Assembly (NCBI RefSeq): GCF_001194135.2
Contig: NC_068981.1
Span: 124,667,953-124,731,952, forward strand
Reading direction: 5' to 3'
Origin: Octopus bimaculoides
Lineage: Eukaryota
DNA length: 64,000 nt
The position numbers and the translations under genes are program-made. Below the pieces are notes generated by a model. It ran no database searches. It was not told the DNA's origin and was given only the letters and a program-made list of their open reading frames with translations. Every line of letters starts with the position of its first letter. Positions within the stretch are counted from its first letter, which is position 1. Of this stretch, positions 1 through 64,000 are shown one piece after another.

Positions 1-53
1 TATATATATTAGATATATAATATACATATAACACATATATTACATATATATGT

Positions 54-78
<25 letters not shown>

Positions 79-84
<6 letters not shown>

Positions 85-1134
85 CTACTATCGTCATTAT
101 ATACAAACAATCCATCTTCTCTCACTATAAATATTGAAACACGCGAGCGTAGTAGAAAACATCTCTTTCCCTGTCATCACCTGACTGACCATTATTTGAA
201 GCGGCAACTGCTTCGTACCGTTCCCACCAGAACGCAAACTGACCAATCATGGCCCCTAATAAGGTCACGTGATAGTGTTCTTGTAATGCTTTCCTGGCGC
301 CTACCCTCAGTTATAAATAGCCTGCTAGATACCCAGCAAATTCGTCGCGCCACAGATCCTAGATCTGGCCGGTGTTGACCACACACGCGTAACACAGCAG
401 CAACCAGTTTCTAGCGACGACATCGACACCATCGTCCAACTACGACTACCAGCATCGTCGCCAGCAGCAACACGACTCTACGACTACCAGCATCGCCAAC
501 AGCGTCAACATGACTCTACACGTACACACGATACCAACAGCTAACCAAACTACCGCGGCACTTCTCTCTTCGATTCTGTTTGTGTGATTCAACTTCACCA
601 CGATAAATAACAGACAAGAACTCAGCTTGCGAAGAACATCTGTATTCAAGAACCCGGCTTGGCATGGAAACCCTAACATCACAACGAGTGATCGCTCTGC
701 CCCACACGCCTTAACTTCTTACATATAGACACTTACCACTGTGTACTCTATGAACTGGTACCTTAAATTCTAATAAGTGTTACTGACTCTAAACTAATTC
801 TGTATCTGACGCATACACATACATGTATTACTCGCACACACACTTTTGTTTACACGACGGCCTGTCTTTTATTATGTTTTATTATGTTGCATACACTCAC
901 ACACAGACATACAATTTAATGCTACAATAAATATTACTGTTATACATTTTTATCGGTTGTGTCCTATCTTGTACCTTACTGGCATTTACGAGTTCTCTAC
1001 GTTATCGAAGTATAACATACATATATATCATTTGATATATTTTTGTGTTCGACCGTGTGATGCGTTTAATAAAAGGAGCCCTGTTTTACCATTTGTCACC
1101 ATTTCTCCTTTTGGGTTCGCACGGTCGTTCTTAC
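79..1134 (+). mobile_element. Solo-LTR-like element, copy 1 (3' end runs into the gap)
   Basis: Homologous along its length to 6939-8148 (reverse) and 8607-9010. Flanked by (TA)n at 1-80 and, across the gap, at 1707-1751. AATAAA near the 3' end. Confidence 0.7.
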
Positions 1135-1706
1135 NNNNNNNNNNNNNNNNNNNNNNNNNNNNNNNNNNNNNNNNNNNNNNNNNNNNNNNNNNNNNNNNNN
1201 NNNNNNNNNNNNNNNNNNNNNNNNNNNNNNNNNNNNNNNNNNNNNNNNNNNNNNNNNNNNNNNNNNNNNNNNNNNNNNNNNNNNNNNNNNNNNNNNNNNN
1301 NNNNNNNNNNNNNNNNNNNNNNNNNNNNNNNNNNNNNNNNNNNNNNNNNNNNNNNNNNNNNNNNNNNNNNNNNNNNNNNNNNNNNNNNNNNNNNNNNNNN
1401 NNNNNNNNNNNNNNNNNNNNNNNNNNNNNNNNNNNNNNNNNNNNNNNNNNNNNNNNNNNNNNNNNNNNNNNNNNNNNNNNNNNNNNNNNNNNNNNNNNNN
1501 NNNNNNNNNNNNNNNNNNNNNNNNNNNNNNNNNNNNNNNNNNNNNNNNNNNNNNNNNNNNNNNNNNNNNNNNNNNNNNNNNNNNNNNNNNNNNNNNNNNN
1601 NNNNNNNNNNNNNNNNNNNNNNNNNNNNNNNNNNNNNNNNNNNNNNNNNNNNNNNNNNNNNNNNNNNNNNNNNNNNNNNNNNNNNNNNNNNNNNNNNNNN
1701 NNNNNN
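1135..1706. other. Assembly gap (N). Others at 5600-6386, 7291-7771, 24621-25310, 43424-43714.
   Basis: N runs. ORFs that span them are artefacts. Confidence 0.99.
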
Positions 1707-1755
<49 letters not shown>

Positions 1756-2000
1756 CGCATACACGCTCACGCATGCGCGCGCGCAACACGCTCGCATCCA
1801 TACACACGCGCGCAAACAAGGTTCATACACTCGTCAATATACGCAGATACCCAAGAAAAAACAGAGCTAAAGGCAAAATACATAAAACAGGTCTATATGC
1901 GTACATTCTCGCATGTACGCACACACATCTATATACGCACGTATCCGCACACACGCACACAACCACAAGCGCGCACGAAAGGTTCCATGTACACGTCTAT

Positions 2001-2372
2001 GTTGTTGGCACTCCGTCGCTTACGACATCGAGAGTTCCAGTTCAACGGAACAGCCTGCTCGTGAAATTAACGTGCAAGTGGCTGAGCACTCCACAGACAC
2101 GTGTACCCTTAACGTAGTTCTCGGGGGATATTCAGCGTGACACAGTGTGACAAGGCTGACCCTTTGAATTACAGGCATAACAGGAAGTAAGAGTGCGAGA
2201 AACTTGTGGTGGAAGAGTACAGCAGGGTTCGCCACCATCCCCTGCCGGAGCCTCGTGGAGCTTTAGGTGTTTTTCGCTCAATAAACTCTCACAACGCCCG
2301 GTCTGGGAATCGAAACCGCGATCCTATGACTGCGAGTCCGCTACCCTAACCACTGGGCCATTGCGCCTCCAC
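2001..2372 (-). mobile_element. tRNA-derived SINE family A, full length
   Basis: A box TGGCCCAGTGG, B box GGTTTCGATTCC, CAAC tail, 10-bp TSD ACACGTCTAT (1991-2000, 2373-2382). Confidence 0.9.
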
Positions 2373-2904
2373 ACACGTCTATAGACGCACAGGAAAAATG
2401 CAGGGTGGAAGGGAGAATACAGAAAAAATATATGTAAAAAATATACAAAATAATATCTCTATAAATATGTAAAAAAAAAAATATTAAAAAAAATATAAAA
2501 GAAATCTAAGTAAAAAGTATAGAGAGATAAAAAGCTTGTACATAGACACAATATAGAAAGCAAGTCCTATCAGTAATCTCGTGGGGGTGGGGACCAAAAG
2601 CACGACGGGCTTCTTTCAGTTTTCGTCTACCAAATCCATTCAGAAGGCTTTGATCGGCCCGAAAATATAGTAGAAGACTCTTGCCCAAGCTGCCTCATAG
2701 TGGGACTGAACCCAGAACCATATGCTTCGGAAGCAAGCTTCTTTCCACACAGCCACGGCTGCGCCTGATGTCCACAAAATAAATAATAAAATAAAGGAAA
2801 TATTATAGACACACTCAGAGAGAGAGAGAGAGAGAAATATACAAACAGAGAAAGAGAAAGAAAGGGAGATGATAATGATTTACAAAGAAAGATTGAAATA
2901 AGTC

Positions 2905-3121
2905 ACCAGGCCACGCGCTGGCAAAATCGTTAGCACGCTGGTCAAAATACTTCGCGGTATTTCGTCCATCCTTACGTTCTGTGTTCAAATTCTGCAGAGG
3001 TCAACTTTGCCTTTCATCTTTTCAGAGTCGATAAAATAAGTAACAGTTGATCATTGGGTTCGGTGTAATTGACTTAGTCCCTCCCCACAAACCTCAAGCC
3101 TTGTGCTTATAGTAAGAAAGG

Positions 3122-3125
<4 letters not shown>
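2905..3125 (+). mobile_element. SINE family C (GCTGGCAGAATCGTTAGC...GTTCAAATTC...GCCTTTCATCC core). Other copies at about 13118-13320(+), 38615-38810(+), 44580-44755(-), 55140-55590(- x2), 56160-56385(+), 56385-56525(-).
   Basis: Dispersed homologous copies with Pol III B-box GTTCAAATTC. Confidence 0.85.
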
Positions 3126-3159
<34 letters not shown>

Positions 3160-3163
<4 letters not shown>

Positions 3164-3560
3164 TTTATTCTTTTACTTGTTTCAGTCATTTGATTACGGC
3201 CATGTTGGATCACCGCCTTTAGTCGAACAAATTGACCTCAGGACGTATTCTTTGTAAGCCTAGTACTTATTCTATCGGTCTATTTTGCCGAACCACTGGT
3301 TACGGGGACATAAACACACCAACATCGGTTGGCAAACGATGGTGTGGAGACAAACACAAACACATAAACACACACACACACACATATACGATGAGCTTCT
3401 TTCAGTTTCCATCTGCCAAATCCACTCGCAAGGCTTTGGTCGGCTCGAGGCTATAGTAGAAGACACTGGCCCAACCTGCCACGCAGTGAGACTGAACCCG
3501 GAACCATGTGGTTGGGAAGCAAGCTTTTTACCACACAACCACATGAATAAGAACACTATA
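3160..3560 (-). mobile_element. SINE family B (GGCTGTGTGGTAAGAAGCTTGC head, GACTGAAACAAGTAAAAGAATAAA tail). Other copies at about 2600-2765(-), 11870-12190(+), 24235-24395(+), 26255-26420(-), 45140-45500(-), 56575-56765(-), 56815-57085(+), 57125-57285(-).
   Basis: Multiple dispersed homologous copies with a B-box-like GGTTCAGTCCC. Confidence 0.85.
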
Positions 3561-3589
3561 AAAATATACATACCCTCTGATTTTTTTAT

Positions 3590-3790
<201 letters not shown>

Positions 3791-3960
3791 CGGGGAAATA
3801 TGAGACAATAAAGAGAAAAGAATAGAAGTGAAATAATCACATGCACACGCACGCATACAAAGAGCTACACGCACGTACACGTATATACATAAACACAGGC
3901 ACCCACACACACAGACTTATAATGCCTGTAGTATGAACATGTGTGTTAGTGTGTATGTGC

Positions 3961-4027
<67 letters not shown>

Positions 4028-4144
4028 CTTAGCCAAACCCACACAAGTACATAAAAAACACACACACAAACTAACATAGCACATAGTTGCATGTATGAAA
4101 TCATACACATAAATGTCACCAACATACGTAGGATCGTCTGCATC

Positions 4145-4152
4145 TATTTAAA
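4145..4152 (+). promoter_or_regulatory. TATA-like box (TATTTAAA) upstream of the EF-hand gene
   Basis: Lies about 120 nt upstream of the ATG and about 35 nt upstream of a putative 5'UTR donor at 4187. Motif match only. Confidence 0.35.
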
Positions 4153-4270
4153 GAGTTGACAACTGTGACACTGTTACTTTATCTAGGTAGAGTTCTATCT
4201 GATCGTATCGGCCAACACATAGGTGCTAATATTTCTTTCTTGACAACAGAAAAAATAAAAAGTGATAAAC

Positions 4271-4381
4271 ATGAGTGGATTTGGATCTATTGACAAAACC
4301 GGAGACGGACTGAGCTTGGATGAATTTGTCGAATATTTGAAAGAGAAATATGGCGTGAAAATTTCAAAAGATTTAGCTAGA
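4271..4381 (+). CDS. EF-hand Ca2+-binding protein, coding exon 1 of 3 (MSGFGSIDKTGDGLSLDEFVEYLKEKYGVKISKDLAR)
   Basis: ATG at 4271 with an in-frame TAA just upstream (4256-4258). 37 codons contain the EF-hand-like FxxIDKTGDG-LSLDEF and end at a consensus donor AGA|GTAAGT (4382), phase 0. Confidence 0.85.
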
Positions 4382-5325
4382 GTAAGTTTAATTATTTTTC
4401 TTTTTTCCTCGTTTTAAATACTAACACTTACGAGACTCTAGCACGCAAACACATTGAGATGTGTGTTTTTGTTGTTGCTGAAATTGTTGCTGTCCTAATT
4501 GATTAACAGCCTAAGTCAACCTTGATCTAATACACCTGTGACTAAAGGCGTTCCGCTTGTGATTACGCAGTCTTTTTGCATCGTGTCTAAGACCGCATTA
4601 GCTAATGCATTTTTCATTTCATATAAAGATTTAGTTTGCTACTTCTAGCAAATACACTTTGACTACCATATTCACAAATACGCAAGCATACTGTGGATAT
4701 ATGTAATTCGTATTAGTACGTATGTGTGCGTGATCAGCATATTTCTTTTCCAATCAAATTCCGATACAATCGGAAAATTATTTGTAGAAAATTTCATTAA
4801 AAAATACCCAGTTTTCTGAAAGTTATGAAGAAACAAAGCTGACTCGTGTAAATATTCTGAACTCCCCTCCCCACCCACGGAAGCAAAACGTTTTCACAAC
4901 AAAATTCCAATGCAATCGGAATCTACACCATTTGGATTATAATTATAGAAAACTTCATTTAAGAAATAATATTTTTCTGGAAGTTAGAGTAAACAAGATT
5001 TGTGGTGGCAGACTTGTGAGGGTATTCTAACTTATGAAATTTTCTACAGATACCTTTTAGATAGTGTGCATTTCCATTATATCGGAATTTAATCTGAAAA
5101 ATAAAATTGTTTGGCACGCATACTGACATACATCACAATGTTTTTCGGAAATTTCAAGTCTCATTTTCTAGATGCGTGTGTTGTGCGTCAGTATGTGTAC
5201 AAACCCAGTATTTTTTATGTTTTTCTTTTTCATACGTTAGGGCAGTAATGTATTTACAGGAGGTTAATTATATGGCCGGTCGTATAATTAATTTCCTATT
5301 TTATATATATATATATATATGCGTA

Positions 5326-5599
5326 TAAGAAGGGATGATCACTAAGTGGACATCCGATATGCTAGAAAAAGTTCATCTACGATCTAACAACAAAGAAAAG
5401 AATGTTCTCCAGAAAAAAACTCAGCAAACACCAGAGCATAAGCGACCAAGACGAATGAAAATATACAAAATAAAGAGTTAATGGCGAAACCCGGTCCAAG
5501 ATTTATTCTTTATTTTGTATATTTTCATTTGTCTTGCCCGCTTATGTTCTGGTGTTTGCTGAATTTTTTTCTGGAGAACATTCTTTTCTTTGTTGTTAG
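5326..5599. mobile_element. Fold-back/MITE-like element with about 100-bp near-perfect inverted arms; right end in the gap
   Basis: About 5377-5475 is the reverse complement of about 5503-5599, with a loop of about 25-30 nt. Confidence 0.65.
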
Positions 5600-6501
5600 N
5601 NNNNNNNNNNNNNNNNNNNNNNNNNNNNNNNNNNNNNNNNNNNNNNNNNNNNNNNNNNNNNNNNNNNNNNNNNNNNNNNNNNNNNNNNNNNNNNNNNNNN
5701 NNNNNNNNNNNNNNNNNNNNNNNNNNNNNNNNNNNNNNNNNNNNNNNNNNNNNNNNNNNNNNNNNNNNNNNNNNNNNNNNNNNNNNNNNNNNNNNNNNNN
5801 NNNNNNNNNNNNNNNNNNNNNNNNNNNNNNNNNNNNNNNNNNNNNNNNNNNNNNNNNNNNNNNNNNNNNNNNNNNNNNNNNNNNNNNNNNNNNNNNNNNN
5901 NNNNNNNNNNNNNNNNNNNNNNNNNNNNNNNNNNNNNNNNNNNNNNNNNNNNNNNNNNNNNNNNNNNNNNNNNNNNNNNNNNNNNNNNNNNNNNNNNNNN
6001 NNNNNNNNNNNNNNNNNNNNNNNNNNNNNNNNNNNNNNNNNNNNNNNNNNNNNNNNNNNNNNNNNNNNNNNNNNNNNNNNNNNNNNNNNNNNNNNNNNNN
6101 NNNNNNNNNNNNNNNNNNNNNNNNNNNNNNNNNNNNNNNNNNNNNNNNNNNNNNNNNNNNNNNNNNNNNNNNNNNNNNNNNNNNNNNNNNNNNNNNNNNN
6201 NNNNNNNNNNNNNNNNNNNNNNNNNNNNNNNNNNNNNNNNNNNNNNNNNNNNNNNNNNNNNNNNNNNNNNNNNNNNNNNNNNNNNNNNNNNNNNNNNNNN
6301 NNNNNNNNNNNNNNNNNNNNNNNNNNNNNNNNNNNNNNNNNNNNNNNNNNNNNNNNNNNNNNNNNNNNNNNNNNNNNNNNNNNNNNTATATATATGGGAG
6401 AATATACGAAAAAACAACAACAGACGAGGACAGGTGGTGTAAATAACAAAAGGATGTATTAGTATGACGCTCGGGAATACGGAAAGTCTTATATATATAT
6501 T

Positions 6502-6816
6502 TAAGAGGAATCTACTCATGGGATCCCTTACGCTAGAAAGAACTGCTAGGTTCTAGAACCACATAAATGAGAGGCATGGAATTGATTGCCTCGTGTTTAT
6601 ATACTTTAGTCTGAGGTATCCCTGTTGAAAACGACTTCACCTAGCAAATTATCTTATTTGCTAAACAAAAGTCAGAAAACAATTGGTCCAGGAGAAGAGA
6701 TGGTAAAAGTTTTTATTTTTCATTTCGTTCCTTTCGGGATTTTATCCTTAATTTTGTGGTTCTAGAACCTACCAGTTCTTTCTAGCGTAAGGGATCCTAT
6801 GAGTAGATTCCTCTTA
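6502..6816. mobile_element. MITE, about 315 bp, TIRs of about 70 bp, TA (or TTAA-like) target
   Basis: TAAGAGGAATCTACTCATGGGATCCCTTACGCTAGAAAGAACTG...CAGTTCTTTCTAGCGTAAGGGATCCTATGAGTAGATTCCTCTTA. Confidence 0.8.
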
Positions 6817-6938
6817 TATATTTGAATATACACTGTACCTTATGAATAGTTCATAGTCTTTGGACTACGTTAGGCCACTTGGAAGTGAAAATTTTTATTA
6901 ATTTCCATTTCTCTTTGATATGATTAAGTATATATATA

Positions 6939-8148
6939 TGTTAGGGACGACCGTGCGAACTCATAAAGGAGTAATGGTGACGAATGGACAAACAGAGGAC
7001 TCCTTTTATTTAAACGTGTCACACGGTCGAACATACAAATATAGATATCAATGGATGATATACATGATATGTTATGCGACGATAACATAGATGACCAGTA
7101 ATGAAAGACCACAACCGTATTAGATGAATAACAGAGATATTTATTGTAGTGTTAAAGATGTATGTCTGTGTGAGAGTGTGAATGCGACATATAAGAACAT
7201 AATCAAAGACAGGCCGTCATACAAAGAAAAGTGTGTATGTGAGTGATACATGTGTGTATGAGTGTTTACAGCAGATAGAAAGAAAGTCAANNNNNNNNNN
7301 NNNNNNNNNNNNNNNNNNNNNNNNNNNNNNNNNNNNNNNNNNNNNNNNNNNNNNNNNNNNNNNNNNNNNNNNNNNNNNNNNNNNNNNNNNNNNNNNNNNN
7401 NNNNNNNNNNNNNNNNNNNNNNNNNNNNNNNNNNNNNNNNNNNNNNNNNNNNNNNNNNNNNNNNNNNNNNNNNNNNNNNNNNNNNNNNNNNNNNNNNNNN
7501 NNNNNNNNNNNNNNNNNNNNNNNNNNNNNNNNNNNNNNNNNNNNNNNNNNNNNNNNNNNNNNNNNNNNNNNNNNNNNNNNNNNNNNNNNNNNNNNNNNNN
7601 NNNNNNNNNNNNNNNNNNNNNNNNNNNNNNNNNNNNNNNNNNNNNNNNNNNNNNNNNNNNNNNNNNNNNNNNNNNNNNNNNNNNNNNNNNNNNNNNNNNN
7701 NNNNNNNNNNNNNNNNNNNNNNNNNNNNNNNNNNNNNNNNNNNNNNNNNNNNNNNNNNNNNNNNNNNNNNNCATCGTGGCTGGACGAAGCTGCTGAAGTG
7801 GTCGCTGGAACTGCTGCTGCTGTCGTGTGGTACACGGAACAGTTCTCAAAGAGAAACTGGACCGAGACGAATTATTGGGTATGAGTTAAAGCTATTTATA
7901 ACAAACTATGGGCTCCCGAAGGCTTCAGAATTTTACTCTATCACGTGACCTTATTAGGGGCCGTGATTGGTCAGTTTGCGTTCTGGCGGGAACGGTTCGA
8001 AGAAGTTGCCGATTCGAATAATGATCAGTCACGTGATGTCAAGGAATGGGTTCTCTACTACGCTCGCATTTATTTATATTTAAATGAGAAGATTGTATGT
8101 AATGGCGATAGTAGTTTGTATCTAATGGCGGGAGGTAGTTTCACTACA
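6939..8148 (-). mobile_element. Solo-LTR-like element, copy 2 (TGTAGTGAAAC...GTCCCTAACA)
   Basis: TG...CA termini with TATA(TA) on both flanks (6935-6938, 8149-8152). Internal N gap at 7291-7771. No TIR and no ORF. Confidence 0.75.
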
Positions 8149-8606
8149 TATATATCAAAGTTAAAAAAGCACACACAACAAACAGAAATCGTCAAAACTT
8201 AACAAGCACGAAAAAGACGATAGCACAACAACGGCAAACAGGACAAAACAAGATACACAGATCATTCACAGTCAGTTACTTCTTCATCCGAAAACATGAA
8301 ATGTCCACGTGGTTTCACCCAATCTTCTCTTATACTACTCGAAACCAGTTGGGCCAAGGGCTAAAGCTGAATACATTAATCCCCTGAGCAAGGCAAGCGA
8401 ATGTACATATACAAACACAAGGAAATAACAAACAGAAAGGGTCTTTCGACTATCGGACGAACGTAGCATAAGAAATAGAATTATACGTATACAGTGGACA
8501 AAAGCCTTTCGGCTATACAACAAATATAAAAACAAAACAAACAGGATCTTCCGACTATCAGACGGTGTAAGGAAAAAGGAAATGGAAAAAGGTAGATAGA
8601 TAGATA

Positions 8607-9010
8607 TGTAGTGAAACTACCTATCGCCATTAGATACAAAACTGCTATCGCCATTCTTCTCATTTAAATATAAACAAGCGCGGGCGTAGCGGAAAACATC
8701 AACCTTGTCATCACGTGACTGATCATTATTCGAATCGGCAACTTCTTCGAACCGTTCCCGCCAGAACGCAAACTGACCAATCACAGCCCTTAATAAGGTC
8801 ACGTGATAGTGTTTTTCTACTACCGTCTTGGAGCCCCCTGAATGCTTTAAATAGAGCAACTCATACCCAGTAAAAAGGTCTCGGTTCAGTTTCTCTTTGA
8901 GATCTGTTCCGTGTACCACACGACAGCAGCAGCAACAATCAGTCAGCGACCACTTCAACAGCTTCATCCAGCCAACGATTACCACCGCCGTCGCCACATC
9001 AGCAACACGA
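8607..9010 (+). mobile_element. Solo-LTR-like element, copy 3 (3'-truncated), head-to-head with copy 2
   Basis: Starts TGTAGTGAAACTACC and is the inverted copy of about 7775-8148. The ORF track shows the same peptide (AVIGQFAFWRERFEEVADSNNDQSRD) on opposite strands. Confidence 0.75.
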
Positions 9011-9104
9011 GACTACGACCTAACTGCACCACCTCCTCGTTAGATAAACTTTCTCAATAACGTCAACCTTTATTACTTTTCCTCTGTGTGTGTGTGTGTG
9101 TGTG

Positions 9105-9420
9105 TGTGGTCATGAACGACCATCGCATTGCAGCTTGAAAGTTACTTTCCGCAGGTTAGGTGGTTTATGGAAGAGCGGCAGTCGTCATGCCATGCATAAC
9201 AAACCTCCCCACTGCACGCCACCGACGTTATCCAAAAGAAAGGCAAAGGCCAAAACAGTTTGGCACCAGTGGCGTCGCAACTCATTTCTACAGTTGAGTG
9301 AACTGGAGCAACGTGGAATAAAGTTTCTTGCTCAAGAGCACAACACACAGCCCGATCCGGGAATCAAACTCACAACCTCATGATTGTGAACCCAACACTC
9401 TAACGACTGAGGCATGCAAG
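9105..9420 (-). mobile_element. SINE family D (tRNA head). Other copies at 26640-26975(-) and 52078-52441(-).
   Basis: Shared TTGCTCAAGAACACAACACACAGCCC / GAACTGGAGCAACG segments; the 52078 copy has a 9-bp TSD GGTAACTAA. Confidence 0.85.
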
Positions 9421-10299
9421 CAATAACGACTTACCCAACCTATGCCTACCTTTTATGTGGGAAGGGTCGTTACTTCCTTCTTAAATAAATCAAAGGACCA
9501 CATCTTACTCAAAAGCTTTGTTTTGTTCGACTTGGTTTTTTTGTTAGATGCCTTTTGTAATAAGAACTACTTTATAGGGTGTAGTGAGTCCATTTTATTA
9601 TGACACTGGTGTTACAGCCGTTGTCACATCTTTGACATGAATGAAGTTTTTTCTCAACTCTATACCTAATATAGTAAACTGGGTGCGTTTTGTTTGGAGA
9701 TCAGATTTTTACCACGTTATACCATATTTTCCTGGCATCCCTCATCGACAGTAATACATACAAACATCCGTCCATCCATTCATCCATCCATACATACATA
9801 CATACATACATACATACATACATACAGACAGACATACAAATATACATACGTACATATAAACATACAGACATACATACATTGACAGACAGACAGGTACGAA
9901 CATATATTCATACATTCTTGAATGATTGTTCACAAGGATAAATCTTACTCTCATAAAATAAAGTAAATGATGGCACATGTACCACACAAAAACCACAAAA
10001 TCACCAGAATGAAAGGCTCCATTTATGGGCATGCAATCAGGCAGCTAACACATCATACCACCAATGTAATACAAAAATTTCAATTTAATTATGAAAGTTG
10101 TCAACTGCACGACTCAAACTGTTACACTTGACATACATGTAGGGCACTTTCTCGTTAGTTGACAATGCACTTAGAACAAGGATGCATTGCATCTTGTTAC
10201 ATATAATACGTTCAAATAATATTAGATACCAAAACCGTTAGCTAACACTACTACAATTTTATATAGAATTCTACAGAAAATTAGAATTGCTATTGAAGC

Positions 10300-11440
10300 T
10301 TTACTAGTAGCAAAATAAAAGCCAAAATTCAGCACAAATACGTTATGTAAAATAAATCATGAAGTCTGCCATGATATAGCCGTTCTATAATCCGAAAATC
10401 CGTTTAAGATTTCATCAGTTGTAACAGTAGTTCTATGATCGCTTGCAACTAACTGAAAAATGCATAAAGAACATGCCATTATTTCAAACAATTTATTCTG
10501 ATGATGATACCAGAAAGATTATGAAATGCTAATGGGACAGTAGATTTGTGAATGCTATTGTCCAAAACTAAACATAGCGGACTTATAAGGAAATATATTT
10601 TAAAAATCCTTAATAAAATATAGCTGCATTCCGCGGATCACATACACACATACACACACAAACATACATGCACACATGCACACACACACATACACACACA
10701 CAAACATATACAAACATACACACACACACACACATACTCTTATAATTGATGTGTGTGTGTGTGTGTGTCTGTGTGTGTGTGTGTGTGTGAGTATATATAA
10801 TATGCATAATAAAATGAAACAACAGTTCAATAACCCACCTACAGGAACTAGCAAGCATATGCTTAAAAATACCAACAGAGGAGACATAAACCCCAATGAA
10901 AAGTACCAAATACGGCTAAATCATGTTAGTAAAAATGATCGTGATATAGCTAACACGGTAACAACGTTGGAAAATGAAGTCACAACTGCCATATATACAA
11001 ACAAGTATAAATGCTCATGCAGAGAAAAACCAAAATGCCCATTGATGAACCTCTGTATGAGTACAAATCTTGTATATAAATGTACCGTGCACTCAAGGCG
11101 GTGTGTATGTTTACATTAGGCAAACGGCTGATTCATTCAAGAATCGTTATCACAACCATGTTTCCAGCTACAAGAAAATCAATATGAGACATTCAACATC
11201 TTTGGCCGATTTTGTGTGGCGACTTAAGGAAGACAAAATCAAGTATAACATAGCTTAGTCCATAGTAAGGCACGCAAAACCATATAATATCATTTCCAGG
11301 AGATGCCGACTCTGCTCCGAGGAATCCCTGTCTATTCGATGGACTAATAAGAAGATTATTAATACATTTTCTGAAGGACTTTCAAGATTCTTACATGCAT
11401 ATAAATGCACTTTCGCACAATGAATGAATTTTAGCAACTG
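10300..11440 (+). mobile_element. Penelope-like retroelement relic: RT C-terminal linker and GIY-YIG endonuclease
   Basis: CSCREKPKCPLMNLCMSTNLVYKCTV / VYIRQTADSFKNRYHNHVSSY...HSTSLADFVWRLKEDKIKYNI / KPYN...CRLC. Contains frameshifts and stops and is interrupted by a (CA)/(TG) microsatellite. Confidence 0.8.
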
Positions 11441-12396
11441 TTAATATATTTCACCTTAAGGTATGGATGAATTAAATTTAGCTTTAACTTCTCCGTTTTT
11501 CTAAACACCAAGTAGCTAGTTAACTCGCTATCTGAACATATGTGCGCCAAACCACGCGTGTGCGTTGATTACATCTTCATGGAGGCTTGTATGGCAGAGT
11601 GTACATACGTTAACGATTATTCTTAATACTTTTTTTGTTGCACTGTGCTCGTTTCATTTTGCATCTGTTATCTTATTATTGATCTTCTATATAAATGAAG
11701 CTATATCCTTTAATTTGCAGCTTTTCTTTGCAAGAACTGAAAAGATACATTGCGGGACCGTTATTTTGACGAGTTATATCTATTTATCACCCGAAGAGAT
11801 ACATCTGCACCGTCGGATGCTCTTGAACCAGTTGTTAAGTATCCCACCCGTGAGGGATCAACGCTCGATGGTGGCTGTGTGGCTGTGTGCTTTCCAACTA
11901 CGTGGTTCTGGGTTCAGTCCCACTGCGTGACAGCTTGTTCAAGTGTTTTCTACTATAGTCTCGGGCCGACCAAAGCTTTGTGTGTGGATTTGGTAAACAG
12001 AAACTGAAAGAAGCCCGTATTATGTGTGTGTGTGTGTTTCTCCCCCATTTCTGCTTCACAACCAGTGTTGATGTGTTTACGTCCCCCGTAACTTAGTGGT
12101 TTGGCAAAAGAGATCAATAGAATAAGTACCAGGCTTTAAATAATAAATACTGGGGCTGATTCTAATGACTGAAACAAGTAAAAAATAAAGGTAAAAAAAA
12201 CTAAACCACCAAATCGTATGTCTTTGTCTCTGTTGCCAGAAAGTAAGGTAGACAGTAGTCATGAATCAGTTTTTAACTCTACAAATTTTGGTGGCAGCCT
12301 GCATTAATGTATCGCTCATATATTTATATATTATATAGTTGAATGTAAATAAATATAACTTCACCATAATTTCTTTCTTTCTTTTTCTAATTGTAG

Positions 12397-12488
12397 GGTG
12401 TTTTTAATGATATCGACTGCAGGCGATCTGATGACGATCGTATAGTATGGGAAGAATGGGAGGAATTTCTCAAGTCAAAACCTTTTTC
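12397..12488 (+). CDS. EF-hand Ca2+-binding protein, coding exon 2 of 3 (GVFNDIDCRRSDDDRIVWEEWEEFLKSKPF+tc)
   Basis: Long pyrimidine tract plus TTGTAG acceptor; 92 nt; donor TC|GTAAGT; phase 0 to phase 2 fits both neighbouring exons; EF-hand-like VFNDID...IVWEEWEEFL. Confidence 0.85.
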
Positions 12489-12987
12489 GTAAGTATATAG
12501 AAGACTGTATTCCATAAAACCTAAAATTCTAAAAACAAAAGGATACACCAGGCACATGCATCACAACCATATGTGCACGACATGGTGATTTCATATCAAG
12601 ATAAACAGCACATGACCTTGCAAGTGAGGCCCAGTTAGAATTTTCTTCAGATCGAGTAGCCCATCCCACTCAAAAGGTTTCTGAATAAAGGTTGTTTAAG
12701 AATGTTGAAAGAAGCACCCTTGTTTTCAAAGGTGAATTAGCCAAACCCCCAAAAATTCCTTTCAACACATTTCCCACTATTGCTCATGATCAGAGAAGCA
12801 TACATCGTCAGCCACTAAGGGATATGCTCAACTGGTTATGGTCAAACAACTGACAAGCAAATCTGTGGTATTGGGGATAATATTTGCTGTAACCCATTTT
12901 TTATACCAACACAAAACAATGTGCATGATAACACTTCCAATCAGTTAAGATCAGAAGCCATGAGAGCCACTGCATGGTACTGCATCA

Positions 12988-13013
12988 GTATTATTATAAT
13001 TATTATTATTATT

Positions 13014-13096
<83 letters not shown>

Positions 13097-13119
13097 TATT
13101 ATTATTATTATTATTATTA
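12988..13119. repeat. Compound (ATT)n(CAT)n(ATT)n microsatellite
   Basis: Direct observation. Confidence 0.95.
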
Positions 13120-13329
13120 GGGCGACGAACTGGCAAAATCGTTAGCCCACTGGTATTTCATCTGCTGCTACGTTCTGAATTCAAATTCCGCTGAGGTCGA
13201 ATTTGCCTTTCATCCTTTTGGAGTCGATAAATTAAGTACCGTTGAAACACTGGGATCGATGTAATTGACTAGTCCTCTCCCCCCAAATTGCTGCCCTTGT
13301 GGCAAGATTTGAAACCATTATTATTATTA

Positions 13330-13363
<34 letters not shown>

Positions 13364-13646
13364 CATGATGATGATGAAAGCTCTCAGCTTATTTTGCTGG
13401 GTACGATGGAAAGTGTTAGCTGTCCACAGCTAGCAAACTAAGGTAACACTCGTTTACTGGTCATACTTCAAGAACCCTGCGAAGAATTCTTGCAGTTGCA
13501 AGCAATGCTGATTTTTGTAGGTATTCTACCTTTACATTTGTACCAGATACTGTATTGTTGCAAGAAATCAGTAACTTTGTTATAAACTTAACAATTTCAC
13601 ATTTGCTTGATTTTTTTCTCATGCCTTCTTATATTTCTGATTTCAG

Positions 13647-13869
13647 TGACGTGCAAAAGGATGATCTTATAAAGGTGTTTGATGATGCTGACGCGGATGG
13701 CAATGGAAAACTCTGTTCGGCGGAATTATCGAACGGCTTATCTAAGAAGGATTATAGTAATGATGATATAGCCAAATTTATTACTGACTACGATACTGAT
13801 AGTGATAAACTTATAAGTAGGACGGAGTGGGTCAAAATGGTTGAGGATTATATAAAACAGAAAGCGTAA
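13647..13869 (+). CDS. EF-hand Ca2+-binding protein, coding exon 3 of 3 (two canonical-length EF hands, stop TAA). Spliced CDS is 426 nt / 141 aa.
   Basis: TTTCAG acceptor in phase 2 completes Ser68. Loops DADGNGKLCSAE and DTDSDKLISRTE. This is the 3' part of the 13555..13869 ORF in the track. Confidence 0.92.
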
Positions 13870-14049
13870 GCTACAGGTCGCCTTACGTTATGTCAAAATA
13901 CATCTCAAGGCTACTTACTGTTTACTTTGTTGTAGCGTTTTCTTAAGCATTTTGTTGTTATTTTTATCTTTTTTCATATGTTCCATTTTACCTCATTATT
14001 TTTACCTTATGTTAGATTTGTTATTCTATTCCATTTGCGACAAGGTTTC

Positions 14050-14055
14050 AATAAA
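14050..14055 (+). terminator. Polyadenylation signal AATAAA of the EF-hand gene (candidate)
   Basis: AATAAA about 180 nt after the stop, in a T-rich, repeat-free 3'UTR-like segment. Confidence 0.5.
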
Positions 14056-15499
14056 TTACCAGTGTACTTCGTTTATGAGTGCCGTGGGTACTCACAGTTT
14101 ATAATAGCATAGAAATACACTCAATTCAATATTTACGATGTTAAACAACTCAGCCGTACGTCATAGGACATTATTAATCTATTGGGAACTCAGCATGTCG
14201 ATTAAAAAGAAAAGACATTGACGATTTCCACACTCATCTTTTCCATCTTCTGTAACATGATGCATAAGCACTAATACGAGATAAATCAATAGCTTTCAAA
14301 AATCTACAAATACATACATACATACATACATACATACATACAAACATACATACATACATACATGCCTGTGTATATGTGAGTACACTTTGTTTTTTACTAT
14401 TTTTTCCATTTAAAAGGAGTTTTTTTATGCAACGGAATAGAATGAATAATTTGCTACCATAGAACAAAATAACATAAATTCGCTTTGTTACTGATCAGAA
14501 TAATAAATATGGTTTAATAAATAAAGAAATAGAATATCTTGAATGATAATAACACAATAACTTCAAGTATATTTTATTTTCCAAAATGTAAGAAACTCAT
14601 GTGGAAATATATATAAAAAATTTTTTAATCTTTTTTGCTATTATATTTTTGTTTTTATTTTATCCTTGCTTTAAACATTTTGGAAACTTTTGTCTGCATG
14701 TCACAGTGTGTGTGCACGTACGCATGTGTGTGTGTGTGTGTGTGTATTCTGCGTGTATTCTGCGTACTTTGAACAATGAATGGGTGAAAAAATACAAGGC
14801 TCTTTTCGCTTTCACACACTAAATCCGACATTTTTGAAAAGAGGTTATTCGTTGTAAAATAGTGCCTGTGAAGAAAGAAAAATAAGTCGCTGAGTTTGAC
14901 GCATGCAGTAGTTTTGAACCACATTGATATTTTCGGCCTCCTATCAGTAAACTGGTTCATTTCGGCGCGAAGTTGCTTTTTTTTATCAACTCGATATAGA
15001 CTCCAACTATGCAGCAAATGTATTTGACGGGGAAAATATCCTGGCACCATGTGACCCTATTTCTGCTTCCACAACATCTGCCACTTGTCATATAAATAAT
15101 GCTATATTCTGTGTTGTGATTGTCACAAAAAAAAACAAACATCATTCGAATACAGTACTCCCACACAAAACAGGTGATAAATGAAAGTCAAAAATATCGT
15201 TGTAAAGATCTATGAGTGTATAAGTAGAGAGAAAAAGAAAAAAAAAAGAATTCGTTTTGTATGATTATATTGTCGCAGGCATGGCCATAAGCACCGGCAT
15301 GGCTACATGGTAAGAACGTTACTTCTCAACCACATGGTTCCAGATTGCGTATTGTTCAGTTAGGACATATATGGTTCAGTAGTTGCTGATGTTACAAGCA
15401 TAACAGTTGTTGAATGATAAAACCAATAGGTCTTTTCTAGGAAAGATGATTCCAAACGATTTAAGTCAATAGCCATTTTCTCCAATTACTTTTATAACG

Positions 15500-16078
15500 A
15501 AATATTTTGGTTTCCTTCCATTTAACTTCATGAGCAAGTGCTTGTACAGTGATGTACAAGCTCCAGCAGTCGATCCTTGGAAGAGGAGAGGATGGTAAAA
15601 AGAAAGCCTAACTCGCTTTCTTCAGTTCGGTCTCTGTGCCTATCATCAACTATAGTCAAAAGTGTTGGGCAATAACCAAAAGAGTACAAAAGCAACAGAA
15701 ATGAGGTTCCTCCAGAAGGTCTCTGGAGTAATGTTACTCAACAGAGTTCGTCACTCGGAAATCAGGGGTCTCTCCTGATTGAGCCGCTACTTCTCCGCAC
15801 TGAGCGATCTCCTGTACTACGGGCATGTAATTAGAATATTTCAGGAAATAATCGCAATATGGATTCTTCAGGCCGAGCCCACCAGCAGGAGACCTAGAAC
15901 GATATGGTTGAATAATATCCATGGACTTAGTTGGTTGCATTTAGGAGTCCAGCAGGAAAATCTTATGATGGTTGCTTTTGATAGGACCCTGTGGAGGAGG
16001 TGCTCGAGAACTCTACTCTCACGGCCCTCCTAGGAATAGTGGGTAGTGAAGATGGATAGATTGATGGATGGATGACTT
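15500..16078 (+). mobile_element. RTE-clade LINE 3' fragment (post-RT region, GATG-type tail)
   Basis: ...EMRFLQKVSGV...YYGHVIRI...RRPRTIWLNNI...DRTLWRR. Related copies at 33490-33705, 36095-36260 (-) and 42390-42720. Confidence 0.7.
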
Positions 16079-16169
16079 CAAAAGAAACTAGATAAGTCGC
16101 TTGCAGAGATTTTGGGACAGCATCTTTGCGAAAAAATACCGTTTCTGCAGGGACGTGAACTTTAAAGTT

Positions 16170-17340
16170 ATGGAATAGATAGGTTACTGGTGGAATTTCT
16201 GTCTTGTAACTTCATAAAAGATGCTCGAACTGTGCTGGGTCTCCTACTGATATTGTGTTCAGTAGAACAATTATCTGTCAAAGTAATTTTAGAGAAAATC
16301 CTTAGCTTATTTTGCCGGTATCCAATTGATATCATCTTTAATTGTGGAACGAATTCCAAGAACCACAAATGGCAAGAACACGTACCATTTAGAAGGATTC
16401 GGTTAAACATTGAGAACCGCCTTGAATCGGTGTTGGAAACCTTCAGCAATGTTGTTAGCTTTCGGATTAAAGGTAGTAGTAGTAGTAGTAGTAGTAGCAG
16501 TAGCAGTAGCAGTAGTAGTAGTAGTAGTTCGAATCTTACTGCAACCATTCAGCTTTGAAAATTCAGGAAACAGAATACATTCGAATCGACGTTCTCTGTT
16601 AGTTGCAATTGTGGCTGGGGTTTTCAAGACCAAGAAATCCACTGGTGTCTAAAAGTTATGGTCACTGCTTCGTTAGTAATTTCAGTGAGAGGACTGGTTT
16701 CAGACTCCTAACTGTATCTGTTGATGCAGGTATGCATGTATGTAAAACCTTCTAAAACCTTGAGATTCAACGCTGTCGAGGTGTACATGATCAAATCTTG
16801 CGTCTGGTACCGCGAAATTCGGCATGAAGGTAAATCATTACTCTTGAACAAGAAATACAATTCTCTGTCAAATATCGAATGTCTTTGTTGATACCGGTCC
16901 AAATACGTCTAGATGGAATCAGTTTTCGCGTAGCAGCTATGCAGTGTAACAGTGAAACGCAGAGTAAGAATGACGACATTTTTATAATACATAGGGGCAC
17001 TGCTGTGGTGTGAAAGTGTACACTAAACAGATCCAGAGAACATAGGCAGAGACACCTGTTCGAAATGAAGAGAATATGAATTCTTATACATATCCTATAG
17101 TTCTTCGTCATCTTCATCCTCGTCATTAGCGATCTCTATGTATGATGACCATTGATGTGTCATCATACACATATATCTTCGGCAGAATTGTAAATTTCCT
17201 TGATATCATAGATGGCGTGTGTATACTGGGATACAAACTCCAACTGTCTAGTTATCCGAGAGAGTTTCTCTGCGAACTTTAGAAAAGTGTATGAGTGAGA
17301 TGTTTGTGACTGGTTTAAATCGAAAGAGGTCACATCCAGA
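16170..17340 (-). mobile_element. Ty3/Gypsy pol relic (RNase H end, integrase Zn finger, integrase core)
   Basis: RQLEFVSQYT; ATRKLI.SR.IWTGINKDIRY.TENCISC; PATIATNRERRFE...FSKL.GC.KIRTT..NPKAN..AE.F...FKAVL; W...LPFVVLGIRSTIKDD. Many stops and frameshifts. Confidence 0.8.
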
Positions 17341-17344
17341 GCAT

Positions 17345-17545
17345 TCGATACAAAACCGTTCTAAAAGATGACTATTTGATCTGTGGGTCTCCTATCGACG
17401 ACAAACTTCTTGGCAAGCACTTTTGCCAAAATCTTTAGCTCTGTGCTGAGCAGAGTTTTGGGCCCGAAATTGTCCATCATGTCCCTCTTGTTCAAATCCT
17501 TCCTCGGCCGTTTTCCTTCCACCCACCGGCGCACAATAGTTTCTG
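17345..17545 (-). mobile_element. L1/Tx1-type LINE reverse-transcriptase fragment
   Basis: DNFGPKTLLSTELKILAKVLA resembles the NFRPITLL...KILAKVLA motif of RT domain 0/1. Confidence 0.65.
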
Positions 17546-19349
17546 GTTTAGGATCAAAGCCTGCAGTTTTGGGAGGAATAGAGTGTTGTTGCATTAACCT
17601 CAGTACGAGCGTGGTACTTTATTTTATTGACCCAGCAAAGGGGTGAAAAGCAAAGTTAGCGTAGTAATAATAATGTTTCTATTTTGAGCAGAAAGCTAGC
17701 AATTTTAGAAGCATGCTGTTAGTCGATTACATTCATCCCTATACTTGATGTTGCATTCCTTCCTCTTGATGGCCTTCTTTTATATTAATGACCATTTCTG
17801 GTGTGTTATTAATTTATGTGAGGATTGGTTTCCCAGACATGACTGGTATAATCCATAATCCATGTTGTTCTCTACTTTCTTTTTTTTTCTTTTTGTTAAC
17901 TGTGTGTGCTCTAAGTATACGCTTGGATATGAGGTAAAGAGATTGAATTCCTAATATCTTTTTGTATTCTCTAAGTGAGCTATGTTAATATTAACCTTTT
18001 GCCTGTTCAAGGCATTTTCATAAGTTTGTCCTTAACATCCATGCTTGTTTTCAGACTTTTAGTTTACCCTCGTTTCACACATTCTGAATTTAAAAAAAAA
18101 AATGATATACAGACAAAGAATTAAGAATGATGGTTGGTTGTATTTGATGCCGAGAGGTGTTGAATTTGGTTGGTACTGCTTTTGATTCTGTTGTATTGTT
18201 ACCAGGTTTCCGAGGCGTAATGGGTGATGGTGGGGTATGATTGTCATCTCGTCTGCGGATCAGGTTGTCTGGATTTTGTACAGTAGAAGTGCAGTATAAA
18301 CGGTTTATCATGTATAAAGTGTGAATGAGAACGTATCCTTACCGACATGAATAATAGTTTGTTAGGCAATGTTCCATTTTATTTATTAAGTAAATAAATG
18401 AAAATGGAGACATTTTGTTGTTAGAATGAAGCTTGGAGCTGGAGAGAAAGGTGTGTATAGGCTGATAATGTCATAATTACTATTCGGCTGGGCTTTAAAA
18501 CTTATTATAATTTTGTATATTTTCCATATATATTCTATATTTTGGCAAGGATTGGTATGAGTTGATGATGTTGATGAATGCAATAATACCATCAGGATTT
18601 CGGTACGTGCTTGTAAATTTTGTCAAGCTTTGCAGTTTTAGTGTTTCCCTATTGTTGTCTAGTGTGAAGGTGTGTGGCCTAGTGGTTAGTATGTTGCACA
18701 CGTGATCGCGAGATTGTGACTTCAGTTACTGGACCAGTCGGTACGTTGTGTCCTCAAGCAAAGAACTTCATTTCATGTTGCTCTACGATCACTTCGACAC
18801 CTGACGTGTGGTACACCATGCACCTAGGCAATATCGATTTGGTGGAGGAAGTGAGTTGATATACAGCATAAACATTTCATCACTATAAAGAAATTATTTG
18901 TGCAGGTTGTTCAGCAAGAAGTTACAGGATCGTCTTTCTCGAACTACGAGAGACTACCATCATTGATTTCTGGTGAATGAAAGAGAGAAGAGATCAAAAT
19001 AATAACAGTAATTTAAGTCAGTGACAGCCCCGATTTCTATTTTCTATATTTTTATGAAGTATCTAAGGTACATGATTAATATTTCCATGGTAGGGTACGA
19101 TTTCAAGGAAATTTGACTTTCAGGTCAAATGACAGCGTAGAAGTTCTCACGTGGGTTCCAAAAGGATGAAGGTAGTGACTTAAAAGTCCGTCATATTTTC
19201 TCTCTTCTCTGTCGCGTCCCCTTCCCCTTTTCTTTCTTTTTCTCCCTCCCCCACCTTTTTTTACAGGTGCCAGATGTTCCTCCTTTCTTTCTTTTCTTCT
19301 CACAGGTGCTAAGTGTCCCTTCTTTCGTTCTTTATCTCTCACTTTTTCT

Positions 19350-22222
19350 TTCACAGGTGCCAGATGTCGGGCCGTCGGCAACTAAACCGACAACCTCATA
19401 GAGCTTGCTCTGTGAGGAGGGTGTTTTTATTTTTTCTTGCTATTTGGTTACCCTGCAGGATTAATTACAAGACCTGTCAAAGGGCGGATGAACTCTGAAA
19501 AGCCAACAGCCATCCAAATAAGCAATTGTCTTTACAAGTTATGCTGCTTATTAAGCCCTTAAACTATAAAGACAACAGCGATAAATAACAACTTCGCTGC
19601 CTTGAAGCAATAACCACTTAAGGGAAAGACTTTGGGAGTAAACCCCGAGGATAAATCAGGAACCATGTATCGCATGCGCAACTACCGATCTCCCACGAAA
19701 ATCTGTTCAGGCCTGTGCCCTGGAAAGGACACTCCAGCGCCGTCTAACCGCAGTGGTAAAACACGGAAAGCAGCAGTCTACCGGTTTTAAGCCTGCACAT
19801 AATTGGTATAAGAACAAGGCGCCAGGGTCTGCTTTCGACAGAGGAAGAGGCCACTGTGTCTCATTGGACAGATACCGCCTGCCTCAAGTTGGGCAGCCCC
19901 CAGCCAGTTAGGTGCTGTTCTGTCGCAACCCACCTATTCCACTGAGTGCGTGGCGCTTAGGAGAACCAACATCTCGAACCGTGAGCTGTAAACATTGCAC
20001 TATGAAAAATGAACAAGTAAACAAGCAACGCAACGCAAAAAAACAGCATTCAGACTCGGATGTTAGAACATAAGAAACATGACAACTTGTCTGTTAGAGG
20101 ACCTTCGAAAAATCAGCAACACACGCAAGACAGCAGCGATCAACAACGAACTGCTACGACTACGAGTGGACATTGCAGTACTCCAGGAACGAGAATCCTA
20201 GACCCGGGGACCCTTCGTGAAAGAGATATCTTTTTCTGGCTGTGAAGAACTCTCTACTAAAATTGGTAGAACTCAACAGTAACGGTTCAGAGCGGACACA
20301 CTCATTTCTATTGTACACTTCTGATGGGCCTATCAACCTTATCAGTGCTTATGCAGAGGGGAAGTTATCAAGGACAAAATAGAGCAGCTGGAGAGATGGG
20401 TGTAACATTGTTCCGAACTCTACGCCAAAGAAAAAAAAAATCATCTTAGACAGTGCGCTAGACACTGTAGAGCACCTACCTGTAATGGAGGAGCTGGAAG
20501 CACTACCAAATGCTGAGAACTGAGCAGAGCCATTGATGGCTTGCCCACTAGAAAAGCACCAGGCTTGGATGGCATCCCATCAGAATTCATTAGATATGCA
20601 AGGAGAGTTCTACTTAGCCACTTGCTCAAGCTACTGTGTCAGTACTGGGAGGAGTGATCAGTACCGCAAGACATGAAAGACTGCAACAATGTCACCCTAT
20701 ATAAGAACGAACGAGACAAAAGCAACTTAATAGCTACCGAGGCATCTCGTTGTTAAGTATCGTTGGGAAAATCTTTGCCCACTTGACCCTGAATAGGCTA
20801 CAGAAAATCGCTGAGAGGGTATACCCCGAATCTCAGTGTGGTTTCAGAGCAATACACTCCACCATCAACGTGATCTTCTCTTTCCGACAGCTGCAAAAAA
20901 AATGTGCTGAGAGCAAAGACAACCACTCTTTATGACCTCCATCGACCTCACAAAGGCTTCTGACCTAGTCAGTCGAGACGGCCTGTTCAAAATCCTTGCC
21001 AAGATTGGCTGCTCTCCAAGACTTCTCAGGATTGTTCAATCATTTCACACGGACATGAAAGCATCGTTCAATTTGGTGGCTCTTTTTCAGAGGCATTCAA
21101 CATACGCAGCAGCATGAAACAGGGCTGTGTACTTGTCCCCAACCTATTTGGCATTTTCGTTGCAGTCATGCTGAAACATACAGTTGGGACATCAATTGAT
21201 GGTGCTTACGTCCACACCAGGTCAAAAGGAGAACTGTTTAGTCTGTTGAAGCTGAAAGCAATTCGAAAGTGCTCCAGATACTCGTCAGAGAAACGCTGTT
21301 CGCAGACGATGCAGCACTGACAGCACTTTCTGAAGAGCAAATGCAGCACTTCGTGGACAAACTTTCAAAGTCCTGCAAGGAATTCAGCCTTACTATCAGT
21401 TTGAAGAAGACCCAAATAATGGGTCAAAGTATCAAGCACGCCCCCACAAGTTGGAGGTAGTCCATGAATTCACCTATCTCGGCTCTGCCATCGCTGATGA
21501 CCTTTCCCTGGACCCTGAGATCAACAGGCAATTCGGTCAAGCATTCTCCACATTTGCCAGGCTCACGAAGAGAGTCGAGAACAAAATACTGGCTGCAAAC
21601 ACCAAAATTGTTGTCTATAAGGCGTGCGTCCTTAGTACGCTACTTTATGGTAGTGAGTGGCGTCCCAACGTCTTTCACACACATCTTGGGCATCAAGTGG
21701 ACCGATCACATCACCAACACCGAAGTCCTCAACTAATCCAAGACACAAAATACACATCTTGCTCCAGCAGCGTCGTTTGCGCTGGCTCGGTCATGTTCAT
21801 TGCATGCCAGACGGAAGGATCCCAAAAGACCTCCTGTATGGGGAATTGGCTACCGGCACAAGAGCACGGGGACAATCTCATCTTCGTTTCAAAGATGTCT
21901 GTAAGAGAGACATGAAGTCGCTTGATCTGGACGTCCTGAGATGGGAGGAAGTTGCAAATGATCTCTCACACTGGAGGCAAATACTGCGAAAGGGAATGAA
22001 GAGAGCGTAAGAAAAACAGGTACTCGCCATCAGAGAAAAGCGCACTCGACGGAAGGAAAAATCAGCAGCACTGGCAGAGAGCTCCTTCGAATGCACTCGC
22101 TGTATGCGTGACTGCCGCTCCCGTGTGGATTTGTAACAGCCACAATAGACGCTGCAGCACCATCAGCAGCTGACACGATTTCTTTGGGTGCAGATCTATG
22201 GCGACGGATGCCTACTACTACA
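19350..22222 (+). mobile_element. Near full-length but decayed RTE (BovB-like) LINE: APE endonuclease, RT and C-terminal region
   Basis: RKTAAINNELLRLRVDIAVLQE; QCGFRA..STI..IFS.RQLQ.KC; IDLTKA.DLVSR; KQGCVL.P.LF; LFADDAAL (about 21299); EVVHEFTYLGS; QRRLRWLGHV..MPDGRIPKDLLYGEL; C-terminal CxxC; CGGATGCC(TAC)n tail. Many frameshifts. Confidence 0.92.
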
Positions 22223-22614
22223 ATCGTCCCTATTCAGCCTAGCTAAAAAGGTATTAACTCTCTACAACATACCGTTTCATGCATAGCACACCCAATTTTT
22301 AAGTCATTAATTGTCTAGAAATTACTTCGTAACAACTGAAGACATTTAACAGGCTTAAATTTAAAACAAAAAAGAAAAAATTTTCTGTATCCTTGTATGA
22401 TCAGCTTCACTTTTATATTCACTGTAACAACACAGGACAAAAACATTACGGATCTTGTTAAATTTCTTCTAACTAGTTGAAGTTTTTCAAATTTATGCTA
22501 AAACATATACGAATAAGAGTGATCTTCTAGATTTGTCGGACTCTCTTTACTATCTCTCTCTCTCTCTCTGTGTGATGGACTTCTTTCAGCTTCCGCCTAC
22601 CAAATCCATTCACA

Positions 22615-22915
22615 ATGTGGAAACGTTTCTCATGGTCCCAGCGGACAAAATGGAAAAGATGTTGCTCTGGAGGATGGTGTAGGAGATGCGCTGGAACAGC
22701 CACTCTAACTCAAGGAGTTCACACTTGTTGACAGTCATCTCCGCCCCGATAGCGGTGAGCAGGAATACCATCCGGGGGCCAAGAGCGCCGGAGGTCTCCA
22801 CTGTCATAGTACAGCGACCGATATCTTGAAAGTTTGCTTTTCTCAGCCTAGCGCGCTGACTACGCCAAGTTGCTGCTGAAGGTGTCACAGCATGGGGCAT
22901 CCCTGTTGAAAGTCG
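22615..22915 (-). mobile_element. CRE-clade (restriction-like endonuclease) non-LTR 3' fragment
   Basis: VETSGALGP...FL..IG...WLFQRIS..I.QSN..SIL resembles the RLE C-terminus of CRE/SLACS-type elements. Confidence 0.6.
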
Positions 22916-23337
22916 ACGATGATCATTTTTTCCCCCTTGGAAATTGAAGACAGAAAGTTAGAAGCATTTAGAATTGTAATTTTAATCAATCGAAGAGGTC
23001 CACTGCAACCTATCTCAGGTCAGAGCTATCATCTATCATAGAAATAACCAAAGACAACGAAGACAAAACCTTTACATGGTCTTCCGACCTGCTAGAAACG
23101 GCAGCCAAATCTTCCTTAAATTATACCATGGAGTCCAAAAAAAACGATAATAACGACACATTATGACGTAGTTGGAGATATTGGTACTTTTCATTCAAAC
23201 ACAATTTTTATCCTTGGGTAGCAACTGTTACTTCGTATTTGCTTACCCCTAGAAAGTATGAAAAATAGTTAATATTTCCTTCAAATTTTGCTTTTGTTAC
23301 ATTTATTCAAACCCCAAAGAATCTCTCTCAACACATG

Positions 23338-23688
23338 TTGTTGTTGGCACTCCGTCGCTTACGACGTCGAGGGTTCCAGTTGATCCAATCAACGGAACAG
23401 CCTGCTCGTGAAATCAACGTGCAAGTGGCTGAGCACTCCACAGACACGTGTACCCTTAACGTAGTTCTCGGGGATATTCAGTATGACACAATGTGACAAG
23501 GCTGACCCTTCCAAACAGGAAGTAAGAGTGAGAGAAAGTTGTGGTGAAAGAGTACAGCAGGGTTCGCCACCATCCCCTGCCGGAGCCTCGTGGAGCTTTA
23601 GGTGATTTCACTCAATAAACACAACGCCCGGTCTGGGAATCGAAACCGCGAGTCCGCTGCCCTAACCACTGGGCCATTGCGCTTCCAC
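23338..23688 (-). mobile_element. tRNA-derived SINE family A
   Basis: Highly similar to 2001-2372; 11-bp TSD CTCAACACATG (23327-23337, 23689-23699). Confidence 0.9.
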
Positions 23689-24401
23689 CTCAACACATGG
23701 TTATAACACTATCCCACTACTCCTGCTCATGAGCAGAGATGCACTATTGTCAGCCACTAAGGGACATGCTAAAGTGGTTAAGATCAAGCAACGGACAAAC
23801 AAATCTGTGGCATTGAGCAGAATATTTGTTTTAACGATATTTCTGCTCCAGCAACTCAACGCTGAATCTGTCTGAAAGGTAATGGAAAATAGATCAGTTT
23901 CAAAACATGGATGGGGAATAGTAGTCATTTCTTTTGACTTCCAGCTAGAAGCAAATAGGAAATAACACTTACTGGCCAAAGACAAAAGAAAAAAGTAAAA
24001 AATTTGTTACACAATGTACAGTATTAATACATCGTTATATGGTTTTAACAGCAACACTTAATATGTCGATAACATGTAATTATAAGCATTGCATGTATTA
24101 ATAACAAACGTGTTCAGCGCTATGTTTACAGTAATTTTAATTCAAATTCTTCACTTTCTTCCTAGCAAAAAGCCGTTTATTTTACCTAAAATCTAAGTAT
24201 GGTTAATTTGGAAAATTTAAATCACAATACACACACACGTGGCTGTGTGATAAGAAGCTTTCTTCCCAATCATATAGTTCCGGGTTCGAGCCCATTGAGT
24301 GGCACCTTGGGCAAATGTCATCTACTATAAGATTCAGGCCGACCAATGTCTTGTGGTTGGATTTGGTAGACAGAAACTGAAAGACGCCCGCTGTGTATAT
24401 A

Positions 24402-24620
24402 CAGGGTCCGGCAAAATTATCTGACGCATTTTTGGATTTTAAAAAAATTTTAAAAGTAAAGAAACAAAAATAATAATTTATTTTTGAAAAGTACATATAA
24501 TGCCATTTTGTTTCATTTGGTTTTAAAAATTAAATCAGTAAAATGGGAGCCGTCATTGTCCACACACTGTCGAAGGCGTTCATGAAAGTTGTCCATAACT
24601 CGGCGGATCATTTCATGAGG
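24402..24620 (-). mobile_element. Tc1/mariner end: TIR plus transposase C-terminus; rest lies in the gap
   Basis: TA|CAGGGTCCGGCAAAATTATCTGACG terminus; PHEMIRRVMDNFHERLRQCVDNDGSHFTDLIFKTK*. Confidence 0.75.
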
Positions 24621-27201
24621 NNNNNNNNNNNNNNNNNNNNNNNNNNNNNNNNNNNNNNNNNNNNNNNNNNNNNNNNNNNNNNNNNNNNNNNNNNNNNNNN
24701 NNNNNNNNNNNNNNNNNNNNNNNNNNNNNNNNNNNNNNNNNNNNNNNNNNNNNNNNNNNNNNNNNNNNNNNNNNNNNNNNNNNNNNNNNNNNNNNNNNNN
24801 NNNNNNNNNNNNNNNNNNNNNNNNNNNNNNNNNNNNNNNNNNNNNNNNNNNNNNNNNNNNNNNNNNNNNNNNNNNNNNNNNNNNNNNNNNNNNNNNNNNN
24901 NNNNNNNNNNNNNNNNNNNNNNNNNNNNNNNNNNNNNNNNNNNNNNNNNNNNNNNNNNNNNNNNNNNNNNNNNNNNNNNNNNNNNNNNNNNNNNNNNNNN
25001 NNNNNNNNNNNNNNNNNNNNNNNNNNNNNNNNNNNNNNNNNNNNNNNNNNNNNNNNNNNNNNNNNNNNNNNNNNNNNNNNNNNNNNNNNNNNNNNNNNNN
25101 NNNNNNNNNNNNNNNNNNNNNNNNNNNNNNNNNNNNNNNNNNNNNNNNNNNNNNNNNNNNNNNNNNNNNNNNNNNNNNNNNNNNNNNNNNNNNNNNNNNN
25201 NNNNNNNNNNNNNNNNNNNNNNNNNNNNNNNNNNNNNNNNNNNNNNNNNNNNNNNNNNNNNNNNNNNNNNNNNNNNNNNNNNNNNNNNNNNNNNNNNNNN
25301 NNNNNNNNNNCCTGGTGTTGCCATCCGGTTTCACCAGTCCTCAGTCAAATCGTCCAACCCATGCTAGCATGGAAAGCGGACGTTAAACGATGATGATGAT
25401 GATGATGGTACTTGGAAACTGTTACGAAAATTAAAATGGGGATTAAATGAAAGAAATGATTTACGTGAATATCCTCACAAGAGTAATTGAAATAAATGGC
25501 GATTGTGGAACCCCCCACGCACGCACACACACACAGTATTACACATCAGATGAAATGGACGTGTGTGTGACAGAGAGAGAGGTTTGTTGTCATGTATACG
25601 TACATGCATAAATATGCATACATCTTTTTGTGTGTGTGCGTGTGTGAGAGAGAGAGAGTAAATACTACATACACACCGCTCTCACTGTCTCACACACACA
25701 CTCACACATACATCCAAAAATGATGGATGCATGACAACACACCCCTTGACTCACTCACACTCTGTCTGTTACAAACACACACTTACATAAATGTATACAA
25801 ACATATTTACAAAGACACACGTGTGTATGCGCGCACGCAATACCGGAAGTTGACATTACATCACAAGTATGTAAGCCGTTGTTACGTCAATACCGGAAGT
25901 TGACATTGAGGAACCTTTTTAAAGAAGTGAATCATAAATATAAAGCAATATTATTTATTTTTAATTAAAAAAATCAAATGAAGAGCCTAAGATTTATCCG
26001 AGGTCAAATTATTCATGCATCACAAGTCTGGAAGTAAATAGTGAAGCCGTTTTCACGTGATAAGCGATTACACACACATCTCTGTTTTATATACAGTATA
26101 TATATATATATATATATATGAAGAGAGGGAGGCGCGTGTGTGCAAAAATTTGTGTATGCGAGTTTGATATGGAAATTTTTCACTGAATATCTGAATGTTT
26201 CTCTTTATTTGATGTAGATCATAATGAGTATATACATCTTTGTCTTTCAATCGAGTAACACCAGCACCTTGAAGCGTTTTGGGCAAACAAATTGACCCCA
26301 ATAGTAATTCTTAAGCCTGCTACCTACTCTACCGGTCTATTTTGCCGAACCGCTAAGTTACAGGAAGAAACCAACACCTGTTATCAAACGGTAGTAAAGA
26401 ACAAACACAGATACAGACATGCATACATATGCACGTACGCACGCTATTCTTTTTGTTACATATTTGTCTTGGGTAATTGTCGATCACCACCGCTGTTAGA
26501 TTTTCCTGTAATTCAAGATTCCTAGAAGCCATCAAATGAAACTGAAGGCACTAGTGCAAAAAAGGACCGCAAAAAACTTGATGCGAAAGACAAAATCACC
26601 CACATTACCAAAACATTAATCCCTGCAACATCTACAGCATAAAAGTAAAGACCCCCTTCGGTCACAAATGACCATGGGATTGCACCTAGAAAGTTACCCT
26701 CCTAGGCACATATCCGGAGAAGGTTGTTTTGTGGAAGACCAGCAGTTGCCCATGCATACCAGTCTCTCCTCTCAACACCAGCGATGTTATCCAAGGGAAA
26801 GGAAAAGACCGACACAGCTTAGCACAAGTGACGTCGCAACTCATTTCTACAAATGAGTGAACTGGAGCAACGTGAAAAAAAAAGTGTCTTGCTCAAGAAC
26901 ACAACACACAGCCCAGTCGAACTCAACCTGAAGATCGTAAACTCGACGCTCTAACCACTGAGCCATGCGCCTTCGCACAGAGTGAATAATACATAAAAAA
27001 AAATAAAGAGAAACTCAAGTTCTAAAGAAGTGACTCAGTCACTTGCTCGAACCTTATTTTTCATAGATTTAATGTGATGCATTGTGCCGATAAAGCATGA
27101 TGGTAATTAACAAAATAACAAAAAAAAAAGCCAAAAGTTTGCAAGACGATTTGCAGGAAAATGATGGTGAAACATTGAATAAAACACCATTTGGGCCAGT
27201 A

Positions 27202-27365
27202 CGAGTGGTGCTGAAAAGTTCCTGGTTTTGGGTAAAAGAAAATACGGGAGGATCAAGTAATTATGATTTTATTCAACATACTCCTCTCACAGGTTCACAC
27301 TATTGCAGCGGTCCTTCAGTTTTTCTAAGCTCTGTAAAAGAACTCGGGAGGTTGGTCCATATACT
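27202..27365 (-). mobile_element. mariner-like transposon 3' end
   Basis: TA|CGAGTGGTGCTGAAAAGTTCC terminus; frameshifted DQPPEFF / LEKLKDRCN..V.L.GEYVE* mariner C-terminus. Confidence 0.65.
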
Positions 27366-28169
27366 TCTTTTCGGCAAAGTTTAATTTGCCTATACAGATA
27401 AGGTATGGATGAATAAAAACATTTCAAAGAGGGATTTACATGTCTTTTTCTCCAAATATAATTACAATAAAACAACACTCTTTTTAGACAATGCATCAAG
27501 CTACTTAATGAACTTAAATGAGTTTTCTTATAACTTGAGAGTAGAATATATCCTTAATTTCTTCGCTCCAGCCAGTGAATTGAAGTGAGATAGCTAACTT
27601 CAAAGCATATCGAAAACTTTCAACAACTAATGAACGTTATTGACAAGGAGGTTAAACCAGATTAGCAACTTCTGGATTAACTTCAAGATAATAGATGCTG
27701 CTGATAACGGAGTCATGGGATGAAGTGGAGCCCTCCTCAAGCAGAAAGTCTACACCAAATTCGGAAATATATTGTAATGATGAACGGATTGAAGACGTCA
27801 GAAAATAGTGTGGTTCAGTTTATTTGTGCTTCATAAAGTTAATCCAGTGAGGAGTTAATGCTGTTAGAACAAGCTGAGAATACAGAAATTGCACTAACTC
27901 CATTTAAATTTACTTCAAAGAAAATCGTTAGAGTTGTGATACATAGATCTGCAAGATTTTGCTAACAACTCTAATCGAGATCAGAAAATTTACAAGGAGT
28001 CCAATTCCTACACTGAGCTATACAGAGATGATACGCCTGCCCTTGTTATCGGTATCGACGATGACACAGTAATCAACATCTTTTGTGGTAAGAATGTATT
28101 ATACTATTCTTCTTCTTCATTCTTTAGTATTTTTCACTTCGAATATTTTACATATATATCTCAAATTGT

Positions 28170-29895
28170 TGGATCAGGTAATGAAAGTCACGGAGAGGGT
28201 CATAGCCCAACTAATTAGGAAGAGAGTTAGTTTAGATGAGATGCAGTTTTGGTTTGTGCCAAGGAGAAGCACCATTGATGCTATATTTCTGGTAAGACAA
28301 CTGCAGGAGAAATTCCTAGCCAAAGATAAACCTGTGTACTTGGTTTTTGTTGACATGGAGAAAGCCTTCGACAGGGTGCCCCGATTCCTTATCTGGTGGT
28401 CAATGAGGAAACTAGGGATAGATGAGTGGTTGGTGAGAGCTGCACAAGCCATATACAGGGATGCTGTCAGTAAGGTGATGGCTAGCAATGAGTATAGTGA
28501 AGAATTCCAGGTAGAAGTAAGGGTTCACCAAGGATCAGTCCTCAGCCTCCTCTTATTCATCAGAGTCCTTCAGGCAATAGCAAGAGAATTCAAGACAGGC
28601 TGCCCTGGGAGCTCCTCTATGCTGATGATCTTGTTCTAATAGCTGAGTCACTACCAGAACTAGAGAAGATTTTCAGATGTGGAAGCAAGGTCTAGAATCG
28701 AAGGACCTTAGAGTCAACCTAGCAAAAACCAAACTTAGTAAGTAGGAAGGCAGACAAATCACATATCTCTTTAGGTACATGGCCCTGCTCGATCTGAAGA
28801 AAAAGCGTAGGTAGAAACTCCATAAGATTACCCTGTGTAAGGTATGGACACATAGGAGGTGCAGCAATATCAAAGAAAAGTTAACTGGTAAGATAGTTTT
28901 TGTGAGTGGCAGATGCACAGGTGCAATAAACACCGAAGATGTACAGAAAACAGATTCCATCACATGTCAGGGTAAGAAACTAGGATTAGTTGATAGCTTC
29001 CGTTACCTAGGTGACCAAGTCAGTAGCGGGAGTGGATGCTCTGATAGCATAGCTGCTAGAATAACAATAGCCTAGACAAAGTTCGGAGAGCTCCTACCTC
29101 TGCTAGTAACAAAGGGTCTCTCACTCAGAGTGAAACAGACTATATGATGAATGAGTGCAAACAGCCATGCTACACGGCAGTGAATCATGGGTTGTAACTG
29201 CTGAAGAAATGCGGGGGCTTGAAAGAAATGAAGCTAGTATTCTCCGCTGAGTGTGCATACACGACAGAGTGTACGCGTCCTGACAGAAAAGTTGGACATA
29301 AGAAGCATCAAATGTTGTGTGCAAGAGAGACGACTGCGCTGGTATGGCCATGTGTTACATATGGATGAGGACAGCTGCGTGAAGAAGTGTTACACCCTAA
29401 CAGTGGAGGGAATCTGTGAAAGAGGTAGACTCAGGAAGACATAGGACGAGGTAGTGAAGCATGGCTTTTGAACGTTGGGCCTCACAGAGGCAATGACAAG
29501 CGATCGAGACCTTTGGAGATTTGCTGTGCTTGAGAAGACCCGACAAGCCAAGTGAGATCGTAGCTGTGGCCGATGCCAGTGTCGCATAACCGGCCCATTT
29601 AAAAGCACCCTTCAATCGGCGGGCAATATGCCGTGCTTGTGAAGACCTGTTGAACCAAGTGAAATCGTAGTCGTGGCCGATGCCAGTGCCACCTGAATGG
29701 CACCCTTCCGGTGGCATGTAAAAAGCACCCAATACACTCTCGGAGTGGTTGGCGTTAGGAAGGGCATCCAGTTGTAGAAATTTTGCCAAATCAGATTGGA
29801 GCCTGGTGCAACCTCCCGGCCTACCAGTCCTCAGTCAAACCGTCCAACCCATGCCAGCATGGAAAGCGGACGTTAAACGATGATGATGATCATCA
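28170..29895 (+). mobile_element. 5'-truncated RTE LINE (second family) with complete 3'UTR and (ATG)n tail
   Basis: STIDAIFLVRQLQEK...FVDMEKAFDRVPR; HQGSVLS.LLF; LYADDL (about 28615); FRYLG; ERRLRWYGHV; ends GGAAAGCGGACGTTAAACGATGATGAT. Confidence 0.92.
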
Positions 29896-30139
29896 TGATC
29901 ATGATATATATATATAGTACTGAGTATGTTTAGAAGCTGTTATTTTCGTGTATAAAAGCTGCTTGCTTTTGTAGTTGTTAAAAAAATCCATAGCCGCGCA
30001 TTATCATGTAACACACAAAAACCAATGGAAAAATTTATTTCACGTTATGGCAGATTTTTCTGAAACGCATTGCTTCTGTAATAACAGGGAGTTCCTGTAA
30101 CATTCAACATTTTAAATTTATAAAACAGTAACATTTATT

Positions 30140-30225
30140 ACTATTCAGGTCACTGCCTGGAATCGAACTTGGAATCTTGGGGTTAGTAGCCCACGCTCTT
30201 AACCACTACACCATATGCCCGTGGC
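30140..30225 (-). mobile_element. Short tRNA-like SINE (not a functional tRNA)
   Basis: A and B boxes present (TGGTGTAGTGG, AGTTCGATTCC), but the acceptor stem does not pair and an AAT-rich tail follows. Confidence 0.65.
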
Positions 30226-32817
30226 ATATTTACATGCAAAGTTGATTTGAATTCAGTATAACAACAACAATTGTTATTCTTAGTGACACTACAGCTCGCT
30301 GTAGTGAACCATGATTACACTATTGGTACTCATAACTAACTGGACTGTATTGTCTGGCATCACATTGACTTGGTTGTGTAACAACCTCTCTAAAAAGTAA
30401 TATAAAAATATAAATATAAACAAATATTTGTTTTTTATAAGTGCCGATATGTGTATTGTAAGATACAAATAAGATGATAATTTATTTTCGAATGCAGATA
30501 CATCGTTAGAACAGCAGAAATATTGGGTGTTCAAAGGATGTGGGTTCGAGTGTTTTATGGCTGTTTGTTGACAGATTTTTCTTTGTAATTTACCCAATAA
30601 TTTAATCTATATTCGAAAATAAATTATCACCTTATTTGTATCTTACGATTTTAAAATGTTGAGATAATTAGGGTTGGACTATTAATGATCTTTCGTATTT
30701 TCTAACCCCATTTTCCTATTATGATATTTTCTTGCCATCATATTTTACAATTCATTCAATGCTCTGAACTTCTTATGCCAGAGTCACTAGACTTATGAGT
30801 TCAATCTTCATTGAAATTTAAGTTTTAAGTTGGAAGTGAAACTGAAAGGAGAAAAATGGGTGAGGGAGGGGGCTGAATGTAAATCGCTAAAAATATTTCA
30901 GTGTTTCCATGTTCCTGAATGAAGGTTCACATTAAAATTTTAATTTCGGATTCTTTCCACAAACATATTTATAGCTATATTCTAAAAAAACAGTTTAATC
31001 CTTTGCTTGTCCTGTGTATCACATGTGATTCACAGGACACTTTCCCTGGCATCTATATATCACATACTCCAGTTTTTTTCCAACTACCAGAGTAACTTGG
31101 AACTAATGAAAGGAAAGCTTTATATCACTCAAAACATATGGAATAAGTGATAACCATAAAGTCTGAAAGAAAACACAAACATTTGAGATAAACTTATGAA
31201 ATTGCTTTTGAACAAGCAAAAATTTTATCAATCTGAAAAAAATTAAATCACAAAACTGAATCAGAAACGTTGTAAACAGTGAAACCAAGAAACACATGGC
31301 AATATGGAAATAACAAGTATTATGATGTTAATGACAATGATGAAAATAAGTACACAAAAAATATAATCCATGTATATTTTGCTTTCTTTTTTTTTTAATC
31401 AGTAGTTTTATTTTGTTCAAAGCAGGTTTGCTTTCCATAAGAATTATCATCTACATCTTCCTTTAGTTTTGGCAAAGTTTCCAAGAGAGCAACTGTGTAT
31501 TACTCTCCACATTATCATTATATATATAGAGGCCATTCTAGTATACAAATGGGAGAAAGAAAACAAAAGTATTTAATACATAAAGTAGAAAGTTTGTTTC
31601 TTCATTTGAATTTAAAGCTTCATGTTGTCATTACTCTGAGTTTCCCTCAAAGAGTATGAGAAAACCAGAGCTAGAACAATGCAAAACTTTGGCATTGAAT
31701 AACAGATTGAGACATTGTTAGCACCAGATATTAATGTGATGCATGGCAAAATTAGCAAGGGATATAGTAATGTGACTGAATATGTTTTCTAAAATCGTGA
31801 CTTTCTTGATTAGATATATAACAGAAACAAACAGCTTCAGATAGCAAATTTCATTTCAGCTTTCCTCTTTTCTTTTGGTGATTTTTTAATTTTTAATTTT
31901 ATATTTCATTTTTATTTTCCATATTTCTTTTCTTTCCTTTTCTTTTTAGAAATTAAAAATTACTTTATAATACGTATGTCATTTGTAAGTAGTGTGTCTG
32001 TGTTTGTTTATTAGAGGGTAGTTTTTCAGTGAATCATAGATATTATTACAGTCTTAAAAAAGATACAATGGCTTAACACAGAAATACCTTGACACAGTGA
32101 AACTGGTTTTTAGTACAAAAACAAATTGGTGACTCAGAATAATAAGTACCATTACTGCTTTAAAAATTAAATATAAAAATCAGAGCATGTATCTAGACAT
32201 ACCTAGTTAAGTGTATATAATCTAAACTATGAAAAGTGTATAGCTAACAACACCCTTGTCTCTTCAAATTCAGTTTCACATACTCTTTTGCTGAACATCT
32301 ATTACCTAAACTTAAAATGCTGGGATTGGTGATTGTATTTTAACAATATTAACAAAATTAATAGAAATTAAATGCTTGGGTCAAATATAATTAAGGATTA
32401 CAAAGAAAAAACAAAGAGGAGTGTGAAAGTAAACATGCTAGATGAGAATCAAACTTCTAAATTGTTTGAGAAAAAGGAAGAAGTAACCAGACCAAACTAA
32501 TGTTACATTGTACCATTCGACAAGATGTTTGTATGTGTGTGATATACATAAGTTTTCTCATGACAGACTGGTTGTATTAGTTGAAGCAATTAGTTCTAAC
32601 AGATGGATGCTCTTCTTACAGTCATACACTACCACTATATGGTCTGGGTACCACCACAATCAAACATTCACTGTGGATATCATTACAGTTGTTATACATA
32701 GTACTCCCAGTCACACAAATACCTTTAGTGGCCTTGCAATCATCATAGGAACTGCCAAAGTTACAATTCACTCTCTTTGCTACAGCTTATGTATATGTGT
32801 GTGTGTGTGTATGTGTA

Positions 32818-32860
<43 letters not shown>

Positions 32861-34554
32861 TGTAAATTCGTTTTGACCAGGAACATCAAATTTCACTTGA
32901 ATGCTTATGCAACCAGTCAGATGAAAATTTAAAGAGATCTACTCAAGATGAATTTTATAAATTTGACTCTACTTTCAGTATTGAGTCCCCCATCAGTAAA
33001 TGTTCAATTGTTGTTCTTAAATCTTCTTTAAAATAAGGACTCGAACACACTGTGTAAATGCCATGCACATGTGTGTGTGTAATAGACACACTCACATATA
33101 CATCCACACATGCACATAGTGTAGTACAAACAGGCAAAAGTATTCAATAGAAATCTACATTAGGAGTGTGTCCAGTCTTGTATATGTAAATTTGAGATAA
33201 ACAGATTACATACTCCTAGCTGTAGCGATATTTGATCAACTGATTATACTCATCGGTGGGATTGAAACTAATGAAACGACTCTAAGCAGTGTAGATTGTC
33301 GTTGTCTATCATGTACAGAGAGAGAAAAGAAGAAGACATTAAAAACACCCAAGGAAGAATTTGAGTATGAATCAGGAAGATAAATTTACTTCACTCTTTT
33401 CAATTAAGTTTTTTTCTTTTTAAGGTTTTTATTCAACTAATTTTGACTAGACAACACATGGGGCTCCTTCAAAAGATATCTGAAATAAGGTTACTTGACA
33501 GGATACATAAAACAGAGATTAGGGAGTCTCTCACAGGTCAGGTCACATCTCTGCAATAGATAGTATCCATGGTTTCAGTTGGTCATGCATGGTAATCCAG
33601 CCAGAAAATCTAATGACAGTCACTTCTGATAGGACCCTGTGGAGGAGGTGCCTGAAGACTTTACTCTCAAAACCCTCCTAGGAATACCTGGTGCAGAAGA
33701 TGGAACACACAACCAAATTCTTCTTCCTTGAGAATTTTAAATAAACCACCACCACTGCACTCACCCTGCAGCATTTATAACAAACAAGCAAACAAACAAT
33801 TATCAGTCAACACTGTTTAATGTAATTTCATTAATTTCAATCTTGCAAACGTGTATGTTTTATTAACCAATTAAGCTGTGATTTGGGCTGTGTAATCTGT
33901 TTGTCTCATGCAGTACACACACGCATGCACACATACACACATTATGTGAATGAAAATGCCTATGAATGGATTTGCTCACTTGCATGCAGTGCTTGCTTCT
34001 CATTACTTCATTTCAATCTATGTAACAGTTTCTTTTCTGCCTGGAATCAATGGTAATAAGTTAGCTCTTTCCTCAAAATTGCAGGCCATATGTCTAAATT
34101 ATTATTATTATTATTATTAGGAGCAGCAACAGCAGTAGTAGTAGTAGTAGTAGTAGTTTTCTAAGCATCAAACACAAACACACATTGTCCCAACTGCAGA
34201 ACTTATTTAACTAGGTAGCTACAATATTTAACTTCCAGCTTTGGCCATTATCATCATCATCATCATTGACATCATATTAACAGACCAATTAAATATGGCT
34301 TACATAATAAGTCATTGTACTATAATTATCATTTCTTTATTATAATCATCATCAAAATTGTTATTAATCATCATTTTTTCATAATCATCATCATCATTAT
34401 TTTTCCATATTATTGCTGTTTTTGATAATGTTACAGTTATTTGCTTTAAACTTGAAGTTTTATTATTTTTTAAATTATTAAATTTATTCCAGTCTCATAT
34501 CTGTATTAAAGTTGTGTGTGTGTGTATATATATGAGTGCTTGTGCATGTCTCAA

Positions 34555-34601
<47 letters not shown>

Positions 34602-34828
34602 CATGTGTGTATGAGTGTTTGTGTACGTGTCTCAAGTGTGTGTGTGTGTGTGTGTTTGTACACATATCTGTTGTGCTTTAAAAATCTAAATTTATTCAAT
34701 ACAATAACACCAACCTCCCTATCCCCGCCCCAAACCCAATCTCTTTGTTTCTTTCTCCCTTATATAGTTAGAGAATAATTTTTAAGTTAAAACAGATTAT
34801 CACAGAATTCCTAAATCAGAAGCCAGGG

Positions 34829-34927
34829 TTAGAGGGAGCTGTTGCCCGCTAAGTCGTTTATTGTCAATTGCGCAAATCCTACCAGGGATTTATCATCAGG
34901 TGCTTCAGTGGGTCCGAATCCGGAATT
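34829..34927 (-). CDS. OXSR1: SPAK/OSR1 kinase last coding exon (NSGFGPTEAPDDKSLVGFAQLTINDLAGNSSL*)
   Basis: CTTCTTTGTCTTTGTAG acceptor, phase 0, stop TAA at 34831-34829. Matches OSR1 ASGVEGSDIPDDGKLIGFAQLSIS. Invertebrates typically carry one SPAK/OSR1 (fray) gene, so the symbol is approximate. Confidence 0.95.
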   Translation of the reverse strand, partial: NSGFGPTEAPDDKSLVGFAQLTINDLAGNSSL

Positions 34928-35084
34928 CTACAAAGACAAAGAAGGAAAGAAAAAAAACATATAGAAGTACAAACAATTAGTAACAGATAGACAGCTGAAG
35001 CACTTGCATACAAGAATTTCTCATAATATAGATATACAAACGTAGACTATTAAATACATACAGAAACATACACACACTCATACA

Positions 35085-35280
35085 TCATCATCATCATCAT
35101 CATCGTTTAACATCCGCTTTCCATGCTAGCATGGGTTGGACGATTTGACTGAGGACTGGTGAAACCAGATGGCTACACCAGGCTCGAATCTGATTTGGCA
35201 GAGTTTCTACAGCTGGATGCCCTTCCTAATGCCAACCACTCAGAGAGTGTAGTGGGTGCTTTTACGTGTCACCGGCACAT
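35085..35280 (-). mobile_element. Short RTE-3'UTR-derived elements. Other copies at about 25311-25405(+), 41700-41880(-), 43978-44130(-), 45505-45660(-), 49700-49915(-).
   Basis: Homologous to the last 200 bp of the 28170-29895 LINE (CTGGATGCCCTTCCTAATGCCAACC motif), with (CAT/ATG)n tails. Confidence 0.85.
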
Positions 35281-35581
35281 ATATATATATATATATATGC
35301 ACATGTAAGTGTGTGTGCATGAACATACATGTATATATGTGATATATACACATATGTCTGCATGTGTATATGTAAATATATGTGTGAAACTGAGAGAGAG
35401 AGAGAGAGAGAAATTGTGATAAACATAAGGTTATATTATCTGTTTTCCACATATATTTCATGATTTTGGCTATCTGCAACCTCTGCAAGCTTAACAACAA
35501 CCAACAGTCAATGTCCATGTTCCATGCTAGCATGGGTGGGGGACACACACACACGCACACACATATATAGATGTGTATGTG

Positions 35582-35704
<123 letters not shown>

Positions 35705-35740
35705 CAGGTCTGTACATGAAAATTTCAGAATGCATCTTAC

Positions 35741-35805
35741 CAAAGCAAAAGTAATGTTTTTATTTTCAGTCGGGTTATCCAACACTTTCTGCAAATTAGC
35801 AGCAA
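35741..35805 (-). CDS. OXSR1: SPAK/OSR1 kinase exon ([21 protein letters not shown])
   Basis: CTCCTCTATTTCCAG acceptor, TG|GTAAGA donor, 65 nt, phase 1 to 0. Matches OSR1 AANLQKIVEEPQSNRSVTFKL. Confidence 0.95.
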
Positions 35806-36685
35806 CTGGAAATAGAGGAGCAAATTAATATTATTATTTATTTGTATCGTATTGTCCTGAATTCTATTACGCTGTAGAAATTATGATTGTTCAACTAGAG
35901 TCCAAGAACGAAAGAGAGAAAAGAATTCTCACATTTTAAAACAAATAAATCTTAGATTATGTAAAGTTTAAAAGTTTGGATAAGTTTGAAAGCATGGGAA
36001 AAGTGGAATCTGTCATTTCAAGACTGACTCAAGACTAACTCAGCATCTTTGAAAAAAAAAAAAATAGAAAAATGATTTATGAAGGGTTAGTCCCTACACT
36101 AAAAAACATCAGTTTCATCTTTTCCCCATCACCAGTTAACTTATCCTGGATAGGACTTTAAACTGCATCAGGGAGTGGGATCCTTGCTAAAGATATCCAG
36201 GGTCTGATGGGTGCAGTACCATCTCTTAGCCACGATTGTCCCCAGGTTTATTCTGACTCAAAATAGTAGCACCTGTCAAGGTCCAAGCTATAGGTTTAAA
36301 TAGCATCTAACCACCCAAGCCAAGGTGCATCAAAATTACAAAATGCAGCAAAGTGGATGTGGACTATTTCAGCAAATGAACTTCTTGAGTCAAAGGCAAA
36401 CATTACCAGATGTTGAAAAGATAAACAGATAACAAACTGTCAACAACCAGGATCAACCAGTTCAGTTAGCAAACTATTACTATCACCTGCAGTCATTGCT
36501 TGCACAGGTAAGATACTTTAGCTAATGAAAGACCTATGTGACTAAAACATAAGCCAAACATCCAAGCAACATCATTCAACCAGGACATCTAGTATAGAAG
36601 AGTTGCATTGGTCTGGTCAAGTCATAAGTGATGATGATGCTGAACTCATCAAAACTCATGAACTTCACTGAATAATGTTTGCTAG

Positions 36686-37063
36686 TGGAGGCGTAATGGC
36701 CCAGTGGTTAGGGCAGCGGACTCGCGGTCATAGCATCACGGTTTTGATTCCCAGACCGGGCGTTGTGAGTGTTTATTGAGCGAAAACACCTAAAGCTCCA
36801 CGAGGTTCCGGCAGGGGATGGTGGTGAACCCTGCTGTACTCTTCCACAACTTTCTCTCACTCTTACTTCCTGTTTCTGTTGTGCCTGTAATTCAAAGGGT
36901 CAGCCTTGTCACACTGTGTCAAGCTGAATATCCCCGAGAACTACGTTAAGGGTACACGTGTCTGTGGAGTGCTCAGCCACTTGCACATTAATTTCACGAG
37001 CAGGCTGTTCCGTTGATCGGATCAACTGGAACCCTCGACATCGTAAGTGACAGAATGCCAACA
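36686..37063 (+). mobile_element. tRNA-derived SINE family A
   Basis: 12-bp TSD AATGTTTGCTAG (36674-36685, 37064-37075). Confidence 0.9.
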
Positions 37064-37349
37064 AATGTTTGCTAGCACACACCAGTACCATTTCCTTTGG
37101 ACTCTGTCTATATATGTCACATCTTTAAAAAGACTTTTTGTGTTGAGCTGCTACCTAAAATTAATGTAAAGAAGGCAAACCTTTCTGTTCAAATTATTTG
37201 TAGAGTACTAAGACAACATGGGTAGTGAATAAATTACACACACACGCTAATAGCTTAGGAGTGAAATTTAGGATTTCTTGGGTTTCCTCCTGAATTGATT
37301 TTGATAAAACCTTTCCCACTGGTTTGTACCCTATGACAACAGCATTGTT

Positions 37350-38575
37350 ATGTTTTCATTATTCTGTGCAATGTCCTTTCTTTTTTATTTCAGATTCTTC
37401 AGTTTTAGGGTGAACCATGCTAATAGCTCTTGAATGAAAATAGCCCATTGAGACATTTTTTGTCCGAAAATGAAGGCTAATGATACATATTAAGCATACA
37501 TTGAGTATAGATTTAACAGAAAACTATAATGATATTATAACATTTATTGACATAATGAATTATTTAACCACATGAGCACCATTTCAATGGATAACTTCAA
37601 AAACCCCTATTAGTCATGGAATCTGTCAATTTCTTAATAGTAGCAGATTGGACTGCCTCTGCCGCAGCTTTGATGGTAAATTGGTGTCCATCAGCATAAA
37701 CATCTTGTTTAATGATGGACCGAAGATTTTCGATAGGGTTGAGATCCAGAGATGCTAGCAACCACATTATCAACCTTTCACCTTGTATACTCTAAGATCT
37801 TAGGAATGTTTGGGTGATCCTAGCAGAGTGGGAGGGAGTATTGTCAAGTATGAATACAAATTCCTTAGAAGTGACAGCAGTGCCATCTAGCCAGGGATCC
37901 TAGAACTCCTTCAGGAGATTGCAGTAGGCAGCTGCAATTACTTTAACTCCTTCAGGCACCCTCACTAGGCCAACAAGTCTGTCCCCAATGATACTAGTCC
38001 ACAACACGACTCCTTCACCCTGGTGTTGACGTCGTAAACGTTGGTGAAACTCAACTCTAAAATAGACTCAACCATTTTCCAAACCGTCAGGTTCATCAAG
38101 GGTTGCCCTGGCTTCCTCAGTGAACAGAACACAACTCATGTCTAACGTCATACTTTTGGGCCCATGGAAGCCTCAAACTCAAGTGAAGAGGCAGTTTCAG
38201 GGATTCTCACAAGGAAGTCATGGTCCCAAGGATACAATTTCTGGTTTTTGGTACATGAGGAATTCTGGAGGCGGTGAAAATAGCTTTGCTCGTTTGTCCA
38301 GGTTTCCTATGTAACTTGTGGCCAATATTCTTTAAATCCTTAGCTGTCACAGCTAAATCATTCATTATGTCAATAAATGTTATATTATTATTGTGGTCTT
38401 CTGTTAAATATAAACTCAACGTATGCTTAATATGTATCATTACCCTTCATTTTCTGAAAAAAAAAAAAAAAAAATGTCTAGCTAGGCTATTTTTATTCAA
38501 AAGCTATCAGCATGGTTCACCCAAAAACTGAAGAATCTGAAATAAAAAAGGATATTACGCAGAACAACAAAAACT
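37350..38575 (-). mobile_element. Tc1-like DD37E (TRT-type) transposon relic with TIRs of about 200 bp, inside a SPAK/OSR1 intron
   Basis: VLFTEE.RATLDEPDG; RRQHQGEGVVLW.SIIGD; DNTPSH-(37-residue spacing)-DLNPIENL. About 37350-37565 and 38350-38575 are diverged inverted repeats. Confidence 0.85.
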
Positions 38576-39791
38576 AACTGGACCTGTGAAAAATTCATGG
38601 AAAACATAAAAGACGTAAGCATCTGTAAACAGTGTACTGGTGTCATGAGAAATGTTTGCATATCATGACCGTCTGTCTTTATGTTCTGAGTTCAAATTCT
38701 GCCGAGATCAACTTTGTCCTTTCAGGGTTGATAAATTAAGTATCAGCTGTATACTGGGGTCGATCTAATCAACTGGCTCCCTCCCCACAAAAAATTCAGG
38801 CCTAGAAAAGTATATTGTGACAGTTACAGAATATAGAAAATAATGTAACACCAATGACTATATAATCCAACCAAAATATCTCAGTTACACAAACGTAGAC
38901 GGAATTACTATTTAACCTTAAAATACATCGTACATATTCAAATAAGCTTAATGTACAAATTGAAATGTAAAAGAACGAAATAATAAATGGATTTATGAAT
39001 GAAAGTTTGGTAATTGCGTTTATTTCCACCACACGACACTTATTATTGCAAACATGTTTTAACTGACCTAAACTATACACACACACACAAATACATTCAT
39101 ATATCGAGTTGTAGCTGTAATTCAAAGGGGCCAGCCTTGTCATATTCTGTGTGAGGCTGAATCTCCCTGAGAGCTATGTTAATGTTATGCATGCTTGTGG
39201 ACTACTCAGCCATTTGTGAGTTAATTTTATCGTGAGGTAATAAAAAGTGAAATTGACATCCAATATTTGCTGTGTGTAGGTATCTATGTATGAACTTTTC
39301 TTTGGATTTATGTATCTACTGTCTCTCTCACTTTCTCTTTCACTTCCTCTGTGTCCTTCTTCTCAGAAAACCAAGAAATCCTAAATTTCACTCCTAAGCT
39401 ATTAGCTTCCATCTTTCTCGTTATTCAAATACCCAATAAACACTGTGAAAGTGAACATGGTTTGCTGGTAAACTATCAGGTGTATACAATATGATTTATT
39501 CATTGTGTTCATTACTTTTTGCATCTGTTATTTATCATTGATCATTTATAAAAATGAAACTGTATCCTTTAATTTGCTGCTTTTCTCTACACAAACTGAG
39601 AAGATATCTTGTGGAACGGTTATTATTTTAATGGGATATATCTTGTAATCACCTGAGGAGACACATCTACACTGTCAGACACTGCTAATTCAGTTGTTAA
39701 ATATCCCACCTGTGAGGGATTGATGCTAGATGGGTCAAAGCATTGCAGTGATTAATAAACATTCTCATGTCTTCCATATCTCTCATTATTC

Positions 39792-39823
<32 letters not shown>

Positions 39824-40642
39824 CAAAATGGGACAAGAACGCAATACATCCAGACAGTTAGGTGATACAAAAAAGGAGACAACAAAACATCCAGATAGAT
39901 GAAACAAAGAAAACAAGGATGGGTCATTTGGAGTTTTCTTTCCTCAGTCAAGTTCCAGATTATCTTTGCAATTTTGGCTGGTTATACTCGAGATTGCTCC
40001 ATCTGGCCAGCTCCAAGGAAAAACTAAGCAAAGAGCATTAGATTCCTTGGAAGAAAGCAGCAAATGTATACGAAAACAAGGACAGAAAAAAAAACGGAGA
40101 ATGTTACACAAATACAAATAACAGGACATAACAACAGGTGTCTTTTGACTAAGGACAAATTAAATAAAGCTGGCATGTGTGGAAATAAAGCTTTACGGCA
40201 GGGATATAAGATTTCACAGGCACAGGGAGGGATATAGATGTTGCACAGACGACGGCCGAACCAAGAAAGAAAGATCAGGCTTCGCCGAACACCAGTCATA
40301 TGGGGAGAGAAGAGAAAGAGGTAGAGGCAGAAGGACAGAAGAATTAAGGAGAGGCGAGAAAAAATGACAGGGACACAGTGAAGTGAAAAGAGGAGGGAAA
40401 GCGAGCAAGAAGAGAAGGCAAGGAAATATGAGAGAGTGGGAACGAAAGGTATATATATATATATATAAATTGTAAATGCAAAAAATAAAAACAAAAACAC
40501 AAAGGATTCTGCGGTACACGTGTTTCAAGCTTTATATCAGTGTATAATTGACAATACAAAGCTATCTTCAGCCGCAAAAGTATTTCTCTCCCAAGAAATT
40601 ATATCACATCGGCGTTAAAGGAGGAAGAAGTGTTAAGAAGTG

Positions 40643-40685
<43 letters not shown>

Positions 40686-41847
40686 CATACAGTAGCCATT
40701 TATATATCATAATTAACGTATATACAGTCTTGATAGGTCAGTTAGTGTAGTATTTGTCCTGAGATAACATCACTTATGGACACGCTGTATTGAAAACAAT
40801 AAATGTTGTTATACATCAAGTATCACACATAGGTGGCTATATTAATTTAATGCTTTCTCAGTTCCATATACTGGATTTATATACAGAGTGGTAGACCACA
40901 CATTTATTAAACATGTATTTCAACTTGCAGTAAAACTAAGACTCCATAGTTTAAATGACAAGGTTTGGACAACATGATGTGGTGGTTGGAGAGTAGGTAG
41001 CATTACTCTAGGTACCTTCACTCCCACTAAACAGTTAATAAGCTAACATAAAGATCACCCAGATGTAATTAAATGTACTTGTTCCTACAAGACTTAGACA
41101 AATATTTTTATACAAATATTTAAATTAGTAACAATGAAAAGAAAAAAAGAAAATCTACCCTTGGTGGCTTAAAGCAAAATAATATGTGAAAAAGTGCATT
41201 AAATATATTTTCCTTTCTTTCTTCTGATTTGTTTACACATATGTCCCACTTAATGCAATTATTGATGTTAGAAATCAATAACAGAATTAGCATAATTAAT
41301 GAATTCAATTTGCATTTAAACATAAACTATCAACAATGAATGCTATAAATAAACAAGAATAAGATTATAGTGGTTTAGAAACGAAAATGCTGAATGTTGT
41401 AAAGTGAGTCTAATCTGTGAAATGCCAACTCAATTTTTTTTTTTTTTTTTTTTTAAATTTAATAAAAGAAAAAAACCCTGAAAACATTGAATGTTCCTGT
41501 TTGAATAAATTACATTTAACCCAGGTGGACTATTTCAGTTTTATTTTTGTAATTTTCACATGTCTTATATATTCTAATGGAATTCCAGACAGACTCCATT
41601 TGGTTCTTATGCACTTTCAGAAGAGTCAGACCTTGGCCCTTGTAAAACTCATAAACGCTGCCCATCTTCCTTCATAATAAACTATAAAAAAAATTAAAAC
41701 ATCATCATTTAATGACCATTGTCCATCCTGGCATGGGTTGGACAGTTTGACCAGAGTTGGCAAGCTACACCAGACTCCAGTCTGATTTGGTATGGTTTCT
41801 ACAGCTGGATGCCCTTCCTAATACCAACCACTTTACAGAGTTAGCTG

Positions 41848-42015
41848 GGTGCTTTTATGTGGGACCACACAGGCACTTTTATGTGACACCGCACAGGCAC
41901 TTTTACACGGTACTGCATGGGCACTTTTACAAGGCACCGCACAGGCACTTTTATGTGGCACTGCATGGGCACTTTTACATGATGTCACACGAGTGTTTTT
42001 TACATGGCATCACCA
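41848..42015. repeat. Minisatellite, about 7 x 24 bp (GCACTTTTAYRTGGCACYGCAYRG-like)
   Basis: Tandem units visible directly; a similar 25-bp array at 44115-44215. Confidence 0.8.
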
Positions 42016-42748
42016 CAAGCAAGATTGATCTTAACACTTCTGCTGTGGGGTATGGGTCTTCTTGAGTGCAACCAGGTGCCAGGTGTCTCAGTCCTTTGTC
42101 ATCTCTCCTGAACGGTTCAGTTTTCCAAAGTTATTCTTCAGTACATTATATGTATTTCATAATTGTGTGTATCCTGCTCTTTAGAACAGCCACACTTATA
42201 TCATAGTATGTTGTAAGACGCAATTAAAAGGGGGCTGGTTTCAAAAATGGAATCAAGACATAAAGTCCAATCTGTGTCAGCACAGAAAAGGAAACGTGAA
42301 AACAATGATGATAAAGTATTTTCTAATTGTAATCAGAATTTAAGATTGTAAAATTTAGAAAACATAAAACAAGCAGCCAAAACATGGGATTTCTGGAGTA
42401 ACGTTACTCAACAGAGTCTCTCCAGGTTGAACTATTACTTCTCCCCATTGAGAGGTCACAGTTCTGGTACTGCAGACATGATTAAAATGTCACAGAAAAG
42501 CATTGCAAGGGAGATTATTCAAGTCAAGTAAACAGGCAGGAGACCCAAGAGTAAATCAAGAATGAAATGGTTAGATATTATCCATAGTCTCAGTTGATCA
42601 CACTTGGGGATCCAGTTGGAAAACCTAATGTTGGTTGCTTCTGACAAGAGCCTATACAGGAGATGCCCAAGAATTCTACCCTCGCAACCCTCTCAGGAAT
42701 AACTGAATGGAGGGGATGGAAAAAAAAGAAATAAAAAAGTTTGCTTAC

Positions 42749-42817
42749 CAACAATTAAATCACGACCATCAACAAGACCAGCTTCAACTAGTTCTCTGGA
42801 GACACTATCTGATGTAT
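42749..42817 (-). CDS. OXSR1: SPAK/OSR1 kinase exon (TSDSVSRELVEAGLVDGRDLIV-V)
   Basis: TTATTCTTTTAG acceptor, TG|GTAAGC donor, 69 nt, phase 1 to 1. Matches OSR1 TAEGVSQELISAGLVDGRDLVIV. Confidence 0.95.
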
Positions 42818-43005
42818 CTAAAAGAATAAAGTTTTGAATTTAGAAACCAGAAAAAAACACATACACATTCATACATGCATATCTATTGTAAATATGCCCA
42901 ATTATGTATATTTATTCAAAACAATTAATTGAATCTGATAGTAGTCAATCACATAACCAAAATTCAGTCTTAGACTTCATCTGTGTCACATTCATAATCA
43001 TTTAA

Positions 43006-43974
43006 CCCTTTCGTTACTAACCCGGTTTTGGTTCATAAGACTAACCCAGCCGTAGCTGGCCGAGCGTACCCATTGTTATTTAAATGTATATTTGAACCCA
43101 AATTTCGTTAGTACATTCGTTCAAACACCTGATTTCACTTTGCAAACAGTTGAGTTATTGTCTCTGAGTTCAAATATCACGCCAAATAATGTCAGTGAAT
43201 TTTGGAAGATTTTTTTCCACATTTTTTGCGGCGTTAATTTTTTTCAACTTTGAAGATGGAGAGGAGTTTCTTGCTATCAAGCAGTGATTCTGAATTTGAA
43301 GGTTTTTCAACAGAAGATATCGAGATATCGAAGAAAAGAATGAATGAGCTACAAAGGCACGTGGTGAACGATAATGAATCGGATATTTCTGTATCCGAAA
43401 CTGAAAGCAGCGACGGCGACAGCNNNNNNNNNNNNNNNNNNNNNNNNNNNNNNNNNNNNNNNNNNNNNNNNNNNNNNNNNNNNNNNNNNNNNNNNNNNNN
43501 NNNNNNNNNNNNNNNNNNNNNNNNNNNNNNNNNNNNNNNNNNNNNNNNNNNNNNNNNNNNNNNNNNNNNNNNNNNNNNNNNNNNNNNNNNNNNNNNNNNN
43601 NNNNNNNNNNNNNNNNNNNNNNNNNNNNNNNNNNNNNNNNNNNNNNNNNNNNNNNNNNNNNNNNNNNNNNNNNNNNNNNNNNNNNNNNNNNNNNNNNNNN
43701 NNNNNNNNNNNNNNGAAGCTGAACCAATATTTACATGTGAGAGACACTAGCAGTACCCCCCCACCCAGTACGTGGAGAACTTAGAGACAAAAATTATGCA
43801 ATAGAATTGATTAAGAACCCTTTCTTTAATTATGTTCCAAATATCACATTAATATGTTGATAAATAAAAAAGTTACAGGTGTTTAATGAGACTAGTCTAA
43901 ATTCATGATTATTTTAGAATTTAATTGAAACTCATGAGGGGTGTATTTTGGCCAGAAATATAGTAACGAAAGGG
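43006..43974 (+). mobile_element. Internally deleted piggyBac element
   Basis: TTAA at 43002-43005 and 43975-43978; perfect 14-bp TIR CCCTTTCGTTACTA; acidic N-terminal ORF (SSSDSEFEGFSTEDIE...SDISVSETESSDGDS) running into the gap. Confidence 0.88.
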
Positions 43975-45801
43975 TTAACATCTGTTCTCCATACTGACAT
44001 GGGTTGGATTTTTTGACCGAAACTGGGGAGCTGCCCAGGCTTCATTTGTCTGTTTTAGCATGGTTTCTATGGATGGATGCCCTTACTAACACCAACCATC
44101 TTACAGAGTGCATTGGGTGCTTTTATGTAGGACTAGCATGGGTGCTGTTATGTGGGACCAGCACAGGCGCTGTTACATAGCATCTGCATGGGTGCTTTTA
44201 TGTACACAAGCACCCATATTCCAAATCTGTTAATTTTTTGGAAGAATCACATCAACAGCCACTTTCAATGATTGCATGGATCAGACAGAATTTGTTGAGG
44301 AGGATTTTCTATTACTGGATACCCTTTCTATTTCCAAGCAACGTAGTATTTCCTCATGGCCAGACATGATTTCACAGAATACTGGAAATGAAGGACAATG
44401 GTGATGACACTTATTTACAACTATCATGTGAAGTCAAGGCAAGGAGACAACAACATACAAGCATATAAACACACACACACACACACATATATATATATGT
44501 ACAGACTTTTTTCAGTTTCCTATTTCTTTACTGCCCACAAGGAGCTAAACATAGAGGAGACAAACAAGGACAGACAAAGGGATTAAGTTGATTACATCGA
44601 CCCTAGTGCGTAACTGGTACTTTATTTATCGACCCTGAAAGGATGAAAGGCAAAGTCGACCTTGGCGGAATTTGAACTCAGAACGTAACGGCAGACGAAA
44701 TACCGCTAAGCATTTCGCCCGGTGTGCTAACGTTTCTGCCAGCTCGCCACCTTGTTTCCATTTACCAGATTCACTCACAAGGCTCTGTTTTTAAAAATAT
44801 ATTCTAAGTAACATCTGTAGATTTCAATTGTCCTCTCCATTTAATGAGGTTGATGTGATTATGTTAAAATATGAGAAAGATATTAGAAATGCCAACAGTC
44901 ACAACCTATCAGTTATAAAATATTATATGAAAAATAAACAAAAGACACTCTCCACTATATTTATTCAGTTTCTATCATTCAATGTATGAAAGCTGTTTCA
45001 GACAGAATTTCAACACACTGTCTTTTCGATTTTCTATTTAACATACAATTTGGAATTACTGAATGCAAAGGCAGCTGTTCCAACTTATTCAATGCATTAA
45101 TTTAATAATCAGCTTGAACAGCTTTAACTACAAACTAAATTCAATACCTTTTACTTGTTTCTGTCATTGGACTAAGGCCATGCTGAGGCACCACCTTGAG
45201 GGGTTTTTAGTCAAACAAATTGTTCCTGGCACTTATTTTGTGTGATACTTATTCTATCATGCTCTTTGCTGAATCACTAAGTTATGGGGACATAAACCAA
45301 CACTGGTTGTCAAGCATAGGGGGAACACAAACACACACAATGGGTTTCCACATAGTGTCTGCCAATCAAATTAACTTACAAGGCAATGGCCAGCCCAAAG
45401 CTATAGTAAAAGACACTTGCCCAAGGAGACGCAGAGTGGACTGTACCTGAAACCACATGGTTGCAAATCAAGCTTCTTAACCACACAGCTAAACCTGTAC
45501 CTATGCACCATCATTGTTTGGTGTACATTTTCCATGCTGGCATGGGATGGACAGTTTGACTTGAAACTGGTAAGCCGGAGAGCTGCATCTGACTCCAGTT
45601 TGTTTCTACATCTGGATGCCCTTCCTAATGCAAACCACTCCACAGTGTGTACCGGGTGCCTAACAGCCACAGGTATGCACCCATTGGAAAATCTCATCAT
45701 TCTTCAACGAATAAAAACAACACCTTCAACCCCTGCCACACGCCCAATATCTTTTAGTCAATGTTCCCGGTAATTTTTCCCAATCACTGAGCAAAACTTA
45801 A

Positions 45802-46012
45802 CCCTTTAGCATTCAGATTATTCTGTCAAAAGTAATGCTTATTTATTCACATTTGTTTTGAATTAATCAAGCATTATCTTGTAACTTTGAGATGAAGTAA
45901 ATGTTAATTTTTACTATGATATTGTAGGATTGGTGTCAGGGGCCAGGTGCAGCCAATTTGAACATAAAACAGAATATTTTGGCCAGATATGGCTGGTTTA
46001 AATGTTAAATCA
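45802..46012 (+). mobile_element. piggyBac-type MITE (about 215 bp)
   Basis: TTAA|CCCTTTAGCATTCAGATT...GGTTTAAATGTTAAA; right terminus degraded. Confidence 0.75.
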
Positions 46013-47446
46013 TTAAATATTTTGAGCAAACAAATATTTTAAGTCCAAATCTACTATGCAGCACTTTCATGCAACTCATCAAGCAAATGTTTGTAAAATA
46101 AAGTGACTAGAAGCATTTTGATGCAAGCCACATATATTCAATGAGTGTGCAGCTGCTCAGCTATGTAGATTAGAGGGAACATTGATTTAGAACAAGTCAG
46201 CAAGATCATCAGAACTCCACTAGTTCTATGTGGTTGATTATCACATAGTAAATATGTTTCTCCTCTGACCCAGCTCAGACACATCCCCACAACCAAATTC
46301 CATCACCCTGGCACCTCTCAATTTTTTTCCACTTCAAAAATTACAACAGAACTGGTATTTTACAAAGAGGGACTCCAATAACTTGGCAGAATCTTTCTAC
46401 CCGCCATTTCACCTACGTCACTAAAATTCATGCTTTCAACAAAACTCTAATTTTCCATGTCCCAAGTGTTAACCACCACATACAGTTTCCATCATCATTG
46501 TTTTAATGTCCACTTTTTCTATGCTTGCACAGGTCAGCTTTTCTACAAATACCCCTTCTGTCACCAAGCTACACTTGTTACCAAGCAAGGAATATTTCAC
46601 CTTGGCCAGAAGTGTTCTCCACAGAAGAGTGGAAACAAACATCATTGCTTGTATGATGGTGATGTTCATTGATTCTAAGGTAATATTCCTAGTGCACCCC
46701 ACCCCCAACTTACCATCACAGACATAGACCATTATCTGCAGCAAATTCAAAACAGTATTTCACAAATAAAAACTTAACGTAATTAACCCTTTATTCTGCA
46801 TATTTTTTTACACTCATTGCCCCGTTTCAGTCACCCCGTTATCACCTCATTTTTCTTCAATGCCCCCTGGATCTTTTCACTGCCCCCAGAGGGGTAGTAC
46901 CACCCACTTTGGGAATCACTGATTTACAACCATCCCATGATGTCAAGACAAGGATACACACAAACCTGAGTAGTGAGGCATGAATCTAAACTCAGTAAGG
47001 CTTTCTTACCCTGCTATGTTTTCTAATTGTTACTAATATTTCTTGAGGCCAAGTCCTGTTGAGGTCAACTGTGCCATTCATGCTTCTGGAGTCAATAAAC
47101 TATATCACCAGTCAAGTAGTAGCATCAATAAATCAATAAGATGTATCATCAGTCAAGTAGCAGCGTCAATTTAAATGACAATACCTGACATTGTACCACT
47201 GTTACAGATTAATAATGATTTCTTGAAATTAAGTCTAGTAATCTCTTTAATCCATTTTCTCCACTACCTCACTCATGTCTACTGCTGTTAAGTTTTAACT
47301 AACATTTATTATGAGCCGGATAATGAAGTAGATAAGGGTCCCTTGAGAATATGATATTATTTTCAAGACTTAGGTAAAGTAGGACAGACTAAGCACATTC
47401 GGAAGACCGATTATTTTCTGAGAAAAGAATTTAGTCATTGGAATAC

Positions 47447-47499
47447 CTTGTCCTGGCGTAAAATCAAATTTGATGTCATTTAGAACTCTTTTCTCATTT
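47447..47499 (-). CDS. OXSR1: SPAK/OSR1 kinase exon (NEKRVLNDIKFDFTPGQ-D)
   Basis: TTTATTTACAG acceptor, AG|GTATTC donor, 53 nt, phase 2 to 1. Matches OSR1 NSKKELNDIRFEFTPGRD. Confidence 0.93.
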
Positions 47500-49041
47500 C
47501 TGTAAATAAACAAATATATAATTAAATCTTTGAACAAAATTACTATTGTTATTAACACACACACACACAATGCTGAAAATCTAGTTTCTTCACTGAATGA
47601 TTTGATAGATTTTTTGATGTGCCTGGGTAGTATTATGGTATAGAAGACAAGCTGTGTCCATGCAGCATGTCCCCACTCTCTACGTTGCTGATGGATCCAA
47701 AGGAACAGCATGGCCATTGCAATTTGGCACCACTGTCATCACACAACTTGCCAGAATAAGGTTGTAGATAATATCAAACTGCCTCAGGGGCTCCAACTCC
47801 TGATTTTTTTCCCCAAGGTTTACTCCTGAAGCCTTTTCTATATAAGTCAGGTATGGCTGCAAGGCAGTGGAGGTTTGGAACTGGGATTTTTCCTTCTCCT
47901 AGAAGGGTAGTTCCCCCAAACACACACCCTCTAGCTAATGAGATCTGCCTGTCCAGTATATATATTCTAGAAAACAGTGCTTCATTGAATAAAGAAGTAT
48001 TTTCCAACCCCACTATAACTTTCCAGAAAAATGTATGTCTCACCAGTGGCTAGAAAAAAATTATAGGTGTTCGTATGTTTGTTGCGAAAAAAAAAAAAAA
48101 AAGATTTTCACACTTCCATGTCCCACTAAAAAAGGAAAAAAATTTAGATTCCATACTCCACCACAATATTCCAAAGGTCCATCGCTGGGATGTGTGCCCA
48201 ACATTGGAAATCACTGGTATAGAAAATAGGGTAACAACTAAATTACATTGGTATTCTGATTGATATCTGGACTATATGTATTCCAGTATTGAAATAGTGA
48301 AAATGAGCATGCCAACTAATACAGTTTCAGCAAGAAGGCATAAAAGATTTAGCTATTTTAACTTTGCTGTATTTTGCATTTGTCTGGATTGGACAGGTGA
48401 AATAAGACAAAATAGTATTAGCTTTATAGTGAGTCACAACCTAGATGTATACAGATGATTGAAGATAGTTAGATGGGTCTGTATAAAATAAATGATAAAC
48501 ATAAAAGAATATCTTAACCAACATTTTTCATGGAGCAACAAATTTGGTCACTTAAATAATGCACAAGATGAAACTATAACATTACAGTATTTTAACAGTC
48601 ACATTTGCTAATACAAGCATACACAAACACACAAACAATTATTGTTTGCTACTTTTTTTTATTAAAAAATCTTTTTTAAATTTAAATTCTTTCTCATTAC
48701 AGATTTGTTACCTGTTTTAAGTTACATTTCTTTTATAGTGGAAAGATCAAAGACCGAGTTATAGAAAGTGTATTACTTGAATACCAACCATACCAGTTTC
48801 CTTGAATGCCAGATTTTACCATATTACTACAATATAGTAATAAGTTATTGAAATTGTTTGAAGTTAAGACAACACATGACAAGTGAGATAGTTGAATGTA
48901 GCCAAAAGAATAAAGAACTGAGTTTTTTTAAAATTCACTGCGTTATTAGAAAAAGAACAAAATATACAGCATGAAACCATGAACAAGAAAAGAATAACAA
49001 TATTTTTTTAAAATTGGAAACATGTAGAATAATGCACTAAC

Positions 49042-49082
49042 CTTAATCGCAAGACCAGTCCAATTGGTACCTCTACTGGTTT
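49042..49082 (-). CDS. OXSR1: SPAK/OSR1 kinase exon (KPVEVPIGLVLRL-R), start of CCT domain
   Basis: Acceptor T9ATTTCCCCCCACTCTGTTGCTAG, donor AG|GTTAGT, 41 nt, phase 0 to 2. Matches human OSR1 KIPISLVLRLR. Confidence 0.88.
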
Positions 49083-51542
49083 CTAGCAACAGAGTGGGGG
49101 GAAATAAAAAAAAATATGAGAACAGTTCATAATATGTCTTAAACAGCAACACAAGAAGTGCTATAAAAATCTGTGGAAGAGATAGCAGTTAAACAATCAC
49201 TACATGAGAGAATTCATGTAGCTGCATAAACATAAAAGGTTGAAATTGTCAATATTTCTCCAAGACATTTTTTTTTTTTAAATAAGAACAATGTTGCTTA
49301 GTATTCTTTCCTCTTTGAGATATACCTAATCTCTGTATAAATACTAATTACATATTCAAAAGTAATATTTTCTTCCCCCATTCCTTTTTTTTTTTTTGGT
49401 CTCAAATTTTCTGTAGAGATATTAACACCTTTCAATTTGTTTCTTTTTCAGGAGGATTACACAGCTGAGATAGAATAGTTTCTCGAATTTATATGCTACG
49501 TTTGCCAGCATATAAGAGGTACTCTTAGAGAGACATGACCCTATTTTACAAGTATATTTTGTGAAAAAGCAAAAATAAATAAAAACAAATTTTGTCTGTT
49601 CCATCATACACTCATTGAAAGATATTTTAAAACAGTTTCATAAGGTAAAATAAAGTATGATTCTCTAACAATATAATGAAACCACAAATTTATTGTATAA
49701 TCATCAACACTTAAAGTCCATTTTCCAGGTTGGCATGAGTTGGACAGTTTAATGGGCTGGCAAGGCCAGAGACCACACCAGGTCTTTTAGTCTGTTTTGA
49801 CTTGATTTCTATGGCTGGATGCCCTTCCTAATGCCAACCACCCACTTTACAAAGTATACTTGGTGCTTTTTACATGGCACCAGCATCCATGCAATGCTTT
49901 CTACATGACACCTTAGTTTTAAGATCTCAATTCTGTCGTGGTGGGCAGGTCTTCTGTATATAAACTATGTTATGTGAATACCATATTTCAGATTTATCTT
50001 CTTTCATATCAACTGTGTATATTTTGGTCAGCATGGCCACAGTCTAATGACTGAAACAAGTAAAAGGTAAAAGATAAAGGCAACAGATAATTAAATAATG
50101 TAAAATACATATCAGGCATGGGTTACGTATGCTGGGAAAGAAGGTATAATGAAATGGTGCAACCTCTCCACATAATTGCCAAAGTACCATAAGCAATCTT
50201 TTCATAAATTTCTGCTAACAGACTGTGACATTTCAATATTTTATTATTAGTAACAATTATTGTACCTCGTGGACTTGTGTTCATTTGGGTCCCTAGCCAC
50301 AACACTCAATTTCCCATCCATAATACAGCCACAATAGATGGTGGGCAATTTTTTACATATTTAAAAAAAAAAAATTGTGACTTATATGCTGGCAAATACG
50401 GTATTCCATACACATCCCCAAAGCAAATGTTTCACAGCTGAACAACTCTTCCTGATAAAACAAAAATCTGAAAAAGTGATGATCATTTCCCCACTAAGAC
50501 TAACTGATACAAATGAATTGTCCCTCAAAGATAAAACAGGACAATTTCTTTTACCATGCATACATACATACATAAATATATATTATTCTTTTTATGCAAC
50601 TGATATTATCTAGGAAACTTTATTAGAGAAATCATTAATTGCAGGTTAACACAGTGCTCAACTATCTATTAACCATTTCATCAACTTCAAGTCTGACCAA
50701 CATAGGGAAAGTTGCCACCAAAATGACTAACATATCTCTAGTATTATGCTGTCTCAAGCTACTGACAACTGTCATACTTTTGCAATATCAATTGTTACTA
50801 CACCAGTGACCTCTATACCACTTGTATTTTTGCCATCCAGCCCTTGGCACAGTGGGTAAAAATATCAATAGAGAATGATGTTAAATTCAATGACGTACAT
50901 ACACCATTAAATACTATGAAAGACAGCTGTTTCAAACCAGAGATAGCAGTTTTCCTTATGCTGGTCAAACTGGAAATTGATTAAATGGTCGATTGAACAA
51001 TGTATGTTAACCAGTAATCAATGATTTCTTTCATGAAAAGGAAAAAAAAAAGTTTCCTAGAAAATGTCAATAGCACAAAGAAGAATATGAATATATACAT
51101 ACATAACAAATAAAGGGATAAAGATAGCTGTATCACATTTATTATCTGGTTATGATGGATTCAAAAACAGCTGAGGTAAGTAAATCGTTTAACATGCTGG
51201 AACATGTATAAGAACTTAATGCAATATTAATTAAACACAATCCTGCAATTTCATTATGACCTCAAACAATTATCATTAAATGCATGTTAAAGGATTGATC
51301 TACTCCAAATTTGTTATCAAAATGATTACAACCAGATAAATATGATACTAATATCTTCATTCTCTGATTTGCTTTATGTTATACCCTGTGACTGACAAAA
51401 ATTTCCTGGATTTTCAGTTTGTGCAGAATATTTTAGATTTACTTCATTGTTTTCCCTTCTGTTAACTATGAATTCACATAAGCGCTGACTGAGTAATTGC
51501 TCGCATTTCACAAATCCCCTTTTGCATATACACATTCACACA

Positions 51543-52714
51543 TAGTGCATTCCAGAAGTTTTGAAACATGTTAAGGAGAGGCAGTTATAACTGTCCTAGA
51601 TTTTTGTAATTTTATCATTACTATACATCTAATAAGCAGATCTGCCAACTTTTGTTATTCCAGATTGAAAGTAACAACTGTAACAGCACTTTAAACACAC
51701 CCTACCTGCTAAAAACTGCTTGTCACAGCTGACTAGTTTGCAGAATACAATTGGGATGTGAAGACCATTTGGAAGTGCAATCAAATTTTGGGTTAAACTG
51801 GGCAAAACTGCAACAGAAACTTGTGAAATGTTCATAACTGCTTATGCATCTGTTTTTCAGTGGCACAAGAGGCCAGCTAAAGTAATTCCAGTGTGATGTT
51901 TTATGATGGTCCCCTTTTTTAACAAGGGTATCATCTACATTCACTGGGCTCCTCTTGTTGATCAGTCAAGTATTTTGTGGAGGTTTTGAAGGAATACAGG
52001 AAGAGGTAATATTACAAAAGACCAGAGCACCTGCACCAAGACAATGCACCAGTTCACAATTCCATCCAGGTAACTAAAAAAGGGTAAAGACACCCGCTTC
52101 AGTCACGAATGACCATGAGATTGCACCTAGAAAGTCCCCTTCCTAGGCAAAAGACTGGGCAAGGTTGTTTGTGGAAGACCAGCAGTTGCTTATGTATACC
52201 AGCCTCTCCTCTCCATACCACTGATGTTATCTGAGGGAAAGGCAAAGGCCAATACAGCTTGGCACCAATGATGTTGCAACTCATTTCTACAGCTGAGGGA
52301 ACTGGAGCAACATGAAATAAAGTGCCTTGCTCAAGAACACAACACACAGCCCAGTCCTGGAATTGAACTTACAACATCATGATTGGGAGCCTGTTGTTCT
52401 AACCACTGAACCACATGACTTCATTCATGATTGTGAGCTTGGGTAACTAACTACGAGACAAAGATGGGCATAAAAACTGTCCGTCACATTCCCTACAGTC
52501 GGAACTTTGCTCCCTGTGACTTTTGGTTGTTCTCCGAACTGAAGGAGAAGATAAAGGAGGCTGTGACACCATTTTGAAGAAAGTAACTGGAGCACTACAA
52601 GTACACGGAAGCCAGAGGATCCTAGTTTGAAGGAGATTTGATGTTTTATACGTTTCTGAAATTAAAAAAAATGTCTGTCCTGAAAAAAGTCTCAAAACTC
52701 CTGGAAAGCACCTA
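51543..52714 (+). mobile_element. mariner (DD34D-type) relic interrupted by a SINE
   Basis: TIR pair TGCATTCCAGAAGTTTTGAAAC (51546) / GTCTCAAAACTCCTGGAAAGCA (52689); KGIIYIHW, HLHQDNAPVHNS and KMGIKTV.H.PYS..FAPCDFWLF motifs. Confidence 0.85.
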
Positions 52715-52733
52715 GTGTGTGTGTGTGTGTATA

Positions 52734-52814
<81 letters not shown>

Positions 52815-54797
52815 GTGTGTGTGTCTGTATATATATAGACACACATGCACACACTTCAATGTTCAGATTTCCATGAGCAAGGTTCCTTATTAACCCCTAA
52901 TTTACAGACTCACTTTTTGAAACATCATGAAAACAAGTCAGATTTCTAGTACTTTGTTTGAATTAAACCTTGTGGGACCAGATTTCCAAAGAAAGATACT
53001 TTCAATGATTTTCAATTGATTTTGAAAATAATTAAGAATTTTAACAGATTTGGTACAGTAACTGATTAGACAAAAGGTTCTTACCTAAAATTATAATGAG
53101 AGGTTTTAATTCAAACATAACCAGTTAAAAAAAAGAAAGGTTTTATATCATAGAAAATGAAGCAATCTAGAGCAGGTTGATTTCAAAAGATATCAATAAG
53201 ATATTAATTGGTTCTCTCACACTGATGGTGATTAGATTTTGTAATTCGTTTGTGCCACATTTCTGAAAGAATATTTTTTATTCTTCCTTGCTTAACTTAT
53301 ATTTAATTCCAATTAGGCCTAAATAAAAGTTTTAGTCAGACCTCTCATTCAGAATGTTCAATGGGCATCAGCATGTTCTATATATTAATAGTAAAAGAAA
53401 TGTATTTGTGGTGGAGAAAATATAATTATAATCTATTTTGTAAACTTTCATTTTTCAAATCATATTGAGTCTTTCTTGCTAACAAGGGTTGATTATTTAA
53501 GAAAATTTTTATCATTGGAGCAGAGCAGATCTTAAACAATTGTTGTCCTTCCTCTGGATTACAAAAGTACAAGTTGCATTTTTTCCAACAGAGCAATGAG
53601 AGGTAAGTTCAAATAATGAACACTACTTGTAGTTGTAAGATTAAAAGTTAAAAACGTTTGATAACAATAACCTTGCATTAATTAAAATTCAAGTCAACAA
53701 ATCATTTCAATGAAGATAGTACAAAGAACATCTTATATAAGAGACAACAGGCACAATTTGAGTTGCACAACTAAACCCAACCCTTGAAATATCAAGCAAT
53801 TTCAATTTCCAGATAGTAGCAACAACATGTATTTATTGGTTGATTTTTCAGCCAATTAAATCTTGGAGACAATACTGACTTAACTATTGAAACATCTTAC
53901 AGAGCAACAATAAAACATGGTAACAATAAATGTAGACATTGTTTTTGTTAATGTAATATATTTAAAAATATGTTCACTTGGATCAAAATGTCTTCACACT
54001 GTTGAAGAATTCTACCAAATTTCAAAAGAAATTATGGTAAAACTTTACAGAAAGTTTGTTCAGAATCAATATTTAAATATCAAACGTGAAAAAGGTAATT
54101 GTAATTATCAATATAAAGATGGAGAATATCTGCAGCAAGGCATCATGATTCTGAAATTAAAAGAATTAGTTTGATTGGGAGATAAGTATATAAGAGAAAG
54201 AAACAAAGACAGAGATGATGAATAAATGACAGGAAGGGAAAGAAAGAATGTCTAAGTATGAGTGCGTATGTGGGCGTGTGAGAATGAGAAAGAGATGTTG
54301 GGAGAAGGACATATGTTTGGGTGAGTGCGCAAATGAGAAACAGAGAACATGTACATGTGTGACAGAGAATGAGAGGGGTATGGAAAAAAAGAAAGAGAGA
54401 GTGTGCATGTGTGTATGGAAGAAAGAAGGTATGCCAGTGTGTATGAAAAAGAGAGCATGTGTATGTGTCAAAGAAAGAACATATACGACTGCATGCCAGA
54501 GAGAGAGAGAGACGGACAGAGGTGAGGAGAGTGCATGTGTGTGCACTTTATACAGGCAGCATAAGTCTCCATTTGGGCTGGCAAAGTTACCAACCAGTGT
54601 CTCAAGTTAACTGCAACCATTTATTGCTATTTACAATAGCTGGTGTGTCTAGATTCCCATATGCCTGTTCTTGTTGTGGTTTAACTCTAGGTCAGCCCCA
54701 TCCAGGCATATTAGGACCTTTTCTTTGTGTATTGTGTATGTATAAAGTATCCCTCCTTTTTTTTAAGCCAGTAGAGAATAGCTTGAGAGAAACTTAA

Positions 54798-55023
54798 CCC
54801 TTTAGCATTTAAACCAGCCACATCCAGCCCAAGCAGTCAACCTGTTTGATGTTCAAACCAGTCAGATCCAGCCTCTCACCCCCCCCCCCCTATGATGTCG
54901 TTCTAAAAAAATAATACTATCACATTGTCAAAGTTTTGAAACTGCGAAATAATACATGATTAATTCATAACAATGTGAATAAATAAGCATTACATTCAAC
55001 AGAGTAATCTGAATGCTAAAGGG
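54798..55023 (-). mobile_element. piggyBac-type MITE, same family
   Basis: TTAA|CCCTTTAGCAT...ATGCTAAAGGG|TTAC. Confidence 0.8.
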
Positions 55024-55900
55024 TTACAATAAAAAAAACAAATTACGACCAACAAGCTGAAACAAGTAAAAGATAAAAAAGATAACTATTACAATTTGAG
55101 AACAAAAGCTTACACATGAGAATATAATGTGATATTACTAATACTAATTGTTTGCAATATAGGCACAAGGCCTGAGATTTTGGTGGAGGCATTAGTCAAT
55201 GAATGACCCAGCATTTGATTGATACTCTCCAGTACTTTGTTTTAATGACCCCCAGACAGATAAAATAAAAGTTAACTTTGGTAGAATCTGAACTCAGAAT
55301 GTAAAGAACTGGAAGAAATACTGCAAGAATTTTTTTCCAATGTTCTTACTAGTCTGTCAATCCACCACTTTAAATATAGCTAATGGTTTCAAATTTTGAA
55401 ACAAGGCCAACAGCTTTAGGGGAGGAGAGAAGTCAATTACATCAACCCCCAGTGCTCAAACTACTTATTTTATCAACTCTGAAAGGATGAAAGGCAAAGT
55501 TGACCTCAGCAGAATTTGAACTTAGAATGTAAAGCCAAATGAACTTCTGCTAAGGGTTTTTGTCAAGTGTGTTAATGATTCTGCCACCTGTCATTTCTAA
55601 CACAAACAGCCAACCTCAATTTAACTGATTGGTAAATATTTTATCAACCTCAAAAGGATGACAAGCAACCCCAACAGGATTTTAAATCACAAATAAAAGC
55701 AAGCAATTAAACACCACAGAATATTCTTGCTGAAACTTATTTCTACTGGTCAATACCTTAATTTTGGTATTAACATAGGATAAGATGATTCAGTGGCAGC
55801 AACATCATTTCACTGGTCACATGTCTCAGTATATCAAATTTATTGGTGGAAGTGTAGATATGTGGGAATTTGCATTAATGTATTAATATACTGGTTTCAA

Positions 55901-56160
55901 GTGGAGGCACATGGCCTAGTGGTTAGAGCGGAGATTGCCGGTTTGAATCTAAGACCAGTCAATGTGTGTGTTTATGAGCAAAACACCTAAGCTCCATGTG
56001 GCTCCGGCAGAAGGTAATGGCGAACTTCTGCTGACTCTTTCGCCACAACTTTCTCTCACTCTTTCCTCCTGCATCTAGCAGCTCACTTGCAACAGACTGG
56101 CGTCCCAACCAGGTGGGGAACCTATACACCAATGGAACCAGGAAACCGGCTTTTATGAGA
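55901..56160 (+). mobile_element. tRNA-headed SINE with a V-domain-like core
   Basis: GTGGAGGCACATGGCCTAGTGGTTAGAG head; GACTGGCGTCCCAACCAGGTGGGG core. Confidence 0.6.
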
Positions 56161-56862
56161 AGGTGGGGAGCTGGCAGAAATGTTAGCACACTAGGCAAAA
56201 TGCTTAGTGGAATTTTGTCTGTCTTTACATTCTAAGTTCAAATTCCGTCGAGGTTGACTTTGCCTTTCATCCTTTTGGGGTCAATAAATTAAGTACCAGT
56301 TGCATACTGGGGATCAATTTAATCGACTGGCCCCCTCCCCAAAAATTTCTGGCTTTGTGCCTAGAGTAGAAAAAAAAAAAATACTGGTTTCAAATTTTGG
56401 CACAAGGTCACCAGTGCTTAACTGGTACTTATTGGCTCTGAAAGGATGAAAGGTAAAGTTGACCTCAGCAGGATCTGAACTCAGAATGTAAAGACAGACG
56501 AAATGCCACAAATCATTTTGGCCAGTGTAATGTATTAACATATTAAGAAATCTTTTCTTCGTTATATATTTTATGTCTTTTATCTTTTACTTGCTTCAGT
56601 CATTGGACTGTAACCACGTTGGGGCACTGCCTTGAAGGATCTTAGTCAAACGAATCAACCTCAGTGCTTTGTTTTTTTAAAAGTCTGGTACTTTTTCAAT
56701 CAGTCTTATACTGAATCATTAAGTTAAAGGGACACAAACAAAGCAACACTGGTTGTTGAATAGTGGAGTGGGGTATTAACACAAAGATACATAGACACAC
56801 ATACATATACATAGGTACAGGAGTGGCTGTGTGGAAAGTAGCTTGCTTACCAACTACATGTA

Positions 56863-56901
<39 letters not shown>

Positions 56902-57294
56902 AACATCACTTGACAACCGATGCTGGTGTGTTTACGTCCCCTTAACTTAGTGGTTCGGCAAAAGATACTGATAGAATAAGTACTAGGCTTACAAAGAATA
57001 AGTCCTGAGGTCAATTTACTCGACTAAAGGTGGTGCTCCAGCATGGCCACAGTCAAATAACTGAAACAAGTAAAAGAGTAAAAGAGAGTATAATATAGGT
57101 GGCTATAGCTATAGCAATACATACACACAATTGGCTTTCAGTTTCTGTTAACCAAATCCATTCACAAGGCTTTGGTTGGCCTTGAACTATATCAGAAAGC
57201 ACTTGCCCAAGGTGCCACACTGTGGGACTGAAGTTGAAACCATGTGGTTTGGAAGCAAACATCTTACCACACAGCCACACCTGTGCTTATTTAG

Positions 57295-57515
57295 CCCCTT
57301 AGCATTCAGATTATTCAGTTAAATATCATGCTTATTTATTCACATTGTTTTGAATTAATCATGCATTATCTTGTAGCTTTGAGATTTTGATGATGTGATT
57401 GTTTATTTTTAGAATGACACTGTAGGGTAAGCATGAGAGGCCAAATCTGGCTGGTTTGAACATAAAACAGGTAGAATATTTTGGCCAGATATGGCAGGTT
57501 TAAATGTTTAAAGGG
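57295..57515 (+). mobile_element. piggyBac-type MITE, same family
   Basis: CCCCTTAGCATTCAGATT...AATGTTTAAAGGG|TTAA. Confidence 0.8.
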
Positions 57516-60500
57516 TTAAAGGATTTAAAAGATTTTAAAAGATTCTAAGAAATCCTTATATTTAGTATATCAATTTATCCTAACTTAGTAGTTGATAAGG
57601 GTTACACATAGTGGTGTATGATGGTTGGTGTATTGGGTGTGCTGTCACACCCAATGCCACCAAATTTCAAGCAGGGATATAACAAAACTTTTCCATTAGA
57701 TTTGTGATTAAATTAATGAGAAATGTTAATATTTATAATGAATTTGCCATTTTCAAATGGCAGAATATATACCAGGGGTATATATTCTAGCAGACCCAGA
57801 ATATATACCCCTGGCTACACATACATAAAACATATTTCATTTCATTTCATTTCAGAATTTGCTGTGCTGCAGATACAATTACCTTTTACTTTAAAGTTTA
57901 ATACGCCGAAATGATGAAATAGAAAGTGAAAAGGATAAGGTTAAAAGAAACAATGTCAACAAATATCAATTATAATGATTCATGTATAAGCTGTGACAAG
58001 TTTAACAATTTTTTCTAGTACATTCATTTAAAAAGATACAGTGAATAAATGCTTAAATATTAAACTATTGCTATCAACATATACTCATCAACAGACATTT
58101 TAATTCTTCCAATTCTACAACTTCCAGAGACCACCATTCTTCCTGTACTTACAGTTTGGCTTAGGCACTAGTTTACCAATAAACAGGTAGAAGAGAACGA
58201 TGTCTTCCAAAAGCAGCAAAGTTTTTTCTTCGTCATACAGTGAACCTCAATGATGGCTTTAGCAAACAAATGGTAAAAAGCAGTTTTCAAGACAACCATG
58301 ATTTTAAAATTCTTTTTTGAAAGACTCAAAAAAAAAAAACAACTCTAAAAACATTTTTGCAGCATAACTATTGTTAGTTTTCGCTTCAAACGACAATCAT
58401 CAAATTTATTAAAAATTAGCAAATTTAGACAATGCAGTCAATAAAGTAAGACCTTAAAACAGAAGTGCTTTTAGCATCGTTTAGACTAGCCCCATCAATA
58501 TCAAGTGCTGCATTCTTCTTACTTCTAAGCCTGTGCAAGAGGGATTTATGTCAAAGTGGAAAACACTAGCATGGAATGTCTTAACAAAGGAGATGGTCAC
58601 TGCAGGCCAAGTAAAAGACAGCTTCAATATTAAAAAGAGTGAATTTTTTACATTAACCCCAAACTATCTTCCATCCCAGAGAATTCAGTCTGTTAGTTGT
58701 TAGCACTTGCATGTATATCTGGAAATTGCATCTCTCATCAACCATTTCATTAGCTGATAATATAATAACTACGTTACAGACATTAAAGAAAAACACCCAT
58801 GTTAGATCAAGTATATGTCAATATAACTGCCACATTTTCATTAACTTTTTAATGCTCCCAGCATTAGATAAATTAACAGTGACTTCACTAATAGTTTATT
58901 CCTTTTTTTATTTTCAAATAAAGGTTCACAGCTAATTTAAGATTAATGTAGAAAACAAGAAATCAGGAACTACAAGCTTTCTCCAAACATAGTTAAATGA
59001 AATTTGGGTCACAAAACTTGGTCTGTGAAAATATTGTGGCTACATGTTAGTGACAACTATGTAAGTTAATAATCAATAATTATTCTAAGTATCAGCTAAA
59101 GTTTCCTGTCACTAGAGAACAAAATAATGATTGTCTTGAAAACAAATACTTCATTCAAGAAATAATTTTAAAAAAAATATAAAACTGACATTCCTGTGTG
59201 TGCATGAGGGTGTGTGAATAAACTGCTTCAACAAAATAGCCCAGCCTTGAGAGTCACCTCAAGTTCCACAGTTGCTATAATAATATGAACTGGTTAAGAC
59301 AGTGGATTTCTAGCAACAAGTAACCAGAGGAAAAGAAGAAGTATAATTAAGAAACATAAACAATAATATTTAAAAACAAAACAAAACAAAACAAAACTAC
59401 AACAGAACAATTGCATAAACAGTGTGTAATAAGGCATATATATATATAAGCAGCAAACGTTTAGCAATTGTTGTTTGATGTATTGCTTGGCAGCGCAGTG
59501 GGAGGTTTTTCAGCCAGCAGCGATGCTTGCAATAAGGTGATTAACAATGATAATGATAGAAGCAAACTGAAATAGTGATAATTAAAAAGGGTTTCAAAAT
59601 GGGATGAAGGGTATAGCAAAAGAAATAGATATGAATGGGAATAGACATAGTGAGGAGAGGCAGGATAACATTTTTTTGTTTACATTAAAAAAATAAAATT
59701 ATGCATAAGCAGATATTCTTAACGAGGGATATGATATAATAAGGAGGTGAGAAATATTAAGAAATAAAAAATTAAACTTATATAATTATCTGTGGCCTGG
59801 TGAACTACCTATGCATATTCATTAAATCTAAGGTTTTTTAAAGATGAAACAAAGAAATAAGTTAAAGTAAAAAAAAATATAAAGATACTCAAAGCCCTAC
59901 TAATTACTTATAAAATACCAAATTACTTTTCAGTGCAGTTGTTAACTTCTTTCAGAGAATATCTTCATTATCAGAAATGAGTAAAAAAAACTTTACATAT
60001 GAGTTTTAAATAACATCACAAAGACATTAAAAATTAAATTCTCAACAAGCTGAAACAAATCCATATATTCTTTTTCACCCTGCCTTTAAATCCCAAACCA
60101 ATTTTATTGGTAGACTTCATATACTACTAACTAATATAGATTGATGGCTGATTACAGTACACTACTATGTCGTAACCTGTTGGGTGACTAACTACAGCAT
60201 CTTTGTTGAATGTTCTCAATTAGCTATTTCAATAATACTTGTTCTAAATTTGAATTCTGTTGGTTAGCTTTTACTTTTTTTATTATCAGTTTTTAACCTT
60301 TTGGCTAAATTAAAAGTAACCTTAAGAAAATATATGCAGTGGTGAGAATTTTACCTGACTGAATAAATTCCCTAAAATGAAGGATGGGAGGGGAAAAAAC
60401 TTTTTAAAAAAATCCATTTAAAATAGAATTTTAACAACAATTAAAAGAGAAAATATTTTTATGAAAAATTATATGCAAATGTAGACAAGCTTGGCTGGAG

Positions 60501-61809
60501 CTCATGTTTCAACAAATTAACAAAGGAAATGACAGAAAATGACCATTTCATAAGTGAAAGAAAATAAAAAGCTTTGCCCACTCTCTTTCTCTCACTTCTT
60601 TTATGTCTTGATTTCCCATTGGTTTTAGACAACAAATAATAAATATTAAATTTCCATATAACTTTTTTAGAATCACTTTCCACTACTACCCATTCCTCTG
60701 GAAATATCAATTACAGACAAAATTGAATTTTAGACATTTCCAAAATTTTAAAGCACTAAAAAACAATTCCTTTCAAATGATTAACCCACCATAAAAGATA
60801 TTTTGTGATCATGTTGTACACTAAAGTTCATGGTTGTCCTGTTAAGCTATAACAATTCTGAAATAAAAGACATCATTTTTTTTTTCTCTTTTTAATATTT
60901 GGAAATATCCTCCTACTTTCTTTTTCTTCTTTGAAATGCTTTTGTTCTGTTTTGTTCTTAATTAGGGTTTTTCTAAAGCAATAAAAAAATTTATCAAAAA
61001 TCAAATTAGGAACTGTTTTGGGTATTTTGAATAATATATGATTGGTACCAATAAATTTCGAGTATTCTTGGAATATTAACAATTGATATTTCAGACTTGG
61101 ATTCCCATTTTAAAAATACTTAGAGCTTTTTTTTTATCTTTCTTTTTTTATTAAGACTATATTCAGAGTTTCAGTTTTTTTTCTTTCTTCTTTCTTGTTA
61201 TGTACATGTATTATTTGAAATACTTTTATCAAATTCTAATGCAAGTAGTGACTTTTACAAACTGAAACAAATTACTTTCATGTTTTAAAGTATATATTCA
61301 AACATAATGGACTGCAGAAAAACCAAAATGATCAGAGGTTACAGAAGCGAACAATGACCCTGTGTTTTACCCATGAAACAATATCAAATGCCTGATTTCC
61401 TTTGTGTCAAATACTAGGTATGGCTTTCAATGTAGCTTTAACTTAAATTATTTCCACTTTTAGAACAAAAACTTGTTAATCATTAAGACTAACAGAAGTT
61501 TTACAATTATATAACAATAAGAGACCATAACATTTAATCCTTTCACCAATGATAAATGTATCTTAAAATCTTCCAATCATTTTTACATTATTCTTCTTTT
61601 GTCTTTTTCTTGGTTATGCTGCCATGCTGGGGCATTGCTTTCAACAGTTTAGTCAATCATATCAAGCCCAGTACTCAACTGGTACTTATTTTTTTAACAT
61701 CAAAGAGATGAAAAGCAAAGCCAACCTGGATGGGAGGAATTCAAATACTACCAGGTATTCTGCCTGGCATTATAAATTTTGCCAACCCTACTGATTTATT
61801 TTTCATTCA

Positions 61810-61840
<31 letters not shown>

Positions 61841-62740
61841 CTGAAATCATATCCTTTAAGTTTCATTAAATAGATATTTATTCAAAGTTCAGAATAAATT
61901 TATGTTACTTCATATTTAGAATATAACTATCATATTGTGAATTTAAATCAAATAAAAACTGCTAATTTTTTTTAAATACTTCAAACCAGTACAATCCAAC
62001 AATCTCTTTTCCAAATCCAACAGCTGATCAAACATAAAATTTTTGAATAAATGTCTCGATTTATAAACTTCCCTGTTCAAGGTATCTCCAGTTTGTAAGA
62101 ATGGAAGATATACACTTGAATCAATTCTTTATCTACACAAAGGGTAAAAAGTTCAATAGGATAAAAGACTGAAAAAAGTGATTACTACCATAGAAATAGT
62201 TTCAAATGACAAAGTTTTTGAAAGCTACAACACCTAATATGAAAACCACTATCTGTCATATTCCACAAGACAAAATCAAAGCAGAGTAATAGAAAAGTCT
62301 AAATATATAAATGTACTAATGAGAGAAACAATGGTTAACTTTCAAAACACAAATACGCTGCCATGACACTGGTAAATTAAGAATAAGAAAACAATTTAAC
62401 TATAAATGATATATGTAAACTAATTTGCTTAATGAGAGTAACTTATATAATTTAAATAATGCACAAATAATAAACAAGACCTTATAAAAAATAAACTTCA
62501 ATAAAATCTACAACAGATTAGTAATGTGGGACAGCAAAAGAAATAATAATGAGAACATATTAAATTAAGAGTTTTTGAAGAATTAGTATTATGTAAATTA
62601 AAGAAAATAGGGAGACTTGGTGGGGTTAGTATTAGTACAGGGGGGGAAATGGAAGCTACCTTATAAGTATAGAGCTAACACATATATGTATGTATGTATG
62701 TTTGTATGTATGTGTGTGTCTATACATGTGTGTGTGTGTG

Positions 62741-62772
<32 letters not shown>

Positions 62773-62806
62773 GATAGATAGATAAATAGATAGAGATAGA
62801 TAGAGA

Positions 62807-62864
<58 letters not shown>

Positions 62865-63746
62865 TCATGCTTGTGTGTAGAAAATCAGTGTCCTGTACAG
62901 AAAGTGACATAACAATACAGATAGAACTTTAAATCTCAATAACAATAATAACAAAGATCTAGAAATGTTTCCTTAAAAATTTCTAATAGTCCTGATATTC
63001 TGAGTTAAAAACTCATTTTCAAAGACTTTAAAGAACCCTAATCCTAAAGAACAAGAGAGAGTTACAAATTGCAACAAATGTTACACTGGCAGTACAATTT
63101 GGCTTTTACAAATCTGAATCAAATCACATCTTCAGATATGTGCTCTATACTTTTAAAATAATTGAATAAGTTCTTCCAAATGGTACCATTTAAAGGAATA
63201 GGTTATAACTATGCCACTGATAAAAAAAAAAAATACATTAAGCACTGCAATTCCTAATTTAATTCCTGACTAAATCCCAATGGAACAAAATCCATAACCC
63301 CAGATTCTAATCACCTCCATATGTGTGGCAATTCTAATGCAACACACAATTCATTGAAATGCTTACATAATCTATAACTCTCTCAGGATTTCTTGAAAGC
63401 TTTTGTAATGAAATTTTTAATTGGAACTATTAGAACTAATTAAACATTTTAAAGGTAACATTTCAATAACTTCTTCATTGTTATTTTTTTATATATTTAA
63501 TGGTCCATCTGCAATACTATCACCATCAATAGCACACTGTTTTTCAGTATATTCCATAATGCCTCGAATAGAATACTCATGTGTGTGTGTGTGTGTGCGT
63601 GCGCATCTACATATCCATATAAGTATACAAATACAGATATATATATATATATATATACTCAAACCCATACAAATATATACGTATATATACACATGCATGC
63701 ACAAGCATAGACTTACACAATACACACACATATAGATTTACACAAT

Positions 63747-63807
<61 letters not shown>

Positions 63808-64000
63808 ATCACTAGCAGCAAGCAAATATCAGCCATACAGGCAAATAAAATATGTATGTTTTATATATACACACACACACACACACACACTGCATGTGTT
63901 TACATTCACATACAGAAATATATACACGCATACACACATACATAGATGCATGCATGTATGCACATACACAACTATATACTAACAAATATACATACACATA

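Follow-up and report, generated by a model that had tools for sequence, protein, structure and literature searches.

Background

Few proteins are as conserved as calmodulin; several S100 proteins evolve quickly. Penta-EF-hand proteins carry five EF-hands, the EF1 loop spanning 11 residues in some members. Sea-urchin Spec/15-kDa-type proteins are lineage-restricted, abundant four-EF-hand members of the troponin-C superfamily, of unknown function. In snake-venom PLA2, conopeptide and abalone lysin genes, established cases of accelerated evolution, coding exons are far more diverged than introns and UTRs, changes are spread evenly over codon positions, and silent-site divergence is raised. The Octopus bimaculoides gene analyzed here appears to belong to an octopod-only family of the calmodulin-like class, without a characterised ortholog. 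Its divergence, confined to the coding sequence, looks like that of the venom or lysin type when related sequences are compared, in a protein lacking a signal peptide.

Gene structure and transcription

The locus is a three-exon gene in a window of 64 kb (the whole stretch of DNA analyzed, to which all positions refer). The joined exons make up 426 nt, encoding 141 amino acids plus the stop. In the list below a slash marks the splice border.

4192..4270, + strand: 5' UTR (defined by read-start clusters; transcript contigs L005 and L006 start at 4192 and 4188)
4271..4381, + strand: coding exon 1, residues 1-37 (111 nt; donor ...AGA/gtaagt, phase 0)
4292-4324, + strand: EF1 loop D8-E18, 11 residues, in exon 1
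4382..12396, + strand: intron 1 (8,015 nt; GT..AG, phase 0; holds both assembly gaps and repeats)
12397..12488, + strand: coding exon 2, residues 38-67 and two letters of codon 68 (92 nt; ttgtag/GGT to ...TTC/gtaagt)
12415-12456, + strand: EF2 loop D44-E57, 14 residues, in exon 2
12489..13646, + strand: intron 2 (1,158 nt; GT..AG, phase 2; repeat-rich)
13647..13869, + strand: coding exon 3, residues 68-141 and stop (223 nt; tttcag/TGA)
13690-13725, + strand: EF3 loop, in exon 3
13792-13827, + strand: EF4 loop, in exon 3
13870..14557, + strand: 3' UTR (AATAAA signals from 14502; contig end at 14557, followed by adapter)

The main transcription starts, marked by clusters of read starts, are at 4192 and 4197. 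No upstream ATG is found in the 5' UTR, and a stop is in frame at 4256. Read depth falls from ~13,000 to ~5 at 4383, at the start of intron 1. RNA-seq reads leaving 4382 continue into GTGTTTTTAATGATATCGACTGCAGGCGAT, which is exon 2 (22,109 reads in X23, 10,532 in X24), and the opposite loose end at 12397 is made up, in the raw RNA-seq, by the final 30 letters of exon 1. The joint 12488 to 13647 is crossed by 16,704 reads in X23 and 7,795 in X24, and all three exons are joined in one 1,163-nt Logan contig as well as in the two transcript contigs L005 and L006. Runs of N at 5600-6386 and 7291-7771 lie within intron 1 and affect no coding letter; the order of blocks across both is that of the gap-free O. 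sinensis locus. Since spliced reads and transcript contigs join exons 1, 2 and 3 directly, no exon is concealed in the assembly gaps. The mRNA is extremely abundant, accounting for ~1.3% and ~0.8% of the reads in two RNA-seq runs.

The octopus gene is real, is transcribed at a very high level and had been annotated in RefSeq. The sequence-only reading had derived three exons with consensus splice sites, phases 0 and 2 and a product of 141 amino acids, and both coordinates and translation proved exact; the junction reads that it had proposed to look for at 4381/12397 and 12488/13647 number tens of thousands. The gene is not "hidden", as that reading had put it, the 141-aa protein being identical to RefSeq XP_014769871.1 / UniProt A0A0L8IFL0, "15 kDa calcium-binding protein" of Octopus bimaculoides.

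Protein architecture

The product is an acidic 16-kDa protein (pI 4.45) containing 2 Met, 3 Trp, 2 Cys and 34 Asp+Glu residues. Neither a signal peptide nor a hydrophobic segment was found in the 141 residues; in this the protein is unlike classic fast-evolving secreted proteins, a point against ascribing its divergence to selection. The loops of EF1 and EF2 are 11 and 14 residues long, those of EF3 (D83-E94) and EF4 (D117-E128) 12 residues each, with a Lys at position 6 of the EF4 loop. Loop coordinates and lengths, the EF4 Lys and the Met, Trp and Cys counts had all been read correctly from the sequence beforehand. In alignments to solved EF-hands the EF1 loop features a one-residue deletion, the EF2 loop a two-residue insertion. 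Helix A is mostly missing from the N-lobe. An EF-hand pair with paired loops, as in the EF-hand superfamily, scores above the Pfam gathering threshold over residues 73-133 (EF-hand_7, 43.4 bits, cut-off 30), and matches to EF-hand_6 (33.4 bits, cut-off 25) and EF-hand_1 (31.3 bits, cut-off 25.4) were also obtained. All Pfam matches are to EF-hand families, and none to a kinase domain. The AF2 model, which is ion-free and of moderate confidence (pLDDT 73), predicts two EF-hand-pair lobes with loop beta-bridges at 14/53 and 89-90/124-125.

Two lobes of paired EF-hands and a similarity detectable over the full length are shared with calmodulin-like (CML/CTER) proteins. Residues 3-133 align to calmodulin residues 15-145 (E ~1e-6), identity to calmodulin and calmodulin-like proteins is 21-27%, and the best Foldseek matches are calmodulin and CML18. 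Calmodulin sensu stricto was ruled out, as the sequence-only reading had anticipated, by the two loops that are not 12 residues long, by the 21-25% identity to calmodulin chains, and by a composition which does not fit Met-rich pockets devoid of Trp.

The gene might be no more than the octopus counterpart, by orthology, of a protein already characterised (calmodulin, troponin C, the squid-type optic-lobe CaBP, a "15 kDa calcium-binding protein", or a CDPK). RefSeq names are in line with this, as the orthologs in O. sinensis and O. vulgaris are called "calcium-dependent protein kinase 2", and the best solved-structure matches are calmodulin, the calmodulin-like domains of CDPKs, centrin and troponin C. 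Yet these matches are 21-34% identical and driven by the C-lobe, the octopod orthologs bear three different names, and in an exhaustive search nothing lies between matches at 1e-32 and generic EF-hand repeat proteins. Membership in the calcium-dependent protein kinases was discarded for a protein of 141 residues with no kinase domain, and "15 kDa calcium-binding protein" is a RefSeq name resting on weak similarity, which no paper was found to use in the literature. No characterised 1:1 ortholog was found, and we hold plain orthology to be very unlikely.

Distribution and conservation in octopods

Searches covered 1.84 billion representatives and 5.8 billion clusters, and relatives were detected in octopods only (O. 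sinensis, O. vulgaris, Argonauta hians and one further octopus), bearing out the earlier suggestion of a lineage-specific protein. A single such protein per Octopus species is found in databases, and no paralog resides within the 64-kb window. A. hians has two neighbouring genes, the second being 29%-identical and 16 kb away. Exon lengths (111(117)/92/223(220)) and phases are alike in four genes from three species, and the 11-residue EF1 and 14-residue EF2 loops are common to all family members.

Two assembly gaps within the gene range and an O. vulgaris model truncated at 108 aa might hint that the gene is misannotated, misassembled or a pseudogene in decay. This can hardly be entertained for a model backed by tens of thousands of spliced reads, with a frame that is intact and free of indels and exons of equal length in O. 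bimaculoides, in O. sinensis and in the P0002 transcript, a matching structure in Argonauta, and conserved ligand and core positions; spliced reads and shared exon structure refute it.

Conservation is uneven along the protein. O. bimaculoides and O. sinensis are 65% identical in the N-lobe vs. 43% in the C-lobe; over the first 100 residues, 16 differences separate O. vulgaris from O. sinensis. The EF1 loop, DKTGDGL(S/C)LDE, is close to invariant within Octopus, and D44, R46, D50, W55, E57 and W58 of EF2 are invariant across all members; W55, W58 and W129 are conserved. The N-lobe, despite its odd loops, is therefore the best conserved part of the protein, against the decay that the sequence-only reading had implied. 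In the C-lobe, residues other than the Ca2+ ligands are hypervariable. EF4 ligands (D1, D/N/S3, D5, E12) are kept in every member, and EF3 ligand residues are kept except in the Argonauta paralog P0011. The earlier proposal of Ca2+ binding by the C-lobe is supported as to its canonical ligands, with EF3 degenerate in two members. The key feature lost is G6 in P0002 (replaced by L) and E12 in P0011 (replaced by V), an observation which counts against the reading favoured below. Redox-sensitive loop cysteines, also put forward earlier, find no support: C45 is replaced by S, G, D, A or R in relatives, and C91 corresponds to T/N/T/S/D/C.

Coding and non-coding divergence

For the analysis of divergence, coding sequences were available from Octopus (three) and Argonauta (two genes). 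Introns and UTRs of O. bimaculoides are 91-94% identical to those of the collinear O. sinensis locus, exons 1-3 are 78%, 74% and 60% identical, and the exons align with 0 indels (Fisher p = 1e-40 for exons vs. flanks). In the comparison with the P0002 transcript, UTRs are 96-97%, the CDS 82% and exon 3 74% identical (p = 2e-12). Exon 3 is the most diverged exon between species. Coding divergence thus exceeds that of the adjoining introns and UTRs in both pairs. dN is 0.39 and 0.21, the non-coding K 0.083 and 0.053; nonsynonymous differences were 104 and 63, against 27 and 17.6 expected, and nonsynonymous sites have diverged 4-5 times as much as the non-coding sequence around them. Differences fall evenly over codon positions (23/28/25), 51 out of 76 being transversions.

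One way to account for a variable protein is that it serves as a high-capacity cytosolic Ca2+ buffer, similar to parvalbumin or sarcoplasmic Ca2+-binding protein, in which only the acidic ligands matter and the remainder drifts under relaxed constraint. The abundance of the mRNA, the acidity of the protein with its 34 Asp+Glu, the retention of EF4 ligands among variable positions and dN/dS values of 0.6-1.1 are all in line with such a role. Relaxed constraint, however, lifts dN to the neutral rate at most, and a dN 4-5 times the divergence of adjoining introns and UTRs counts against it; moreover, the most conserved part is the N-lobe, whose non-canonical loops look poor for buffering. We consider a buffer improbable.

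For the closest pair, dN/dS estimated from few sequences is 1.11 over the whole protein and 1.39 in the C-lobe; more distant pairs yield 0.64 and 0.86, and these values below 1 count against a selective reading. Silent sites also diverge above the non-coding rate (dS 0.61 and 0.19; 32.7 synonymous differences observed vs. 6.1 expected, and 13.3 vs. 4.1), and 6 of 21 and 5 of 27 four-fold sites differ in conserved codons. Such an increase is not predicted by selection on the protein alone. It favours a mutational origin of the exon excess, whether by a coding-confined "mutator" process, reportedly proposed for conopeptides, or by repeated gene conversion from unseen diverged paralogs, for which the second Argonauta gene offers a precedent. 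The boundaries of the excess argue otherwise. Identity to O. sinensis falls abruptly at the ATG, at splice sites and at the stop, and over the two comparisons the UTR parts of exons 1 and 3 remain 93-97% identical; conversion tracts or transcription-linked mutation would not respect limits set by the ATG and the stop inside exons. Ligand and core positions are spared, and potential donors are missing both from the window and from the database entries for Octopus, as reported above. No divergent exon 3 allele was found in two samples, in which reads of 80-95% likeness are almost absent; the one exon 3 polymorphism (13865 C>A, Ala141 to Glu) is nonsynonymous. A mutational origin seems to us an outside chance, on a par with the buffer.

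Proposed role

The reading that we favour, and regard as fairly probable, is that of an octopod-specific, cytosolic, two-lobe four-EF-hand protein, encoded by a single-copy gene, the surface of which would be under recurrent positive selection from a co-evolving partner, the protein acting as a Ca2+-dependent binder or sensor. The C-lobe would be the Ca2+-binding module, on account of the ligands kept in EF4 throughout and in EF3 in all members but P0011. The invariant Arg46 of EF2 would occupy the first Ca2+ ligand position in the canonical register. The near loss of helix A, the 11- and 14-residue loops and Arg46 at a ligand site together suggest that the N-lobe is a conserved scaffold binding Ca2+ non-canonically or not at all, and bearing the invariant Trp55 and Trp58. 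Residues of the surface, chiefly that of the C-lobe, would be exchanged 4-5 times faster than expected from the neutral rate at the locus, with retention of the Ca2+ ligands and of the hydrophobic core. Recurrent selection on an interaction surface, i.e. by a co-evolving partner, would drive the replacement, and the setting may be an arms race or reproduction, rather than that of a housekeeping sensor. More tentatively, this abundant protein, with scaffold kept and surface turned over at that pace in a molecular arms race, might be an invertebrate functional analogue of the fast-evolving, non-classically released host-defence proteins of the S100/calprotectin type, or a sperm/reproductive Ca2+ protein; we deem this bolder version possible, though doubtful.

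Comparison with known systems

Calmodulin, CML and CTER proteins are similar to the octopus protein in size (~140-150 aa), acidity and in the two lobes of paired EF-hands. The octopus protein differs from calmodulin and CMLs in the near absence of helix A, the loops of EF1 and EF2, the low number of Met and the three conserved Trp; unlike calmodulin, it is confined to octopods and changes at an extreme pace. Among matches of the N-lobe profile, the best one over a whole lobe is to EF3-EF4 of the N-terminal regulatory domain of SCaMC-1 (SLC25A24; E ~0.01), the motif (T)ISxxxAxxxxxxID...(V/I)xWxEW being common to both. SCaMC-1 loops are canonical 12-mers, however, and the carrier domain is missing from the octopus protein; the two are probably alike only locally.

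S100 proteins (S100A6, calprotectin S100A8/A9) likewise feature a 14-residue non-canonical EF loop that is paired with other EF-hands; they are small and acidic, are made without a signal peptide and can reach high abundance. In S100s this loop is found in the first EF-hand of a dimer of ~100-aa, two-EF-hand chains, in the octopus protein in EF2 of four EF-hands. Membership was rejected on this ground, and S100A6 profile matches (E 0.2-0.7) do not establish homology beyond the superfamily. The penta-EF-hand class (calpain dVI, sorcin, ALG-2) was dismissed, because only four EF-hands are found in 141 residues, and no PEF protein is among the PDB matches listed. Sarcoplasmic Ca-binding proteins and calexcitin, compact single-domain proteins of ~175-190 aa, do not fit the 141-aa two-lobe model, and are absent from the best PDB sequence or fold matches listed. 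Sea-urchin Spec/15-kDa-type proteins would be comparable to the octopus protein in lineage restriction, abundance and number of EF-hands. The best echinoderm match, P0029 from Diadema, covers residues 40-135 at 34% identity. In contrast to the octopus protein, it has loops of canonical length and a normal first helix, and full-length orthology is absent.

The pattern of divergence is matched by snake-venom PLA2, conopeptides and abalone lysin, with coding exons far more diverged than introns and UTRs, even codon positions and raised silent sites. Those proteins are secreted and act extracellularly, whereas the octopus protein has no signal peptide and an intracellular-type fold. If the bolder version above is true, the gene would stand as a rare instance of venom-like, coding-confined evolution in a calmodulin fold of intracellular type.

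Gene structure and expression

The 141-residue four-EF-hand protein proposed by the sequence-only reading corresponds, letter for letter, to the translation of three joined exons, which feature consensus splice sites at all borders and intron phases 0 and 2, as had been claimed:

Exon 1: 4271-4381, + strand, 111 nt; donor AGA/gtaagt
Exon 2: 12397-12488, + strand, 92 nt; acceptor ttgtag/GGT, donor TTC/gtaagt
Exon 3: 13647-13869, + strand, 223 nt; acceptor tttcag/TGA

Both introns are removed as predicted. In two raw-read RNA-seq runs (X23 and X24), 22,109 and 10,532 reads running past 4381 enter the start of exon 2 directly, and 16,704 and 7,795 reads cross the junction 12488 to 13647 (GT..AG). 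The loose end of the RNA-seq contig at 12397 consists of the final 30 letters of exon 1, and the three exons are found together in two transcript contigs (L005 and L006) and in one Logan contig of 1,163 nt. Among five runs of N in the window, two (5600-6386 and 7291-7771) lie within intron 1 and affect no coding letters. These gaps conceal no exon, because reads link exon 1 directly to exon 2; the order of blocks across the gaps is the same in the gap-free O. sinensis locus.

The mRNA spans from ~4192 to ~14557, roughly 1.19 kb, with AATAAA signals beginning at 14502, and no upstream ATG was found in the 5' UTR. Read depth is ~13,000-fold in exons vs. ~5- to 12-fold in introns, the gene accounting for about 1.3% of the reads examined in X23 and 0.8% of those in X24, and its mRNA is among the most abundant in both samples. 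Minor transcripts, at about 2-3% of exon depth, begin upstream of the main start 4192, in the 4000-4191 interval, and one Logan contig reaches about 150 nt beyond 4150. The 12980-13410 segment of intron 2 is repeat-rich, with an extended ATT/ATC-type run at around 12990-13120. RNA reads map to it in their thousands and yield many false joints to other parts of the genome; it lies outside the transcript.

Annotation of the gene

The gene is not hidden, as had been supposed. Its product is identical to RefSeq XP_014769871.1 / UniProt A0A0L8IFL0, "15 kDa calcium-binding protein [Octopus bimaculoides]", encoded at GCA_001194135.2 CM046601.1:124.67 Mb; no further gene is called within 10 kb of it. 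This name stems from weak similarity in the C-lobe (EF3 and EF4), the nearest echinoderm match covering residues 40-135 at 34% identity. Both it and the name of the orthologs, "calcium-dependent protein kinase 2", are misleading. The latter is carried by the O. sinensis (P0153) and O. vulgaris (P0003) models, neither of which has a kinase domain, and is a mis-annotation; P0003 is moreover truncated at 108 aa, its terminal letters being SFYSTNFD. Literature searches found no paper on the two accessions or the RefSeq name, and nothing relevant for octopus EF-hand, octopus "calcium-dependent protein kinase 2" or the sea-urchin 15-kDa protein. The gene model is already known, the protein family uncharacterised.

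Architecture of the protein

Loop coordinates and residue counts of the sequence-only reading proved correct:

EF1 loop: D8-E18, DKTGDGLSLDE, 11 residues
EF2 loop: D44-E57, DCRRSDDDRIVWEE, 14 residues
EF3 loop: D83-E94, DADGNGKLCSAE, 12 residues
EF4 loop: D117-E128, DTDSDKLISRTE, 12 residues

In HMMER alignments to solved EF-hands, EF1 is one residue short, the deletion following the loop-position-6 Gly, and EF2 carries an insertion of two residues. EF1 is preceded by just seven residues, the position of the start Met being common to all relatives, and the AF2 model has a three-residue helix there. In this model (mean pLDDT 73) the protein folds into two lobes, each an EF-hand pair with the usual loop-loop bridges; the folds it matches best, at 21-27% identity, are those of calmodulin and plant CML18. 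In Pfam, the C-lobe scores well (EF-hand_7, 43.4 bits) and the N-lobe (EF1 and EF2) is barely recognised. The protein is acidic (pI 4.45), has no hydrophobic segment in its 141 residues, and is therefore not classically secreted. It belongs to the EF-hand superfamily, and works like a calmodulin-like two-lobe EF-hand protein.

An octopod gene family

When 1.84 billion representatives were scanned exhaustively with HMMER, two matches had E <=1e-32, followed only by generic EF-hand repeat proteins. Relatives were collected by a profile search of 5.8 billion clusters, and are reported under their source names:

Family members and identity to the O. bimaculoides protein
P0153, O. sinensis: 55%; "calcium-dependent protein kinase 2"
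P0003, O. vulgaris: 63%; 108-aa truncated model
P0004, Argonauta hians: 50%; hypothetical protein
P0011, Argonauta hians: 29%; 16 kb from P0004, same strand
P0002, octopus transcript: 69%; Logan contigs only
P0015, octopus: 47%; ORF call limited to exon 3

All are octopod, in line with the proposal that the protein is lineage-specific; neither search found squid, other mollusc or other animal sequences above generic EF-hand similarity. A profile of the N-lobe only, run against the 5.8-billion-cluster set, collected 7 candidates and returned one known member, and is uninformative on breadth. Exon lengths of 111 (117), 92 and 223 (220) nt and equal phases are found in all four genomic genes, and the 11- and 14-residue loops in every full-length member; the odd architecture is therefore an old, conserved family trait, not decay.

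P0015 (81 aa) was rejected as a relative made up by the C-lobe only. Its start, MLYISNF, is the translated polypyrimidine/acceptor end of intron 2 (the counterpart in window 13630-13869 reads YISDF/S), and the ORF call is thus limited to exon 3, an error made also by the ORF track on the window. The runs from which P0002 derives (SRR16213284-6, the source of contigs L001-L003) are listed as Planococcus ficus mealybugs from Mexico (PMC13340311). Cross-library carry-over of a very abundant transcript is the most likely origin of octopus mRNA in these runs.

In A. hians (BAAFZT010000002.1, about 91.27-91.30 Mb) P0004 is followed by P0011, and this by an OSR1_C-type kinase gene on the opposite strand. 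In the O. bimaculoides window, the 50 kb that follow the gene contain no P0011-like copy, and a paralog in the window was rejected, as tblastn with the O. bimaculoides protein (P0001), P0011, P0153 and P0015 hit the three exons only. Kinase exons at 34.7-35.8 kb were likewise rejected, the blocks conserved in Argonauta having no open frame on either strand. These blocks (34725-34940 and 35727-35825), 70-87% conserved in translated comparison to the Argonauta locus, where their collinear counterparts lie close to the end of the OSR1-like kinase gene, are probably conserved non-coding or UTR sequence marking shared synteny. Open frames with reverse-transcriptase-like motifs (e.g. FVDMEKAFDRVPR) at 20964-22007 (+) and 28073-28636 (+) are retroelement fragments, the second having a similar copy in the Argonauta locus.

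The gene, in sum, is abundantly expressed, correctly spliced and restricted to octopods, and belongs to the calmodulin-like class; it is scarcely credible that it is an artefact.

Coding-confined divergence

Over >20 kb, the window aligns collinearly with the O. sinensis locus (L009). The O. sinensis coding sequence is that of the RefSeq model, supported by its closeness to the O. vulgaris model. Global alignments around each exon gave the following:

Nucleotide identity, O. bimaculoides vs. O. sinensis
Exon 1 (CDS part): 78%; flanking non-coding 91-93%
Exon 2: 74%; flanking non-coding 92-94%
Exon 3 (CDS part): 60%; flanking non-coding 92-93%

The exons contain no indels between the two species. 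Identity shifts sharply at every coding boundary, from start codon through splice sites to stop codon (0.53 at 13847 and 0.97 at 13887 in 40-nt windows), and the untranslated parts of exons 1 and 3 remain conserved. Differences hit 137 of 426 coding letters vs. 302 of 3,855 non-coding letters (p = 1e-40). In an independent pair, formed by O. bimaculoides and the P0002 transcript, UTRs are 96-97% identical vs. 82% for the CDS and 74% for exon 3 (p = 2e-12).

Nei-Gojobori estimates
O. bimaculoides vs. O. sinensis: dN 0.39, dS 0.61; non-coding K 0.083
O. bimaculoides vs. P0002: dN 0.21, dS 0.19; non-coding K 0.053

Divergence in the coding sequence exceeds the local neutral rate by a factor of 4-5. 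Replacement differences largely exceed the neutral expectation (104 vs. 27, p = 8e-34; 63 vs. 17.6, p = 2e-18), and in the closest pair the dN/dS of the C-lobe is 1.39. Differences are evenly spread over codon positions (23/28/25), 51 of 76 are transversions, and all three letters are changed in 15 of 65 replaced codons. Even between O. vulgaris and O. sinensis, 16 of the first 100 residues are different. Within O. bimaculoides, the only exon 3 variant at a share of at least 2% is 13865 C>A (Ala141Glu, last residue), present in about 50% of X23 reads and about 100% of X24 reads. RNA editing and divergent alleles were accordingly rejected as sources of variation, reads of at least 80% likeness from the two runs revealing neither A-to-G editing nor a divergent allele in exon 3 at or above that share. 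As far as found in the literature searched, the coding-confined accelerated evolution of this octopod family is new.

That the protein is a pure Ca2+ buffer under relaxed constraint is unlikely, since loss of constraint can bring dN up to the neutral rate at most. The simplest reading is that positive selection has acted repeatedly on the surface of the protein, with fold and Ca2+ ligands kept. A mutational or gene-conversion process acting on the exons, to which we also assign a low probability, is kept alive because the acceleration extends to silent sites: observed vs. expected synonymous differences are 33 vs. 6 and 13 vs. 4, and 6 of 21 and 5 of 27 4-fold sites in conserved codons differ. 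Conversion tracts are at odds with a divergence that ends at start and stop codons, inside exons, and no paralog that could act as donor was found by tblastn on the window, in database searches or among exon 3 reads.

Conserved residues and putative function

The notion of a decayed N-lobe does not hold. The N-lobe is the better conserved half, identity to O. sinensis being 65% vs. 43% for the C-lobe, and to P0002 88% vs. 49%. Residues invariant in all members include D8, G11, G13, L14, V39, F40, I43, D44, R46, D50, W55, E57, W58 and E60. If EF2 is set in the canonical 12-residue register with the invariant Glu57 at its end, the place of the first Ca2+ ligand is taken by the invariant Arg46, which suggests that canonical Ca2+ binding is absent from this hand.

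The earlier prediction of a Ca2+-binding C-lobe is consistent with the family alignment. In EF4, D1, D/N/S3, D5 and E12 are kept in every member, nearly all other loop positions being variable; EF3 ligand residues are kept in four of five members. In this loop, position 6 is Leu in P0002, and position 12 is Val in P0011. Ligands of the C-lobe and non-canonical loops of the N-lobe are thus both conserved. The idea of redox-sensitive loop cysteines is without support, because neither C45 nor C91 is conserved.

The C-lobe, chiefly EF4, would bind Ca2+, and the N-lobe may serve as a Trp-rich conserved scaffold or target-binding module, in which Ca2+ binding would be non-canonical or absent. The protein may engage a co-evolving partner, in a setting which could be reproductive, related to host defence or to parasites.

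Comparison with known systems

Calmodulin-class EF-hand sensors are textbook cases of extreme conservation. Here a protein with this fold is confined to octopods, encoded by a highly abundant mRNA, and keeps two non-canonical loop lengths, while about half of the C-lobe residues are replaced between species whose neighbouring non-coding DNA is only about 4-8% different. If selection drives the divergence, the family would be a sign that octopuses have an unknown Ca2+-dependent interaction subject to conflict (reproductive, immune or parasite-related), and would offer a natural test of which EF-hand positions tolerate change without loss of the fold. Should mutation or conversion be the driver, the family bears on the old question why silent sites speed up in "accelerated" genes.

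It is very unlikely that the protein is the ortholog of a characterised one. In agreement with the sequence-only reading, it is not a calmodulin, from which it differs in loop lengths, overall identity, and Met and Trp content. Compared to S100 proteins, it has the 14-residue loop in the wrong hand, and four hands. It falls outside the penta-EF-hand, SCP and calexcitin classes on the tests which define them, and differs from CDPKs in having no kinase domain. Elevated divergence at silent sites is shared by the octopus gene with those for venom PLA2 and conopeptides, from which this feature is likewise known.
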